Shown here piece after piece: positions 1 through 64,000 of a stretch of 64,000 nucleotides of DNA. The DNA comes from Clostridia bacterium (GTDB lineage Bacteria > Bacillota > Clostridia > Oscillospirales > QAKW01): contig JAFSCX010000047.1 in assembly GCA_017436525.1 (NCBI GenBank), positions 53,198 through 117,197 on the forward strand, in the 5' to 3' direction. Within the stretch, counting starts at the first letter, position 1. Every line of letters starts with the position of its first letter. The notes below the pieces were generated by a model that was not told the DNA's origin, did not search any database, and was given only the letters and a program-made list of their open reading frames with translations. Both the position numbers and the translations under genes were made by a program.

Positions 1-1590
1 ACTTCGCAAGAACCCTTCTTTATCTGCATCAAGAATCGCAACCAATGCAACCTCGGGAATATCAAGGCCTTCCCGAAGCAGATTAATGCCGACCAATACA
101 TCAAATTCGCCCAAACGCAGCTGACGAACCAGTTCCATCCGTTCAACCGTTTTGACATCATAATGCAAGTATTTTACCTTTACACCCATCGAGGACAAAT
201 AATCTGTAAGATCCTCTGCCATGCGCTTGGTAAGCGTGGTAACAAGGACTCGATTCCCCTTTTCAACGCACAAATGGATCTCTTCAACGAGATCATCCAT
301 CTGCCCCTCAACAGGGCGCACCGATATTTCGGGATCCAAAAGCCCTGTTGGGCGAATCAGCTGCTCTGCAACCTGAGTGCTTCGCTCCATTTCATAGGCC
401 GCAGGAGTTGCGCTCACATATAGAACTTGATCCAAACGATCTGTAAATTCATTAAAATTCAGAGGGCGATTATCATATGCCGAAGGAAGCCGGAAACCAT
501 AGTTGACCAGCATATCCTTTCGGGATCGGTCTCCTCCATACATCCCTCGAACTTGCGGCAAAGTAACATGAGATTCATCCACAATCAGCAGAAAATCATC
601 GCCAAAAAAGTCAAGGAGGGTTGCAGGCGGGCTGCCCGGAGCTCTTCCGCTCAATATTCGTGAATAATTCTCAATTCCATTGCAAAACCCGATCTCACGC
701 AGCATTTCAAGATCGTAGCGGGTCCTCTGCTCAATTCGCTGCGCTTCAATCAATTTCCCATTTTCCGTAAAATAATCTACTCTTTCTTGAAGCTCACGTT
801 CAATTTCTTTAAGCGCAAGTTCTCGTTTTTCATCTCCAATAACATAATGGGAAGCAGGATAGATCGCAACATGGCTCATCTCTCGCAACACTTCACCGGT
901 CAAGCTATCAATTTCCGAAATACGATCGATCTCATCGCCGAAAAACTCCACCCGAACCACAACATCAGAAGATGCCGCAGGGAAAATCTCCAAAACGTCT
1001 CCACGAACGCGAAATTTATTGCGGGAAAAATCGAAGTCATTTCGCTCATACTGAACGCGCACAAGATGCTCAATCACCTCATCGCGATCCTTGATCATCC
1101 CCGGCCGCAAAGAAAGGACCAAATTCTTATATTCGTCGGGATCTCCCAAACCATAAATGCAGGATACGGAAGAAACCACAATGACATCCTTCCGCTCTAA
1201 TAGAGAAAAAGTGGCGCTATGGCGAAGTTTATCAATTTCATCGTTGATAGAACTATCTTTTTCAATATAGGTATCCGATGAGGGAATATATGCCTCGGGC
1301 TGATAGTAATCATAGTAAGAAACAAAATACTCCACCGCGTTTTCGGGGAAAAATTCCTTAAACTCGGTGCAAAGCTGTGCGGCGAGGGTTTTATTGTGAG
1401 CGAGAATGAGTGTGGGCTTATTTACATTAGCAATAATATTGGCCATGGTAAAGGTTTTACCCGAGCCGGTTACACCCAGCAAAACCTGCTCTTTCAAACC
1501 GTTTTGGATGCCTTCGCTGAGTTTTTCAATCGCTTGCGGTTGGTCGCCTGTAGGCTTAAATTTTGAGTGTAAAATAAATTGATCCGGCAT
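1..1590 (-). CDS. uvrB: Excinuclease ABC subunit B, N-terminal ~530 aa (C-terminus beyond window start)
   Basis: Absent from the ORF track because it runs off the window. My minus-strand translation from ATG 1590-1588 gives [51 protein letters not shown] (Walker A). Near position 1 it reads [47 protein letters not shown] lies upstream. Confidence 0.9.
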
Positions 1591-1666
1591 ATTCTCACTC
1601 CTTTCTTTATTCTTTCCCAAAGAAAAATAGATGCTCATTTTCTTCAATAAGCACCTATTATTTCAT

Positions 1667-1993
1667 TTAACCCTCCGCTTGCTGCAACAAACTAAGGATT
1701 TTCGCTTTAGATGCAGCACCAATAATTTTATTGACCGCCTTTCCCTCTTTAAGCACGATAAGGGTGGGGATGCTCATAACATTAAACGCTGCTGCTAAAT
1801 CAGGCTGATCGTCCACATTGATTTTTCCCACCAAGTATTCAGGATGCTCTTGCGCAATTTTATCGACAATGGGAGAAACCATTCGGCAAGGGCCGCACCA
1901 ATCGGCATAAAAATCAAGCAAAACAATTTTACTGCTTTTTAAGATTTCATTTTCAAAAACATACTTATCCACTTTTACTACAGACATTTTCAT
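1667..1993 (-). CDS. trxA: Thioredoxin
   Basis: 108 aa with a WCGPC active site and thioredoxin length and layout. Confidence 0.9.
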   Translation of the reverse strand: MKMSVVKVDKYVFENEILKSSKIVLLDFYADWCGPCRMVSPIVDKIAQEHPEYLVGKINVDDQPDLAAAFNVMSIPTLIVLKEGKAVNKIIGAASKAKILSLLQQAEG

Positions 1994-2559
1994 TCTCCTT
2001 TTCCTTTGATCAACGAAATGCCTTTTTCAAGATTTTCATCGCTGAGCATTCCATTGGCATATGTTACAAGATCGCCATTTTTATCAATAAAAATGGTCAT
2101 TGGCAGACCGCTGGCGCCGTAGGCGGTTGCCGCTTCAAGCTTCGTATCATAAAAAACGGGGAAAGTATACCCTTCGTCTTTAATGTATTGCGAAGCACTA
2201 TCCATTGTCTCTTGATGACCGTCTGTTACATTGATCATCAAAAATTGCACATCGCTATGCTTTTGATAGGCTTTTTCAAAATCAGGCATTTCCACCTTAC
2301 AATAATAGCACCAAGAGGCCCAAAAATTCAAGACGATCGGTTTGCCGAAATAATCAGAAAGTTTTACTTCCCTGCCTTCCCCATCCAAAACGGTAAAATC
2401 CGGCGCCTTATGGTCTTGATTTTGCTGCGTACTATTTTCATCTCCTGCCAGTTGCTCCGGTTGATAATGATCTTTCAAATAACCATATAGAAAATAGATC
2501 CCAACAAATACAATTGCGCAAACAATCGCAAGAATAATCCATTTAATACTCTTTTTCAT
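1990..2559 (-). CDS. TlpA/ResA-like membrane-anchored thiol-disulfide oxidoreductase
   Basis: 189 aa with an N-terminal TM helix and a WASWCYYC CxxC motif. It overlaps the trxA start by 4 nt. Confidence 0.8.
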   Translation of the reverse strand: MKKSIKWIILAIVCAIVFVGIYFLYGYLKDHYQPEQLAGDENSTQQNQDHKAPDFTVLDGEGREVKLSDYFGKPIVLNFWASWCYYCKVEMPDFEKAYQKHSDVQFLMINVTDGHQETMDSASQYIKDEGYTFPVFYDTKLEAATAYGASGLPMTIFIDKNGDLVTYANGMLSDENLEKGISLIKGKGE

Positions 2560-2570
2560 ATTTTTCCCTC

Positions 2571-3233
2571 TTAATCAAATAATGTCATAACATTACCAAG
2601 AAGCCCTGTCATCATTAAAACACCCACTATGATCAAGAGAATTCCGCAAATTCGATTAATCCAAGTATAGTTTCTTTTGATCCAATCGAAAGCAGATTTC
2701 AGCTTATTGATCAATAGAGCGCTGGCTACAAACGGGATCCCAAGGCCTATTGAATAAAGCAAAAGCATTATAATTCCGCGTAGCGCATGCCCTTGCTGAG
2801 ACGCAAGCAACAATGCAGATCCAAGAAAAGCGCCAACACAAGGCGTCCATCCCACTGAAAAGACAATACCAAAAAGTATTGACGAAAAGAAACCAAGCTC
2901 ACCTTCGCTTTTTTTGCTTATTCCCTTCAAAAAACCAAGATTGAAAACGCCTAAAAAATGCAATCCAAAAAAGATTACAATCAGGCCTGTTACAATGTTC
3001 ACAGCAAGTTGATAACGTTTCAAAAGGCTGCCGAGTGTGCCCGCCATTGCTCCCATCGCTACAAATACTAAAGTAAATCCCAATACAAACCCAAGGGCAT
3101 TAATAAAGGTCTTGCGGGAATTTTGAGCGCCGTTACCGCCCGCAAAGTAAGAGACATAGATTGGAAGCATGGGTAAAAGGCAAGGAGAAATAAAGGTAAC
3201 AACCCCCTCCAAAAAAGCAATTAAATACTGCAT
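2571..3233 (-). CDS. ccdA: Cytochrome c biogenesis/thiol:disulfide electron transfer protein CcdA (DsbD-type membrane domain)
   Basis: Polytopic membrane protein with the FISPCLLPMLPIY motif and a second conserved Cys (GWTPCVG). I prefer the ATG at 3233 (MQYLIAF) because GGAAGGA lies about 8 nt upstream. The track ORF extends to a TTG at 3254. Confidence 0.8.
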   Translation of the reverse strand: MQYLIAFLEGVVTFISPCLLPMLPIYVSYFAGGNGAQNSRKTFINALGFVLGFTLVFVAMGAMAGTLGSLLKRYQLAVNIVTGLIVIFFGLHFLGVFNLGFLKGISKKSEGELGFFSSILFGIVFSVGWTPCVGAFLGSALLLASQQGHALRGIIMLLLYSIGLGIPFVASALLINKLKSAFDWIKRNYTWINRICGILLIIVGVLMMTGLLGNVMTLFD

Positions 3234-3342
3234 CCGCTTCATCCTTCCCACCAAGAATATTCCAGACTTATTTTAACACATTTTTTTGCTTACAACAACA
3301 AAATTAATAAAAAATATAAAATAAATATTCAAAAATAAAACT

Positions 3343-3426
3343 TGACATTTTAATATTTTATAGTATAATTATATGGTCCTTGCTCATTGGATAAATGAGC
3401 CAAATGTCCATAAGGAGGTGTAAATC
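3343..3426 (+). promoter_or_regulatory. rpsF promoter (TTGACA ... TATAAT) plus 5' leader hairpin, possible S6:S18 autoregulatory leader
   Basis: TTGACA at 3343-3348 is followed about 16 nt later by TATAAT. The leader contains the hairpin GCTCATT-ggataa-AATGAGC just before the RBS AAGGAGG. Assignment to the known rpsF leader class is not verified. Confidence 0.35.
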
Positions 3427-3726
3427 ATGGCTGAAGCAAATCGCAAGTATGAGACTATTCTCATCACCAAGCCTAATCTTACAGAGGAGGAGCACGCTGC
3501 ACTTATCGAGAAATTCACCAAATTGATCGATAAAAACGGCGCTGTTGAGTCTGTAGATGATTGGGGCGTCAAGAAGCTTGCATATCCCATCGACTTCATC
3601 AACGAGGGCCACTATGTGCTGATCAATTTTGAAGCACCTGCGGCTTTCCCCGCTGAGCTCGAGCGGATCTACGGCATCACTGACGGTATTCTGCGTTCCA
3701 TCGTTGTGAGCAAAGAAGAAAAGTAA
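3427..3726 (+). CDS. rpsF: 30S ribosomal protein S6
   Basis: 99 aa starting MAEANRKYETILITKP; sits in the canonical rpsF-ssb-rpsR order. Confidence 0.95.
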   Translation: MAEANRKYETILITKPNLTEEEHAALIEKFTKLIDKNGAVESVDDWGVKKLAYPIDFINEGHYVLINFEAPAAFPAELERIYGITDGILRSIVVSKEEK

Positions 3727-3740
3727 GGAAGGATTCTGCT

Positions 3741-4169
3741 ATGTTAAACAAAGTTATCTTAACTGGTCGTTTAACCGCTACACCGGAGCTTAAAAAGACA
3801 TCTACCGATGTCTCTGTTACCTCTTTTTCTATCGCTGTTCAGCGTCAGTATAAGGGGCCGGATGGCAACTATCCCACTGATTTTATCAACATTGTTGCTT
3901 GGAGAAGCACCGCAGATTTTATCTGCCGTTTCTTTGAGAAAGGCAATTTGATTGCATTGGTTGGCAGTTTGCAGTCCCGAAACTATGAAGATAAGACCGG
4001 TGCCAAGAGAACCGCTTTCGAGGTGGTTGTTGATGAAGCGCATTTCGTGGAATCCAAAAAAGAAGCTTCTGCTGCTCGCCCTGCCGCGCCCGAGTTTAAG
4101 GCTCCGCCTGTAACCGGCGGCAACACTGTCGAGTTTGAAGAAGTTCAAGACGACGAATTGCCCTTCTAA
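3741..4169 (+). CDS. ssb: Single-stranded DNA-binding protein
   Basis: 142 aa starting MLNKVILTGRLT (OB fold) with an acidic C-terminal tail DDELPF. Confidence 0.95.
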   Translation: MLNKVILTGRLTATPELKKTSTDVSVTSFSIAVQRQYKGPDGNYPTDFINIVAWRSTADFICRFFEKGNLIALVGSLQSRNYEDKTGAKRTAFEVVVDEAHFVESKKEASAARPAAPEFKAPPVTGGNTVEFEEVQDDELPF

Positions 4170-4190
4170 TCTTATAAGGAGGATTTAGCT

Positions 4191-4433
4191 GTGGAAAGAG
4201 AAAAGAATTACAAGCCCAACAGAAAGCCCCGCCGCAAGGTATGCGCATTCTGCATGGATAAAGTAACTGAAATTGATTACAAGGATACCGCAAAGCTCAG
4301 AAAGTTTATCTCTGAGCGTGCAAAGATCCTGCCCCGCCGCGTAACCGGCACTTGCGCTAAGCATCAGCGTCAGCTGACCAGTGCGATCAAGCGTGCGCGT
4401 GTAATCGCTCTGCTCCCCTATGTGAGCGACTAA
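4191..4433 (+). CDS. rpsR: 30S ribosomal protein S18
   Basis: 80 aa with a GTG start after AAGGAGGA; contains the CAFCMDK and [11 protein letters not shown] motifs. Confidence 0.95.
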
Positions 4434-4445
4434 TTAAATAAAGAA

Positions 4446-4476
4446 GAGACGATCCGAAAGGATCGTCTCTTTTTAT
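4446..4476 (+). terminator. Rho-independent terminator of rpsF-ssb-rpsR
   Basis: GAGACGATCC-gaaa-GGATCGTCTC stem followed by a T-run. Confidence 0.8.
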
Positions 4477-4480
4477 TATT

Positions 4481-4606
4481 TTAGCATCCGCAAGAATTGC
4501 CGCAATTATTATTGCCGCAACCATGATTGTGATAACCGCAATTGTTATCGCCAAGGAAGGAAACAACGATCAATGCGACAATCAACCATACAATGCAATC
4601 ATTCAT
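4481..4606 (-). CDS. 41-aa Cys/Gly/Asn-rich small membrane peptide (below ORF-track cutoff)
   Basis: My translation is MNDCIVWLIVALIVVSFLGDNNCGYHNHGCGNNNCGNSCGC*. GAGGTG RBS lies 6 nt upstream of the ATG (4606-4604). One TM helix is followed by a tail of CG(x)n repeats. Confidence 0.45.
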   Translation of the reverse strand: MNDCIVWLIVALIVVSFLGDNNCGYHNHGCGNNNCGNSCGC

Positions 4607-4638
4607 TATTATCACCTCGACCCATTATATGCCGCACC

Positions 4639-5676
4639 TCAATCAAAGTTGAAATAAAAATTCGTATCCCAAGCAGGGAGATACGGAAAATGCCGAATAT
4701 ATAATTTTCCGCCGGCGGCAATCGAATCCACCAAAAGAGGAAGATCATAAAGATCCTCTGGGCGATGATATGCAGAAATCAGTATTTTCGGGCGATAGCG
4801 CGCGATGCTTTCCTTGGCTCCAAGGATAGCTTTTCGCTCCATTCCCTCTACATCCATTTTAATATAGGAAACTCTACGCCCACTTAAAATTTCATCCACC
4901 GTATAGGAAGAAACTGCAACGCCCCCTTCGCTGAGAACCGCAGATTTTCGACCGCCATCCATCAGAAATCTCTGCTCACCCTGCTTTTCATCGATACATC
5001 CATGATATATTTCAATACGGGGATAATCCCTTAAATTTTCTACGCATTTTTTATAATTTTTTCGATCCGGCTCAACCGCAATAATGCGCTCATAATCCAC
5101 AGTTTCTTTTATAAAATCCAGAACCGTATCTCCTGTATATGCGCCAAGATCCAGATAAACCTCGTTGCTTTGGAGCTTAAGAAGCCGCCATGCTTCCTCG
5201 GGATCAGATTCAGCCGCATATAGATAGCGCGGCTCTCCGGTCAGCTTTCCTTTGATTATATTTTCATAAACTACCTTCGAAAAATCATCCGATAACATTT
5301 CAAATACTTTTTTGAAGAATGGCAAGTGTTCTTTTACAAATGTCTCATCAAACAAAGTATCCCCCGCCACAGGGATATCCGGCACATATAATTCTTGCTC
5401 TGAAGCGATTTTTTTAATATTATCCAAAACCTCGGGGCGCTGCGTTCCAAAAGCGACCAATACCATCATTTCGCCGAATTGCTGCTGAAGTTCTTGATAG
5501 CTACACACCATAAACCCGCGAAAATTCTGATGACGTACAAATCCATCACTGGCAAATACGCCCTGAACCTCAACACCCATTTCATTTAATACATCGAGAA
5601 TACGATCTGCTCCATTTCCCATGCCATATAGCACAATTGGCTTCTTCGCATTTTTCAGCCTTTGCCAAAGTTCCAT
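4639..5676 (-). CDS. FkbM-family SAM-dependent methyltransferase
   Basis: 345 aa with a LDLGAYTGDT SAM-binding-like motif, an IKMDVEGMERKAILGA FkbM-type segment and an N-terminal Rossmann-like extension. Confidence 0.7.
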   Translation of the reverse strand: MELWQRLKNAKKPIVLYGMGNGADRILDVLNEMGVEVQGVFASDGFVRHQNFRGFMVCSYQELQQQFGEMMVLVAFGTQRPEVLDNIKKIASEQELYVPDIPVAGDTLFDETFVKEHLPFFKKVFEMLSDDFSKVVYENIIKGKLTGEPRYLYAAESDPEEAWRLLKLQSNEVYLDLGAYTGDTVLDFIKETVDYERIIAVEPDRKNYKKCVENLRDYPRIEIYHGCIDEKQGEQRFLMDGGRKSAVLSEGGVAVSSYTVDEILSGRRVSYIKMDVEGMERKAILGAKESIARYRPKILISAYHRPEDLYDLPLLVDSIAAGGKLYIRHFPYLPAWDTNFYFNFD

Positions 5677-5752
5677 TTTTCATTCCTCTCTATTGAAATG
5701 CTTTTATATTTATGTTAGAATTTATTTAAGTATAACCAAGGAGGTTGCGCCA

Positions 5753-6319
5753 ATGAAGCTCAGAAAAGATCCGCTGTTTATCGGCGCAGCACTTTGCTTA
5801 TTCTTCCCGATTGGATTCATCTTGCTATTAAGATCCGATTGTAAGAAAAAATATAAAATCATTTTTTCTCTTTTGGGCGCGCTTCTATTTTTAGCATTAA
5901 CCATTTCGCTTGGAACCATCAAAAATAAAGCACCGATGCCCGATTATCAACTCATTGTTTCAAAAGACACCTTGAAGGTGGGAGAATCCGGCTCCCTTGC
6001 AGTAATGGACGGAAACCATCTGTATTCCGATATAACTATAGATAAAGAAAACGATTGCTTATCCCTGCAAGGAACTGTCTTTACCGCAGAAAAAATCGGA
6101 AGCTGCTTGCTTACTGCAACATACGGAGAAGAGCAAGATACTGTTGAAATTCATATCACCGCCGATGATGGCGGAAATGAAATTGTCTACTGCTCGGCCA
6201 AGGGCGCAAAATACCATCGCACAAAATCTCACGGCGGCAAAAATTCAGTCGAAATGTCCCGCGAAGATGCAGTGCAATCTGCCAAGACCCCTTGCAAGAT
6301 CTGTTATCCAACATTTTAA
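5753..6319 (+). CDS. Membrane-anchored protein with Ig-like segment and C-terminal KYH...CKIC motif
   Basis: AAGGAGG RBS precedes the ATG at 5753 (MKLRKDPLFIGAALCL). It has two N-terminal hydrophobic helices and a Big_2-like middle (LKVGESGSLAV ... TATYGEEQDTVEIHI). The track ORF start at 5621 overlaps the neighbouring gene and is unlikely. Confidence 0.55.
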   Translation: MKLRKDPLFIGAALCLFFPIGFILLLRSDCKKKYKIIFSLLGALLFLALTISLGTIKNKAPMPDYQLIVSKDTLKVGESGSLAVMDGNHLYSDITIDKENDCLSLQGTVFTAEKIGSCLLTATYGEEQDTVEIHITADDGGNEIVYCSAKGAKYHRTKSHGGKNSVEMSREDAVQSAKTPCKICYPTF

Positions 6320-6356
6320 CCAATTTCTATAAATTCGTCAAGTAAGGAGAATTCAA

Positions 6357-7241
6357 ATGAAGCTGAAAGATCTCTTAAATAGCGAAGACCTCACACTTTC
6401 TTTCGAAGTATTCCCGCCCAAAACCGACAGCAATTTTGAGAGTGTGCGCTATGCGACCGAGGAAATTGCCGCATTAAAGCCCGCCTTTATGAGTGTAACC
6501 TATGGTGCGGGAGGCGGCACCAGCAAATATACATTGGAAATTGCAAAAAACATTAAAGCCCGCCATGGTGTTGAGACCCTTGCCCATCTCACCTGCGTCT
6601 CCTCTACCAAAGAAACGGTATCGCAGAAGATCCAAGAGATCCGTGAATCGGGTATTGAAAATGTAATGGCATTGCGCGGAGATCTCACGCCCGAACTCCA
6701 AAATACCGATCGCGCGCAATGGCACTATCAGCACGCAGTAGATCTGATTTATGATCTGAAAGCGCAAGCACCGGAGCTTTGCATCGGTGGTGCTTGCTAC
6801 CCCGAAATCCATCCCGAGAGTGCCAATCAAAAAGAAGATATTCGATATCTCAAAGAGAAAGTGGATGCCGGATGCGATTTTCTTACTACGCAAATGTTTT
6901 TTGATAATAATCTGCTTTATAATTTTTTATATAAAATTCGAGAAGCAGGTATTACCGTCCCCATCATCCCCGGCATCATGCCGATTACCAATGCCAACCA
7001 ATTAGATCGCGCCCTTCACCTTTCCGGCTCATTCATTCCTCAGCGCTTCAAGAGCTTGGTTGATAAATTCGGCTCCTCTCCCGACTCCATGAAGCAAGCC
7101 GGCATTGCTTATGCAACCGATCAGATCATTGATCTTTATGCCAATGGCATTACCAATGTACATGTCTATTCCATGAACAAGCCGGATATTGCCGCAAGTA
7201 TTCAAAATAATCTCTCTGCAATTATTAAAAAACATGAATGA
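6357..7241 (+). CDS. metF: 5,10-methylenetetrahydrofolate reductase
   Basis: 294 aa with MetF-type motifs SFEVFPPKT, VTYGAGG, HLTC and ALRGD. Confidence 0.9.
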   Translation: MKLKDLLNSEDLTLSFEVFPPKTDSNFESVRYATEEIAALKPAFMSVTYGAGGGTSKYTLEIAKNIKARHGVETLAHLTCVSSTKETVSQKIQEIRESGIENVMALRGDLTPELQNTDRAQWHYQHAVDLIYDLKAQAPELCIGGACYPEIHPESANQKEDIRYLKEKVDAGCDFLTTQMFFDNNLLYNFLYKIREAGITVPIIPGIMPITNANQLDRALHLSGSFIPQRFKSLVDKFGSSPDSMKQAGIAYATDQIIDLYANGITNVHVYSMNKPDIAASIQNNLSAIIKKHE

Positions 7242-7842
7242 TACGATTTTTCTAAAAAATTTTATTGAGCCGCCTGTTGATCGCAAAAAGATTCTTCATT
7301 ATGCCAAAAGTGGAGCAGAAGATCAAATATTATTGCAAATACAGCAGCTTTTGGAAGAAAGCCTTCCGCATTTCAGCTATAAAATTGCCTATGGCCGATT
7401 CCCTATAAATTCAGACGGCAATGCCTTGGATCTCGGCTTTGCAAGGGTTCATTCAAATGACCTCAAAAATGCCCTGCTCGGCTGCAAGGAGATCATCCTT
7501 TTTGCAGCAACAATCGGAATTCAAGCCGATCGGCTGATATCAAAATACAGCCGCTTCTCCCCTGCCAAAGGGCTTTTGCTGCAAGCAATCGGCACCGAGC
7601 GAGTGGAAAGCCTTTGCGATCTTTTTTGCCTTGAAATGAAGGAGCAATTAAAAAGAGACGGCCTTGCCACACGCCCAAGATTCAGCCCCGGCTATGGGGA
7701 CCTTCCTCTCACTCTTCAAAAAGAAATTATCCGCAAATTGGATTGCACCAAAAATATTGGAATCTCTCTTAATCAGCAACTACTGATGACCCCCTCAAAA
7801 TCAATCACGGCCATTATCGGTCTGGAGGAAAGAAAAGCATGA
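7234..7842 (+). CDS. Stand-alone methionine synthase activation (AdoMet-binding) domain protein
   Basis: About 202 aa from the ATG at 7234, which overlaps the metF stop (ATGAATGA). Contains an RFSPGYGD motif typical of the MetH reactivation domain. Its stop overlaps the metH start (ATGA at 7839-7842). Confidence 0.75.
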   Translation: MNDTIFLKNFIEPPVDRKKILHYAKSGAEDQILLQIQQLLEESLPHFSYKIAYGRFPINSDGNALDLGFARVHSNDLKNALLGCKEIILFAATIGIQADRLISKYSRFSPAKGLLLQAIGTERVESLCDLFCLEMKEQLKRDGLATRPRFSPGYGDLPLTLQKEIIRKLDCTKNIGISLNQQLLMTPSKSITAIIGLEERKA

Positions 7843-10232
7843 CCATCAAGCAATTGATTCAAACCAAAAACATCCTCTTGGATGGCGGAATGGGCACCCT
7901 TTTGCAAGCCAAAGGCCTTGCAGCAGGTGAATATCCGGAAACATGGAATCTGAAACACCCTGAAATCATTCAAGATATTCATAAAGCCTATTTCGACGCA
8001 GGCAGCAATATGATCTGCACCAATACATTCGGCGCAAATACCCTTAAATTCCCCAAAAATGAGCTTAGAGAGATCGTTAAGGCAGCCGTCCAAAATGCAA
8101 AAACTGCCTTGAAAAATTCATGTGGAAAACAAGAAAAATTCATCGCACTTGATATCGGGCCCACAGGCAAACTCTTAAAACCCTATGGTGATTTAGAGTT
8201 TGAAGACGCGGTAAGTATCTTCGCAGAAACGGTCCGATTAGGGAATGAATTCGGCGCCGACTTGATTTTCATCGAAACAATGAACGATAGCTATGAAACC
8301 AAAGCAGCCCTCCTTGCAGCAAAAGAGTATTCCAACCTCCCTGTATTTGTATCCAATGCCTATGACGAAAGCGGAAAACTCATGACCGGCGCCACCCCTT
8401 CGGCAATGATTGCAATGCTGGAAGGATTAGGCGCAGATTGCATCGGCGTAAACTGCTCTCTTGGCCCTAAAGCGCTAAGACCGGTTGTGGAGCAATACTT
8501 AGCCTATTCTTCCCTGCCTGTATTAGTAAAACCCAACGCAGGATTGCCAAAGAGCGTCAATGGTAAAACCATTTATGATCTCTCGGAGCGGGAATTTGCT
8601 GATGAAATCAAAGAAATGATGAAAGCAGGCGTTCATCTTGCAGGCGGCTGTTGCGGTACAACTCCCGCCTATATAAAAGCCCTTCATGATTTGACAGCAG
8701 ATCTCCCACCTGCTCCTATTTCTCAAAAAAACATCTCTATGGTCAGCTCTTATACCCACGCTGTCGTCTTTGATCAAAATCCTATTTTAATTGGGGAACG
8801 AATCAATCCTACCGGCAAAAAGCGCTTTAAGCAAGCGTTGGTGGAAAAGGATATGGATTATATCCTAAAAGAGGGCGTTGCTCAGCAAGATCTCGGAGCA
8901 GACATTTTAGATGTAAATGTCGGTCTTCCTGAGATTGATGAATCGCTGATGCTGCGTAACACTGTTTTTGAATTGCAATCCATTTGCAATCTCCCCTTAC
9001 AGATCGATACTGCCGATACGGGCGCTTTGGAAACTGCTTTGAGGATCTACAACGGCAAAGCAATGATCAATTCCGTCAACGGCAAATTAGAGAGTATGGA
9101 ATCGATCTTCCCTCTTGCAAAGAAATATGGCGGAATGATTGTGGCTCTCACCTTAGATGAAGGCGGAATCCCCGCAAACGCCGAAGGTCGCTTGGAAATT
9201 GCTAAGAAAATTCTTCAAACCGCCGCGCAATATGGGATTCATAAGAAAGATCTGATCTTTGATCCTCTTTGCATGGCAGTGAGCGCTGATGATCAGGCCG
9301 CCTTAGAAACATTAAAAGCTATTGAACTGATTAACACAGAGCTTGGATGCCATACATCCTTGGGCGTATCCAATGTATCCTTCGGCTTACCTGAGCGAGA
9401 TCGAATCAATAGCATCTTTTTTGCATCTGCATTGGAGCGTGGGATGTCTGCCGCAATCATGAACCCCTATTCAACCAACATGATGAATACATACCATAGC
9501 TGGCGGGCTCTTCATGGTCTGGATCAAAATTGCGAGGCTTATATTACCTTCGCTCAAAATAACCCCTCTTTCTCCCAAGGAATTCCTATCCCAAAAGAAG
9601 CGGAGCAATCCAAGGAGTATGCTTCAGCCCTTCAAAAAAGCATCATTAAAGGTCTAAAAGAAGACGCTGCAGTTCAAACCAAAGAAATACTTGCGGAAAG
9701 AAACCCATTGGAGATTGTAAATCAAGAAATCATTCCCGCTCTTAACATTGTGGGGGACGGTTTTGAAAAGAAGATGGTCTATCTCCCCCAGCTTCTTATG
9801 GCAGCAGAAGCGGCAAAAGCTTCCTTTGAAATCATTAAAGAATCCACCATCACATCAGAATCCCCTTCGGATTCTAAATGCACCATTGTATTGGCAACGG
9901 TAAAGGGTGATATTCATGATATCGGGAAAAATATCGTAAAGCTGCTTTTGGAGAATTATGGATATAAAATCATCGATCTTGGAAAGGATGTACCGCCGCA
10001 AGAGATATTAGATGCTGCGCTAAAATCGAATGCGAAATATGTAGGGTTGAGTGCTTTGATGACCACTACCGTGCCTGCTATGGAAGAGACCATCAAGCTA
10101 CTTCGCAATAACCATCCCCATTGCAAAATACTTGTTGGCGGTGCTGTCTTAAATCAAGATTATGCTGATATGATTGGTGCTGATTTTTATGCCAAAGATG
10201 CCATGGAAGCAGTTCGTTATTTGGAAAAATAA
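7839..10232 (+). CDS. metH: Cobalamin-dependent methionine synthase (Hcy-binding, pterin-binding, B12-binding modules; no activation domain)
   Basis: 797 aa with a Hcy S-methyltransferase module (GGCCGTTP), a pterin-binding module and the B12 motif GDIHDIGKN (DxHxxG). Confidence 0.9.
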   Translation: MTIKQLIQTKNILLDGGMGTLLQAKGLAAGEYPETWNLKHPEIIQDIHKAYFDAGSNMICTNTFGANTLKFPKNELREIVKAAVQNAKTALKNSCGKQEKFIALDIGPTGKLLKPYGDLEFEDAVSIFAETVRLGNEFGADLIFIETMNDSYETKAALLAAKEYSNLPVFVSNAYDESGKLMTGATPSAMIAMLEGLGADCIGVNCSLGPKALRPVVEQYLAYSSLPVLVKPNAGLPKSVNGKTIYDLSEREFADEIKEMMKAGVHLAGGCCGTTPAYIKALHDLTADLPPAPISQKNISMVSSYTHAVVFDQNPILIGERINPTGKKRFKQALVEKDMDYILKEGVAQQDLGADILDVNVGLPEIDESLMLRNTVFELQSICNLPLQIDTADTGALETALRIYNGKAMINSVNGKLESMESIFPLAKKYGGMIVALTLDEGGIPANAEGRLEIAKKILQTAAQYGIHKKDLIFDPLCMAVSADDQAALETLKAIELINTELGCHTSLGVSNVSFGLPERDRINSIFFASALERGMSAAIMNPYSTNMMNTYHSWRALHGLDQNCEAYITFAQNNPSFSQGIPIPKEAEQSKEYASALQKSIIKGLKEDAAVQTKEILAERNPLEIVNQEIIPALNIVGDGFEKKMVYLPQLLMAAEAAKASFEIIKESTITSESPSDSKCTIVLATVKGDIHDIGKNIVKLLLENYGYKIIDLGKDVPPQEILDAALKSNAKYVGLSALMTTTVPAMEETIKLLRNNHPHCKILVGGAVLNQDYADMIGADFYAKDAMEAVRYLEK

Positions 10233-10236
10233 AAAA

Positions 10237-10270
10237 ATGTGGAAGGTCCATTCACCTTCCACATTTTCAT
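10237..10270. terminator. Bidirectional terminator between metH and a convergent membrane-protein gene
   Basis: ATGTGGAAGGT-ccattc-ACCTTCCACAT, flanked by an A-run and a T-run. Confidence 0.8.
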
Positions 10271-11028
10271 TTTCTTAGTTTTTGGCAATATTGGGTACAA
10301 AGCTTATCGGTGCATTGCGCGCATTGCAAGGCTTCGTTGGTCTGATCCCAGAAACGTTCCGGATGAAATGCAACAAAAAGCTCCCAAATTCCCCATATAA
10401 TGAATGCTAAAATCAGCAAAGATGCGCTAAAAAATCCATTAACATAAATCATTGGGGTAAACATCATCATATGATCCCAATTAAAGATCCGGCAGGTTGT
10501 GCAGCATCGATTTCGCATAATCAGCCGAAACGGGCACCAAATTAATACGCAAATCAGATCACAAACATAGAAGATCACACTGATCAAAAAAAGGATCTTT
10601 CCCGAGATCACCTTTAGATAATATAAAGCACCCAAAGCAATAATCAGCGCCGCCCAGATCAAAAACACTTTATAGGCAGATCTGGTCGTTGATGCGATAT
10701 GATTTTTCAGAGCTTGATAATTCATCTTCTCGCGGATCGGCTTGAATCTCAGCTTAAATAGTTTTTGAGAGCCGAGAGGAAGAAGCTCTTTAATGGGAAT
10801 CAGCTGATATATCATATCAATAACCCAGATAATCCAAAGAAGATGCAATAAGGAGAACCGATCAAAAAAACGCCATCCATCAAGAATATCGAGTTGATCG
10901 GGGCTCAGCCAAAATAAAAGAATAGTGATTAATAAAATCAAACACCGGCCAACCAAACGAGCAAAATAAGTTTTCCGCACTCTCGACATTGGCTCTCGTA
11001 CATTCGAGCGACTACTCTTATTCGGCAT
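10267..11028 (-). CDS. Polytopic membrane protein with Cys-rich motifs, function unknown
   Basis: 253 aa with about 6 hydrophobic helices plus the CCTTCRIFNWDH and CAQCTDKLCTQYC motifs. GGAGGG RBS precedes the ATG at 11028. I recognise no family. Confidence 0.55.
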   Translation of the reverse strand: MPNKSSRSNVREPMSRVRKTYFARLVGRCLILLITILLFWLSPDQLDILDGWRFFDRFSLLHLLWIIWVIDMIYQLIPIKELLPLGSQKLFKLRFKPIREKMNYQALKNHIASTTRSAYKVFLIWAALIIALGALYYLKVISGKILFLISVIFYVCDLICVLIWCPFRLIMRNRCCTTCRIFNWDHMMMFTPMIYVNGFFSASLLILAFIIWGIWELFVAFHPERFWDQTNEALQCAQCTDKLCTQYCQKLRK

Positions 11029-11506
11029 TGAGCTCCCTCCCCAACATTATGATATAAAAAAACGACTTGTAGAAGCAAGCCGTTTTGGGTGCAACTGAGC
11101 ATTCTATAATCGAACCGTTCACCTCTTTTAAGGTTACGGTTTTGCTTGCTTCCTTATAATTAAATGTTATGACCAATTTGTCGTCGTAAAGATATACGGC
11201 ATTTACAAAAATGTCGATTAGTCTTTGTTTGTGTTCCTTCGTTTCTAAGCTCATGTTCTGAATGTGCCTGAGCCATAATACTAAGCCCTCTTTCGTAATG
11301 GTGGGCTTCTTCATTTCTTCCTTGATGAGCTTTAATTTTATCTCATCTCTTGTCTGCTCCAACTCAATCATTCTTTGTTTTGTGGTCGGAGTTATAATTC
11401 CTTCTTCTATTGCTCTAAGCAAATTATTAAGTGCGTTCTCTGTTTCACTAAGCCGTTGTTTAAGTAGTTGTATTGCGGGATTTTCTTTCTTTGCATTTCT
11501 AAACAC
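11018..11506 (-). pseudogene. C-terminal remnant of a large serine recombinase
   Basis: The 162-aa ORF matches the typical coiled-coil/C-terminal region of large serine recombinases (LSETENALNNLLRAIEEGIITPTTKQRMIELEQ ... LIDIFVNAVYLYDDKLVITFNYKE). There is no resolvase catalytic domain. An in-frame TAA lies 12 nt upstream of its GTG, and upstream frames are broken. Confidence 0.65.
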
Positions 11507-11926
11507 AATACTTGTGTTTTAAACAATCGGCAACACCTTTTTGAGCATTTTTACTCTCCATTCTACACATTCCCACGTATTAAAAATAATTCTTCCAACC
11601 GTTTTGCCTGATCGGGATATTCAACAAAACAAGGGCATCGAGTATCAACACATAAATGTATATCTACTTATAGAAGTGACAGATTTTCCTTTCTTTTTTA
11701 CCCTAAAATTATTTTGTATTAAGCAATCCTCCATCTAAAAAGTGAGAGCGATGACGGATTATACTCCATCACCGTCCGTTCGGGTGGATTGTTCTGTTTT
11801 GCTGTAATTTCCCCTATATGCGTCTATTACAGACACATTGTAACATAATCTTCCTACCGGAATTTGTCGGTCTTTGTTGTCGAGGGAAAATATTTTATTT
11901 TCTTATCGAAAGTAGGTTCATAAAGT

Positions 11927-11970
11927 CGAAAGGCGGTGGCGGATTTGAGTCCATCACCGCCTTTCGTTAT
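11927..11970. terminator. Hairpin terminator downstream of the giant surface-protein gene
   Basis: 12-bp stem CGAAAGGCGGTG ... CACCGCCTTTCG immediately 3' of the stop at 11983. Confidence 0.5.
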
Positions 11971-11982
11971 GGGTTTAGATGA

Positions 11983-14900
11983 TTATTTATTTGCCGTTTT
12001 TCTCTTACGGTCATACAGTGTAATTCCGAAGATTCCTGTGCCGCTGATGAAGAGCAGAGCAATCCAGAGGAATATATTGCTGTTGTCACCGGTTGCAGGA
12101 GAATTTGTCTTTGCGTGGACGTTGAAGGTTCCTTCGGTTTCACCATCGGTATAAAGCACGGTAATGGTGTGTTCACCGGCTTTGAGGGTATCCAGATAGG
12201 ATGCCTTCAGCGTAATGATAGTGCTACCGGCCTTGGTTTCGTAGTTAGCCTTATCAACAACCTTACCATCAACCTTGATGCCAACGAACTTGCTGAACAA
12301 ACCGTTGACGACGAAGGTGATGTTATGGTCGCTATCCTCTGTCCAGGAGCTGCCGTCGCCCTCTACGATGTCGTAGGCCACGAGTGCTGCCACCAGCTTA
12401 TCCAAGCTTGCCTTGGTAGCTTCATCCACAAGGGACTTTTCATATTCGGACAAAGCGTTGTAGGCGGTCTGTGCATCGGTAATCGCCTTAATCGCTTCTT
12501 CGTCATCAGGCTTCACGGTATCGACCGCAGGCAGCTTGGAGATGGTTTCTTCAATTTCCTCCACATTGCCGATAACTTCAAGAGCATCGTCGATACGCTT
12601 AATTTCGTCCTCTATGGCTTTCTTTTCGTCTTCGGTCATATTGTTGCCGTGTTCGTCAAGAGCTTTTTCGAGGTCAGCCTTTGACTTTTCCAAATCGGTC
12701 TTGTTATCCGGTGTTACGTTCTCAGCGGTAACATCTTCGACCTTTTTGGTGTTCTCGGTGTCGGTTGCTTCGGCTGCATCGGTGATTTCCTTAATCAGGT
12801 CTTCAACCTGCTTCTTCACTTCCTCCATGGCGTTCTTGCCATTGGTGGTGATGGTTTCATCGCCAAGGATCGTGTTGATCTCGTCAAGCATATCCTGAAG
12901 CTCGTCTTTATCCTCGCTCGTTACGGTTGCAGGATCGTAGTCCTTTAGTTCCTCGGTGTAGCCTGCTGCCACATCTACTACGTTATCGGTCAAAACGGTC
13001 AGTTTGGCAGGTACGTACTTGATGGAATAGTTTCCGCCCGCATCTGCATCGGAAGCAGTAATGTCATACTCACCAACAACAGCAATGTTCGCATTGCAGG
13101 TAAGTGTAGGCACCGTTACAAGCGCATCAACGCCCACCAGACCTTCTACCTTGTAAGTGTAGGTCGGAAGTGTCGTGTTGACAACGGTGTTCTTTGCATC
13201 AACGATAATAGTGATCTCACGCTTGGTGATCTCGTATTCACCGCTTGCCGTACCGCTGTAGTTGCCCTTGCCGGTTACGGTAACGGTTGCAGTACCTGCA
13301 TTAACATTTTCAGTATAAGAAACGGTATAGTCCCTATCTTTTACCAAGGTTTCGCCGTTCAGAACGACCACAGGATCGGGTGTTTTGGCATTGCCGTCGT
13401 AGGTGAACGTACTGTCTACAGTTACGGTTGCACCTGCGATGCTTGTCGGCTCCACCTTAACGGTGAAAGTCGTTGTCAGATCGGTCACGCCGGAATTCTC
13501 AAAGCCCATCGGGTTATAAGAAACGGTAAAGGTGTATTCACCGGCGTTCAGAGTATCCAAATAAGTAGATTTCAGAACGATTTTACCGGATTCGTAATCC
13601 ACGGAGTAATCGGTGTTTGCTGCAAGGACTTTTTCGCCGCAAGTGATGGATTTTACGGTGTTGCCGTTGAACTCCACAGCAATGCCCTTATTGCTGTTTT
13701 CCTTGTAGGTGTAGGTTGCCTCGGTATCAATTGCCTTGCTGTCCTCATAGACCACGATACCGTCGGAGTTGATGATGGTTACGTTGCCGCCTTCATCGGT
13801 AATGCGGACATAAACCGCAACCTTGCTCTTAGGCTGGATGCGGAACTTGTAGGCATTGCCGTCTTTGGTAAGAGCAGTCCAGCCATCATTGGGAATGTTG
13901 TTTTCCTCCATTACTGTGTTGGAAAGCAGGTATTCTACCTTCGTCACATTGGAGCCGGTACCGTCGGCGGTAATGGTTACATCCACATGATCCTTGCAGA
14001 ACAGGCCGAAGGAAATCCAGTTCCAGAACTCTCTCCAACTGTTTTCCTTGATCAGAATCGTTCCGGTAGGTGCGGTTGTATCTGTGATGGTGTAGGTTTT
14101 TGTGACAGTACCCGCATAATTACCTTTGCCAGTGATGGTCATGGTAATCGTTCCTGCATTTACGGTGCTGTTACCACCGTTGGAATTGCTGAACGTAACC
14201 GTATAGTCTGTTCCCGCCACCAAGGTGGTTTCGCCACACTTCACACCCGGTTCTTGGGCAGTTCCGTCATAGACATAGCCCTCAGTAGGGATGCCGGAGA
14301 GTGTAACGCGGTCCTCCGTCAATCCAGTCTTGACAGGACCTCCGGAAATGATTACACCATTCAGCGTTAACCCCTCATCTATGATCGTACCATCATTGAT
14401 GATTTCAACTTCCCAAGAGCCATGCTCATCATTGGTAATAGTTACATTCTTAAATGTAACCACCGCATCCTCTTCAACAATGCCCTCGTGCCACATTGAA
14501 ATAGTACCGTTTTGAATTGTACAGGAATTGCGGATATGAAGCATCATTGGCTCCACACTATGACCATTCAAATCCAATACACTACCGTCAGGGGCATCCA
14601 TATGTTCTAAGCGGAAGTCATCTGAATACACTGTCAGCGTTCCACCATTACGAGTCCAATCCTCTTGAGCGCGGAAACCATCCGAATAATATTGCACATT
14701 TCCGTTGCTGTCTGTAATGGTTGCAACAATATCCGAATAATTGGCCTTTACGATTACGCAGCCTTTAGGCATTGTAAAAGTAGTCTCTGCCTTGGTACTG
14801 TCTGTCAAAGTGATTGTTCCAAGTTCAATCGTCCAGCCGGTAAACATCATTCCGCTTGCGGGAGCATCAGCGGTGATCGTCACAGTGCTGCCCTCGGTAT

Positions 14901-17820
14901 AGTTGCCAGTACCGCTGCCGTTGTTGACCTTTACATACTGCTCATATACAGTTCCACCCACATTGGCAGGAAGTGTGCCCTTGTTGTAGATCGTACCCTC
15001 ATTGACAAGATTGCCGGAGATCGTACCATCATTCACAATGACACCTTTGTTTGTCAAGGTGAAACCATCTGCAATTATCAGCTTTGTGCCCTCTGCAACT
15101 GTCAGCTTGCCATCGGTCGCAATGGTCAAATCCCGGCTAAGGGTATAATCGCTGAAAACTGTAAAGGTCTTACCGCCATCGGTAGAAACCAATCCACCGG
15201 TGGGCGTACTTCCTTTATAGGAGTTTGTGGTCACCATACCGCCGGCAATGGAAGAATCCTTTACACCCTGCCAGTTATCCGTATTGGCTCCGATGCCGGG
15301 GGAGCCGCTGGCTGAAATATTGCCGCCATTGATCACGATATTCCAGGTAGAGCCGTCGTTGGAGGAACCAATGCCGGCTGCCCATCCTTTGCCCGTTGCA
15401 GAAATAGTACCGCTATTGATGATAATATTGTGGGTATCGCCTCGGTGACCACCGCCGCCGATACCCGCCGCATTGCTACCGCCAACAGCAGTTAGGGAAC
15501 CGGAACCATTGATCGTCAAGGTTGCGGCATCGGAGCTGGTTGCCTGCTGACCTCTCGTTTTATGGATAGCTGCCTTGTTCGCTGTCTGGGAAATCAGCGT
15601 ATTGTTACCGCTTAATGTTAAGGTCACATTGGTATCGTTATAATCCCGAATCTCAATAGGCGCACCGGTGGTGGTGGAGATATTCACGCCATCCAGCGTC
15701 ACATTGGCTGTGCCCTGAATATAGATCCGGTGGCTGGTAGCCGTATTCTTGTCCTTGTTGGAAACCGTCACATTGCCGCCGTTAATGGTCAATACTTTAT
15801 TGGTTTTATCCCAAGAATAATTTGCTGGGTCGCCGGTCACAATGAAATCACAGCCATACATCGGATCTTCCGCAGTACAGACACAGGCACCGTTTTCGTA
15901 TTCGTGTGTTGCATCAAAGGAGATTCCATGCGTACACGCCACTGTGTGGTTCTGCGCGTCCTTCTTTGTATAGGCCACATGGTTAGATCCCATATACTCA
16001 AAGTATGCACCGGACGCAGTCACAACATCGCTAAAGGCTCCATCCTCGCTTGTACGGCACAGACCACCTGTTGCGCTTAAGGTGCCCGACACAGCCGCAG
16101 AACTGTGAGTGACTTTCAAATGAGAGGAACTTCCCAAAACAACGGTATTTGCAACAATGCCATTGCCACTTGCACCGCCGTTGGCAGACACATATCCGCC
16201 ATTGAAGGTAAGTGTATTACCTTCTGCTTTAATGCCATAACTGGATTCGCCAGTAGATGTAATTGAGCCGCTGTTTACGGTTACATTTCCATGAGCCTGA
16301 ATGCCATCCCAATGACCAACAACAGACAAACTGCCGTCACCGGAAATATTCACTGTAGAATTGGCATAGATACCGTAGTTGGCACCGCTGGAGACAGTAT
16401 TGCTACCGTTCAGTACGATATTCAGAGCTTCCTTGGCATAAATGCTTGCATCTGCATAGCTGCCGCTGGTGATGGATGCGCCATTCAAGGTCAGAGTGTT
16501 GGTAGCATAGTCATAACTCCAACCCTCACCGCTGGTATTTTGACTTGTTACTGCTGTGCCGCCAACCCACAGAACGGGTGGTGCCAACACCGTAAGCGGG
16601 ATATTCGCAAATCCGCTTGCATAATCAGTCATTTTATCCCCGTTGTGCTGCTCGCTGAACACTTTCAGCGTATAGCTGCCCACTGCAAGATCAGACGGTA
16701 TGGTAATGGTTGCCGTACCACTTTCGCTGTTATTTGCGATCCGTCCATAGTAGAGGACGGTATCGTTGCTGTCTACTAACATAGCAGAAACATATTCGTT
16801 ATTGCCTGTGTTCGCACCAGAATAGGTAACATCAACCGTCCAATCCGAATATCCCACGGTTTGTGTGGTAGCACTGCTCGTAGAAGCAGTAAAACTGCGA
16901 CTATCGTCCAAAAGCGTCATCTTCCATTCCGTTCCGGCTGTACCAACTTCCGTTAAGCTGCCGTCCACCGACGTATCTGCTTTGCCGCCTACGGCGGCAG
17001 ATGTGAAGATGACAGAGTTCAGATTTAAGTTAAAAGCGGGGCGAGCCGCATACTCAGAAATAAAGATCGATCCGTCTACGTATTCACCATTCACCATACC
17101 GGAGTCACTGACCGCGCCCGCCTGGTCAGTTGAGTATAATGGTTCGAAAAGAGAACGGAGCCACCAATAGCTCGCGCTCTGCGCGGTGTCTGTTGCACTT
17201 AGTCCCGGTGCGTCATTATAATCACCTACATAGTCTGCAAGTTCCCTCACAGACAGGAAAAATACTTTGTCATTTTCTGTCAAGCTGCTTGTGCCCCAAC
17301 TCCATTTGTACAAAATCATTTCGGCATTATCAGTTTTCTCAACGCCGAGGAAAGCCGCCTGTTCTGCCATTGAAAAAGCACTGCTTTGTGCAAAGGTATT
17401 GCACCATTCCTGTGCTTTGCTGCCTTGATATGTATTCCCGTCATCTGTCGAAGCATTAAACATCACGTTGCCGCGATCCAATAAATACTCCGACAGCAGG
17501 AACATTCCGCCGCTTGCTCCATTGTTTGCCGCATCCGCGTCCAGTACCCGCCACTTCATCGGGTCGCTGCCATTCACGCCAAAATAGACATAATCACTTG
17601 GCGTATAATATGTCGTATATTGCGTCCCCATTTGACCTTTTATTGCGGTCGGGTCGCTGATCCCGCTTGTGCCAAGCATGATGGCTTTGTCTGCTGATGG
17701 CGTGGTATCCACCGCAAATGCCGGCAGCGCCGTCATCGGCATCATACTGAATACCATTACAAGTGCCAAAAATAGGCTTAAAATTCTTTTTGAGTTAAAT
17801 ACATTCGTTTTCATATCCAT
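11983..17820 (-). CDS. Giant (~1,945 aa) sortase-anchored surface protein/adhesin
   Basis: Signal peptide MDMKTNVFNSKRILSLFLALVMVFSMMPMTALPAFA follows a GGAAGGA RBS. The N-terminal module carries KWRVLD / FFLSVRELA / YWWLRS motifs (DUF6273-like). Beta-helix-like G/N/S/T-rich repeats and Ig-like modules follow (YDG.A..P ... DYTV.Y..N.N.GTA.V.V.GKGNY.G). An acidic coiled-coil stalk precedes a C-terminal SPATG, a hydrophobic helix and RKRK. The track ORF extends to 17913. Confidence 0.85.
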   Translation of the reverse strand: MDMKTNVFNSKRILSLFLALVMVFSMMPMTALPAFAVDTTPSADKAIMLGTSGISDPTAIKGQMGTQYTTYYTPSDYVYFGVNGSDPMKWRVLDADAANNGASGGMFLLSEYLLDRGNVMFNASTDDGNTYQGSKAQEWCNTFAQSSAFSMAEQAAFLGVEKTDNAEMILYKWSWGTSSLTENDKVFFLSVRELADYVGDYNDAPGLSATDTAQSASYWWLRSLFEPLYSTDQAGAVSDSGMVNGEYVDGSIFISEYAARPAFNLNLNSVIFTSAAVGGKADTSVDGSLTEVGTAGTEWKMTLLDDSRSFTASTSSATTQTVGYSDWTVDVTYSGANTGNNEYVSAMLVDSNDTVLYYGRIANNSESGTATITIPSDLAVGSYTLKVFSEQHNGDKMTDYASGFANIPLTVLAPPVLWVGGTAVTSQNTSGEGWSYDYATNTLTLNGASITSGSYADASIYAKEALNIVLNGSNTVSSGANYGIYANSTVNISGDGSLSVVGHWDGIQAHGNVTVNSGSITSTGESSYGIKAEGNTLTFNGGYVSANGGASGNGIVANTVVLGSSSHLKVTHSSAAVSGTLSATGGLCRTSEDGAFSDVVTASGAYFEYMGSNHVAYTKKDAQNHTVACTHGISFDATHEYENGACVCTAEDPMYGCDFIVTGDPANYSWDKTNKVLTINGGNVTVSNKDKNTATSHRIYIQGTANVTLDGVNISTTTGAPIEIRDYNDTNVTLTLSGNNTLISQTANKAAIHKTRGQQATSSDAATLTINGSGSLTAVGGSNAAGIGGGGHRGDTHNIIINSGTISATGKGWAAGIGSSNDGSTWNIVINGGNISASGSPGIGANTDNWQGVKDSSIAGGMVTTNSYKGSTPTGGLVSTDGGKTFTVFSDYTLSRDLTIATDGKLTVAEGTKLIIADGFTLTNKGVIVNDGTISGNLVNEGTIYNKGTLPANVGGTVYEQYVKVNNGSGTGNYTEGSTVTITADAPASGMMFTGWTIELGTITLTDSTKAETTFTMPKGCVIVKANYSDIVATITDSNGNVQYYSDGFRAQEDWTRNGGTLTVYSDDFRLEHMDAPDGSVLDLNGHSVEPMMLHIRNSCTIQNGTISMWHEGIVEEDAVVTFKNVTITNDEHGSWEVEIINDGTIIDEGLTLNGVIISGGPVKTGLTEDRVTLSGIPTEGYVYDGTAQEPGVKCGETTLVAGTDYTVTFSNSNGGNSTVNAGTITMTITGKGNYAGTVTKTYTITDTTAPTGTILIKENSWREFWNWISFGLFCKDHVDVTITADGTGSNVTKVEYLLSNTVMEENNIPNDGWTALTKDGNAYKFRIQPKSKVAVYVRITDEGGNVTIINSDGIVVYEDSKAIDTEATYTYKENSNKGIAVEFNGNTVKSITCGEKVLAANTDYSVDYESGKIVLKSTYLDTLNAGEYTFTVSYNPMGFENSGVTDLTTTFTVKVEPTSIAGATVTVDSTFTYDGNAKTPDPVVVLNGETLVKDRDYTVSYTENVNAGTATVTVTGKGNYSGTASGEYEITKREITIIVDAKNTVVNTTLPTYTYKVEGLVGVDALVTVPTLTCNANIAVVGEYDITASDADAGGNYSIKYVPAKLTVLTDNVVDVAAGYTEELKDYDPATVTSEDKDELQDMLDEINTILGDETITTNGKNAMEEVKKQVEDLIKEITDAAEATDTENTKKVEDVTAENVTPDNKTDLEKSKADLEKALDEHGNNMTEDEKKAIEDEIKRIDDALEVIGNVEEIEETISKLPAVDTVKPDDEEAIKAITDAQTAYNALSEYEKSLVDEATKASLDKLVAALVAYDIVEGDGSSWTEDSDHNITFVVNGLFSKFVGIKVDGKVVDKANYETKAGSTIITLKASYLDTLKAGEHTITVLYTDGETEGTFNVHAKTNSPATGDNSNIFLWIALLFISGTGIFGITLYDRKRKTANK

Positions 17821-17900
17821 TATCCTTCCGGTTGTTTTATATGTATTACGCCGTTCCGGCTCTCGCTGGAGGGTATCTTTATACAGGTATCGTATCCGTC

Positions 17901-18059
17901 TCATATAAAACACCCCTTTCCGAAACGCAAAAAGCCACTTGGTTCAGGGCGTGGAAATAACGCCCATTCATCGAATGGCTCATAGCATCGGTATTTACTT
18001 ATGTATGCAAAGAAGGAACAGTTAGTCCTTGCGTTGCGGATTTTATATTGCTTGCTCAT
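17901..18059 (-). CDS. Possible 52-aa upstream ORF translationally coupled to the surface-protein ORF
   Basis: My translation is MSKQYKIRNARTNCSFFAYISKYRCYEPFDEWALFPRPEPSGFLRFGKGCFI*. AAGGAGG lies 9 nt upstream of the ATG (18059-18057). Its TGA overlaps an in-frame ATG of the downstream ORF (ATGA at 17901-17904). No family recognised. Confidence 0.3.
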   Translation of the reverse strand: MSKQYKIRNARTNCSFFAYISKYRCYEPFDEWALFPRPEPSGFLRFGKGCFI

Positions 18060-18157
18060 CTATGTCAACCTCCTTGTGAGGATTATTTCTATATACAATA
18101 TATACAATAAGTCGATATTATATTATAGCAGAATTCTCTCGACTTTTCAATGCATTT

Positions 18158-18202
18158 CGCGCTGAAAATCACTATTGTCGCGCTGAAAATCACTATTGTC
18201 GC
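18158..18202. repeat. Perfect 21-bp tandem duplication (2 copies + 3 nt)
   Basis: CGCGCTGAAAATCACTATTGT occurs at 18158-18178 and 18179-18199, followed by CGC. Confidence 0.95.
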
Positions 18203-18431
18203 AAAAAAGTTACTAATCATAGTTATTAAAGGTTTTGAACCTCAGCACTTTCCGCCTTTTTAAGTATTTTTTCATCCGGTATTACATCGGGACTGTATTC
18301 CAAAACATAACTTGTTTCCGGTGTGTCATTCCAACAGAGATATGAGATTTCATCGAACTCATAGAGCGATTGAATAACACACCGAGAGCATCTAATACAA
18401 TTGTTGAATATTTTTTTAATTATTTGGCGTG

Positions 18432-18923
18432 TTAAGTGCGATATACATTCACAACGGGGACATTGACGCGGTTAGCATAGTCCACGGTGTTCTTGGTTCC
18501 ACTTGGTTTGCCGTTCCAGACGGCGATTACTCTTGACGAATGATCCACCATCCACTCATTTCGGATTTGATAGACACCTCTTTTGTAACCGTCGCAAATA
18601 TCTCTTGTGAGATCTGCGGCATTCATAATTGCTATGTATCTCTTTTTCCATTCCGGCCAACGCTCAATAAAGTTCGGATGAGGATTGGTGGAGATCAGCT
18701 TCAACGGCAATTTTTCTTTATCCCGCAATCGTAGGATAATCTCTGCCGCCCAAATGTCAACGCCGGGTGCCATACCGGTGATGAATACATTAAAGCCATC
18801 GTCGATTGCCTTGCGGATAGCTACCTCTAACTCTTTGATAACCTGCTTTTCGGTCATTATCATCTTTTCGGGACGATGCCCTGTGAAACAGCAACGGTGC
18901 ATCCTTTTTTCTGCTTCTGTCAT
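18432..18923 (-). CDS. DUF1273 (SLOG-fold, YoqJ-like) family protein
   Basis: 163 aa with the characteristic CCFTGHRPEK N-terminal motif, then GMAPGVDIWAAE. This family is common on phages and conjugative elements. Confidence 0.75.
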   Translation of the reverse strand: MTEAEKRMHRCCFTGHRPEKMIMTEKQVIKELEVAIRKAIDDGFNVFITGMAPGVDIWAAEIILRLRDKEKLPLKLISTNPHPNFIERWPEWKKRYIAIMNAADLTRDICDGYKRGVYQIRNEWMVDHSSRVIAVWNGKPSGTKNTVDYANRVNVPVVNVYRT

Positions 18924-18932
18924 TTTCTCACC

Positions 18933-19454
18933 TTATTTCTTTGGCTCAAACGGAGCAGCGCTCTCTGCCATCTTGAAAATATCTGCCCTTGTTACAGAGG
19001 CAGGGCTATATTCTATCACACAACTTATCTCCGGCGAAATTGTCCAACAACGGAAGGCGCGGTCATCTTTTTCAAACCACGCACCAACCATCTCTCCGAC
19101 AGTACAATTTTCGTATTCGTCCGGCAAAGTAACCACAGATTCAATGGACGCAATATGCAGACCTATTACCTCTGCAGAATCGGATTCATAGTATTTCGTA
19201 TGGCATTGTGTGAATATAATGGTGTTACCGTTTGCGTCACTGTATGTCAGAGGTGAGGTGATAATCTCAACCTGTTTCTTGTAGCTGTCATCCACTGAGA
19301 GGATAGCCTACTCCTCGCGATCTGCCATCTCTCGCATTTTTTCAGCATCGGATTTATCGTTACCTGCGGAGTCTTTAGTCGCTGCGAATGAAACCAATGC
19401 AACAATCACGGCTAAAGCACAACACAGGATGGTCAACAATTTCTTTTTGCTCAT
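18933..19454 (-). pseudogene. Secreted/membrane-anchored protein ORF interrupted by one in-frame TAG
   Basis: ATG 19454-19452 (RBS GGAGGG) encodes MSKKKLLTILCCALAVIVALVSFAATKDSAGNDKSDAEKMREMADREE, then TAG (19310-19308). The same frame continues as AILSV-DDSYKKQVEII into the 120-aa track ORF (18933-19295). Confidence 0.45.
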
Positions 19455-19774
19455 GGATATCCCTCCGGTATAAAAACACCCACCGAACCGTTTTGTGCGG
19501 AGTGGGTTATTCTAATGACTCCGCTATCTTTCAAAAACAGTCCGGTTGAACTGCAACAGCCTCACTCTACAAAGGATGTGAATGTACCTTCTCAAAAGAC
19601 GGATGCCCAAAATTGTTATGTGTATAGAGGTCATTTGGGGAATATTTATAGGTTTATTTCCGATATTTTTTGTATTATATCATATATAAACCAATATTGC
19701 AACAACTTTACCGCCTTACAACCAATAATATTGCCGCCTGTATGGGTTAAAATATAATAAAGGGTGGTGAGATT

Positions 19775-20086
19775 ATGGACGAAAAAGATTTTGCTTTGCG
19801 ATTAGCACAACTGCGTGAAAAGAAGAATGTATCCGCACGAGAAATGAGTCTGGCAATCGGACAAAACGCAGGATATATTAACAATATCGAATCCGGGAAA
19901 TCGTTGCCGTCTTTACCTGGTGTTTTCTATATATGTGATTATTTAGGTATTTCTGTAGGCGAGTTCTTTGATCTCGAAGCCAAGAACCCCACCAAATTGG
20001 ATGCAATCATCAAGGATTTGAAAAAACTTGATGATCAACAGTTAGATAACATTGCAAATTTGATAAAAGGTTTAATTAAGAAATAA
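19775..20086 (+). CDS. XRE-family helix-turn-helix transcriptional regulator
   Basis: 103 aa with the LAQLREKKNVSAREMSLAIGQNAGYINNIESGK HTH_3 pattern. A TATAAT-type -10 lies upstream. Confidence 0.85.
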   Translation: MDEKDFALRLAQLREKKNVSAREMSLAIGQNAGYINNIESGKSLPSLPGVFYICDYLGISVGEFFDLEAKNPTKLDAIIKDLKKLDDQQLDNIANLIKGLIKK

Positions 20087-20095
20087 ACTATAAGT

Positions 20096-20123
20096 AAAGC
20101 CGCCCGAGTGGGCGGCTTTTATT
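20096..20123. terminator. Bidirectional terminator between convergent genes
   Basis: AAGCCGCCC-gagt-GGGCGGCTT with flanking A and T runs. Confidence 0.8.
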
Positions 20124-20130
20124 AATGATC

Positions 20131-21033
20131 TTAATATATTTTTGTAATGAGATATTCTTCACACTCAACAAACGCATCATCAATTGCGCGAATACCGTAA
20201 AGTTCTCCTTGATTTTTAGTTTGAACAATATCAAAGGTAACGTCCATACTCCACCAAGAACCATCAAAGTAAACTCGATTCCAAGTGTGGTGATATCGAG
20301 TGTTATCACGCTTATCACCATCGATAACATAGCAATGAATGTTCTGACTCCGACATAGTGCGGCAAACAGATGAGAAAAGTCATAACAGATTCCTTTTCG
20401 CGTGCTTAAGGTTTTACGAACATTGAAATACTGTATTAGAGGTTCGCAGTCATAGTCATACTCAAAATTATGTATCATCCATTCGTATATTGCTTTTGCT
20501 TTTTCTTCATCGGTATCATAATCGGAGCAAATTTCATCAGCAAGTTCTACAGTGTTTGTATCCCACAGCGTTGCTTGACCGTTTGTAAGAGAAACATCAA
20601 CCTGTCTGTAGACAAAAATATATGCTGAGAAAAGTAATACGATTATAAGAATTGATAATATTAAAACATATATTTTCGTCAGCGGTTTATCTTTACCCAT
20701 ATTATCGGCGAAAGCGATAAAATACATAAAAACGATAGCAAGTGGAATAAGTGCCAAAAACGGAAATACTCTGCGACAATAAATCGCATAAGCAATGTTC
20801 ATACAAGCAATGAGTATCAGCAAGATATAAACCACTGCTCTCATTGTTTTTGAGTTTATTTTAACCATTAAAAATAAAGTTGGTAAGACTGATAGCAGAT
20901 AGAATACCTGTAGAATGGGAGAGAGTACAAGGAAGTCTTTTAGGTATAATCCAAGTAACAGATTATATGTAAGTGCAATGGTAAATAAAATAAGTCTTGT
21001 TATATTAGTTTTAGGTGCTTTTGTAGTCTTCAT
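20131..21033 (-). CDS. Transglutaminase-like (Cys protease fold) membrane protein
   Basis: 300 aa with about 5 N-terminal TM helices. The C-terminal core reads GICYDFSHLFAALCRSQNIHCYVIDG ... HHTWNRVYFDGSWWSMDVT (Cys-His-Asp transglutaminase-core pattern). The gene is AT-rich compared with its neighbours. Confidence 0.7.
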   Translation of the reverse strand: MKTTKAPKTNITRLILFTIALTYNLLLGLYLKDFLVLSPILQVFYLLSVLPTLFLMVKINSKTMRAVVYILLILIACMNIAYAIYCRRVFPFLALIPLAIVFMYFIAFADNMGKDKPLTKIYVLILSILIIVLLFSAYIFVYRQVDVSLTNGQATLWDTNTVELADEICSDYDTDEEKAKAIYEWMIHNFEYDYDCEPLIQYFNVRKTLSTRKGICYDFSHLFAALCRSQNIHCYVIDGDKRDNTRYHHTWNRVYFDGSWWSMDVTFDIVQTKNQGELYGIRAIDDAFVECEEYLITKIY

Positions 21034-21138
21034 TTCAAAATCTCCTTTTGTGTACGAATTTATTGAAACGAAGAAGTAGCAGTACGGAACAAAACACTCT
21101 GTACTGCCACAAACAAAGGATTATTTAACATCTTTTAA

Positions 21139-21187
21139 GAAAACAACAAACCCGAACGTTTCACCAATCGGTAAAAGGTTCGGGTTT
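21139..21187 (-). terminator. Terminator downstream of tRNA-Leu(CAG)
   Basis: 10-bp stem AAACCCGAAC ... GTTCGGGTTT, followed on the minus strand by TTTGTTGTTTT. Confidence 0.5.
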
Positions 21188-21195
21188 GAATGCTT

Positions 21196-21282
21196 TGGTG
21201 CGGATAAGAGGACTTGAACCTCCACCGAGTTGCCCCGACTAGAACCTGAATCTAGCGCGTCTGCCAATTCCGCCATATCCGC
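21196..21282 (-). tRNA. tRNA-Leu (anticodon CAG), type II with long variable arm, CCA encoded
   Basis: Sense strand reads GCGGATATGGCGGAATTGGCAGACGCG-CTAGA-TTCAGGT-TCTAG ... GGTTCAAGTCC ... TATCCGCACCA. Confidence 0.9.
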
Positions 21283-21354
21283 ATATGACCATTGCCTTTT
21301 GACAACGCTAATATATTAGCAAAAGCAAAGGAAAAAGTCAATAGGTTTTTGAAA

Positions 21355-21741
21355 TTATTTTTCAAGTTTTTGATAAGTTTTTTCCTTGAAGGGCTTGGAA
21401 TATACAATAAAGCGATCATGTTCTCCTTTACCGATCAAGCCACTCTCATCCCAAGCCTCCAATGTAAAATGCAAAGACCGCCCTTCTGCTTTCTTAAGAA
21501 CGATTTTACATACCACCTCCATACCGATTGGTGTAGCAGACAAATGCTGCACATCAATATGGGTCCCAACAGTGGTCGTGCCCTCTTCCAGCAATCCCGC
21601 CACACTTTCGGCTGCGCAACCTTCCATGAGCGCAATCATTGCGGGGGTGGCAAATACAGGAAGATCACCGCTTCCCATGCTCTGGGCAGTAAGTTCTTTG
21701 GTTACGATACATTTCTTTTCATTAGTCAATCCAATATTCAT
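21355..21741 (-). CDS. Hotdog-fold thioesterase family protein
   Basis: 128 aa; MNIGLTNEKKCIVTKELTAQSMGSGDLPVFATPAMIALME ... resembles the small thioesterase superfamily (fluoroacetyl-CoA thioesterase-like) proteins. Confidence 0.65.
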   Translation of the reverse strand: MNIGLTNEKKCIVTKELTAQSMGSGDLPVFATPAMIALMEGCAAESVAGLLEEGTTTVGTHIDVQHLSATPIGMEVVCKIVLKKAEGRSLHFTLEAWDESGLIGKGEHDRFIVYSKPFKEKTYQKLEK

Positions 21742-21886
21742 ACTCTTCTCCTTTATTATTTTTTAATCGCGACACTTGTGGAGATTTTTCTTATAAGTTG
21801 CAAATATGGTATATGAAAGCGATCTCATTATAACATAAAAAAGAGAAATATGATATAAATAAATTGCCAAGATGCAAAAATTTTAT

Positions 21887-22090
21887 TGGTGCGAAAGACG
21901 GGACAGGCGCATCTGGCGCCTTCCTGCTCGATGACCGCTCCGCATTGCTCGCGGTGCCCATCTCGCACCATCCGTCTATAAAACAGCCGCACCGGGATGT
22001 TTTATTTTACGACGGCCGCCCCCCTTGGGGTTCAAGTCCCTTTCAATTTTGACGCAATAAAAAAGACACCCGACTGGGTGTCTTTTTTAT
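21887..22090. repeat. Copy 1 of a ~204-bp direct repeat built around tRNA-Leu(GAG) 3'-end fragments
   Basis: The first 18 nt (TGGTGCGAAAGACGGGAC) equal positions 24084-24101 of the tRNA-Leu(GAG) gene. It also holds an inverted 10-mer TCTCGCACCA (21961-21970) and a T-arm-like GGGGTTCAAGTCCC (22027-22040) in the opposite orientation. It ends with the palindromic terminator GACACCC-gact-GGGTGTC flanked by A6/T6. Confidence 0.9.
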
Positions 22091-22097
22091 TGGTGCG

Positions 22098-23880
22098 GGT
22101 GTTCATAAGGGATTTACTTAGAAATAAGTACGAACGGTATTTATAATCTTAAACTTGTTAGTACTATTTATAGACCAAAAACGATACGTTTTTGCCTCTG
22201 TGGGATATCAAAATGGTATATACATTAAATGTTTTTAATATAGTTCGCCATAGAAATCCACGCACATGCTTCTGCATTGTTGGCTGCTATTTGTGACCAT
22301 TGTGTTGTGCTTAATGTATTATTTGCAATTTCCTGTGTATTTTGTGAAATTTTCTCAGTATTATGTTCTATCGATGAAAGTCTACCCAATATCTCTTGAT
22401 TTTGAGTAATAATGCTCTTGTTTTGAGCAATTTGAATAGCTTGATTGATTATAATTTTCTGTTGATTCTTAATTATGTTATCCAGTTTTTCCTTGATCTC
22501 ATCAAGATCTAAATGTACTAAGATTTCTGAAAGTGATTCAGTAGAAGAATCAAAATAATCACATATATACCAGATAGATTCTAAGTTTCTAAATTTATTT
22601 GGAATGATGTTAAGGTCATATTGCTTTTTTAGAAGTTCTGAAGCTTTTGTCAAATCATCTTCAATTTCAGTAAGTTGTTTCGGACATTGTTCTAAATTGT
22701 TTTGAGCTGATTCATAATCTTTAGAAAGCTCAACTTTTGCTGTTTGTAATAAATCCAAAAAAATCGGTCGCCAATCTGCAGCAAAAGAAGCTTGACCTGA
22801 ATAATATTCTTCTCCGGTATAATTCCAAAGATTTACAGGAATTTTTTTAGTTTTTCCGAACCATGTTGTTTCTTCTCTTGTGACAGGCTCTGAAAGTTGT
22901 TGTAATCTTTCTTCAGTGAGCTTATGTTCGTTTTTAAAATCAATTGGTGGATAATATTGTACCCATTCTTCATCGATAATACGTTGTTGTTTAGATTGTA
23001 TGTAAAAATAAAAATCCGTTCCGTCAAAGCCAAAATTAAACATTATTTCATTATCAACACCCTTATATCTTTTTTCGTAGGGCAATCCATAACTATGATC
23101 CCAAAAATAAGTTTTTGAATAACATCTGATTGTTTTACTATTTTCAATTAGCTTTTCTACCTCTTCTTTTTTCACTTGCAAAGCATTTTTTATAAACTCA
23201 AGGCGACAAATGTCATTGAAATATATACTCATTCCGTTGCGCTCATCGTTAGTTAGTCTCCTAGTTGACTTTTGTTCAATTGTATTATCGCTTTTAACTT
23301 TGAAACCACAGTTAGAGCAATATATTGAATTATCTGTTATATGAGTTCCACATTGTGAGCAAAACATAATTATAACCTCCTAAAAATATTATTATGCAAA
23401 CTATTCGCTACAAAAAAAATAAATGTATTATTAATTTAATTACAACTCCTTTCCGCAAAATAAAAAAGTGTGAGCAACCGAAGCCACCCACACCGAAAAA
23501 TGCAAACCCCGATTGCTGCTACACAAAACCAGATAAATGGGAATGGCAAACATTACACACTATCTGTTGGAATTTGCATTTTTACCAAATTCAAAAATAG
23601 TGTGCACAAAAAAGGATATAGCATCCCCGTAAAAATGAAAATACCATTTCCCAAAATCTTTATTCGGTTTTGTGTAGCATAATTAGTTTATCATAAATTT
23701 GAATGTTTTTCAATAGTTTTCAGCAATTATATTGTCTGTGAGTTTAGCGAGCATCGGATTTTGACACCAAAATCCAAACACACCGAAAAGAACAAGCCTT
23801 TCTCGAAAAAGAGAAAGGCTTGTTGCTATAATGATAAAAATCGAGTGTCCATAACTCAAATCCGTTATGAACACTCGATA
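22098..23880. mobile_element. Candidate 1.78-kb insertion bounded by imperfect terminal inverted repeats and 7-bp direct repeat TGGTGCG
   Basis: Left end is GTGTTCATAAGGGATTT (22099-22115). The right end reverse-complements to GTGTTCATAACGGATTT (23858-23874), a 16/17 match. TGGTGCG occurs at 22091-22097 and 23881-23887. Removing the segment would join the two 204-bp units into a perfect tandem. The segment is AT-rich, and I see no transposase or integrase. Confidence 0.4.
22225..23367 (-). CDS. Zinc-ribbon domain protein with long C-terminal coiled coil, function unknown
   Basis: 380 aa with an AGGAGG RBS and an N-terminal zinc ribbon, CSQCGTHITDNSIYCSNCG. The C-terminal ~130 aa are heptad-like and Q/N/I-rich (IIKNQQKIIINQAIQIAQNKSIITQNQEIL...). 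Confidence 0.65.
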   Translation of the reverse strand: MFCSQCGTHITDNSIYCSNCGFKVKSDNTIEQKSTRRLTNDERNGMSIYFNDICRLEFIKNALQVKKEEVEKLIENSKTIRCYSKTYFWDHSYGLPYEKRYKGVDNEIMFNFGFDGTDFYFYIQSKQQRIIDEEWVQYYPPIDFKNEHKLTEERLQQLSEPVTREETTWFGKTKKIPVNLWNYTGEEYYSGQASFAADWRPIFLDLLQTAKVELSKDYESAQNNLEQCPKQLTEIEDDLTKASELLKKQYDLNIIPNKFRNLESIWYICDYFDSSTESLSEILVHLDLDEIKEKLDNIIKNQQKIIINQAIQIAQNKSIITQNQEILGRLSSIEHNTEKISQNTQEIANNTLSTTQWSQIAANNAEACAWISMANYIKNI

Positions 23881-24083
23881 TGGTGCGAAAGACGAGACAG
23901 GCGCATCTGGCGCCTTCCTGCTCGATGACCGCTCCGCATTGCTCGCGGTTCCCATCTCGCACCATCCGTCTATAAAACAGCCGCACCGGGCTGTTTTATT
24001 TTACGACGGCTGCCCCCTTGGGGTTCAAGTCCCTTTCAATTTTGACGCAATAAAAAAGACACCCGACTGGGTGTCTTTTTTAT
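23881..24083. repeat. Copy 2 of the ~204-bp tRNA-fragment repeat, abutting the intact tRNA-Leu(GAG)
   Basis: Differs from copy 1 by 4 substitutions and a 1-nt indel (about 97.5% identity by my alignment). It has the same internal architecture as copy 1. Confidence 0.9.
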
Positions 24084-24168
24084 TGGTGCGAAAGACGGGA
24101 CTTGAACCCGTACGGTGTAAACCACACGCCCCTCAAACGTGCGCGTCTGCCAGTTCCGCCACTCTCGC
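24084..24168 (-). tRNA. tRNA-Leu (anticodon GAG), type II, CCA encoded
   Basis: Sense strand reads GCGAGAGTGGCGGAACTGGCAGACGCG-CACGT-TTGAGGG-GCGTG ... GGGTTCAAGTCCCGTCTTTCGCACCA. Confidence 0.9.
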
Positions 24169-24261
24169 GTAAAGTACTTATAGATTATAGCAATCAAAAT
24201 CCAAAAAGTCAATACCAAATTTCAAAAAAACACCTTGAAATAACAAGTTTTTTTTGATATC

Positions 24262-25575
24262 ATGTTGACATCAAGCGCAAAGGCGGAATATAAGAACGTG
24301 AGAGTTGCTTTTTACACCCTTGGGTGCAAAGTTAATCAATATGATACACAGATCATGCGAGATCAATTGGAGCAAAACGGATATGAAACAGTTCCCTTTG
24401 AGCAGGATGCAGATGTATACATCATTAACACCTGCACCGTTACCCAAATCTCCGATAAAAAATCCCGCCAGATGATCTCCCGTGCCAAAAGAAACCACCC
24501 CAAAAGCATCATCATTGTATGCGGTTGTTTCTCTCAGGTTGCCCCTTCTGCGGCGGCTTCAATTGAGGGAGTCGACATTGTGATCGGCACCTCAAATCGA
24601 AAAGAAATCCTCCGCTATATCAATGAATTTCAAGTAAACCAAAAGCAAATTATCGAAGTAGATAATTGCGGCACTTTAGAAAAAGAAGAAATCCATTCAT
24701 TTGGCGATAAAAACCGCGCCATATTAAAAATTGAAGACGGTTGCGAAAACTATTGCAGCTATTGCCTGATTCCATATGCAAGAGGCAGAATTCGATCAAA
24801 GCCCCTTGAGATCATTCAAAAAGAGATCCGCGCTTTAGTAAAGGCAGGATATCGTGAGATTGTTCTGACAGGAATTCACCTTGGTTCCTATGGAAAAGAA
24901 AACGGCACTCCCTGCCTTGAGAAAGCAATTACGGCTGCTGCTGAAATACCGGGAGTTGAAAGAATTCGTCTGGGTTCTTTGGAGCCGAGAATTATCACCC
25001 CTCAATTTTTGGAATCGATCGCTTCTGTTCGTGCTTTATGCCCTCATTTTCATCTTTCCCTGCAAAGCGGATGTGATCGCACCCTCAGGCGTATGAATCG
25101 GCATTATTCCGCAAATGATTATGAGCAAGCGGTAGAGCTCCTGCGCGAAACTTATCCGGATTGCTCCATCACTACGGATATCATTGTAGGCTTCCCGGGA
25201 GAAACCGAAGAAGATTTCAACGATAGCCTCTCATTTGCTAAAAGAATCGGCTTTGCAAAAATTCATATCTTCCCCTACTCTCCTCGCAAAGGTACGCGCG
25301 CAGCCGCTATGGATGGGCAACTGACAAAAGAGATAAAGGCAAAGCGGGTAAAAGAGATGGAAAAAATTGAGCAATCCTCTCGCCATGCCTTTTGGAGCAA
25401 GATGGTTGGAACGATTCAGGAAGTACTTCCGGAAGAAGAAAAGAACGAGAATCTTCATGGCTTTACAAAAAATTACTGCCCTGTATTATGGAAAGGGAAA
25501 AAGCCTTCTGCTCCCATCCCGCTGAAAATTATCGACTATACCGACGAAGGGCTGATTGGCGAGCAAATCAAATAA
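24262..25575 (+). CDS. mtaB: Radical SAM methylthiotransferase, MtaB-like (tRNA ms2t6A)
   Basis: 437 aa with an MTTase N-domain (YTLGCKVNQYD), a radical SAM CSYCLIPYARG motif and a C-terminal TRAM-like domain. Confidence 0.8.
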   Translation: MLTSSAKAEYKNVRVAFYTLGCKVNQYDTQIMRDQLEQNGYETVPFEQDADVYIINTCTVTQISDKKSRQMISRAKRNHPKSIIIVCGCFSQVAPSAAASIEGVDIVIGTSNRKEILRYINEFQVNQKQIIEVDNCGTLEKEEIHSFGDKNRAILKIEDGCENYCSYCLIPYARGRIRSKPLEIIQKEIRALVKAGYREIVLTGIHLGSYGKENGTPCLEKAITAAAEIPGVERIRLGSLEPRIITPQFLESIASVRALCPHFHLSLQSGCDRTLRRMNRHYSANDYEQAVELLRETYPDCSITTDIIVGFPGETEEDFNDSLSFAKRIGFAKIHIFPYSPRKGTRAAAMDGQLTKEIKAKRVKEMEKIEQSSRHAFWSKMVGTIQEVLPEEEKNENLHGFTKNYCPVLWKGKKPSAPIPLKIIDYTDEGLIGEQIK

Positions 25576-25577
25576 AG

Positions 25578-25612
25578 AACTCCTGCAGTTTGAAGCTGCA
25601 GGAGTTTCATTT
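25578..25612. terminator. Bidirectional terminator
   Basis: AACTCCTGCAG-tttgaag-CTGCAGGAGTT. Confidence 0.8.
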
Positions 25613-26315
25613 ATATTTTACGAATAATTCCCATAGGAGTCTGCTGACCGCTTTGGCCCAAAGGATTATCCTTAAGAATTTTGGCATAGAGCTCGCGGCT
25701 CATGGATTCATCTGAAACACCGAGAATCACGCCATCAATATCGTTGATATCCACCACGCAAACATCAAAGCCGATTCTCGCTTTTATATCGCGGGATACT
25801 TTATCGGGATCCTTGGGCCCCAAGACAACATAATGGTTATAAGGCGGAATGGTGCAATCGCAAGGCCCATCAATAGAGCGTGCCTTAGCACCTGCAATAT
25901 TATAAAAAACACCGCGCTTGCCGACCATCTTTCCGAGAGCTGAGCAAAAAGCGGCAAAGAGGATCTTCAAAGTGCCGCACTCCTGCAGGGCCATCTCCAT
26001 GGTTTGAGGAATGCTCAAGCCGATTCCATAGGGAGATTTATATACAAATTTACAAAGGAATTTTGCTAAGGGGCGTGGATGAATCTCTTCCATGGGGATT
26101 GCCCGCTTTTGGGTGCAAGCAACGCACTTTTCGGAAATAAAGAGAACATCCCCTTCCTCCATCATTCCCTTTGCATATTGCTCCGCCACATCCTCAATTT
26201 TATCTTGATCGGTAATTACATGGGTCTTAATCGGCAGACGGCGATAGGATACGCCCTCAACCTCAATTATTTCATTTTTTCCTTCATTGGGTTTTAATTC
26301 AGCCATTTTCAACAT
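25611..26315 (-). CDS. CofE-like (F420-0:gamma-glutamyl ligase family) protein
   Basis: 234 aa. IKTHVITDQDKIEDV ... GDVLFISEKCVACTQKRA ... VVDINDIDG resembles the CofE/FbiB N-domain fold family. No other F420 genes are in the window. Confidence 0.55.
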   Translation of the reverse strand: MLKMAELKPNEGKNEIIEVEGVSYRRLPIKTHVITDQDKIEDVAEQYAKGMMEEGDVLFISEKCVACTQKRAIPMEEIHPRPLAKFLCKFVYKSPYGIGLSIPQTMEMALQECGTLKILFAAFCSALGKMVGKRGVFYNIAGAKARSIDGPCDCTIPPYNHYVVLGPKDPDKVSRDIKARIGFDVCVVDINDIDGVILGVSDESMSRELYAKILKDNPLGQSGQQTPMGIIRKI

Positions 26316-26323
26316 CCTCCTAA

Positions 26324-26869
26324 TTACTTAAAGAATAAAGGCAACGGTGCTAAGGTAATAATATCATCGCGCTCGATCGCATCCCCTTCTGCAAGGATCG
26401 CCATTTTAGCCACGATCTCACCGCCGGCCTTTTCTACCAATGTCTCAAGCGCTTTTAGGGATTCACCGGTGGATATTACATCATCTACAATGACAACACG
26501 CTTCCCACGCATCAATTCAACATCCTCTCCATCAATACAGAGGATCTGCTTATTAACCGTAGTGATAGAATCCACCTCGACAGTAAAAACGTCTTTCATG
26601 TAAAGCTTTGGAGCTTTACGGGCAAGAACATAGCGATTTACACCGCTTTGCCGCGCGATCTCATGAATCAGAGGAATCCCCTTGGATTCTGCAGTGATAA
26701 TCACATCATGGGGCGGCATCTTTTCGATCAATTCTTTAGCGCAGGCAACGGTCAACTCTACATCGCCGAAAATTACAAACGCCGCAATATCCAAATGCTC
26801 ATTAACCGGGCAGATTGGCAGATCTCGCTCAAGACCTGCAACCTTTAACTTATAAGTATTCATCGCCAT
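26324..26869 (-). CDS. Phosphoribosyltransferase (purine PRT-like)
   Basis: 181 aa with the PRPP-binding loop VVIVDDVISTGES. Confidence 0.75.
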   Translation of the reverse strand: MAMNTYKLKVAGLERDLPICPVNEHLDIAAFVIFGDVELTVACAKELIEKMPPHDVIITAESKGIPLIHEIARQSGVNRYVLARKAPKLYMKDVFTVEVDSITTVNKQILCIDGEDVELMRGKRVVIVDDVISTGESLKALETLVEKAGGEIVAKMAILAEGDAIERDDIITLAPLPLFFK

Positions 26870-26876
26870 TCCTCCT

Positions 26877-27218
26877 TCAGCACATTTTCACATCCAACTG
26901 CTCGCCGCCGATCAGATGGAAATGCAAATGAAAAACCGATTGACCGCCGAATTCGTTGCAATTGCTTACAACGCGAAAACCTTGCTCCAGCTTTAGTTCT
27001 TTAGCAAGATACGCAATCACTTCAAATATATGTGCAACAATTCCACTATTTTCCTCGTTAATTTCCATCACATTGGCAATATGCTTTTTAGGGATCACCA
27101 ATACATGAACCTTTGCCGCAGGGCTGAGATCATGAAAAGCAATCACTTGATCATCTTCATAGACCTTATTGGAAGGGATTTCCCCGCTTGCGATCTTGCA
27201 AAAAATACAGTCCTTCAT
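26877..27218 (-). CDS. HIT-family (histidine triad) nucleotide hydrolase/transferase
   Basis: 113 aa with CIFCKI and the histidine triad HLHFHLIGG. Confidence 0.85.
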   Translation of the reverse strand: MKDCIFCKIASGEIPSNKVYEDDQVIAFHDLSPAAKVHVLVIPKKHIANVMEINEENSGIVAHIFEVIAYLAKELKLEQGFRVVSNCNEFGGQSVFHLHFHLIGGEQLDVKMC

Positions 27219-27228
27219 GACGCACTCC

Positions 27229-29853
27229 TTATTTTTTCATTTCTTTCACAAAAGCCACAACCCGATTCAATGCTTCCTGCACTTTGGCAGCATCACCAAT
27301 ACCTGCCATTGCACTATCAGGTTTGCCGCCGCCTTTACCGCCGGTAACGCCGGCAACCAAACCAACCAGTTTTCCGGCCATTACACCCTTTGCCACAGCA
27401 TCTTTTCCGCATACAACCAGAAGGTTTCCTTTTTCTTCTCCCACATTTGCCAGCACCGCGCAAAGGTCATTATGGTTTGCCTTCAGATCATCGCCAAGTT
27501 CGCGAAGGGTCTTCACATCGGCATTATCAAAGATCGCAGTTACTACTCGAATTCCGTCAACCACAACTGCATCATCAAGCAAAGAGCCGGTCTGCTGCTC
27601 TGCCATCTTCTTATTAGCGGCTGCAAGTGCGTGATTTAAGGTTTTAACCTCTTCCATCAAAGATACGCACTTGGGCACCAAATTCTGCGCATTATTGCAC
27701 TTTAAGGCTGCTGCGGCGGATTCAATCTCCTTGCGATAATCCCTCAGAAGATCCAATACACCGGCGCCGGTTACTGCCTCAATTCTGCGAACACCGGAGG
27801 CGATACCGTTTTCACTGAGAATTTTGAAAAGACCCATCTTGGCAGTATTGCCCACATGGGTACCGCCGCAAAGTTCAACCGAAGCACCCGCAATTTCAAC
27901 CACTCGTACCCGATTACCGTATTTTTCACCAAAGAGCGCCATAGCGCCTTTCGCCCGAGCCTCTTCGATATCGGTCTCATAATTCAAAACATCAATTCCG
28001 CTGAGGATCACTTCATTTACGCGATCCTCCACTGCCTGCAGCTCATCTGCAGTGAGGGCGGCAAAATGAGTAAAATCGAAACGTACAGCCCGATCATTTA
28101 CCAGCTGACCCGCCTGCTCCACATGGTTGCCGAGAATCTCTCTCAAAGCACCCTGCAGCAAATGAGCGGCAGTGTGATTACGGCGGATCGCATTCCGACG
28201 TGCTACATCAATAGCAGCGGTTACGCGATCCCCCAAGGAGAGAATTCCCTCCTCTAAAGTACCAAAATGCAGATAAACACCGCCTGCAGTCTTAGTCGTA
28301 TTTTCTACTGCAAAGCGGGCATCGGCCATGGTAATGATACCGGTATCACCCACCTGACCGCCGCCTTCGCCGTAGAAAGGAGTCTCTTTCAATACAACAA
28401 CCGCTTTCTCGCCGGCAGAAACCGCATTTTTTCGCTCACCTTCTACCACCAAAACAAGAATCTCACTCTCAGAAGAATCGGCGGTATAGCCCAAAAATAC
28501 GGTCTTATCTACGTCCTCCAAAGAAAGTTCATCACTCTTCCAGCTCTCAGCATCCGCCGCTTTACGGGATTCGCGCGCCTTTTTACGCTGCTCTTCCATC
28601 AGCTTCGCAAAACCTTCTTCATCCACCTTCATTCCCTTTTCTTCCAGAATATCACGGGTAAGATCAAGGGGGAATCCATAGGTATCGTAAAGCTTGAACG
28701 CATCAGCGCCGGAGAGTATGCCGCCTTCTGCAGTCAATTCCTCCAAAATAGCAAGACCCTGATCGATGGTCTTGGCGAAGGAATCTTCTTCAAAGGAGAT
28801 TACCTTTTTGATCAGGCTTTCTTTCTCTTCCAGCTCAGGATAGCCACTCTTATTTTCACGAATCACCACATCGCAAAGCAAGGGCAAAAATGCATCATTA
28901 ATTCCGAGCAATTTGCCATGGCGGGCAGCGCGACGAATCAAGCGGCGCAATACATATCCACGGCCCTCATTGGATGGAATGATTCCATCGCAAATCATAA
29001 AAGTAGCAGCGCGAGCATGGTCCGTAATAGCGCGGATAGAAATATCTTTTCCCGCATCTTTGCCATAGGTAACCCCCGCAATCTCGCATACCCGATCAAG
29101 GGTATTGCGGATAGTATCCACCTCAAACATATTATCGACGCCCTGCATTACACAGGCAAGGCGCTCCAGACCCATGCCGGTATCAATATTTTTATGCTCC
29201 AACTCGGTATAAGTACCATCGCCCATATTGTTGAACTGAGAAAATACGTTATTCCAAATCTCCATATAACGATCGCAATCACAGCCGGGCTTGCAATCAG
29301 GAGAGCCACAGCCGTATTTTTCGCCGCGATCAAAATAAATTTCACTGCAAGGGCCGCAAGGACCGGTACCATGCTCCCAGAAATTATCGGCTTTCCCCAA
29401 ACGCACAATTCGCTCTGCGGGCACACCAATCTGCTCACGCCAGATCTGATAAGCCTCATCGTCGCTCTCATAAATAGAAGGCCAAAGCAGATCACCCGGA
29501 ATTTCCATTACTTCGGTTAAAAATTCCCAAGCCCATGCAATTGCCTGCTCCTTAAAATAATCACCAAAAGAGAAATTACCCAGCATCTCAAAGAAGGTGC
29601 CGTGGCGTGCAGTATGACCGACCCGCTCCAGATCGGGGGTGCGGATACATTTCTGGCAGGTTGTTACCCGATTGCAAGGAGGAGTTACCTCTCCCGTAAA
29701 ATACTTTTTCATCGGAGCCATGCCCGAATTGATCAGCAAAAGAGATTTATCATTTTGCGGAACCAAGGAAAAACTATTTAATCTCAAATGCCCTTTGGAT
29801 TCAAAGAAAGATAAATACTTTTCTCTGATCTCATTTAATCCCATATACTTCAT
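27229..29853 (-). CDS. alaS: Alanine--tRNA ligase
   Basis: 874 aa starting MKYMGLNEIREKYLSFFESKGH, with editing-domain HTAAHLL and a C-terminal GGKGGGKPD motif. Confidence 0.95.
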   Translation of the reverse strand: MKYMGLNEIREKYLSFFESKGHLRLNSFSLVPQNDKSLLLINSGMAPMKKYFTGEVTPPCNRVTTCQKCIRTPDLERVGHTARHGTFFEMLGNFSFGDYFKEQAIAWAWEFLTEVMEIPGDLLWPSIYESDDEAYQIWREQIGVPAERIVRLGKADNFWEHGTGPCGPCSEIYFDRGEKYGCGSPDCKPGCDCDRYMEIWNNVFSQFNNMGDGTYTELEHKNIDTGMGLERLACVMQGVDNMFEVDTIRNTLDRVCEIAGVTYGKDAGKDISIRAITDHARAATFMICDGIIPSNEGRGYVLRRLIRRAARHGKLLGINDAFLPLLCDVVIRENKSGYPELEEKESLIKKVISFEEDSFAKTIDQGLAILEELTAEGGILSGADAFKLYDTYGFPLDLTRDILEEKGMKVDEEGFAKLMEEQRKKARESRKAADAESWKSDELSLEDVDKTVFLGYTADSSESEILVLVVEGERKNAVSAGEKAVVVLKETPFYGEGGGQVGDTGIITMADARFAVENTTKTAGGVYLHFGTLEEGILSLGDRVTAAIDVARRNAIRRNHTAAHLLQGALREILGNHVEQAGQLVNDRAVRFDFTHFAALTADELQAVEDRVNEVILSGIDVLNYETDIEEARAKGAMALFGEKYGNRVRVVEIAGASVELCGGTHVGNTAKMGLFKILSENGIASGVRRIEAVTGAGVLDLLRDYRKEIESAAAALKCNNAQNLVPKCVSLMEEVKTLNHALAAANKKMAEQQTGSLLDDAVVVDGIRVVTAIFDNADVKTLRELGDDLKANHNDLCAVLANVGEEKGNLLVVCGKDAVAKGVMAGKLVGLVAGVTGGKGGGKPDSAMAGIGDAAKVQEALNRVVAFVKEMKK

Positions 29854-29865
29854 ACGCTTTTCTCC

Positions 29866-30095
29866 TTACCAAAATATAAAAGCACCCCTCGAACAAATAG
29901 GGACGGAATCCAATTCCGCGGTACCACCCTAATTGCACGAAAAGTGCCACTCTTACTTTAGTCGCTAACGCAGACATTGCGGTATGATTCAGAAAAACAG
30001 CCACCGCACTCCCCCTCTCGCTTTGGAAAGCTCTCACCATTACCTTCCTCTCTGTACCGCGGAAAAAAAGACGGGATTTTTCATCATTATCATAC
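29866..30095 (-). promoter_or_regulatory. T-box leader upstream of alaS
   Basis: The minus strand carries the T-box sequence AATTAGGGTGGTACCGCGGAATT (rc of about 29921-29943) upstream of the alaS RBS. I did not resolve the specifier confidently. Confidence 0.7.
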
Positions 30096-30117
30096 TATTT
30101 TAGTATATCATATATTT

Positions 30118-31719
30118 TTACTCTGTCAAGCAATTTTCGCCGATAAAATCGCAGATTTCGCGAAATACCGGTCCGCAGGTTTTTCCGCCCGAAATCCCGT
30201 CTTCGGCAAATACCGTGATGACATATTGAGGGTCCTCTGCCGGATAAAATCCGGTAAAATACACATTGAGTTGTTCTTTCTCATTTTTGAAAATTCCGGT
30301 TTGTGCGCTGGAGGTTTTCCCGCCGGCGTTCCCTTTTGAGGGTTTTGCATCGGCTCCGGTTCCCTTCTCCACCGTCTGAATACAAAAAGATTGCAGTTTT
30401 CTTGCGACTTCTTCCGAGAGAATCCGCACGCCTTGCCGGCCTTCCCCCGATTTTTTGATTTTTCCGCTCAGGTACAGCCCTTCATATACCGTGATATCCG
30501 GCAGAATTCCACCGTTTGCAACCGTTGCTGTCATCCGTGCAATCTGCAAAGGTGAGGCCATCAGCTTTCCCTGCCCAATACTGAGATTGGCAAGCGCCAG
30601 CCCGCCTCCTTCCTCGGGAAAAATCCCCGCAGATGCCTTAATTGATCCAATGATCTCGATTTGCTCCCCAAAGCCGAAGCGCTCTGCCATTTCTTTAATG
30701 CACGGATATCCCAGCATTTGCCCCAAAGCAATAAAATATGAATTACAAGAGTTTGCAAAAGCATCAGCAAGCCCTAATGCACCATGGCCGGAATGATTAT
30801 GACAGGCGATAGTTTGATCGCTGATTACAATCCCGCCGCTGCAGCTGTAGGTGAATCCTTCCAATCCGCGCTCCAGCGCACATGCAGCAAGAATAATCTT
30901 AAATACCGATCCCACTGCCTGAGAAGAAAGGGCGCGATTAATCAACTCTCCTTCGGTCGATTCCAGATAATCGGAAATTCTTTCCTCTTCATAATCAGGC
31001 CGTGAACAGATCGACTTCATTTCTCCGCTTTTACAATCAAGAATGACCGCCGCGCCCTTTTCAATATGCTGCTTCATCGCCTCTTCCAGTGCAACACACC
31101 ATTCTTTATCAAGCGTCAATATCAATCCATTTTTTGATGGGTTTTCTTTTTGTTCTTCAAGCCCGTTTGGGGGAATGATTCCTCCCAAAGCATCAGCGCT
31201 ATATTGAATTCCTACCTCCGTAGAAAATAGCCCCAAATAATCGCTGAATTCCTTTTCTATTCCCGAGAGGCCTAATTGACCATCGCTGTCTAAATAGCCC
31301 AGAAGATGAGATGCAATTCCGCTATAGCGCTCTTCTCCTTCATATATCGTGGCCCCCTCTATTTGAGGCGGTTTATTCTTACATTTGACAACAAAGGGAG
31401 TTTCTTTTCCCAATTTTTGCAAAAGATCTTCTCGTTCCTCATCACAAATATTTTCCAAATCATCCAATGATTCTCTTTGAAAATTCCGAGGATCGACCAC
31501 CATATAATAGCATTTTTGATTTCCTGCAATCGGCTGAAGATTCTTATCATAGATCAGCCCCTTGGTTCGATATAAAATCAAAGAACTTTTTCGACTGCTT
31601 ATTACCTTTTGAGAGAGATTTGCATTATCCCCCATCGACAGCCAAAAAGTCCTAAATAAAATTGCCATAAAGGCCATTATCAATGCAAGATAAAACCATC
31701 CGGTCCTACGAATCGACAT
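30118..31719 (-). CDS. Class B penicillin-binding protein (PBP2/FtsI/SpoVD-type transpeptidase)
   Basis: 533 aa with an N-terminal TM anchor and the SVFK (SxxK), SCN (SxN) and GKTSS (KTG-like) motifs. Confidence 0.85.
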   Translation of the reverse strand: MSIRRTGWFYLALIMAFMAILFRTFWLSMGDNANLSQKVISSRKSSLILYRTKGLIYDKNLQPIAGNQKCYYMVVDPRNFQRESLDDLENICDEEREDLLQKLGKETPFVVKCKNKPPQIEGATIYEGEERYSGIASHLLGYLDSDGQLGLSGIEKEFSDYLGLFSTEVGIQYSADALGGIIPPNGLEEQKENPSKNGLILTLDKEWCVALEEAMKQHIEKGAAVILDCKSGEMKSICSRPDYEEERISDYLESTEGELINRALSSQAVGSVFKIILAACALERGLEGFTYSCSGGIVISDQTIACHNHSGHGALGLADAFANSCNSYFIALGQMLGYPCIKEMAERFGFGEQIEIIGSIKASAGIFPEEGGGLALANLSIGQGKLMASPLQIARMTATVANGGILPDITVYEGLYLSGKIKKSGEGRQGVRILSEEVARKLQSFCIQTVEKGTGADAKPSKGNAGGKTSSAQTGIFKNEKEQLNVYFTGFYPAEDPQYVITVFAEDGISGGKTCGPVFREICDFIGENCLTE

Positions 31720-31837
31720 TTCACATCACCCGCATTAGTATGCGCGTTTTCAAAGGATAAATTCACCATTGACTTTACTCTTTGAAAGAGGTATAATCAT
31801 TATAGAACATTTGTTCTTTAATGAAAAGAGGAATTAT

Positions 31838-33091
31838 ATGGACCGCATCATTTTACATTCCGATCTGAATAATTTTTTTGCCTCGGTAGAGGCGGCTAAA
31901 AACCCGCTTCTGCGAGGCAAAGTTTTTGCGGTGGCAGGAGATCCCGAAAAGCGCCACGGCATTATTTTAGCCAAGAGTCAGCCCGCCAAAGAGCTTGGGA
32001 TCTCCACCGGCGAAGTCATTTGGCAAGCTAAATTAAAATGCCCTGATCTGATTTTGGTTAAGCCGGATATGGTCTCTTATCATCGCTATTCCAAGCGTGT
32101 CCATGAAATTTACCGTCGGTTCACCGATACCATTGAGCCATTCGGCATCGATGAAGCATGGCTGGATGTTACCGGAAGCACGCGGCTGTTCGGAAGCGGT
32201 GAAGAGATCGCTCGCAAGATTCGCCATGCTGTAAAAGAAGAGCTGGGGCTTACTGTATCGATCGGGGTCTCATTTAATAAAATTTTTGCAAAGCTGGGAA
32301 GTGATTTGAAAAAGCCCGATGCCACTACCATAATTTCTCGGGATAATTTCAAAGCAGTGGTTCACCCCCTTCCCATTACCGCCTTATTATTTGTAGGAAG
32401 ATCCACACGTGAAAAGTTAGAGCGTTACGGCATCAAAAAAATCGGCCATTTAGCAAATGCTGATCCCAATTTTCTGAAAAACCTTTTGGGAAAAAACGGC
32501 CTTCTTCTCTATCATTACGCCAATGGCTCTGATATTGGATCCACTTTACTTTCTCAAACACCGCCTGCAAAATCCATCGGCAATTCGGTTACCACCGCTT
32601 ATGATCTCACCACCGAGCAAGAAATCCGAATTCAGCTGATGATGCTGGCAGAGCATATCGCCGCTCGCTTACGAGAGCAGAATGTTGCAGGCGCGCTGAT
32701 TCATATTTCGATCCGTGATCGCAATCTGCGCACCATCACCCGTCAAAAGCAATTAGAGCTCCCCACCAATCATGCACCGGCAATCGCAGATGCAGCATTT
32801 TCTCTTTTTCAGCAGCATTATGATCTTTCCACTCCGGTGCGCAGCATCGGAATCGGCGTAGGAAATCTTTCTTCCGATACCGGAAATCTGCAGTTAAGCT
32901 TATGGGATCCGGAGCACAAGCGTGTAAACGAGCAAAATTTAGATCATGCAGTAGATCACTTAAGAAATCGCTATGGGTTTAATTGTGTAGTGCGGGCAGG
33001 ATGCCTCCACCATCAGCTGAAAAATTACACCCTCACCAATGATCCTCAAGCACCTTCTTCCCTTTGCACCCTCCCCGGATGCCGCCATTAG
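31838..33091 (+). CDS. dinB: DNA polymerase IV (Y-family)
   Basis: MDRIILHSDLNNFFASVE, DEAWLDVTG and SIGVSFNKIFAKLGSD motifs. The ATG at 31838 follows AAGAGGAA; the track ORF start at 31769 is less likely. Confidence 0.9.
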   Translation: MDRIILHSDLNNFFASVEAAKNPLLRGKVFAVAGDPEKRHGIILAKSQPAKELGISTGEVIWQAKLKCPDLILVKPDMVSYHRYSKRVHEIYRRFTDTIEPFGIDEAWLDVTGSTRLFGSGEEIARKIRHAVKEELGLTVSIGVSFNKIFAKLGSDLKKPDATTIISRDNFKAVVHPLPITALLFVGRSTREKLERYGIKKIGHLANADPNFLKNLLGKNGLLLYHYANGSDIGSTLLSQTPPAKSIGNSVTTAYDLTTEQEIRIQLMMLAEHIAARLREQNVAGALIHISIRDRNLRTITRQKQLELPTNHAPAIADAAFSLFQQHYDLSTPVRSIGIGVGNLSSDTGNLQLSLWDPEHKRVNEQNLDHAVDHLRNRYGFNCVVRAGCLHHQLKNYTLTNDPQAPSSLCTLPGCRH

Positions 33092-33093
33092 AA

Positions 33094-33130
33094 AAGCGGA
33101 GAGATTTGAAATCTCTCCGCTTATATTATT
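33094..33130. terminator. Bidirectional terminator (dinB / DivIVA-like gene)
   Basis: AAGCGGAGAGATT-tga-AATCTCTCCGCTT. Confidence 0.8.
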
Positions 33131-33824
33131 CGAATAAATGTTTTTGAGAATGAGCTACATCCTGATCAGCAAATGAAAAACATTTTTCAAATTCATTCAA
33201 GGTTTTCATCGCGCCGGTCAGCTTATCTGCTGCTTCTGTTTTTGCAGTCAAAAGATTGGATTTCAGCAACTCATAATCCGATATCAGCAACCTGAACCGT
33301 TGCTCCGCCTCTTCGCGCAATGCTTTGGCATGGGCCTCCGCATCCTGAATAATGCCGGCCGCATCATTTTTAGCCTTAATCATCAATTCTGCCAAAACCT
33401 CACGATTTTCATCATAAAGCTGCGCACGATGACGCAGATCCTGAAGTTCCTCTGCTTGAAGCTGCGCACGATGAGATACTTCAGTGCGCACAATTTCTTC
33501 ATATTTCGGAGTAAGCTCTCCTTCTACCTGCTTGCGAACCTGCTTTTCAATTTCAGGACGCAGTTCCTCCTCAAGATCTTTACGGAGCTGCTCACTCAGG
33601 ACAGGGGTCAATTCCTCTGTCAAAGCATTTCTTAATGCTTCCTCATCAGCACAAGCTTCGCTTACTTCTTGCGCAGCATCTTCCAGCTGCTGAATGCGGC
33701 TCAGGGCAACACTAAGCTCATCCTGAAGCTGCACCATCTGACGATTCAACTGATCAATGTATGCAACAACCTCACCTTTATGATATCCCTTAAACGATGT
33801 CTTAAAAATTTCAGAATTAGCCAT
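33126..33824 (-). CDS. DivIVA-domain coiled-coil protein
   Basis: 232 aa. The N-terminus FKTSFKGYHKGEVVAYIDQL is DivIVA-like, and the rest is a long coiled coil. Confidence 0.7.
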   Translation of the reverse strand: MANSEIFKTSFKGYHKGEVVAYIDQLNRQMVQLQDELSVALSRIQQLEDAAQEVSEACADEEALRNALTEELTPVLSEQLRKDLEEELRPEIEKQVRKQVEGELTPKYEEIVRTEVSHRAQLQAEELQDLRHRAQLYDENREVLAELMIKAKNDAAGIIQDAEAHAKALREEAEQRFRLLISDYELLKSNLLTAKTEAADKLTGAMKTLNEFEKCFSFADQDVAHSQKHLFE

Positions 33825-33964
33825 TATGCGGCATCCTCCATCCTATATTGTTTTTTAATCATAACATATCTGATAAAAAATTGCAACCTTTTTCGATTTT
33901 GAAGAAGTTTTCAAAAAAAGGTTGCTTTTTTCATATTAAGATAGTATAATAGTTTCTCGTAAAT

Positions 33965-34041
33965 GCGCCCGTAGCGCAGTTGGATAGCGCGTCAGACTCC
34001 GACTCTGAAGGCCGCTGGTTCGAATCCAGTCGGGCGTACCA
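33965..34041 (+). tRNA. tRNA-Arg (anticodon CCG), CCA encoded
   Basis: GCGCCCGTAGCGCAGTTGGATAGCGCG-TCAGA-CTCCGAC-TCTGA ... GGTTCGAATCC ... CGGGCGTACCA. The promoter TTGCTT-17-TATAAT lies upstream. Confidence 0.9.
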
Positions 34042-34044
34042 AAG

Positions 34045-34080
34045 AAAGCGACAAGTTTCGGCAGAAACTTGTCGCTTTCA
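34045..34080 (+). terminator. Terminator after tRNA-Arg
   Basis: 15-bp stem AAAGCGACAAGTTTC-ggca-GAAACTTGTCGCTTT. Confidence 0.8.
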
Positions 34081-34201
34081 GTTATATTGCCTTTTGGCGA
34101 GTGATATTGCTTTGCAGTTATATTTGCTTCGTGCGTTTCGGAATATATTCCCATACATATGTTAGCATAGAGTGAACATCCTGTTTATGGAGGCACTTTT
34201 T

Positions 34202-34354
34202 ATGAAATCTGATAAGAAAAAAGACGTTATTCCGCTTTATACCACTCTTCCTCTTGTCCAACCCGAAAAAAAGACAAAGGATGCCAAGGTATCAATCCCC
34301 TCGGATGAAGCGGTAAGCTGGACAAAAGGATGGAGTGAAGAGTTGAAACTCTAA
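34202..34354 (+). CDS. 50-aa hypothetical protein (possibly DUF3787-like)
   Basis: The ATG at 34202 sits 8 nt after GGAGG: MKSDKKKDVIPLYTTLPLVQPEKKTKDAKVSIPSDEAVSWTKGWSEELKL. A terminator follows (GGGCTGC-tttattt-GCAGCCC + T-run). The family call is from memory only. Confidence 0.35.
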   Translation: MKSDKKKDVIPLYTTLPLVQPEKKTKDAKVSIPSDEAVSWTKGWSEELKL

Positions 34355-34482
34355 GAAAAGGGCTGCTTTATTTGCAGCCCTTTTCTTAAAAATCATTTAC
34401 ACATCGATGTAATTATGATATAATATCCCCATAAAGTCCGTGCATAATTGATATTTAACGGTATAGAAGAAGGAGAAGTTTT

Positions 34483-34827
34483 ATGGCTAAAAAGAAATAT
34501 CAGATGTCTCGCCTTGAAATGCTTGATACTTTTCTCCCCATTTTCGGGGGCTGTTGGGCGCTGGCATTCACCTACATATCTTATTTTGCAGAAAGCAGCC
34601 TATTGGCTTATCTTACCGTGGTCCCCGTATTCTTTCTCTATGCACTTTATCTATTAGGCAGTGCAATATATGTTTATAAAGAAGCGGAAATTCTGGAGGC
34701 ATTGGGAAAAGATACTGCTGATATAAAAGCAAAACACAGAAAAAAAGCCCCTATCCTCAGCAAGAAAAAGCTGATCTTTGCCGCCATCTTCTTTCTTTGC
34801 GGCATCTTAATTTGCATTCTCTTATAA
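34483..34827 (+). CDS. Small membrane protein, function unknown
   Basis: 114 aa with three hydrophobic helices. GGAGAAG RBS lies upstream and a strong terminator at 34829-34866 follows. Confidence 0.5.
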   Translation: MAKKKYQMSRLEMLDTFLPIFGGCWALAFTYISYFAESSLLAYLTVVPVFFLYALYLLGSAIYVYKEAEILEALGKDTADIKAKHRKKAPILSKKKLIFAAIFFLCGILICILL

Positions 34828-34861
34828 TAAAAATTGCGGAAGGAAATTCCTTCCGCAATTT

Positions 34862-35518
34862 TTATTGCTCTTCATTCAAATCAATTTTTGGTAATCGCCA
34901 ATGCAACTTTGCGGCAAGAATTCGAATCAAAACAGTGAAAATAATTACAAAGAAGGTGGCAAAAACCTCAAGACCCGCTCTAAAGCCGACCAGATAATAA
35001 AAGCAACACCCAACAATCGATACAACTGCATAAATATGCTTAGTAAGAACATATGGCTTTTCATTTACCAATACATCGCGGAGGATTCCGCCTCCCACAC
35101 CGGTTATAACGCCCAATGTAATCGCCAAAAGAGCATTGTTTTCATAGGAAGATCTGCAGGCAATCTCCACACCGGTGATAGAAAAAGCTGCAAGGCCCAA
35201 AGCATCGAAGAAAATATTGATCACATCAATTGATTCACTCAATTTTTTGAAATTTCTTCGATGAATATCCGTAATAATAAAGACCAAAACCGAAGTTACT
35301 ACCGCAACGCAAAAAATCAACGGATTAAAAAAGATCTTCGGCGGAGTATTACCCAGCAAAACATCTCTGATGACCCCACCACCGACAGCTGTTATGCATC
35401 CAACAGTTGCAACTCCAAAAAGATCAAGGCTGCAGCGAATTGCCACCAAAGATCCCGAGACGGCAAAAGAGATGGTACCAATCCATTCCATGATTAAAAT
35501 AATAATATCGCTGATCAT
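34862..35518 (-). CDS. TRIC/UPF0126 (YadS-like) cation channel family membrane protein
   Basis: 218 aa with the duplicated signature GGGVIRDVLLG / GGGILRDVLVN. Confidence 0.8.
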   Translation of the reverse strand: MISDIIILIMEWIGTISFAVSGSLVAIRCSLDLFGVATVGCITAVGGGVIRDVLLGNTPPKIFFNPLIFCVAVVTSVLVFIITDIHRRNFKKLSESIDVINIFFDALGLAAFSITGVEIACRSSYENNALLAITLGVITGVGGGILRDVLVNEKPYVLTKHIYAVVSIVGCCFYYLVGFRAGLEVFATFFVIIFTVLIRILAAKLHWRLPKIDLNEEQ

Positions 35519-35571
35519 TCATTATCACCACCTAATCAATACTATAGCACAATAATAGCATCGGTGCAAGC

Positions 35572-35607
35572 AAAAAAGCAGACCTATCCACTTCGATAGG
35601 TCTGCTT
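35572..35607 (-). terminator. Terminator of the T-box(Leu) operon
   Basis: GCAGACCTATC ... GATAGGTCTGC, followed by T6 on the minus strand. Confidence 0.75.
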
Positions 35608-35613
35608 TTAAGA

Positions 35614-38127
35614 TTATTCTTGATTGCTTTTTGCAGTATCGGCACCATCGCCCACAAGGCCGAGCTCCCTTGCGGCCTGCTCCCGCATTTTATATTTCAG
35701 GATTTTACCTGCAGCATTCATGGGGAAGCTATCAACAAAGGAAATATACTTTGGAACCTTATGGCGCGCCATACTTGCTTTAATAAACTCAGTCATTTCC
35801 TCGGCAGATACACTACCGGGCTCCTTGAGAATAATGCAAGCCATAATTTCTTCGCCGTATTTTTTATCCGGCACGCCAATTACCTGGACATCTTTCACAT
35901 CGGGATGGGTATAAATAAATTCTTCAATCTCTTTGGGATAAATATTTTCACCACCGCGAATGATCATATCCTTCAAGCGGCCGGTAATACGATAATTTCC
36001 GTGCTCATCACGGCAAGCCAAATCCCCGGAATGAAGCCATCCTTCTGCGTCCACTGTATCAGCAGTAGCCTGAGGCATCTTATAGTATCCCTTCATTGTA
36101 TTATAACCTTTAGAGCAAAATTCGCCATTCACACCGCTGGGCAGCTCTGCTCCTGTTTCCGGATCAACGATTTTGCATTGGACATGCGGGAAAGCATAGC
36201 CTACTGTATCGGTTCTTACTTCCAGGCTATCCGTCCATGCAGACATGGTAGAGCCGGGTGCCGATTCTGTCTGACCATAGACGCTTACAATCCCCGTCAT
36301 ATTCATTTCATCCGGCTGGGCCGCCCGCCGCATCAGCTCAGGCGGACATCCCGCTCCTGCCATAATGCCGGTGCGCATATGGGAAAAATCAGTCTTGCGA
36401 TAGTCCGGATGGTTAAACATCGCAATGAACATCGTAGGGACACCGTTAAAGCAGGTGATCTTTTCCTGATTGATGCAAGCCAACGATTGCTTTGCCGAAA
36501 AATAAGGCAACGGACAAATGGTGGCACCATGGGTCATGGAAGAGGTCATGGAAAGCACCATGCCAAAGCAATGGAACATCGGCACTTGAATCATCATGCG
36601 ATCGGCCGTCGATAACCCCATTCGATCGCCGATACACTTCCCATTGTTGACTACATTATAATGAGTCAGCATTACACCCTTCGGAAATCCGGTTGTACCG
36701 GACGTGTATTGCATATTGCAGACATCATCAGGCCGCACCGCAGCCGCCATTTGGGCAACGGTCTCAGAGCTGACCATCGATGCTCTCTCCATCGCTTCCC
36801 CAAAGGTCAGGCAACCGGGGAGCTTAAAGCCAACGGTGATCACATTGCGCAAAAAGGGTAATCTCTTGCAATGCAAGCTCTCCCCCGCCTTGCTTTTTTC
36901 CATTTCCGGGCAAAGCTCTTGGATAATACTCTTATAATTGGAATCAAGGCAGCTTTCGATCATAATCAGAGTATGGGTATCGGACTGCCGCAGCAGATAT
37001 TCTGCCTCATGAATTTTATAAGCAGTATTCACCGTTACCAATACAGCGCCGATCTTGGTAGTGGCCCAAAAAGCGATATACCATTCCGGCACATTGGTAG
37101 CCCATACCGCCACCTTACTGCCCGCTTTAACACCCATAGATACAAGGGCGCGAGCAAAAGTATCTACATCTTTTTGAAATTCTTTATAGGTCCTTGTATA
37201 ATCCAGCGTTGTATACTTAATGGCATATTGATCCGGAAATTCCTCTGCCATGCGATCCAATACTTGAGAGAAGGTCAGATCAATCAGCTCATCCTTTTTC
37301 CATACATATTGGCCGGAACCGTCATGATTGAAATACAAACTTTTTTTCTTTCCCCGCGGATTATCATAGCGATTCATATAATTGATAAAATACGGAAAAA
37401 TTACTTCCATATCCTTGAGATCTTCAATCCAATCGGGCTTCCATTCCAAGGAAATAAAGCCATTATAATTTACAGAAGAAAGGGCAAGCATAAATTCCGC
37501 AATGGGAGCAGTCCCCTCGCCGATCAGATCATATTCGCCCTGATCATCGGAATCCCGCAGATGAACATGGCGCACATAATCGCCCAGGTTTTTGATGGTT
37601 GCATCTGCTTTTTCGCCAAAATCCCGAAAGGGATGATGGACATCCCATAAAACCGCCAGCTCATCGCAAGCAAATTCATCCAATAATTTCCGCAATCTTG
37701 CCGTATCGGCATAAATTCCGCTGGTTTTAATTAAAATGGTTACTTCTTTTTCCCTTGCATCTGCAATCAACGTTTTAAGATTCTCTTTTACAGCATCTTC
37801 ATTCTCTTTTAATGCCACAACTGCTACATAAGGCACGCGAGCATTGCGAGCGACCTCCATCAAAGTTTGCAGATAAGAGATACATTCAGGATCTGATGAA
37901 AGATCATAAGAGGTATCAAAACAAGGGATGGTGAGATTCTTTTCTTTCAACTGCCGCACTGTAGCGGCGGCCTGATATTTATGAAACGGACCGCTGCGAT
38001 CCATCATAGGATCAAATTTCGGCAAATTATAAACTTCGATACCGCCGAATCCCATATCGGCGGCCACAGCCACGGTATCCTCCCAGCTCAGATCGTTCCA
38101 ACCACGGGTGGAAAAGGAGAGATTCAT
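35614..38127 (-). CDS. Fusion protein: N-terminal xylose-isomerase-like TIM barrel (sugar-phosphate isomerase/epimerase family) + C-terminal AMP-forming acyl-CoA ligase
   Basis: 837 aa. Residues 1 to about 270 show the AP-endonuclease-2/TIM-barrel pattern (FGGIEVYN ... HVHLRD ... ISLEWKP). The rest has adenylation motifs YTSGTTGFPKGVMLTH, GYNTMKGYY, WLHSGDL, GRLKDMIIRGGENIYPKEIE and AAGKILK. Its start overlaps the upstream gene's stop by 4 nt. Confidence 0.8.
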   Translation of the reverse strand: MNLSFSTRGWNDLSWEDTVAVAADMGFGGIEVYNLPKFDPMMDRSGPFHKYQAAATVRQLKEKNLTIPCFDTSYDLSSDPECISYLQTLMEVARNARVPYVAVVALKENEDAVKENLKTLIADAREKEVTILIKTSGIYADTARLRKLLDEFACDELAVLWDVHHPFRDFGEKADATIKNLGDYVRHVHLRDSDDQGEYDLIGEGTAPIAEFMLALSSVNYNGFISLEWKPDWIEDLKDMEVIFPYFINYMNRYDNPRGKKKSLYFNHDGSGQYVWKKDELIDLTFSQVLDRMAEEFPDQYAIKYTTLDYTRTYKEFQKDVDTFARALVSMGVKAGSKVAVWATNVPEWYIAFWATTKIGAVLVTVNTAYKIHEAEYLLRQSDTHTLIMIESCLDSNYKSIIQELCPEMEKSKAGESLHCKRLPFLRNVITVGFKLPGCLTFGEAMERASMVSSETVAQMAAAVRPDDVCNMQYTSGTTGFPKGVMLTHYNVVNNGKCIGDRMGLSTADRMMIQVPMFHCFGMVLSMTSSMTHGATICPLPYFSAKQSLACINQEKITCFNGVPTMFIAMFNHPDYRKTDFSHMRTGIMAGAGCPPELMRRAAQPDEMNMTGIVSVYGQTESAPGSTMSAWTDSLEVRTDTVGYAFPHVQCKIVDPETGAELPSGVNGEFCSKGYNTMKGYYKMPQATADTVDAEGWLHSGDLACRDEHGNYRITGRLKDMIIRGGENIYPKEIEEFIYTHPDVKDVQVIGVPDKKYGEEIMACIILKEPGSVSAEEMTEFIKASMARHKVPKYISFVDSFPMNAAGKILKYKMREQAARELGLVGDGADTAKSNQE

Positions 38128-39533
38128 ATTTCCTCCTCCTCATAAACAATTTTGTTCAATGCGCTCAGATATGCATTGATACCGGCGCACACAATATCAG
38201 TGGAAATGCCGCGGCCGGAATATAATTTTCCGCCGCTCCGCAAGCGCACAATCGTTTGCCCCATTGCTTCTCGCCCTTCAGTAACTGCTTTCAACTGAAA
38301 ATCATCCAATTCATAATGACGGCCGGTGATGCTTTCAATGGCGCGGAAAGCAGCATCAATCGATCCATCCCCCAAAGAGACGCCTTCCAAAATCTGCCCC
38401 TCTTTTTTCAACCGCATATGCGCAGTTGCAGCAATGGTATTGCCCGAATTGATTACATAGGTTTCCAATTGATAAGTTGGCGGGACCTGCATAGCTGCAG
38501 AGGCAACAATTGCATCTAATTCGCGGATTCCGACGCGCTCTTTCTTTGCTGCAATTCGGCGGAATGCCTCCACCACCTTAGGTTGATCTTCTTCTGAAAG
38601 ATCATATCCCAGCTGCTCTACCGCCTTCAAAATAGACTCGGCTTGATCATGGAATGTAAGATAAACGCTCTCGTCATCTTGACGAGCACCGCCATCAAAG
38701 GTGGATGATTTTTTATGCTCAGCATCACATATCCATCTGATCTGATCCATTGTGCGGCTCAATTGCGCCACCGAAACATCGGTAGTAATATTCATTGCAG
38801 CGCTGCGAGCATGGATAATCTTAGCGATCTTTGCCAAAGAGGCAGTCCCTTGCGGATAGGCGGCCGCCTTGATTTCCAATGCCCCCTGCTCCACAGCAGC
38901 GATCGCACAAGCGTCGGCCAAAAATAACGCATCATTGCAGCTGACACCAAGCTTCACATCCTTTAAGATCGGGATCGCCTTAAATAAATCGGAAATAAAG
39001 CCCGCAAATTCCTGAGGAAGCATAGTACCTGCCGAATCACATATGGTTACCGTTGCGGCACCGGCTTCCACCGCCGCATGGATTACAGTATTCAAAAATG
39101 CAGGATCACTGCGGGTGGCATCATCGGCCACAAACTCCACATCCTCGCACAAAGCGCTGCAAGCAGCAACATTCTGCCGAATCTCTTCCAGCATCGCTTC
39201 CGGTTTTTTATGATATAAATATTCCATTTGGACCGAAGAAATAGGGGCAAAAACCTGCAACCGAGGATGTTTTGCACTCTTAAGAGCGTTCCATACTGTA
39301 TCTACATTTCCCTGCTTCAGTGCAACCGGCACAGCTACAACGCTGTTTTTTACAGCAGCGGCTATGGATTTTACGCGCAACGCATCAGTTCTTGAATCGC
39401 CTACCCCTTCTAATTCAATCACAGAGACACCAAGATGATCAAGTAGCTTTGCCAGCTCAATCTTCTCGCGGAAAGATAATAATTCTCCTGCCGCTTGCCT
39501 CATGGTTACATCACTGATTCTGATTTGTTTCAT
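38124..39533 (-). CDS. 2-isopropylmalate/homocitrate synthase-family protein with LeuA-dimer C-terminal domain; canonical metal ligands apparently substituted
   Basis: 469 aa with an HMGL-like barrel plus a C-terminal regulatory domain (GDGSIDAAFRAIESITG ... GISTDIVCAGINAYLSALNKI). The N-terminus reads ISDVTMRQAAGE where family members have DTTLRDGEQ. LGVSCNDALFLADA sits where H-x-H-N-D is expected. Confidence 0.75.
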   Translation of the reverse strand: MKQIRISDVTMRQAAGELLSFREKIELAKLLDHLGVSVIELEGVGDSRTDALRVKSIAAAVKNSVVAVPVALKQGNVDTVWNALKSAKHPRLQVFAPISSVQMEYLYHKKPEAMLEEIRQNVAACSALCEDVEFVADDATRSDPAFLNTVIHAAVEAGAATVTICDSAGTMLPQEFAGFISDLFKAIPILKDVKLGVSCNDALFLADACAIAAVEQGALEIKAAAYPQGTASLAKIAKIIHARSAAMNITTDVSVAQLSRTMDQIRWICDAEHKKSSTFDGGARQDDESVYLTFHDQAESILKAVEQLGYDLSEEDQPKVVEAFRRIAAKKERVGIRELDAIVASAAMQVPPTYQLETYVINSGNTIAATAHMRLKKEGQILEGVSLGDGSIDAAFRAIESITGRHYELDDFQLKAVTEGREAMGQTIVRLRSGGKLYSGRGISTDIVCAGINAYLSALNKIVYEEEEI

Positions 39534-39552
39534 ACAATCACCTCACAAGAAA

Positions 39553-39835
39553 TAAAAAAGCCCCGAGGCCAAAAAGCCTCAGGGACGAAAATGCATTTCG
39601 CGGTACCACCCTGTTTATCTTCGCTAAAAGAAGATCACTCGTCGGACTTCCATCAAAGTCCCAGCCCGTAACGGGGGCAACCGTGCTCCATTACAGCCGC
39701 TAATATACGGTTTCACAGAGCCGACTCAGGAAGGAGACTGCACCATCTTTCGCACCGATTCACACCAACCATCGGCTCTCTGAAGCGTCCAAAAGGAGCA
39801 GATTTTCCGTCAACATCTTTGGTTTATGAAAGAAT
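39553..39835 (-). promoter_or_regulatory. T-box leader, specifier read as CUC (Leu), with terminator
   Basis: On the minus strand the promoter is TTGACA-17-TTAAAT. The K-turn is GAU-GUU-GA-C-GGAA / UUCC-U-GA-GUC, followed by an AGAGA box and a distal loop GGTTGGTGTGA. The specifier loop is U-CUC-C (CUC = rc of 39734-39736) and the T-box is AACAGGGTGGTACCGCGAAAT. The terminator is CCCTGAGGC ... GCCTCGGGG + T6 (39553-39584). Confidence 0.75.
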
Positions 39836-39924
39836 TTAACCATAAAGCAAATAATTTGTCAAGAAAAATTTTGGTTTTTTCAAAAAAAGGTTTGACAATT
39901 CAAAAAAAATGTGTTAAAGTTTGA

Positions 39925-40196
39925 AAAAAGTGTTAGAAATGGCTAAGACGAAGACGGCAAGGTTCATCGGATCTTCAGAGAATCGACGGTTGGTGCAAGT
40001 CGATGATCGGTAACCAATTTGCCCATCACTTCCGAGCCGGTGAGCCGAGTGATTATCACCAGGCTTTCCCGTTTGCCCGCGTTAAGGGATAGGGATTATT
40101 GGATCCTGAAGCGATGGTATGATTACCATAATTTGAGTGGTACCGCGGGTATTGATTTTGCTCGTCTCAAGAGTTTTCTTGAGGCGATTTTTTATT
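39925..40196 (+). promoter_or_regulatory. T-box leader, specifier read as AUC (Ile), with terminator
   Basis: The promoter is TTGACA (39892-39897)-17-TAAAGT (39915-39920). The K-turn is GGC-UAA-GA-C-GAAG / CUUC-C-GA-GCC. AGAGA lies at 39977-39981 and the distal loop GGTTGGTGCAA at 39988-39998. The specifier loop is C-AUC-A (AUC at 40025-40027) and the T-box TTGAGTGGTACCGCGGG at about 40133-40149. The terminator is CGTCTCAAG ... CTTGAGGCG + T-run (40163-40196). Confidence 0.8.
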
Positions 40197-40217
40197 TTCT
40201 AAGAAAGGATGACAACA

Positions 40218-42482
40218 ATGAGTAACACGAATCCTACAACCCAATTAATGGACATCGCGGCCCGTATCCGCGATATGCGTGATATTTTGGGCTATAGCAC
40301 ACAAAAGATGGCAGAGCTTACTGAAGTCTCCGAGGGTGATTATCGGACCTATGAGACGGGAACGGTTGATTTGCCCTTCACCTTTTTGCATAAATGTGCC
40401 GCTGCATTCGGCGTAGAAATTACTGTACTCTTAGAAGGGCGCAGCGCCAAGCTTTCCGGCTATACCATTACAAGAAAAGGAAAAGGACTTGTAACTGCAA
40501 GCGAAGATGGCATCACCATTCAGGATATGGCACCCATGTTTCGCAAAAAGCTTGCCACTCCCTATTGGGTTACTTATCAATATTCCGAAGATCTGCAAAA
40601 TAAACCCATCCATACCGTAACCCATGCAGGCCAAGAGTTTGATATGGTCATTAAAGGTACCATGCGGATCCGTGTCGGAGATCATGAAGAAATCCTGCGG
40701 GAGGGAGACAGCATTTTCTATAAATCCTCCACTCCCCATGGTATGATTGCTATCGATGGGCAGGATTGCGTATTTCTCGCCATTATTATGGCAAGCGACA
40801 CAACCGATCAAAAGCTCTTTATCGGCTCCGGCAAAAAGGCTGAACACGAAAATCTCCTTTGCCATAAATATATCAAAACGGAAGAAGACGATAACGGAGC
40901 GCTCAAGGCTATTTCCTTTGAAGATGCCGATACCTATAATTTTGCTTTCGATACAGTAGATGCAATTGCTCGGCGTGAGCCCGAAAAGCTTGCAATGCTC
41001 CATGTGGCCAACGATATGACCGAGCGCCGTTTCACCTTCAAGGATATCAAAGATGCATCCTCTCAAAGCGCCAACTATTTCAAGTCCCTCGGCATCAAAC
41101 GCGGCGATCGTGTCATGCTGGTGCTCAAGCGGCATTATCAATTCTGGTTTGCAATTCTCGGCCTACATAAACTCGGTGCCATCGCAATTCCCGCCACCAA
41201 TCAGCTGGTTGAAAAAGATTTCAGTTACCGTTTCCAATCTGCAGGAGTCAGTGCGGTCCTTTGCACTGCCGATGGGGATACCGCCCATCAAATTGAATTG
41301 GCAGAGCAGCAAACAGGCATTACCCTCAACAAGATCCTTGTCGGCGATGATCGAGAGGGATGGCATAATTATAATAAGGAATATCCCCTTTTCTCCCGCC
41401 GCTATGTGCGCGAGGAAAATGCGCCTTGCGGCGATGATCCCATGCTGATGTTCTTCACCTCCGGTACCACCGGCTATCCCAAGATTGCAGTCCATAGTTA
41501 TAAATATGCTTTAGGCCATTATGTAACCGCAAAATATTGGCACATGGCCGAAAAGGATGGCTTGCACTTTACGATCTCCGAAACCGGCTGGGGAAAAGCA
41601 CTTTGGGGCAAGCTTTATGGCCAATGGCTCTGCGAAGGCGCCGTATTCACTTATGATTTCGATCGTTTTGATGCAGAGAAAATCCTACCCATGTTTGCAA
41701 AATACAATATCACCACCTTCTGCGCTCCCCCCACTATGTATCGCATGCTGATCAAGCAGGATCTCAGCCGCTTTGATCTATCCTCTATCCATCATGCAAC
41801 CACTGCCGGTGAAGCGCTGAACCCCGAAGTATTCTATCAATTTGAAAAAGCCACCGGCCTGCGCATCGCAGAAGGCTTTGGTCAGACAGAGATGACCTTG
41901 GGCATCGCAAATCTGGTAGGCACCATGCTCAAGCCCGGCGCTATGGGTAAGCCTGTGCCCGGTTATGGAATTGATCTTGTTGATCCCGATGGTAATCCCG
42001 TAGCCGATGGCGACAACGGCGAGATCGTTATCCGCACCGAGCCGAAGCCCACTTGCGGTATTTTCCTGGGATATTACAACGAACCGGAAAAGACTGCTGC
42101 TGTATGGCATGATGGTCTTTACCATACCGGTGATCTTGCGTGGCGCGATGAGGACGGCTACTATTGGTATGTAGGCCGTGCAGATGATGTCATCAAATCT
42201 TCCGGCTACCGCATCGGGCCCTTCGAAATCGAAAGCACCATCATGGAGCTTCCCTATGTCTTGGAATGTGGCGTTTCTGCCGCTCCGGATGAAGTCCGCG
42301 GGCAGGTCGTTAAGGCAAGCATTGTCTTGGTAAAAGGCACCGAACCCACCGAGCAGCTCAAAAAAGATATCCAAAACTATGTCAAAACGCGAACTGCTCC
42401 CTATAAATATCCCCGCATTGTAGAGTTCCGCGATGAATTACCCAAAACCATCAGTGGAAAGATTATGCGTAACAAATTATAA
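40218..42482 (+). CDS. HTH(XRE)-cupin-acyl-CoA synthetase (AMP-forming, medium/short-chain type) fusion, paralog 1
   Basis: About 754 aa. The N-terminal HTH_3 reads RDILGYSTQKMAELTEVSEGDYRTYETG and the cupin reads HAGQEFDMVIKGTMRIRVGDHEEILREGDSIFYKSSTPHGM. Adenylation motifs are MFFTSGTTGYPK, DTGW-like ETGWGKALWG, YHTGDLAWRDEDGYYWYVGRADDVIKSSGYRIGPFEIE and ISGKIMR. An alternative ATG lies at 40209. Confidence 0.85.
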   Translation: MSNTNPTTQLMDIAARIRDMRDILGYSTQKMAELTEVSEGDYRTYETGTVDLPFTFLHKCAAAFGVEITVLLEGRSAKLSGYTITRKGKGLVTASEDGITIQDMAPMFRKKLATPYWVTYQYSEDLQNKPIHTVTHAGQEFDMVIKGTMRIRVGDHEEILREGDSIFYKSSTPHGMIAIDGQDCVFLAIIMASDTTDQKLFIGSGKKAEHENLLCHKYIKTEEDDNGALKAISFEDADTYNFAFDTVDAIARREPEKLAMLHVANDMTERRFTFKDIKDASSQSANYFKSLGIKRGDRVMLVLKRHYQFWFAILGLHKLGAIAIPATNQLVEKDFSYRFQSAGVSAVLCTADGDTAHQIELAEQQTGITLNKILVGDDREGWHNYNKEYPLFSRRYVREENAPCGDDPMLMFFTSGTTGYPKIAVHSYKYALGHYVTAKYWHMAEKDGLHFTISETGWGKALWGKLYGQWLCEGAVFTYDFDRFDAEKILPMFAKYNITTFCAPPTMYRMLIKQDLSRFDLSSIHHATTAGEALNPEVFYQFEKATGLRIAEGFGQTEMTLGIANLVGTMLKPGAMGKPVPGYGIDLVDPDGNPVADGDNGEIVIRTEPKPTCGIFLGYYNEPEKTAAVWHDGLYHTGDLAWRDEDGYYWYVGRADDVIKSSGYRIGPFEIESTIMELPYVLECGVSAAPDEVRGQVVKASIVLVKGTEPTEQLKKDIQNYVKTRTAPYKYPRIVEFRDELPKTISGKIMRNKL

Positions 42483-42514
42483 TCCGATCCCTGATAATCA
42501 ATTTGAGGTGTATT

Positions 42515-44803
42515 ATGGAACAACAAATAACAGGAATGACTTATAAAATCAGAGAAATGGCGGCGCGCATTAAAGAATTGCGTGAAATCACAGGCCTGAC
42601 CGTTGAGGAAATGGCCGAGCGCACCGGCATCAGTGTAGAAGAATATATCCAAAGCGAAGCGGGCAACCGCAATCTCAGCGTATCGTTCTTATACCACTGC
42701 ACCCTCTCCTTCGGCGTTGATATGGGCGACCTTTTGGAAGGCCGCAGCCCCAAGCTGCGCTCCTATGCCCTGACCAGAAAAGGGCAAGGCCAGCGTATTG
42801 AAGAAGCGCACCATATGGTAGGCTATAACCTTGCGGCAGATTTCCGCAACCGTATCGCCCTCCCCTTGTATATGGAGCTCAACTACCGCCCCGGCGCTGA
42901 ATACGAAGATATTGAGCTGACTACCCATGAAGGGCAGGAATGTGATATTGTGATCCGCGGCCATATGCGGATCCAGATCGGCGGGCATACCGAAATTTTG
43001 CACCCCGGCGATACCATTTATTATGATTCTTCAACCCCTCACGGTATGATTGCTGTAGATGGAGAAGATTGCGCTTTTTATGCCATTGTACTTCGGAATC
43101 TTGCCGCCCGCGCGGAAGAGCAGGCGGCCGCCGAAGCTAAGCCTATTCCCAAAGCGCAGCAGGATGAAGGGAAGGAACGGATCTATCGTAATTTCATCCT
43201 CCCCACCGAGCAGGATGGTAAGCTGACCGCTATTACATTCAAAAATGAAGAAAAATTCAATTTTGCCTACGATATTGTAGACGCTCTGGCAAAACGCAAG
43301 CCGGAAAAGTTGGCAATGATTCACCTGCGTGAAAGCGGAGAAGAGCACCGTTTCACCTTCAACGATATAAAAAAAGAATCTGCCCGAGCCGCCAATTACT
43401 TCAAATCTTTGGGCATTCAAAAAGGCGACCGTGTCATGCTGGTGCTCAAGCGGCACTATCAATTCTGGTTTTCAATCTTGGGCTTGCATAAATTGGGAGC
43501 AGTAGTCATTCCCGCTACCAATCAATTGCAAGAAAAAGATTTCACCTATCGATTTGAAGCAGGCAATGTAAAAGCCATTGTCTGCACAGCAGACGGTGAT
43601 GTTGCAGCGGCAGTAGATGCGGCCGCAGAAAAAACGCCTCATCTCACCACCAAAATTATGGTAGGTGGTTCTCGGGAAGGCTGGCATAATTTCAATGAAG
43701 AATATACCATGTATAGCAGCAGATTCGCCCGCACAGAGGATACTCCCTGCGGATCGGATCCCATGCTGATGTTCTTCACCTCCGGCACCTCCGGATATCC
43801 CAAATTGGCAGCACACAACTATAAATATCCTTTGGGCCATTTCATCACCGCCAAGTATTGGCATCAGGTGAATCCCGATGGCCTGCACCTTACCATTTCC
43901 GATACAGGATGGGCCAAATCCCTTTGGGGCAAGCTCTATGGCCAATGGCTGTGCGAGGCGCCCATCTTTGTATATGATTTCGATCGATTTGACGCAGAGA
44001 AGATTCTGCCCCTCTTCAAGAAATACGGCATCACCACTTTCTGCGCACCGCCCACCATGTATCGTATGCTGATCAAGCAAGATCTCAGCCGCTTTGATCT
44101 TTCATCCATTGAGCACGCGTCCATCGCCGGTGAAGCCCTCAACCCTGAGGTATTCCGCCAATTCAAAAAAGCAACCGGCTTAGAGATTATGGAAGGCTTC
44201 GGCCAATCCGAAAGCACCTTGATTATCGGTAATCTCAGAGGATCCAGCCATAAGGTTGGCTCGATGGGTAAGCCTGTCCCCTTATATGACATTCATCTTT
44301 TGGATGCAGAAGGCAATGAAGTGGCAACCGGTGAAAACGGTGAGGTTTGCATCAATATCAAAGATGGTCTCCCCTGCGGCCTCAGCTATGGCTATGAAGG
44401 CAACGCCGAAACCACCGCCGAGGTATGGAAGGATGGCTGGTATCATACCGGTGATCTTGCGTGGAAAGATGAGGACGGTTTCTTCTGGTATGTGGGCCGC
44501 GTAGATGATGTCATTAAATCTTCCGGCTACCGTATCGGGCCCTTTGAAATTGAAAATGTTATTATGGAATTGCCCTATGTCTTGGAATGCGGCGTTTCTG
44601 CCGCTCCCGATGAAGTCCGCGGGCAGGTCGTAAAAGCCAGCATTGTGTTGGTTAAGAATTTCAAGGGTACCGAAGAATTGAAGAAGGAAATTCAAAATTA
44701 CGTAAAATCCCGCACCGCTCCCTATAAATATCCTCGCATTGTGGAGTTTAGAGAGAGTCTGCCGAAGACTACCAGCGGTAAAATTATTCGCAAGCAACTG
44801 TAA
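42515..44803 (+). CDS. HTH(XRE)-cupin-acyl-CoA synthetase fusion, paralog 2
   Basis: About 762 aa with the same three-module layout as paralog 1. I estimate about 65-70% aa identity by eye. The ATG at 42515 follows GAGGTG. Confidence 0.85.
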   Translation: MEQQITGMTYKIREMAARIKELREITGLTVEEMAERTGISVEEYIQSEAGNRNLSVSFLYHCTLSFGVDMGDLLEGRSPKLRSYALTRKGQGQRIEEAHHMVGYNLAADFRNRIALPLYMELNYRPGAEYEDIELTTHEGQECDIVIRGHMRIQIGGHTEILHPGDTIYYDSSTPHGMIAVDGEDCAFYAIVLRNLAARAEEQAAAEAKPIPKAQQDEGKERIYRNFILPTEQDGKLTAITFKNEEKFNFAYDIVDALAKRKPEKLAMIHLRESGEEHRFTFNDIKKESARAANYFKSLGIQKGDRVMLVLKRHYQFWFSILGLHKLGAVVIPATNQLQEKDFTYRFEAGNVKAIVCTADGDVAAAVDAAAEKTPHLTTKIMVGGSREGWHNFNEEYTMYSSRFARTEDTPCGSDPMLMFFTSGTSGYPKLAAHNYKYPLGHFITAKYWHQVNPDGLHLTISDTGWAKSLWGKLYGQWLCEAPIFVYDFDRFDAEKILPLFKKYGITTFCAPPTMYRMLIKQDLSRFDLSSIEHASIAGEALNPEVFRQFKKATGLEIMEGFGQSESTLIIGNLRGSSHKVGSMGKPVPLYDIHLLDAEGNEVATGENGEVCINIKDGLPCGLSYGYEGNAETTAEVWKDGWYHTGDLAWKDEDGFFWYVGRVDDVIKSSGYRIGPFEIENVIMELPYVLECGVSAAPDEVRGQVVKASIVLVKNFKGTEELKKEIQNYVKSRTAPYKYPRIVEFRESLPKTTSGKIIRKQL

Positions 44804-44814
44804 AAGGTGATATT

Positions 44815-45477
44815 ATGGAGCATAAACGTCTAACCCTCTTTGCCGGCCATTACGGAAGCGGAAAAACCAATATAGCGGTCAACTATGCCTTGATGCTGGC
44901 AAATGAGGGAAAGAAGGTTTGCATTGCAGACTTGGATATTGTAAACCCCTATTTTCGCACAAAGGATAGTGCAGACGAATTGGAAAAAGCAGGTGTGGCA
45001 TTAGTTTCGCCGCAATTTGCCAATTCAAATGTTGATCTGCCGGCTCTTCCGGCCGAAGCCTATCGATTGGTAACAGATAAAGCAACCTATGGTATAATGG
45101 ATATCGGCGGAGATGATCGGGGCGCCTATGCCTTGGGTCGATATGTCCCTTCCATTATTGAGGAGAATTGCTATCGCTTAGTATATGTAGCCAACTGTTA
45201 TCGCCCTCTGACCCGTACCCCCGAGGAGGCGTTGGAGGTCATGAGAGAAATCGAAGCAGCATGCGGATTGCAGTTTACCGATATCATCAATAATTCCAAT
45301 CTCGGAGAAGAAACCACAGCCGAAACGCTGCTGGCATCCCTTGATTATATCGATCAGCTTTGCAAAATCAGCGGGCTTCCCCTCTTTGCCCACACCGCAA
45401 TTCCGCCGGTTGCTGCGGAATTATCAAAAGAATTAACCCCTGTAATTTCTCTGCATCTGCAGAAGAAAATATTTTGA
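44815..45477 (+). CDS. P-loop NTPase (MinD/ParA/CooC-like SIMIBI class), function unknown
   Basis: 220 aa with a deviant Walker A, GHYGSGKTNIAVNYAL, and CIADLDIVNPYFRT. Confidence 0.65.
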   Translation: MEHKRLTLFAGHYGSGKTNIAVNYALMLANEGKKVCIADLDIVNPYFRTKDSADELEKAGVALVSPQFANSNVDLPALPAEAYRLVTDKATYGIMDIGGDDRGAYALGRYVPSIIEENCYRLVYVANCYRPLTRTPEEALEVMREIEAACGLQFTDIINNSNLGEETTAETLLASLDYIDQLCKISGLPLFAHTAIPPVAAELSKELTPVISLHLQKKIF

Positions 45478-45534
45478 TCCACCACCTAATAGGTCGTATG
45501 CCCGACCCAGTGAAAACCCAAGGAGGAATCTTAA

Positions 45535-45741
45535 ATGGCAAAAGTAACATTCCGAACCGATTGGTGCAAAGGCTGTGGCCTGTGCGTCGATGCCTGCCCC
45601 AAAAAATGCTTGGCAATCGATTCCGGCACCATCAACAAAAAGGGATATTCTCCCGCTGTAATGACCCAACCGGATAATTGCATCGGTTGCGCTTTTTGCG
45701 CCACCATGTGCCCCGATTGTATCATCACGGTCGAACGATAA
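45535..45741 (+). CDS. 2-oxoacid:ferredoxin oxidoreductase delta subunit (2x[4Fe-4S] ferredoxin)
   Basis: 68 aa with two CxxCxxCxxxCP motifs (CKGCGLCVDACP, CIGCAFCATMCP). AAGGAGG RBS upstream. Confidence 0.85.
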   Translation: MAKVTFRTDWCKGCGLCVDACPKKCLAIDSGTINKKGYSPAVMTQPDNCIGCAFCATMCPDCIITVER

Positions 45742-45753
45742 AGGAGGCGCAAC

Positions 45754-46815
45754 ATGGCAGAAAGAGTATTAATGAAGGGCAACGAAGCCATTGCGGAAGC
45801 TGCTATTCGCGCAGGCTGCCGCCATTACTTCGGCTACCCCATCACCCCGCAAACGGAAATTGCTGCATATATGGCAAAGAAAATGCCGAAAATCGGCGGT
45901 GTTTTCCTTCAGGCTGAAAGTGAGATCGCATCCATTAATATGGTATATGGCGCGGCGGCAGCAGGTGTAAGAGTAATGACCTCCTCCTCCAGCCCGGGTA
46001 TTTCCCTTAAAGCAGAAGGATTGAGCTATATTGCAGGATCTGATGTGCCCGCATTGGTTGTCAATGTTCAGCGCGGCGGCCCCGGCTTAGGCGGTATTCA
46101 GCCCTCTCAATCCGATTATTTCCAAGCCACAAAAGGCGGCGGCCATGGCGATTATAAAATGATCGTTTTGGCGCCCGCTTCCGTGCAGGAAATGGCAAGC
46201 CTCACCATTAAAGGTTTTAATTTGGCAGATAAATATCTGATGACCTCCATGATTCTGGCAGATGGTACAATCGGCCAAATGATGGAGCCCATCACCTTTG
46301 AAGATGCAGAAATCGAGAATTACGATAAGCCTTGGGCGCTGACCGGAACCAACTGCGAAAGAGCCCATAATATTGTAAATTCCCTGTATCTGAAGCCGGA
46401 TGAGCTTGAGATGAAAAACATCGAGCGCTTTGAGCGCTATAAGCTGATCGAAGAGCGGGAAGCAATGTGGGAAGAATATATGATGGAAGATGCTGAATTT
46501 TGCGTAGTCGCCTTTGGTATCGCCGCCCGTGTAGCTAAAAACGCGGTTGTAGCCGCCCGTAATGAAGGCATTAAGGTTGGCCTTATTCGCCCCATTACCC
46601 TATGGCCTTTCCCCAAAGATGCTTTACTGGCTGCTGCCGATCAGGTTAAGGGCTTTATCTCTGTAGAGCTGAATATGGGTCAGATGATCGAAGATATCCG
46701 CTTGTATACCCAATCCAAAAAACCGGTTGGCCTTTGCAACCGTTGCGGCGGTATGATTCCCGAGCCGGATGAAATTTTAGAGAGCATTCGCAATGCTCAG
46801 AAAGGAGTGTTCTGA
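45754..46815 (+). CDS. 2-oxoacid:ferredoxin oxidoreductase alpha subunit (VorB/KorA-type)
   Basis: 353 aa: MKGNEAIAEAAIRAGCRHYFGYPITPQTEI ... Confidence 0.85.
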   Translation: MAERVLMKGNEAIAEAAIRAGCRHYFGYPITPQTEIAAYMAKKMPKIGGVFLQAESEIASINMVYGAAAAGVRVMTSSSSPGISLKAEGLSYIAGSDVPALVVNVQRGGPGLGGIQPSQSDYFQATKGGGHGDYKMIVLAPASVQEMASLTIKGFNLADKYLMTSMILADGTIGQMMEPITFEDAEIENYDKPWALTGTNCERAHNIVNSLYLKPDELEMKNIERFERYKLIEEREAMWEEYMMEDAEFCVVAFGIAARVAKNAVVAARNEGIKVGLIRPITLWPFPKDALLAAADQVKGFISVELNMGQMIEDIRLYTQSKKPVGLCNRCGGMIPEPDEILESIRNAQKGVF

Positions 46816-46817
46816 TC

Positions 46818-47579
46818 ATGGCAGTCGTATTTAAGAAACCCAACGCTTTGGCAGACATTCCTCTGCACTATTGCCCCGGTTGCCCCCACGGCATTATTCA
46901 CCGCTTAGTTGCGGAAGTAATGGATGAGCTGGGAATCGAAGGGAAAGCCATCGGTGTAGCCCCTGTGGGCTGCGCAGTAATGGCATACGATTATTTTGCA
47001 TGCGATATGATCGAAGCTGCCCATGGCAGAGCGCCTGCTGTGGCAACCGGTATCAAGCGCTCTCGGCCGGAAAATATTGTCTTTACTTATCAAGGGGATG
47101 GCGATCTGGCCTCTATTGGTATGGCCGAGACCGTACATGCCGCAGCGCGCAACGAGAACATTACCGTTATCTTTGTCAACAATGCAATCTATGGTATGAC
47201 CGGCGGTCAGATGGCTCCTACCAGCCTCCCCGGTCAGGTAACCCAGACCTCTCCCTATGGTCGGGATGTAAACCATTGCGGATGGCCCATCAAGGTCTCC
47301 GAAATGCTTTCTACCCTCGACGGACCGGAATATATTGCACGCGTTGCTGCAAACAATGTTAAAAATATTAACCAAGCAAAGAAAGCCATCAAAAAGGCCT
47401 TCCAAAACCAAATTGATGGAAAAGGCTTCTCCCTTGTAGAGGTCGTCTCCGCTTGCCCCACAAACTGGGGTATGACGCCTCAAAAAGCGCTGGAATGGGT
47501 AGAAAGCGATATGCTCCCCTACTATCCGATCGGCGTTTATAAGGACAGAACTGCTGCAAAGGAGGCTGAGCAAAAATGA
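46818..47579 (+). CDS. 2-oxoacid:ferredoxin oxidoreductase beta subunit (TPP-binding)
   Basis: 253 aa with HYCPGCPHGIIHR and a GDGD-type TPP motif (YQGDGDLASIG). Confidence 0.85.
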   Translation: MAVVFKKPNALADIPLHYCPGCPHGIIHRLVAEVMDELGIEGKAIGVAPVGCAVMAYDYFACDMIEAAHGRAPAVATGIKRSRPENIVFTYQGDGDLASIGMAETVHAAARNENITVIFVNNAIYGMTGGQMAPTSLPGQVTQTSPYGRDVNHCGWPIKVSEMLSTLDGPEYIARVAANNVKNINQAKKAIKKAFQNQIDGKGFSLVEVVSACPTNWGMTPQKALEWVESDMLPYYPIGVYKDRTAAKEAEQK

Positions 47580-48112
47580 AGACAACTCAAATTCTGATTG
47601 CCGGCTTCGGCGGGCAGGGAATCTTATTTGCCGGCAAATTTTTGGCATATAAAGGATTGACAGAAGAATTGCAGGTATCTTGGCTTCCTTCCTATGGCCC
47701 CGAGATGCGCGGCGGCACCGCAAACTGCAATGTAATTCTATCCGACACTCCCGTCGGCAGCCCGATCATTACCCAACCGGATGTCCTGATCGCCATGAAT
47801 CTTCCTTCCCTGCAAAAATATGTAGATACCGTCGTATCGGGTGGGCAGATTTATGTAGACAGCGCCCTGATTGATGAAAAGGTAGCCCGCGAAGATGTAG
47901 AAGTTTTTTATATCCCCGCCACTCAGATCGCTAAAAGCGAAGGAATTGCAACGCTGGCCAATATGATTATGATCGGCCATCTCTTGGAAAATAATCCTCA
48001 GCTTTCTTTTGATGGCACAGAAGAAGTTGTAAAAAAATTAGTCCCCCCCGCAAAGGCAGCGCTGGTTGAATTAAATCTTAAAGCGCTGACTCTCGGAAAA
48101 GAATACAAATAA
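47576..48112 (+). CDS. 2-oxoacid:ferredoxin oxidoreductase gamma subunit
   Basis: 178 aa with ILIAGFGGQGILFAGKFLA and GPEMRGG. It overlaps the beta-subunit stop by 4 nt. Confidence 0.85.
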   Translation: MKTTQILIAGFGGQGILFAGKFLAYKGLTEELQVSWLPSYGPEMRGGTANCNVILSDTPVGSPIITQPDVLIAMNLPSLQKYVDTVVSGGQIYVDSALIDEKVAREDVEVFYIPATQIAKSEGIATLANMIMIGHLLENNPQLSFDGTEEVVKKLVPPAKAALVELNLKALTLGKEYK

Positions 48113-48159
48113 TTGTAAATTATGCCCGTCGAGGCAAGAATATTTTGGAGGTAAATACT

Positions 48160-49191
48160 ATGAATGCAATGACAGAAATGACCAACTATCGCCATGAAAA
48201 GGTGCTCTTTGTCAACAACGAGAAAGCCGGCCTTAAGGCAATTATCGCTGTCCACAACACCAACCTTGGCCCCGCCATCGGCGGTTGCCGCCTTTTCCCT
48301 TATGAATCTTATGACGCAGCTCTTTTCGATGTATTGCGTCTTTCTCGCGGTATGTCCCATAAAAATGCTGTTGCCGGCCTGCCCCATGGCGGCGGTAAGG
48401 GTGTAATCATTGCTGATCCTTCTCAAAAGACTGAAGCAATGTTTGAAGCCTTTGCTGAGGCAGTAGAGAACCTGGGTGGCCAATATATCACCGCCGAGGA
48501 TGTAAATACCACCTGCGATGATGCTATGGTAATGCTTCGCAAGACCAAGCATCTCTGCGGCCTGCCCATGAATAGCGGCGATCCCTCCCCCTTCACCGCA
48601 AGAGGTGTATGGCAGGGCATCAAGGCCACTGCAAAGGTTGCTTTAGGCAGCGATAATCTGGATGGCCTTACCATCGCTGTGCAGGGTCTTGGTAAAGTTG
48701 GTTATGATCTTTGCCGTCTGCTCCATGAAAGCGGCGCAAAGTTGATTGTTGCCAATCGGAGCAATAAGGAAATGCTGGCGAAAGCGCAGGCGGAATTTGG
48801 CGCTAAGGTTGTGGATACCAAAGACATTATGGCTCAGGAATGTGATATCTTCTCCCCCAATGCCATGGGCGCTATTCTGAACCCCAATACCATCCCCACC
48901 CTGCGCTGCAAGGCGGTTGCCGGTGGTGCCAACAATCAGATTCTGGATGATGCTTCCGGCCTTGCACTGAAGGCACGCGGCATCTTCTACGCTCCTGATT
49001 TTGTCATCAATGGTGGTGGTGTTATCAATGCTGCTGCCGAGGTAGACGGCCCCTACAACAAAGAGGTTGTTCTTGAGAAGGTAGATAATATTTATAATAC
49101 CATCGAGCATATCCTCACTGAGTCCAAGAAGACCGGTGAGCCTGAGGGTGTTATTGCAACTCGCTATGCAGAGTCTATCATCTATCGTTAA
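48160..49191 (+). CDS. Leucine/valine/isoleucine (Glu/Leu/Phe/Val family) dehydrogenase
   Basis: About 343 aa with the catalytic-Lys region LPHGGGKGVIIADP and the Rossmann motif VQGLGKVGYDL. The ATG at 48160 follows GGAGGT; the track start at 48145 is a TTG. Confidence 0.85.
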   Translation: MNAMTEMTNYRHEKVLFVNNEKAGLKAIIAVHNTNLGPAIGGCRLFPYESYDAALFDVLRLSRGMSHKNAVAGLPHGGGKGVIIADPSQKTEAMFEAFAEAVENLGGQYITAEDVNTTCDDAMVMLRKTKHLCGLPMNSGDPSPFTARGVWQGIKATAKVALGSDNLDGLTIAVQGLGKVGYDLCRLLHESGAKLIVANRSNKEMLAKAQAEFGAKVVDTKDIMAQECDIFSPNAMGAILNPNTIPTLRCKAVAGGANNQILDDASGLALKARGIFYAPDFVINGGGVINAAAEVDGPYNKEVVLEKVDNIYNTIEHILTESKKTGEPEGVIATRYAESIIYR

Positions 49192-49211
49192 AAATTAGGT
49201 TATCAACATAT

Positions 49212-49250
49212 AAATCCCCTTAGGGTCAATCTCTTGCCCTAAGGGGATTT
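49212..49250. terminator. Bidirectional terminator ending the T-box(Ile) operon
   Basis: 14-bp stem AAATCCCCTTAGGG ... CCCTAAGGGGATTT. Confidence 0.85.
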
Positions 49251-49266
49251 ATTCATATCATTTAAT

Positions 49267-49593
49267 TTATAAAAGTTCCTTTAATTTATCAAGAAATGCA
49301 TTTTCGCCCCAAGTGTTCAATTTGAAGAAAACCGCTTGGCTTCCTCCGGCTGTTATCGCAGAAAGGTAAATCGGACTATCACCATTTTGAAAGAGTGTTA
49401 TGCTCATGCTGACGCGATTTCCGCCCGCGTAGCTGAATCGTTCAAATACGCGAACACTGCATCTGGCATCACCGCTCTGAAAATCGCTGGACTCTTCAAG
49501 AGAGGCAGAAATACTTCCATTTAATATTCCTGCTTCAATTTTTTGAAGCCAGTGCGAAAAATCACCGTTCAGCGAACATTGTAATTTAGCCAT
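49267..49593 (-). CDS. 108-aa hypothetical protein
   Basis: The ATG at 49593 is preceded by GGAGGA: MAKLQCSLNGDFSHWLQKIEAGILNG ... The promoter TTGATT-17-TATAAT lies upstream. The upstream part of the 176-aa track ORF lacks an RBS. Confidence 0.5.
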   Translation of the reverse strand: MAKLQCSLNGDFSHWLQKIEAGILNGSISASLEESSDFQSGDARCSVRVFERFSYAGGNRVSMSITLFQNGDSPIYLSAITAGGSQAVFFKLNTWGENAFLDKLKELL

Positions 49594-49674
49594 ATGATAT
49601 CCTCCATGTATCTTAATAAAAACTTTTTCGATATTATTATTTTTGATTATTATAGCATAAAAGCGGCGAAAAAT

Positions 49675-49853
49675 CAATGCAAAGCATTGTATGTAATCCG
49701 CAACTTGTTGCGGAATGTAATCCACCGTAGGTGGTATGTAATCAATCTGAAGGAAGAAACATACAAAGCTTACGCTTTGATGACATACCGTTTGCAACGC
49801 AAACGGATTACATACTCGCTCACGCGAGATTACATACCAATCCTTCGGATTGG
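49675..49853. repeat. Mirror-symmetric array of 7 distinct GC-rich hairpins separated by conserved heptamers (ATGTAAT x3, then ATTACAT-type x3)
   Basis: Hairpins: CAATGC/GCATTG 49675-49689, CCGCAA/TTGCGG 49698-49713, CCACC/GGTGG 49722-49734, CAAAGC/GCTTTG 49764-49779, CCGTTTGC/GCAAACGG 49788-49806, CTCGC/GCGAG 49815-49828 and CCAATCC/GGATTGG 49837-49853. Heptamers: ATGTAAT at 49691, 49715 and 49736; ATGACAT at 49780; ATTACAT at 49807 and 49829. Confidence 0.9.
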
Positions 49854-49860
49854 ATAAAAA

Positions 49861-49889
49861 TAAGACAGTCCGAAGACTGTCTTATTTTT
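49861..49889. terminator. Bidirectional terminator abutting the tRNA-Thr 3' end
   Basis: AAGACAGTC-cgaa-GACTGTCTT with T-runs on both strands. Confidence 0.8.
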
Positions 49890-49965
49890 TGGAGCTGCTA
49901 ACCAGATTTGAACTGGTGACCTCATCCTTACCAAGGATGCACTCTACCACCTGAGCTATAGCAGC
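49890..49965 (-). tRNA. tRNA-Thr (anticodon GGT), CCA encoded
   Basis: Sense strand reads GCTGCTATAGCTCAGGTGGTAGAGTG-CATCC-TTGGTAA-GGATG ... CCAGTTCAAATCTGG ... TAGCAGCTCCA. Confidence 0.9.
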
Positions 49966-49968
49966 AAA

Positions 49969-50045
49969 TGGCGACCCGGATGGGGCTCGAACCCACGACC
50001 TCTAGCGTGACAGGCTAGCGTTCTAACCAACTGAACTACCGGGCC
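49969..50045 (-). tRNA. tRNA-Asp (anticodon GTC), CCA encoded
   Basis: Sense strand reads GGCCCGGTAGTTCAGTTGGTTAGAACG-CTAGC-CTGTCAC-GCTAG ... GTGGGTTCGAGCCCCAT ... CCGGGTCGCCA. The promoter is TTTACA (rc 50100-50105)-17-TATAAT (rc 50077-50082). Confidence 0.9.
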
Positions 50046-50154
50046 AATGAAGCATTTTTCTTCAAAATGCTTCATTATTATACACAACTCTTTGATGTTT
50101 GTAAAGACATTTTTTCAAAAAAATAGACTTTTTTCAAAAAAAGGTTGACACACG

Positions 50155-50320
50155 CTGTTCTCTGTGGTATCCTAAATGAGCAAAAAGAAGTAGGATAGAT
50201 TGTTCTGTTCTCACCCTGCGTTATGAAACAGCAGCGGTTAACATGGTTTCACTTGATATTTTCAGGTGTTTTTATGTTTTGAGACGAGCAATTTATTTTG
50301 CTCGTTTTATTATTTTTTCG
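50155..50320 (+). promoter_or_regulatory. infC-rpmI-rplT leader with attenuator terminator (L20-leader type)
   Basis: The promoter is TTGACA (50143-50148)-17-TATCCT, followed by a ~170-nt leader. The leader ends in ACGAGCAA-tttatt-TTGCTCGT + T-run (50283-50320) just before the infC RBS. This matches the known L20 autoregulatory arrangement in Firmicutes, but the Rfam class was not verified. Confidence 0.5.
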
Positions 50321-50333
50321 GAGGTGTGGAAAC

Positions 50334-50864
50334 ATTAACGCTAAAGAAGCAAAAGGATTAAGCATCAATGATGCGATCCGCGAGAAAGAAATCCGTGTTG
50401 TAGATTCCGACGGAAGCCAGCTTGGGATTATGTCCTCTGCCGATGCGCTGAAAATTGCCGAGAGCAAAAGCTTGGATTTGGTAATGATCGCGCCTAAGGC
50501 TCAACCCCCTGTCTGCAAAATTATCGATTTCGGTAAATATTGCTATGAGCAGGCTAAAAAGGAAAAAGAGGCCAAGAAAAACCAAAATATTGTTTCTGTC
50601 AAGGAAATACAGTTGACCCTGAAAATTGATACCCACGATATTCAAACCAAGGCATCTCATGCCAATCGGTTTTTGAAATCCGGCGATAAGGTGAAGGTTG
50701 TGGTAAAATTCAAGGGCCGCGAAATGGCTCATACCGAGCTGGGATACGATATCGCAAAGCGTTTTTGTTCCCTGACCGAAGAAAATTGCGTGATCGAAAA
50801 GCCCGCCAAATTGGAAGGGCGTAATATGATCATGGTACTGGCGCCAAAGAAAGAAAAAAAATAA
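50334..50864 (+). CDS. infC: Translation initiation factor IF-3 (ATT start codon)
   Basis: GGAGGTG RBS lies 7 nt before ATT (50334-50336). The product reads [33 protein letters not shown] ... A non-canonical AUU start is the conserved autoregulatory feature of infC. The track ORF starts upstream, inside the terminator. Confidence 0.85.
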
Positions 50865-50877
50865 GGGAGGCTATAAA

Positions 50878-51075
50878 ATGGCTAAGGTAAAGACCCATAG
50901 TGGTGCAAAAAAACGTTTCAAGATTACAAAGGGCGGCAAGATCAAGAGAAGCCACGCTTTCAGATCTCACATCTTGAATAAGAAGACAACCAAGCGCAAG
51001 AGAACTTTGCGCAAAGAGGCTTATGTAGATGCAACCAATGTTGCAGGTCTCAAGAAGCTGATCCCCTACAAATAA
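50878..51075 (+). CDS. rpmI: 50S ribosomal protein L35
   Basis: 65 aa: [24 protein letters not shown]. Confidence 0.95.
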
Positions 51076-51102
51076 TTTCAAAAAATACGGAGGCTGAAAT
51101 AA

Positions 51103-51462
51103 ATGGCTAGAATTAAAGGTGCGGTTACTACCCGCAAGAGAAGAAAAAAGATTTTGAAGCTCGCTAAAGGTTTCTACGGCGCAAAGAGCAAGCAGTTCAG
51201 AACTGCCAATCAGGCTGTAATGCGTTCTTTGACCAATGCATACATCGGAAGAAAGCAGAAGAAGAGAGATTTCCGTTCCCTCTGGATCACCAGAATCTCC
51301 GCTGCTTGCAAGATGAACGATATCAATTATTCTCAGTTCATGCATGGTTTGAAGCTTGCTAAAATCAACCTTAATAGAAAAATGCTGGCTGAAATCGCAG
51401 TTACCGATGCAGCTGCTTTCACTGTTTTGGTCAACAATGCAAAGAAAGCTTTGAACAAATAA
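51103..51462 (+). CDS. rplT: 50S ribosomal protein L20
   Basis: 119 aa: [26 protein letters not shown]. Confidence 0.95.
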
Positions 51463-51472
51463 ATTCAATATC

Positions 51473-51503
51473 AAACAGAGCAGATTTTCTGCTCTGTTTT
51501 TCT
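51473..51503 (+). terminator. Terminator after rplT
   Basis: AACAGAGCAGA-ttt-TCTGCTCTGTT + T-run. Confidence 0.8.
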
Positions 51504-51605
51504 TATTTACAAAAAACTATTGCATTTTCTCCCAGTTCTCTTTATAATAGAGCAGGTATCCCCTTTATATAATATATGTAGGTTTTTGAAAGAAGAGCAT
51601 TTTGA

Positions 51606-52373
51606 TTGATGAATAGAATCACCAGTTTGCAAAACGAATATATTAAGCAGCTTGCAAAGCTCAAGACACCATCGGGGCGTAAACTTGCCGGCCAATTTAT
51701 GGTAGAAGGGAAAAAACTTTGCGAGGAAGCATTGCGCAGCGGGCAGAAAATCGAAAAGTGCCTGGTAGTGGAAAGCGAAATTTCAAATCCCCTTTTGGAT
51801 AAGATAGAGGATGAGAAAATCATCTGCATCAGCGACCACATTGCCAAAAAGCTTTCGCAGATGGATACCTGCCCCGGAATCTTTTTCATTCTTCAATTGC
51901 CTGAAGAAAAAACGATGCACCTCCCTCCTTTTATCCTGGCTTTGGATCATCTTTCCGATCCCGCAAATTTAGGAGCTGTATTGCGCTCAGCAGAAGCCTT
52001 TGGCACTGAGCTGATTTATTTAAGCGAAGGATGCGTAGACCTTTATTCCTCAAAAACCCTTCGTGGCGCAATGGGCAGCGCTTTTCGCGTTGCAACTCAG
52101 CGAGGTGATCTCGCAAAATTTCTTGAAGCCCGAAAAGCAGATGGTTATCGAATTTTGGGGGCGGGATTGGATCGCAATTTCAAAGAATTGCCCGAAATTA
52201 CCTTTGATCAACCTACTGTTGTGGTGATCGGAAATGAAGCCAATGGGATCAGCCAAGAGATTCTTCATCTATGCGATCATGGGCTCTTTATTCCCATGAA
52301 GGGCGAAAATGAATCCCTCAACGCAGCGGTTGCAGCCTCCATCATTTTATGGGAGCAATCAAAATGGAAATAA
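51606..52373 (+). CDS. TrmH/SpoU-family RNA 2'-O-methyltransferase
   Basis: 255 aa with SpoU motifs LDHLSDPANLGAVLRSAEAFG, VVIGNEANGIS and IPMKGENESLNAAVAASIILWE. Confidence 0.8.
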   Translation: MMNRITSLQNEYIKQLAKLKTPSGRKLAGQFMVEGKKLCEEALRSGQKIEKCLVVESEISNPLLDKIEDEKIICISDHIAKKLSQMDTCPGIFFILQLPEEKTMHLPPFILALDHLSDPANLGAVLRSAEAFGTELIYLSEGCVDLYSSKTLRGAMGSAFRVATQRGDLAKFLEARKADGYRILGAGLDRNFKELPEITFDQPTVVVIGNEANGISQEILHLCDHGLFIPMKGENESLNAAVAASIILWEQSKWK

Positions 52374-53518
52374 ATCACCAGATCCTTTGGCTTTGGATCA
52401 AAGAGAGCTTGAATTTCAATAATAAGAAAACCTTGCAATTGATTAATGCATTAGGCAGCGTAGAAGAAGTATATGAAGCGCAGGATTTTGCAGATTGCCC
52501 CTTTATAACTCCTGATGAAACAAAGCTTTTACTCAAAAAAGATTTACGATCCGCTTGGGAGGTCTATGGCGATTGCAATGAGAATAGCATTGGAATCTTC
52601 ACATTGGATGATCGGCTTTATCCGGAGCTTCTGCGCGAGATTGATAATCCGCCCTCTCCCCTCTTTTATAAAGGCCATTTGATCAGTTCTCTTGAAAAGC
52701 CCGCTATCACCATTGCAGGCACCAGAAGAAATAATGGCTACGGTGAAAAGATGACCAAGGAGCTGACTACCGCACTTTCGCTTTGCGGCTTTACCATCAT
52801 CTGCGGTGTGGCCGATGGAATAGATTCTATCGCCTATGAATCCGCTCTGCAAGCAGATGGAAATATAATTTTAGTGCTTCCCTTTGGTCTGCTATCCAAT
52901 TCCGGCTGGAAAACCCGCCATTTCAAGGATGTATTGGCGCGAGGCGCTTTGATCAGCGAAATCTACCCGCGCAAATCCTCTCATCGCCACGCCTATCATG
53001 AGCGTAACCGCATCTTAAGCGGCTTAAGCGATGCCACCTTGATCACCCAAGCGCCTGCCAAGAGCGGTGCGATCATGACCGCCAATTACGCCATCGAGCA
53101 AAATCGCGATTTATACGCAGTAATGGCAAATGCCGATATGGAGGAATCGATCGGCTCTAATCAGCTCATCAAAGACGGTTGCTTCCCCGTAACCGAATTT
53201 AATGATATATTGCAGCATTTTCTTCCTGAATACGAAGAAGAATTGGACCCTGTATCATGCAAGCAAGAAAAGGTTCTCTCCCTTCAAGAAGAATTGCAAA
53301 TGGAAAAATTGGATGAATTCAAAAAGAAGCATCTGAAAAAACTCAATGATCATGAGCAAAAAATCTTCTCGATCATGGATCTTGAAGAAAAAACTGCCGA
53401 TACCATCATAGAGCAAGCAGGCCTTCCGATCAGTGAAGCCCTGCAGATTCTCACCACGCTGGAATATAAGAGATTAATTGTCTCCTGCCCCGGCGGGAAA
53501 TTCAAAGTTATCCTATAA
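52364..53518 (+). CDS. dprA: DNA-processing protein DprA (Smf)
   Basis: About 384 aa with ITIAGTRRNNGYGEK, GVADGIDSIAYESAL and the SGAIMTANYAIEQNRDLYAV Rossmann-like DprA core. An alternative start lies at 52349. Confidence 0.8.
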   Translation: MEINHQILWLWIKESLNFNNKKTLQLINALGSVEEVYEAQDFADCPFITPDETKLLLKKDLRSAWEVYGDCNENSIGIFTLDDRLYPELLREIDNPPSPLFYKGHLISSLEKPAITIAGTRRNNGYGEKMTKELTTALSLCGFTIICGVADGIDSIAYESALQADGNIILVLPFGLLSNSGWKTRHFKDVLARGALISEIYPRKSSHRHAYHERNRILSGLSDATLITQAPAKSGAIMTANYAIEQNRDLYAVMANADMEESIGSNQLIKDGCFPVTEFNDILQHFLPEYEEELDPVSCKQEKVLSLQEELQMEKLDEFKKKHLKKLNDHEQKIFSIMDLEEKTADTIIEQAGLPISEALQILTTLEYKRLIVSCPGGKFKVIL

Positions 53519-53530
53519 GAGAGGTCCCTT

Positions 53531-55603
53531 ATGTCGAATTTATTTATTGTAGAGTCCCCGTCTAAAGCTAAAACCATCGAAAAATATTTAGGAAAGAAAT
53601 TCAAAGTCATGGCATCTATGGGCCATATTCGCGATCTGCCAAAAAGCGATTTCGGTATTGATGTCGAAAATGACTTTGCACCTAAATATATTTCCATTCG
53701 CGGAAAAAGCGATTTAATCCGCTCTTTGAAAAAGGAAGCGCAAAAGGCCGATATGGTCTATCTTGCCACTGACCCTGATCGCGAAGGAGAGGCCATTTCT
53801 TGGCATCTTTCCACCCTATTAGGGTTGGAGCCGGATCGTTGCAAACGAGTTGTATTCAACGAAATTACGAAGACCGCTTTGAAATCTGCTGTGGCCGCTC
53901 CCACCGATATCAATATGAATCTTGTAAATGCCCAGCAGGCCCGGCGCGTATTAGATCGCATTGTAGGTTATAAGCTCAGCCCCTTCCTTTGGAGAAAGGT
54001 CAAAAAGGGCCTTTCTGCAGGGCGTGTGCAATCAGTGGCTACCGCTATGATTGTTGATCGCGAGGAAGAAATCCGCGCATTTGTGCCCAAAGAATATTGG
54101 ACCCTCAACGCTGATTTTACCGATTCCGACGGAAGCAATAAAATCGAAGCAAAATTCTACGGCACCCCGAAGGGAAGCATTGAAATCAATAATGAAACCG
54201 ATGCCACCCGCATCTATAATGAACTCCAAGAAAGTACCTTCAAAATCAGCAGTATCAAGCGAGCTGAAAAGAGAAAATCCCCTGCCCCTCCGTTTATCAC
54301 CTCTACCTTGCAGCAAGAGGCCTCCCGCCGCTTTAATTTCCAAGCAAAGCGTACGATGAAGGCTGCGCAGGAATTATATGAAGGTGTGAATATTAAGGGA
54401 GTTGGCCTTGTGGGTCTTATCACCTATATGAGAACCGATTCATTGAGAATTTCCGACGAAGCAGCAAACGCCGCCAAAGAGCATATCATCTCCACCTACG
54501 GCGAAAGTTATTATCCCCCTGCTCGCCGCTATTTCAAGACCAAGAAGAGTGCGCAGGATGCCCACGAAGCCATCCGCCCCTCCAATATTACGATCACTCC
54601 CGAGCAAGCAAAACTTACCTGCACGCCCGATCAATACCGCATTTATAAGCTGATCTACGATCGATTCCTCGCTTCTCAGATGGCTGAAGCGGTTTACGAC
54701 ACCTTAAATGCCGAGATTACAGACGGTAAATATGTATTCAAAGCCGCCTGCCAGGTATTAAAATTCAAGGGTTTTACCGCCGCTTATCAGGAGACTGAAA
54801 AGGAAAAGAATCACCGCAAGCTTTATAAGGTGGAAGAGGGAGATGAAATGACTCTGCAAGCCCTCTCTAAGGATCAAAACTTTACTCAACCGCCCTCCCG
54901 CTATACCGAAGCATCTCTCATCAAGGCTTTGGAAGAAAATGAGATAGGCCGTCCTTCCACTTTTGTACCCATCATTACGACCATTCTTGCAAGAGAATAT
55001 GTAGAGCGGGACGGTAAAACCTTAAAGCCTACTGCTTTAGGCGAGGTTACTACTAAGCTGATGAAGGATCATTTTGCATCCATTGTGGATTATGATTTTA
55101 CTGCCCAGCTTGAGACAGAGCTGGATAAGGTAGAAGAAGGGTCTGCTGAATGGCAAGCAATCGTCGGGCATTTCTACGACCTTTTTATCAAAACCTTAGA
55201 GCAAGCTGAAAAAAACTTGACAGAGCGTGTGAAACTGCCCGAAGAGGTTACCGAGGAGATCTGCCCCAACTGCGGCAAAAACCTTGTTGTAAAAAGTGGC
55301 CGATTCGGAAAGTTTTTAGCTTGCCCCGGTTATCCGGAGTGTCGATTCACTAAAACCATAGTAATTGATACCCAAGTACCCTGCCCCAAATGCGGCGGAA
55401 AAATTTTGCAAAAACGCTCCAAATCCGGAAAGACATATTACGGATGCGAGCATAATCCCACCTGCGATTTTATGACATGGGATGAACCGCTGACGCAAAG
55501 ATGCGAAAAATGCGGCGCCCCCTTATTCAAAAGAAGCGGCAGAGGAAGAGAAACCTACTGCTCCAATTCCGCTTGCGGCAAGCAGGAGGCATCCAATGAA
55601 TAA
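53531..55603 (+). CDS. topA: DNA topoisomerase I
   Basis: 690 aa with Toprim [30 protein letters not shown] and C-terminal zinc ribbons (CPNCG, CPKCGG, CEKCG). Confidence 0.95.
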
Positions 55604-56921
55604 AAAAGCCACGGTTGTGGGCGCGGGTCTTGCAGGCTGCGAGGCAGCATACCAACTGGCAAAACGCGGCATTGAGGTTACCCTCTATGAGATGAAACCC
55701 CAAAAAATGTCGCCCGCCCACCATAGTGAGAATTTTGCCGAATTGGTTTGCTCCAATTCATTAAGAGGTGCATCTCTTTCCAATGCAGTCGGGCTGTTAA
55801 AAGAAGAGATGCGGCGCTTGGATTCCATCATTATGCAAGCAGCAGATGCAACCCAAGTTCCTGCAGGGGGCGCTTTGGCGGTCGATCGCGAAGCCTTTTC
55901 AAAAAATATTACAGACGCCATTTCAGCCCATCCTCTCATCACCGTAGTTCAGAAAGAAATCACCTCTCTTCCCGAAGATGAAAATGTAATTATTGCGACA
56001 GGCCCTCTCACCAGCGATGCTCTCTCTGAATCGATCCATTCATACTTTGGAAAAGAATATCTATCCTTCTTTGATGCGGCAGCTCCGATTGTAACCTACG
56101 AAAGCATTAATATGGACAAAGCCTTCTTTGCTTCCCGCTACAATAAGGGTACACCGGATTATATCAATTGCCCCATGACAAAAGAAGAATATTTAGCGTT
56201 CTATCACGCTTTGAGAGCGGCCGAATGTGCAGAGCTTCATGATTTTGATCATCAAGTCTTCGAAGGCTGTATGCCCATTGAAGAAATGGCACGCCGCGGC
56301 GAAGATACCATGCGCTATGGCCCTCTAAAGCCGGTGGGGCTTGTAGATGATCGGACCGGTCTTAAATCTTATGGAGTCGTTCAGCTGCGAAAAGACAACG
56401 CTGCAGGCAGCCTCTATAATATCGTAGGCTTTCAGACTCATCTGAAATTCCCCGAGCAAAAGCGTGTATTTTCCATGATACCGGGGCTTGAGAATGCCGA
56501 CTTTGTCCGCTATGGTGTGATGCACCGCAACACCTATCTCCATTCCCCCTCTCTTCTTCATGCCGATTTCAGCGTAAAAGGAAAAGAGACTCTATACTTT
56601 GCAGGGCAGATGACCGGCGTGGAGGGCTATGTGGAATCCGCTTCTTCCGGCTTGATGGCCGGGCTCTCCCTTGCAGCAAAAATTTTAGAGCTCTCTCTTC
56701 CCCGTTTTTCCAATATCCATGCGATTGGTGCCATGGGCCAATATATCAGCACACCCAACGATCATTTTCAGCCCATGAACATAAATTTTGGAATCATTGC
56801 TCCTCTTGAGCAAAGAATTCGCGTCAAGCAAGAGCGATACATGGCAATTTCCCGGCGCAGCCTTGATGCGTTGGATAAAATCATCGGCGAATCCCAATTA
56901 TTGAAAGGAGAAAACCAATGA
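55596..56921 (+). CDS. trmFO: Methylenetetrahydrofolate--tRNA-(uracil54-C5)-methyltransferase TrmFO
   Basis: 441 aa with the FAD motif [19 protein letters not shown] and LVCSNSLR. The topA-trmFO synteny is typical of Firmicutes. Confidence 0.9.
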
Positions 56922-57913
56922 GAATCGTAGTTGATGCTCACGGCGGTGATCATGCACCGCTTGAAATTATTAAAGGTTGCTGCATGGCAGCTGATGAATT
57001 AAAAGATGTAACCATCCTCTTAGTCGGCCGGAAAAACGAGCTGACTCAATTAATGAGCGACCATGGTCTCCCTGCCAATCGCTTTGAAATTGTGGATGCT
57101 CCGGATGTACTGACAATGGAAGATGAACCCACTTCTGTATTAAAAGAGAAGCAATACAGCTCCATGGCAGTTGCCTTCAAGCTTTTGAAAGAGGATAAAG
57201 CCGATGCTTTTGTAAGCGCAGGCAATAGCGGTGCTGTCTTGGTGGGCGCCACCCTCTTAGTCAAGAGAATTCGCGGCATCAAGAGAGCGGCTCTCGCTGC
57301 CGTAATGCCTTCTCTTAATGGGCCTTATATGATGCTGGATTGCGGCGCAAATGTTGAATGTAAACCCGAATATCTTGATCAATTTGCAACCATGGGCAGC
57401 ATTTATATGAAATCCTGCCTGAATATTGAGAACCCCCGCGTTGGAATGCTCAACAACGGGACTGAAGAATGCAAAGGCCTTGATTTGCAGCAGCAAGCAT
57501 ATAAGCTCTTAAAAGAAAACAACAACATCAATTTTATCGGAAATATAGAAGGTCGTGATATGCCCCTCGGCGGCGCTGATGTTGTAGTCGCTGATGGATT
57601 TTCCGGCAATATTGCCCTGAAGGTATCGGAGGGATGGGGCAAAATGTTTGCCACCACTCTGAAAGAAATGCTCACCAAAAATCTCAAAACCAAGCTGGGT
57701 GCATTGTTGATCATGGATCAGATCAATGATTTCCGCAAAAAGATGGATTATAAAGAATATGGCGGCGCGCCTCTGCTCGGCATTTCAAAGCCGGTCGTTA
57801 AAGCCCATGGCTCCTCCGATGCGAAAGCCTTTAAGAATGCCATCCGCCAAGCAAATATCTTTGCCCAAAGCGGAATGATTCAAACTATTGAAGCCGCATT
57901 AAACAATAATTAA
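56918..57913 (+). CDS. plsX: Phosphate:acyl-ACP acyltransferase PlsX
   Basis: 331 aa: [14 protein letters not shown] ... SAGNSGA ... KAHGSSD. Confidence 0.9.
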
Positions 57914-57984
57914 CTTGACATTTTTTCATAAAATAGGTACTATATTAATTGTGTAATTACACAAACAGAAAGGAATTTTTGAAT

Positions 57985-58203
57985 ATGTTTGAAAAAGTAA
58001 AAGCAATCGTTATGGATCAACTGTCTATCTCCGATGAGGATATGATTACCTTGAATACTACCTTAGAGGATCTGGGTGCTGATTCTTTGGATATGGTAGA
58101 AGTAATTATGGCCATTGAAGACGAATTCGACGTGCAGATCAAAGATGAAGATCTGGAAAGCCTTAAGACTCTTGCCGATTTGATCGACTACATCAACAAA
58201 TAA
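57985..58203 (+). CDS. acpP: Acyl carrier protein
   Basis: 72 aa from the ATG at 57985 (RBS GAAAGGAA) with the phosphopantetheine site LGADSLDMVE. Confidence 0.9.
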   Translation: MFEKVKAIVMDQLSISDEDMITLNTTLEDLGADSLDMVEVIMAIEDEFDVQIKDEDLESLKTLADLIDYINK

Positions 58204-58204
58204 A

Positions 58205-58900
58205 ATGCAGGATCTTCAATCACTGCAAAATCAAATGGGCTATACCTTTCGGGATGAGCAGCTTTTGCGCCATGCCCTTGCCCACTCCAGCTATGCCAAT
58301 GAGCATCGAGGAGAGGTCCCCGGCTCTAATGAGCGATTGGAATTTTTAGGCGATTCGGTATTGGGTGTTATTACCGCTGAATACCTTTACAGCCACTTTC
58401 AAGCATTGCCGGAAGGAAATCTCACTAAAATGCGCGCAGCATTGGTCTGCGAAAATTCCCTCTTTGAATTTGCAAAGGAATTAAAGCTTGGAGATTATCT
58501 TCTTTTGGGCCATGGGGAAGAGCGTTCCGGAAGCAGAAATCGCCCTTCTATTCTTTCGGATGCTTTTGAGGCGGTATTGGCTGCTGTCTATTTAGACGGC
58601 GGCTTTGAAGCGGCAAAAAAATATGTACTCCCCTTTATAATGGAGGGTGCAAAAAAACTCCATGCAGGAAACCAAGATCATGATTATAAAACCACGTTGC
58701 AAGAAATTGCGCAGCAAAATCCGGGCGAGCTGATTCACTATGAATTGATTGGCTCCACCGGCCCCGATCATGCAAAGGTTTTTGAGGTTCATTGCTACTT
58801 AAACAGTAATCTTCTCGGAAAAGGAAAAGGCCGCAGCAAAAAAGAAGCCGAGCAAATGGCAGCAAAGGAAGCGCTGAAGTTGATGGGCGAGCAACTATGA
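58205..58900 (+). CDS. rnc: Ribonuclease III
   Basis: 231 aa with the signature ERLEFLGDSVL and a C-terminal dsRBD (GKGRSKKEAEQMAAKEAL). Confidence 0.9.
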   Translation: MQDLQSLQNQMGYTFRDEQLLRHALAHSSYANEHRGEVPGSNERLEFLGDSVLGVITAEYLYSHFQALPEGNLTKMRAALVCENSLFEFAKELKLGDYLLLGHGEERSGSRNRPSILSDAFEAVLAAVYLDGGFEAAKKYVLPFIMEGAKKLHAGNQDHDYKTTLQEIAQQNPGELIHYELIGSTGPDHAKVFEVHCYLNSNLLGKGKGRSKKEAEQMAAKEALKLMGEQL

Positions 58901-59859
58901 AGCACGCAAATCTTGCTATCTTTATCCCCTTTGCAGGCTGCCCTCATCAATGCAGCTTCTGCGATCAGCATTTGATTACAGGCGCTCAGAGAATGCCCTC
59001 CATCCAATTAATAGAAGATATGATTAAGCTCTGCGTCAGCCGCCCGAACCATCGGCGCGATCTGGCGCAGATCGCTTTTTTCGGCGGATCGTTTACTTGT
59101 ATTCCAAAAGAGCAAATGATTGCATTGCTGGAGGCGGCTTCCCCCTATGTAGAGAAAGGCTTATTCAGCGGCATCAGGATCTCAACAAGGCCCGACGGAA
59201 TCAATGAAGAAATGCTGAATCTTCTAAAAAAATATCATGTAACCTCTATTGAGTTGGGCGCTCAAAGCATGGATCCTGCAGTGCTTCAAGCGGCAAGGCG
59301 CGGCCACACACCGGAGGACACGATTCAAGCCTCAAAGCAAATTAAAGATGCCGGTTTTACCTTAGGCCTTCAAATGCTCCCGGGGCTTCCCTTGGACACC
59401 CCAGAAAAAGCATTGGATACAGCAATGCGGCTGATTGCTCTGAAACCGCAAGAAATGCGTGTATATCCCGCTGTTGTATTTCCGGGCACTTCTCTTTATG
59501 AGCAATATAAAAACGGCTCATATCGCCCATTATCGGTCGATGAGGCGTTGCAATGGACCATTCCCATTGCCGACGAAATTCTAAAGCATAAAATCACTCT
59601 TCTTAAGGTGGGGCTCCACCAGGCCGACGGAGCTGTTGCAGGCGCTTTTCACCCTGCATTCGGAGAAATGGTTCGCACAGGAGTGTTCAATAAACGGCTT
59701 TTAGAACGCCTGCCCCAAAAAGGCGTCTATACCATAAAGGTTCATCCAAAAGAGCTTTCTATCGCCTTAGGGCAAAAAAGAAGCAATTTGGATTATTGGA
59801 AATCCCTTGGGTATGAGCTTCATTTTTCCCCCGATACTACTGCTGAATTCATTATATAA
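58897..59859 (+). CDS. Radical SAM protein (ELP3/HemN-like fold), function unknown
   Basis: 320 aa with an N-terminal CPHQCSFC (CxxxCxxC) motif; overlaps the rnc stop by 4 nt. Confidence 0.7.
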   Translation: MKHANLAIFIPFAGCPHQCSFCDQHLITGAQRMPSIQLIEDMIKLCVSRPNHRRDLAQIAFFGGSFTCIPKEQMIALLEAASPYVEKGLFSGIRISTRPDGINEEMLNLLKKYHVTSIELGAQSMDPAVLQAARRGHTPEDTIQASKQIKDAGFTLGLQMLPGLPLDTPEKALDTAMRLIALKPQEMRVYPAVVFPGTSLYEQYKNGSYRPLSVDEALQWTIPIADEILKHKITLLKVGLHQADGAVAGAFHPAFGEMVRTGVFNKRLLERLPQKGVYTIKVHPKELSIALGQKRSNLDYWKSLGYELHFSPDTTAEFII

Positions 59860-60166
59860 AAAGGCTGTAAAAACCAATGGTTTTTACAGCCTCAGCGTGT
59901 CAAAAAACTCCTGCGGAGGTTTTTGACACGCTGGTAGACTCTCAAAAAAGAGTGCAGATTTCGTCGATCTGTTCTCGTCGGCGTACATGGGTACGGTAGA
60001 GAGCAGATCGGCGGAAAGCAGAAAATTTTAATCAAAATCCGCATCATCATGCGGATTTTTTCCTTATAATAAGAAAGCAAGGAAAAAAGTGTAAGTTTTT
60101 TCCTTGCTGATTTATAGAATCGGCAGAATTCTTTTATTCTCTTATTTTCTGTGGTCTGTGCCTTTT

Positions 60167-60643
60167 TTACATTGTTATGTCCTCAAATTTACAGGGTATT
60201 ACGAGGGGAAGATCCTGCGGATCAAGAAGGATCTGCGCACCGATGCGGCCGCCGCTGATGATAATTTCATCAAAAAGAATAGCCGTCTCATCAAATACTG
60301 CGGGAAATTGCTTTTTCAGCCCAATGGCGGTGCAGCCCCCTCTCACATAGCCGGTAAGAGAAAATAGTTCCTTTACGGGGATTAATTCCACCGCCTTCTC
60401 CCCTACTGCTTTTGCTGCCTTTTTAAGATCCAGCTCTTCCGCAACAGGAAGAGCAAATACATAATGCGCCCCGCTTTTCCCCGCTGCAATCAGCGATTTG
60501 AAGGAGCGCTCTTTTTCTTGCCCCAACTGCTCAGCGATATGAACACCATCTATGAATTCATCACATTCATAAAGATTCATTCGAAAAGGAATCTTCTTTT
60601 GCTCCAGAATTCGCATGGCATTGGTTTTTACTTCCTTGCCCAT
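60167..60643 (-). CDS. ybaK: Cys-tRNA(Pro)/Cys-tRNA(Cys) deacylase YbaK/EbsC family
   Basis: 158 aa: KTNAMRILEQKKIPF ... KSLIAAGKSG ... GGCTAIGLKK. Its ATG shares one base (60643) with the tyrS stop. Confidence 0.8.
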   Translation of the reverse strand: MGKEVKTNAMRILEQKKIPFRMNLYECDEFIDGVHIAEQLGQEKERSFKSLIAAGKSGAHYVFALPVAEELDLKKAAKAVGEKAVELIPVKELFSLTGYVRGGCTAIGLKKQFPAVFDETAILFDEIIISGGRIGAQILLDPQDLPLVIPCKFEDITM

Positions 60644-61863
60644 TATTTTGCAGAAATTTTGATAAACTTTTTCTTGCCGCGCTTTAATACAAAGCTATTT
60701 TCTACCTGCTTCTTGGTGAAGGTCTTTTTCACATCCAAAACCTTCTCCCCTTCTACAGTTACACCGCCCTGCTCTACAGCACGACGCCCTTCGGAACGGG
60801 AAGGTACAAGCCCGCTTTTAACCAGCAAGGTGATTACATCGACTGCTCCGTCGGTATAATCGCCTTCTTCCACTACATAGGTAGGCATATTCTCCGCATT
60901 TCCGGCGCCAAAGAGCGCGCGAGCGCTTTCCTCTGCCTTGCGCGCTTCTTCCTCGCCATGCACAAGAGCTGTAAGCTCATAAGCAAGGATTTCTTTTGCG
61001 CGATTAAGCTGGCTTCCTTCCCATGTATCCATCTCATTGATCTGCTCCAGCGGCAGGAAAGTCAGCATGCGGATGCACTTTAATACATCGGCATCATTTA
61101 CATTTCTCCAATATTGATAGAAATCAAAGGGAGAGGTTTTATTGGGATCCAGCCATACTGCGCCGCCGGCAGTTTTACCCATCTTCTTTCCTTCGCTGGT
61201 CAAAAGAAGGGTGATGGTCATCGCGTGAGCATCTTTGCCCAGCTTTCTGCGAATCAGCTCTGTACCACCCAGCATGTTGCTCCATTGATCATTGCCGCCA
61301 AATTGCATATTGCAGCCATATTTTTGGAAAAGATAATAGAAATCATAAGATTGCATGATCATATAGTTGAATTCCAAGAAGGAAAGGCCTTTTTCCATTC
61401 TCTGCTTATAACACTCTGCACGAAGCATATTATTTACAGAGAAACAAGCGCCGACCTCTCTCAATACATCTACATAATTGAGATCCATCAACCAATCGGC
61501 GTTATTGACCATCTGCGCTTTTCCTTCACCGAATTCAATAAAGCGCTCCATTTGCTTCTTAAAGCAATCGCAATTATGCTGAATGGTCTCTTTGGTCATC
61601 ATAGAGCGCATATCGGTACGGCCGGAAGGATCGCCGATCATCGCGGTACCGCCGCCGATCAGAGCGATAGGGCGGTTGCCTGCCATCTGCAGCCGTTTCA
61701 TCAAGCAAAGCGCCATAAAATGGCCAACATGCAGGCTATCGGCAGTGGGATCAAAGCCAATATAGAAGGTGGCTTTCCCATTATTTACAAGCTCTCTGAT
61801 TTCCTCTTCATTGGTTACCTGAGCAATCAGCCCACGGGCAACAAGTTCGTCATAAATCTGCAT
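60643..61863 (-). CDS. tyrS: Tyrosine--tRNA ligase
   Basis: About 406 aa from the ATG at 61863 ([24 protein letters not shown]). It has the HIGH motif LHVGHF, the KMSKS-type KMGKT and a C-terminal S4 domain. The track ORF start at 61962 lies inside the T-box leader. Confidence 0.95.
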
Positions 61864-61869
61864 GATTCT

Positions 61870-62150
61870 CATCCTTTCAATATAAAAGCCCTCTGCTCCC
61901 CAATCGGGAGCAGAGGGCAAAAATTCTTTTGCGGTACCACCTCTGCGGCAAATACTTCTCACAAAGTATTCCTCAGCGCGTTCCTTATCAACGCCGCCCT
62001 GCTAACGGAAGGCTTCCGCTGCCGCCTACTCTTCCTTCGGGGCAGATGCTCCGGGATGTATTCGCAAAGCACCTTCTTCTCCGCCTTACACCAGCCGGCG
62101 GCTCTCTTTGCAAGAAAAATGCTGCTACTTGTTCCCTTCTCAGCTTGAAT
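61870..62150 (-). promoter_or_regulatory. T-box leader upstream of tyrS, specifier UAC (Tyr)
   Basis: On the minus strand the promoter is TTGACA-17-TAAAAT, followed by an AGAGA box and a distal loop GGCTGGTGTAA. The specifier context is GAA-UAC-A-UCCC and the T-box is GAGGTGGTACCGCAAAAG. Confidence 0.8.
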
Positions 62151-62184
62151 AATTTTAACCTTTTTTATTCTCTTTGTCAAGCCC

Positions 62185-64000
62185 TTATGATGAAATCCCC
62201 TCACCATAATATAAATAATGGATCGAAGAATTTCCTTCCACATCAGATATCCTGATTTTTTCAGCCGACTTTTGATCAATATTAAAAATCAGGGGGCGAT
62301 ACTTTTGATATCGGTAGTTTGCAACCCGCCCATCCGAGGTAGAAAGGGCGATCTTATTCTCCCCCGATATATTGGGTACATAATCATTAAGATATGCAAT
62401 CAATCCAAAATTCAAAAGCGGATTATCTTTATCATTCTTCATGAGAAAGCGGAGAACACCCTCGCTGTAATTAAGGCTGAGCCGACCGCAAAGAATAGAG
62501 AAGGCACCGCTCAGCTCGTCCTGCACTTCACCATCAACTGAAATATACCGTAGCTCATCATCACCCGATAAATAGGCCTTAATATGCTGATTTGCGATAT
62601 ATTCCGCGGTGGTATAATCGCCGCCGTATGCAAAACCGAGAGCCAGGTAGCTCCATTCTTCCGTCGAAAAATCGGATCCATTTTTATAAAAAGACTGCAG
62701 ATCTGATAATACCGGCTTTCTTAAAGCAGATAGCCCGAAGCAAGCAATGATCCGATCCGTTTGAGAGGCATAGCGATTATTAAGATACTGCTCGAAATAA
62801 TCCGAAAGAATATCAGCATCGCAAAATTCCGGTGCTACAGCCGCAAAAGCAGCGCTAAGCCTTAAATCACCATGCTCTGCGTCTTTTTTAAGCTTGATTC
62901 CGTCCATTCCCATAAAAGAGGATATAGCTGATACATCTAAACCTTCTTTATCGGACCAACTACCATTTTCATGCATTTTCCGGATCAAGGCGGAGGACAA
63001 TATTTGATCAATACGCTCGCCTTTGCTCTCAGCCAAATGGGACAACGCTTCCAACCAAAAGCCAAAGTTTTCATCGGTAATCGTTAAGGTAACATCCCCC
63101 TTCACGGGAGACAGCATTAAATCAGATCCATCCGAAGCATAAAACCCTTGGATTCTTATAACATCATTATTTCCGCCAACTTGGAAAGATTTTATTACAC
63201 TATAGGTAAAATTCCCGCTGCCGGCATGAATGTATGCTGTATATAAGCCGGCGGATAATTTACCGAAATTGAGCGTTGCATAGTTTCCCTTTTTCGATGT
63301 TGCTTCAAGGGTTTTGATCTCCGCGCCATCTCGATCGGTAATCCCTACTTTGAAATAGCAAGAGGCACCCTCAGCAAGGTAAGAACCCTCCGCCCGCAAA
63401 GCGATCATACAATCTTCTGAGCTTTTAAGATTTTCAGAAACTACCACATTGGTATAAAAGCCTTGCGTTGTAGGAAGATCATAAAAGTGAATTCCGCCCT
63501 GTGCTTCTGCAGATACTGCGCGAGCTACTACCTTCCAATGTGTAAGGCTATCCGGCAATTCAAAGGTTACAGAAGCTTCCCCTTGAGAATTGGTAGAGAC
63601 CGTTTCAAAATAAGGCGATGGCTCATAATTACAATTTACGACACTAAAACCATCCCAATCCTCATGTAAATATTCCTGCTTGATTTCCCTGAAATCACGA
63701 TGAGATTCCATGGTATAGGCAAAATCATAGTATGGAGAATAAGCATAAAAATCATGAATCGGATCGGTGGCATTATGATTTGCAAGATATAGATCTCGAT
63801 CCATAAGGCTCACATTCAAAGTTGCCTCCACGGGATTACCCTCTTGATCTGAAACCTTAAAGTTTAATACCGGCTTCTCCCCCGCCTTATATTGCTCCTG
63901 ATCGCTTTCAACCTCAATCTTAAGGGAAGAATCCATATGATGATAAGAGAGCGATTCGCGGCCAAGGGAGTAGATATGCTTTCCATCAAAATATGCACCA
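62185..64000 (-). CDS. Large alpha-2-macroglobulin-like (MG-domain + alpha/alpha-toroid) protein, C-terminal ~600 aa; N-terminus beyond window end
   Basis: The frame stays open upstream of the track's ATG (63936) to position 64000 (... GAYFDGKHIYSLGRESLSYHH-MDSS). An MG-like segment reads IEVESDQEQYKAGEKPVLNFKVSDQEGNPVEATLNVSLMD. I saw no CGEQ thioester motif. Confidence 0.55.
   Translation of the reverse strand, partial: GAYFDGKHIYSLGRESLSYHHMDSSLKIEVESDQEQYKAGEKPVLNFKVSDQEGNPVEATLNVSLMDRDLYLANHNATDPIHDFYAYSPYYDFAYTMESHRDFREIKQEYLHEDWDGFSVVNCNYEPSPYFETVSTNSQGEASVTFELPDSLTHWKVVARAVSAEAQGGIHFYDLPTTQGFYTNVVVSENLKSSEDCMIALRAEGSYLAEGASCYFKVGITDRDGAEIKTLEATSKKGNYATLNFGKLSAGLYTAYIHAGSGNFTYSVIKSFQVGGNNDVIRIQGFYASDGSDLMLSPVKGDVTLTITDENFGFWLEALSHLAESKGERIDQILSSALIRKMHENGSWSDKEGLDVSAISSFMGMDGIKLKKDAEHGDLRLSAAFAAVAPEFCDADILSDYFEQYLNNRYASQTDRIIACFGLSALRKPVLSDLQSFYKNGSDFSTEEWSYLALGFAYGGDYTTAEYIANQHIKAYLSGDDELRYISVDGEVQDELSGAFSILCGRLSLNYSEGVLRFLMKNDKDNPLLNFGLIAYLNDYVPNISGENKIALSTSDGRVANYRYQKYRPLIFNIDQKSAEKIRISDVEGNSSIHYLYYGEGISS

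Follow-up and report, generated by a model that had tools for sequence, protein, structure and literature searches.

The window analysed here, a 64,000-nt stretch of a Clostridia bacterium genome (contig JAFSCX010000047.1), contains on its minus strand genes for tRNA-Asp and tRNA-Thr, an intrinsic terminator (T1), an array of short hairpins, a promoter and a protein-coding gene, in this order (Table 1). An earlier note on this DNA, drawn from the letters and their open reading frames, had placed the array so that the terminator of the tRNA-Asp/Thr genes lies on one side of it and the promoter of a 108-aa gene on the other, and our annotation confirms this placement. GC skew weakly suggests that the minus strand is the leading strand and that the tRNAs are co-directional with replication. 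Read in the tRNA sense, T1 has a C(UUCG)G loop; its sequence is symmetric, which makes it formally bidirectional. Its T-run is directly abutted by one end of the array (hairpin H7). The other end (H1) overlaps and thereby supplies the −35 hexamer of the downstream gene's promoter: the minus-strand 3′ arm of H1 plus ATT makes up that −35, and ATTTTT follows. A link between the array and the downstream DUF6054 gene was rejected; since homologues of this gene occur at nine other loci without an array, it is a mere neighbour. Likewise, the three other tRNA loci of the window are devoid of arrays; a tRNA gene can thus do without the cassette.

Table 1 Coordinates of the hairpin array and of its neighbouring features within the 64,000-nt window.
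Feature	Position	Strand	Description
tRNA-Asp (GTC)	49969-50045	−	ARAGORN; Rfam tRNA, 69 bits; first gene of the upstream stable-RNA operon
tRNA-Thr (GGT)	49890-49965	−	ARAGORN and Rfam; encoded CCA; 3′ end 36 nt from H7
Intrinsic terminator T1	about 49854-49889	−	A-run, 15-bp stem (I1, 15 nt, 100%), T-run
H7	49837-49853		Conserved terminal hairpin, CCAATCC-TTC-GGATTGG; 7 bp, perfect
tRNA-proximal half	49779-49836	−	TATGTAATC, H6, TATGTAATC, H5, TATGTCATC on the minus strand
Linker	49828-49836	−	GATTACATA as read on the plus strand
H6	49815-49828		5 bp, perfect; covariation seen
Linker	49806-49814	−	GATTACATA as read on the plus strand
H5	49788-49806		8 bp, perfect; covariation seen
Linker	49779-49787	−	GATGACATA as read on the plus strand
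Centre	49744-49778	−	H4, then TATGTTTCTTCCTTCAGATTG, a terminator-like U-rich tract on the minus strand
H4	49764-49779		6 bp, perfect; GTAA loop on the minus strand
tRNA-distal half	49690-49743	+	TATGTAATC, H2, AATGTAATC, H3, TATGTAATC on the plus strand
Linker	49735-49743	+	TATGTAATC
H3	49722-49734		5 bp, perfect; GTA loop on the plus strand; covariation seen
Linker	49714-49722	+	AATGTAATC
H2	49698-49713		6-7 bp, perfect
Linker	49690-49698	+	TATGTAATC
H1	49675-49689		CAATGC-AAA-GCATTG; 6 bp, perfect; covariation seen (helix 1)
Sigma-70-type promoter	49649-49677	−	TTGATT-17-TATAAT, TG before the −10; serves the downstream gene
DUF6054 gene	49267-49593	−	108 aa; Pfam E 5e-42; downstream neighbour outside the element

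The array (49675-49853) comprises seven different, perfect GC-rich hairpins, whose coordinates and motifs had all been given correctly, separated by linkers of the form G(T/A)ATGTAATC, three on each strand. What had been described as a heptamer repeat is a genuine motif, but the true linker is a 9-10-mer, G-N-ATGTAATC, in which the outer G and C belong to the neighbouring stems as their last and first base, respectively; moreover, the linkers are spaced by 24, 21, 27 and 22 nt rather than by the 21-24 nt stated earlier. The mirror symmetry that had been proposed holds for the two opposed halves but not for the centre, which is asymmetric and T-rich on the tRNA-sense strand only. Its plus strand includes CAATCTGAAGG, which repeats part of H7 in inverted form. 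On the minus strand, the loops in the half made up of H6 and H5 read GTGA and GTT, and that of H7 reads GAA, the H7 core (CCGAAGG) being a known DNA mini-hairpin motif. A chance origin of this array is excluded. The 10-mer, allowing for at most one mismatch, has ten matches in the window against 2.8 expected, six of them inside this 150-nt stretch, and the three occurrences of ATGTAATC elsewhere in the window are at chance level. Folding z-scores of the array range from −9 to −10 on both strands, be it with RNA or DNA parameters.

To search for further ATGTAAT-hairpin arrays, as the earlier note had recommended, we ran a pattern scan over species-representative genomes. At least 120 loci matched, and at least 75 or so of the listed matches are genuine arrays with the same architecture. 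Among the matches listed, all array hosts were uncultured gut bacteria (Acutalibacteraceae, Oscillospiraceae or 'Clostridia' MAGs), and several MAGs contained two to four array loci per genome. Literature searches, by sequence and by concept, returned no description of such arrays. The array in the window is hence a copy of a seemingly undescribed family of intergenic repeat cassettes, ~120-220 bp in length (the window copy measuring about 180 bp). BLAST against phage and plasmid collections gave no match to the array, and a pattern scan of viral contigs returned just chance matches and tandem repeats; a phage or plasmid origin was rejected on these grounds.

From the matches listed, we selected 53 canonical arrays for an analysis of position, structure and linker. 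These arrays establish both that there is such a family and that it occupies a fixed position. Its end hairpin, the conserved CCAATCCGAAGGATTGG (H7), directly follows a terminator, which is present at 48 of 52 related arrays. H7 is identical in 38 of 53 arrays and contains one compensatory pair (UA 14, GC 3). In 30 of 51 arrays, 33-42 nt separate H7 from the 3′ end of a same-strand tRNA, these tRNAs covering ten amino-acid types; upstream of some arrays, tmRNA and 5S rRNA were also found. Terminator families are common to loci with different tRNAs. At the opposite end, a promoter in the same register as in the window accompanies 19 of 53 arrays, with a spacer of invariably 17 nt, and both this spacer and the −10 are conserved across loci whose downstream genes differ. 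The number of units differs between halves, most often as 4+3. Some arrays are chimeric or one-sided (L114, L125 and L134), and one further array (L158) contains identical units duplicated in tandem.

While the linker is close to invariant (A, T, A and T in 180 of 180 copies at four positions; G, A and C in 176-178 of 180 at three more), the hairpins vary: 199 distinct sequences were counted among 334 hairpins, H7 alone being conserved. Despite this diversity, paired cells amounted to 96.1%, as compared to 82.1% in shuffles, and control stems slid out of register paired to just 27-41%. Compensatory cells numbered 83 against 25 expected, a value reached by none of 500 shuffles. Hairpin pairing is thus under selection; on the question, raised in the earlier note, of whether stems covary while the heptamers stay fixed, the stems do covary and the linker is nearly constant.

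This result bears on the two functional readings that had been offered alongside a REP/BIME-like one. In the first, the array would be an iteron or operator with roughly two-turn spacing, that is, a transcription factor would bind the double-stranded 9-mers and regulate the adjacent promoter. A motif of 8-9 bp that hardly varies is what one expects where a protein binds, the window's array abuts a −35 hexamer, and the 19 arrays above have their promoter in exactly that register. However, linker spacing across the family is continuous between 18 and 27 nt, so helical phasing was rejected, and the remaining 34 of 53 arrays are without such a promoter. The downstream genes are mutually unrelated, and neither is the 8-mer dispersed nor do isolated sites occur elsewhere in the window. 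Finally, selection keeps the spacers self-complementary, with loops that are strand-specific, and such covarying palindromes count against duplex binding because a duplex-binding protein would not require them. We consider this reading very improbable.

The second, a multi-branched RNA in which left and right heptamers pair, is thermodynamically possible but found no support. Linker-linker pairs provide no covariation evidence because they never vary, the position-specific variant GATGACATA is never compensated, the halves are of unequal size, and one-sided and chimeric arrays occur; left-right linker pairing was therefore rejected. The intolerance of the stems to G-U pairs and a loop rule that flips strand, both described next, likewise speak against it.

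Loops read G..A (GNA or GNNA, closed by C-G) on the strand that reads ATGTAATC, and this strand switches at the centre. Plus-strand G..A loops were present in 81 of 125 left-half hairpins as opposed to 0 of 93 right-half hairpins, in which the plus strand reads T..C (p = 1e-27). Among 122 distinct hairpins, 114 are closed by a C-G pair, and 66 have a G..A loop, on the linker strand only. By class, the array loops divide into 43 GNA, 12 non-GNRA GNNA and 11 GNRA loops, without a single UNCG loop, whereas 12 of 37 adjacent terminators have a UUCG loop (p = 5e-9). The stems of the arrays are also without wobble tolerance. Their non-Watson-Crick pairs on the plus strand comprise 13 GT, 17 AC and 14 others, as against 17 G-U and 3 A-C on the tRNA-sense (RNA) strand of adjacent terminator stems, a contrast that is modest in size (p = 0.06 for the tRNA-sense strand and 0.016 for the GNA strand). 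DNA mini-hairpins that obey the GCGNAGC/GCGNNAGC rule are extra stable, their RNA versions far less so (PMC13037366, PMC3201870), and the array hairpins possess the same defining features, namely a C-G closing pair and a 3-4-nt G..A loop. Together, the selected pairing and the loops point to hairpins of DNA rather than RNA.

The arrays may nevertheless act as structured RNA, as part of a read-through transcript or a small RNA whose hairpin train or multi-branched fold would be a site of processing or decay, sponge up a protein or form a leader. Hairpins that covary usually signal RNA, the folding is very stable (z about −9), read-through from tRNA promoters could be substantial, and the 8-nt AU-rich linkers resemble sites for RNA-binding proteins or RNases. 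Some arrays are transcribed, since array-containing contigs occur in metatranscriptomes (unstranded contigs of complex communities); one such contig of 1825 nt, with a mean depth of 101, extends from a downstream gene across an array. On the other hand, compensation in the stems is not accompanied by an excess of G-U pairs (GT 13 vs AC 17), the strand of the loop rule flips at the centre, and the repertoire of many GNA and non-GNRA GNNA loops without UNCG is unlike that of the adjoining terminators. The arrays lie behind a strong terminator and have no conserved plus-strand promoter, and the uncompensated linker pairs, unequal unit numbers and one-sided arrays noted above count against this reading as well. 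Rfam searches allowing E up to 10 matched nothing over the window's array; six variant loci gave no match either, nor did 17 further loci at the gathering score, so that a known RNA family was rejected. A structured-RNA function thus seems doubtful to us, though not negligibly probable.

Hairpin clusters have been proposed as termination signals (PMC8355165), and the array could analogously be a cluster of weak intrinsic terminators that back up the primary one, stopping polymerases that escape the tRNA terminator as well as those arriving from the other side. In every unit, the GC hairpin precedes an A/U-rich stretch of exactly 8 nt, as long as the U-tract of a terminator, and the position behind a terminator (48/52) would suit this role. 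T-rich tracts follow H4 and H1 on the tRNA-sense strand only, and a terminator scan flagged both as terminator-like; in the centres of the 53 arrays, the best 10-nt window averages 6.1 T on the tRNA-sense strand compared with 3.1 on the other. Yet the discrete linker types and the invariant ATGTAATC are left unexplained, the latter because U-runs would work better for termination, and so are the absent G-U pairs and UUCG loops, both of which are present in the true terminators next door. The same features separate the arrays from known tandem terminators, with which they share GC hairpins plus an A/U-rich 8-mer, the location behind a primary terminator and sense-direction U-rich tracts: the linker is invariant and not U-rich, loop and wobble statistics differ, and half of the units are reversed. 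The half facing the plus strand would have no obvious target, given that, of 41 neighbours on the left, 33 are oriented away from it. We regard a pure terminator cluster as unlikely.

DNA hairpins of this kind are known from other systems. The same mini-hairpin motifs occur in the complementary-strand origin of phage G4, in RSF1010 ssiA (CCGAAGG) and in the promoters of the N4 virion polymerase; ssiA and ssiB lie on opposite strands, and the N4 hairpins have 5-bp stems with 3-nt GGA or GAA loops (PMC13037366). As in the arrays, C-G-closed GNA/GNNA mini-hairpins there sit beside a conserved single-stranded stretch (PMC13037366). By analogy, a primase, primase-polymerase or hairpin-dependent RNA polymerase might read the GNA hairpin together with its 3′ linker, and the two opposed halves might drive outward synthesis on both strands, for instance during replication restart behind heavily transcribed tRNA genes. 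The motifs in common with the G4, ssiA and N4 signals (CCGAAGG being the H7 core) and the location behind the most heavily transcribed genes fit such a role, as would the orientation: by our reasoning, synthesis directed outward from either half would use the G..A-loop strand as its template. The argument is one of analogy, however. G4, ssi and N4 signals are single phage or plasmid sites with known enzymes, whereas the arrays are chromosomal and absent from the phage, plasmid and viral sequences searched, their 3-5 redundant units per side are unlike known ssi signals, and no matching enzyme was found near them. We deem single-strand initiation highly unlikely.

Hairpins at the targets of diversity-generating retroelements (DGRs) offer a second parallel. 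These are small, GC-rich, carry a strand-specific GRNA loop, act as DNA and extrude upon supercoiling (PMC3240598). The arrays resemble them in their GC-rich stems, in the primacy of structure over sequence and in the strand-specific G..A loop (PMC3240598), and also in that a gene for an Avd-like four-helix-bundle protein is the only gene family linked to them (PMC10053308). By contrast, a DGR comprises one hairpin by a variable repeat, a reverse transcriptase and a template repeat, none of which accompanies the arrays, and the array hairpins have shorter stems (5-8 bp), mostly 3-nt loops, and come as sets of 6-9 with a fixed linker. Membership among the DGRs was rejected: the Avd-like PF05635 family recurs, but no reverse transcriptase family does.

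Comparison of close relatives revealed that cassettes are exchanged, and that they come in several related linker types. Two loci (L234 and L235) share the flanks of the window's array, with DUF6054 96% identical and promoter plus 5′ UTR ~90%, and carry a AATATCACT-type array at the same locus in place of type A. The earlier note would have taken an absent or unconserved array in close relatives with the same flanking genes as a refutation, and this condition applies in part: an array is there, but of a different type. Linker types B, C and D were found in the same genomes as type A, and several types coexist even inside one half-array, which is awkward for a single rigid recognition protein.

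Such exchange could also be the mark of a selfish, MITE-like relic without host function, with transposase-binding repeats at both ends and a preference for terminators or the 3′ flanks of tRNAs. The pair of blocks, each of 3-5 direct repeats and opposed in orientation, recalls fused ends of the Tn7 or Mu type, the array keeps a fixed orientation and distance relative to the tRNA, close relatives hold different element types at the same site, and the outward-facing −35 recalls many insertion sequences. Conversely, no target-site duplication is visible at the array boundaries, the terminator seems to travel with the array, and no transposase or integrase is associated with the 76 listed loci around which open reading frames were clustered. 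Copies from the same genome differ strongly in their hairpins, unlike the near-identical copies of MITEs or transposon ends, and yet are under compensatory selection. This makes a MITE-like origin decidedly unlikely in our view.

Integron attC sites were rejected, as the RYYYAAC/GTTRRRY inverted core sites are absent and no recombinase recurs. With CRISPR, the arrays share a constant repeat that alternates with variable inserts, the repeat being array-specific and occurring in discrete types. CRISPR repeats of 23-50 nt and unique spacers of ~26-50 nt, in one orientation and with cas genes nearby, nevertheless differ from the 9-nt linker, the 10-18-nt self-complementary inserts and the two orientations seen here; no cas-like gene recurs, and the inserts, unlike CRISPR spacers, are conserved between species. 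The earlier dismissal of a CRISPR-like array therefore stands.

Of the three readings put forward in the earlier note, the REP/BIME-like one comes closest: the cassettes are multi-copy, extragenic, terminator-associated palindromes, though non-identical ones that lack GTAG. REP/BIME elements of Enterobacteria and Pseudomonas are similarly extragenic and multi-copy, combine short GC-rich palindromes in both orientations with a conserved flanking motif, and lie at 3′ ends of transcription units, as the arrays do. They are thought to be active at both the DNA and RNA level, through gyrase binding, mRNA 3′ protection and attenuation. However, palindromes of a REP family are near-identical (one imperfect palindrome of 20-40 nt), while array hairpins all differ and the linker is fixed; their GT(A/G)G lies 5′ of the palindrome, while N-ATGTAATC lies 3′ of the hairpin on the G..A-loop strand; and they alternate in orientation, while the arrays form two opposed blocks at a fixed position behind a terminator (33-42 nt from the tRNA end) in Firmicutes. 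REP elements have a cognate RAYT (Y1 transposase-like) gene, typically REP-flanked, and no RAYT-type family recurs within ~8 kb of the 76 array loci. We infer that the cassette is REP/BIME-like in behaviour but outside that family.

Our preferred reading, which we hold tentatively and would not yet call probable, sees in the cassette an intergenic element akin to REP/BIME whose hairpins act as DNA, which is read by a putative protein and serves as a boundary module. On the upstream-gene strand, the layout runs from a stable-RNA gene (occasionally a protein gene) through a strong terminator to H7, 3-4 units of TATGTAATC plus a GC mini-hairpin and the T-rich centre, and then on through 3-5 units in opposite orientation to H1 plus ATTT. 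The small C-G-closed GNA/GNNA mini-hairpins would extrude from negatively supercoiled or transiently single-stranded DNA, and a trans-acting protein may read the single-stranded or flanking linker beside them. Placed where a very heavily transcribed RNA gene gives way to its neighbour, the cassette would form a boundary that might absorb torsional stress or signal it. Read-through in the tRNA sense could be caught by two additional terminator-like signals (H4 and H1, each with a U-tract), and the downstream promoter could receive its −35 hexamer from the cassette, as is the case in the window. Spread and homogenisation presumably proceed by recombination of the whole cassette. Several points weigh against this reading: the choice of DNA over RNA draws on statistics of sequence, a stem of 5-8 bp is on the short side for a hairpin that must extrude out of a duplex, and the candidate reader accompanies a minority of loci.

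That candidate, the one these data yield, is the Avd-like four-helix-bundle protein PF05635. Clustering of open reading frames around the 76 listed loci returned PF05635 as the sole recurrent neighbour family: among these matches, its gene lies right after the array in 14 of 76 loci (~18%), is flanked by arrays on both sides in L117 only, and is absent from the window. No transposase, integrase/recombinase, cas-like gene, reverse transcriptase or other matching enzyme recurred near these loci. PF05635 is an orphan, very widespread family of '23S rRNA intervening-sequence proteins'. A bolder version of the preferred reading, for which we see a rather small chance, would make the arrays a new class of chromosomal cis-element, extruded DNA mini-hairpins that form the binding platform of stand-alone PF05635 proteins, with linker types matching paralogues, and that either mark and insulate the 3′ boundaries of stable-RNA operons or prime or restart synthesis. 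If so, the arrays would be a concrete candidate ligand for these orphan proteins, and both they and a widespread protein family would gain a function.

If the boundary reading holds, abundant but uncultured gut Clostridia (Acutalibacteraceae and Oscillospiraceae) use a dedicated and selectable cassette of DNA structure to flag where their tRNA operons end, in what would be a bacterial sequence-plus-shape code: an invariant 8-mer beside mini-hairpins of free sequence. It would also provide a rare comparative case for functional chromosomal DNA hairpins over RNA structure. The terminator and promoter parts of the cassettes might serve as insulators for engineering their host organisms. Lastly, array depth in gut metagenomes is 10-100x that of the flanking gene, and the cassettes break metagenome assemblies.

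Re-examination of the sequence bore out the array as first described: seven different, perfect hairpins (H1 to H7, left to right on the plus strand; stems of 5-8 bp, loops of 2-4 nt) alternate with an A/T-rich linker, G(T/A)ATGTAATC, of which each strand carries three copies, one of the six reading GTATGTCATC. This clustering is far above chance (10 matches in the window as compared to 2.8 expected, six of them inside the array), and the bare linker 8-mer occurs elsewhere in the window at chance frequency only. Folding z-scores were about -9 to -10 for either strand, with RNA or DNA parameters. The reported position between the tRNA-Asp/Thr terminator and the TTGATT-17-TATAAT promoter likewise holds, the 108-aa gene being DUF6054. 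No Rfam family matched the array, even at E = 10, and no arrays were found at the three other tRNA loci of the window.

Positions of the array, its neighbours and related features (plain numbers, window; L-numbers, loci or contigs from other genomes or MAGs)
Feature	Position	Strand or reading	Remark
tRNA-Asp, then tRNA-Thr		minus-strand reading	upstream of array
Symmetric A-run/hairpin/T-run terminator	49889-49856	minus-strand reading	between tRNA-Thr and array
Array	49675-49853
Promoter TTGATT-17-TATAAT		minus-strand reading	after array; -35 overlaps H1
DUF6054 gene, 108 aa	49267-49593	-	last in minus-strand order, after promoter
L20 leader/attenuator, probable	50182-50319	+	upstream of infC-rpmI-rplT
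Two terminator-like hairpins	50250-50309
Array of close relative	L234:1-140, L235:1-140		site of window 49650-49800, minus strand
Linker type B			TATATCATC / GATGATATA; in type A genomes
Linker type C			AGTGATATT / AATATCACT; in type A genomes
Linker type D			TATGGAATC / GATTCCATA; in type A genomes
Type B/C/D arrays	L117:6875-7072, L141:660-732, L169:5479-5683, L173:4440-4514, L175:2523-2609, L183:3983-4047, L228:2737-2827, L119:641-702, L137:174-236, L211:1532-1702
Enlarged distal half-array	L158:340-560
Split arrays of MAG CAMJDE01	L223:60-320, L162:1-190, L232:4470-4580
PF05635 genes (list not exhaustive)	L215:4096-4461, L140:1339-1686, L187:4494-4847, L183:1981-2334, L207:4471-4818, L158:633-986, L117:7109-7462, L141:3663-4013, L115:3393-3749
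Array resembled by metatranscriptome contig	L169:416-847
Gut-1 RNA (RF01706)	L150:723-794		~3 kb from that locus's array

In gut metagenomes containing this organism, contig depth over the array was 10-100x that of the flanking gene, and many short contigs resembled the array at 80-90% similarity, the pattern a repeat produces. A search for further linker-hairpin arrays, run over one genome per prokaryotic species with three spaced ATGTAATC copies, matched at least 120 loci; ~75 of the matches listed are true arrays, the remaining loci being unrelated simple tandem repeats. Among the matches listed, hosts of true arrays are all uncultured MAGs (Acutalibacteraceae, Oscillospiraceae, 'Eubacteriales' or 'Clostridia') from human and ruminant guts, and several MAGs carry 2-4 array loci. 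The array is a member of a real family, of which 53 canonical arrays (median length 184 nt) were analysed in detail. Their common plan starts with AAATCA, H1 and (N-ATGTAATC + hairpin) x 3-5, continues through AATCCGAAGG plus a purine-rich centre, and ends with (hairpin + GATTACATA) x 3-4, CCAATCCTTCGGATTGG (H7) and ATAAAAA. No arrays turned up in viral contigs or in the collections of phages and plasmids, which led us to reject a phage or plasmid origin. In one higher-GC Clostridia MAG (CAMJDE01), the opposed half-arrays are split by a ~300-nt GC-rich insert that has an 18-nt inverted repeat at its borders, contains its own symmetric terminator and has no Rfam match.

The hairpins are under structural selection. 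Across six alignable hairpins of 18 arrays, pairing reached 96.1%, versus 82.1% in shuffles and 27-41% in shifted controls, and 83 cells were doubly changed as compared to 25 expected, a number reached by none of 500 shuffles. Stems thus covary around a near-invariant linker (A, T, A and T in 180/180; G, A and C in 176-178/180), the outcome the earlier note had asked about. Hairpin sequences are diverse (199 distinct among 334 across all arrays), with left and right halves drawing on separate repertoires. Linker-to-linker spacing is continuous between 18 and 27 nt, evidence against phased binding to duplex DNA; the proposed iteron or operator array with roughly two-turn spacing is thus not supported, and a duplex operator array keeps a lower weight. 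Since pairs between left- and right-half linkers never vary, covariation cannot test them. The position-specific linker variant GATGACATA is never compensated, however, 4+3 is the commonest arrangement of units, and chimeric (L114) and one-sided arrays (L125, L126, L134) occur, all of which speaks against the multi-branched RNA held together by left-right linker pairing.

Loops follow a strand-specific rule. On the plus strand, G..A loops occur in 81/125 left-half but 0/93 right-half hairpins, where they read T..C (p = 1e-27); the rule flips at the centre, so that in each half the G..A loop lies on the strand where the linker reads ATGTAATC. On this strand, 114/122 distinct hairpins are closed by C-G, and loops comprise 43 GNA, 11 GNRA, 12 non-GNRA GNNA and 0 UNCG, whereas 12 of 37 true terminators, a few bases off, carry C(UUCG)G (p = 5e-9). 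Extraordinarily stable DNA mini-hairpins follow the rule GCGNAGC/GCGNNAGC, RNA versions being much less stable (PMC13037366, PMC3201870). On the tRNA-sense strand, G-U pairs are tolerated in terminator stems (17 G-U vs 3 A-C); non-Watson-Crick pairs in array stems (GT 13, AC 17, other 14) show the pattern of unselected noise, a contrast with p = 0.06 or p = 0.016 by choice of reference strand. At the level of sequence, these three internal contrasts—loop strand rule, loop type and wobble—point to DNA hairpins, and we infer that the array may act as DNA. In DGR (diversity-generating retroelement) target sites, too, small GC hairpins function at the DNA level; their stem sequence is free, their G..A loop is strand-specific, and they extrude when the DNA is supercoiled (PMC3240598). 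Further precedents are phage N4 promoters, the G4 origin and RSF1010 ssiA, the last of which shares its core, CCGAAGG, with H7; single-strand initiation signals are kept as a lower-weight reading.

Counting against DNA action, array-like contigs are present in metatranscriptomes, in unstranded data where read-through or DNA carry-over is possible. One 1825-nt contig (bovine run X42, mean depth 101) extends from a downstream gene through an array like that of L169 to H7, so at least some arrays occur in RNA; a structured RNA receives less weight than DNA hairpins. The symmetry is also imperfect: the centre and H1 flank are T-rich on the tRNA-sense strand only (6.1 T in the best 10-nt window vs 3.1 on the other strand), making H4 and H1 resemble additional weak terminators in that direction. 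This lends something to a plain terminator cluster, which we likewise rank lower.

Array position is fixed relative to terminators and tRNAs. Beyond the H7 end, 48/52 arrays have a terminator (a T-run and a stem of 6 bp or more), and a same-strand tRNA, of ten amino-acid types in all, ends 33-42 nt from H7 in 30/51; tmRNA (L159) or 5S rRNA (L195) is found upstream elsewhere, and L117 has a second array, located behind a protein gene's terminator. Genes flanking the opposite end of the array are functionally diverse and face away from it in 33/41 cases, and in 19/53 arrays, the window included, H1 TTG plus ATT supplies the -35 of a promoter with a spacer of always 17 nt. At some loci, a short ...CCA remnant or truncated tRNA 3' half replaces the whole tRNA upstream of the terminator. 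Such remnants, followed by unrelated DNA (right flank of L120, L129, L136, L204 and L228; also L150, L153, L183, L185 and L216), look like a displaced tRNA end, the far junction of an element or island integrated into a tRNA. Nine homologous DUF6054 loci in other organisms lack the array, ruling out this gene as its partner. The surroundings of DUF6054, a gene ~80% identical in many gut Clostridia, vary considerably between genomes (L001-L009, L236-L241); examples are several small ORFs in a row (L236-L238) and an adjacent serine recombinase (L239). This suggests that DUF6054 is itself mobile or cassette-like.

Cassettes are exchanged between close relatives. In a very close relative (L234, L235; DUF6054 96% identical, same neighbouring genes, promoter -10 and 5' UTR ~90% identical), an array lies between the same flanks, but with another linker, AATATCACT / AGTGATATT, and entirely different hairpins, including gaagccGTAggcttc, ttcacGAAgtgaa and ctgtgcGTAgcacag; homology to the window sets in within the spacer between -35 and -10. 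Scanning for hairpin trains without a preset motif brought up types B, C and D in genomes where the window-like type A linker occurs too; arrays of these types adjoin tRNA terminators as type A does. All types conform to N-A-T-[GA]-[TG]-[AC]-A-[TC]-[CT] when read on the G..A-loop strand, and types mix inside one half-array at L114 and L138. Terminator hairpin families are common to loci with different tRNAs, and at L158 the unit GATTACATA-caaggcttacgcctt is repeated identically in tandem, which shows duplication by slippage. Together, these observations identify the whole terminator-array(-promoter) cassette, exchanged by recombination, as the evolutionary unit.

Clustering all ORFs around 76 array loci yielded one real recurrent family, PF05635 ('23S rRNA intervening sequence protein', E ~1e-21), and no recurrent reverse transcriptase, transposase or integrase. 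These four-helix-bundle proteins (116-131 aa, 77-90% identical between species) resemble Avd, a DGR accessory protein (PMC10053308). The gene is found at 14/76 loci behind differing tRNAs, typically directly downstream of the array and driven by an array-derived promoter; the window has none. A 22-aa PF05635 remnant follows the type D array of L211.

The evidence best supports a REP/BIME-like intergenic element, structurally new. Of that earlier reading the likeness stands and the membership does not: the array does not pass the tests that define REP/BIME, CRISPR, iterons, attC sites, DGRs or any Rfam family and is therefore classed under 'interspersed extragenic palindromic repeats' in general, with a real chance of being categorically new. 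The cassette would consist of two opposed blocks of terminator-linked DNA mini-hairpins, separated from one another by an invariant, protein-sized linker, and recombination would spread or homogenise it. Its probable role is that of a boundary module, setting off an RNA gene under very heavy transcription from the gene that follows, with a putative protein reading the linker; a purely selfish MITE carries lower weight.

Two minor observations concern neighbouring RNAs. A weak ribosomal protein L20 leader match in the window (RF00558, 31.6 bits, under the gathering score of 58.7) is probably a divergent leader or attenuator, and Gut-1 RNA (53.5 bits) occurs near the array of L150.
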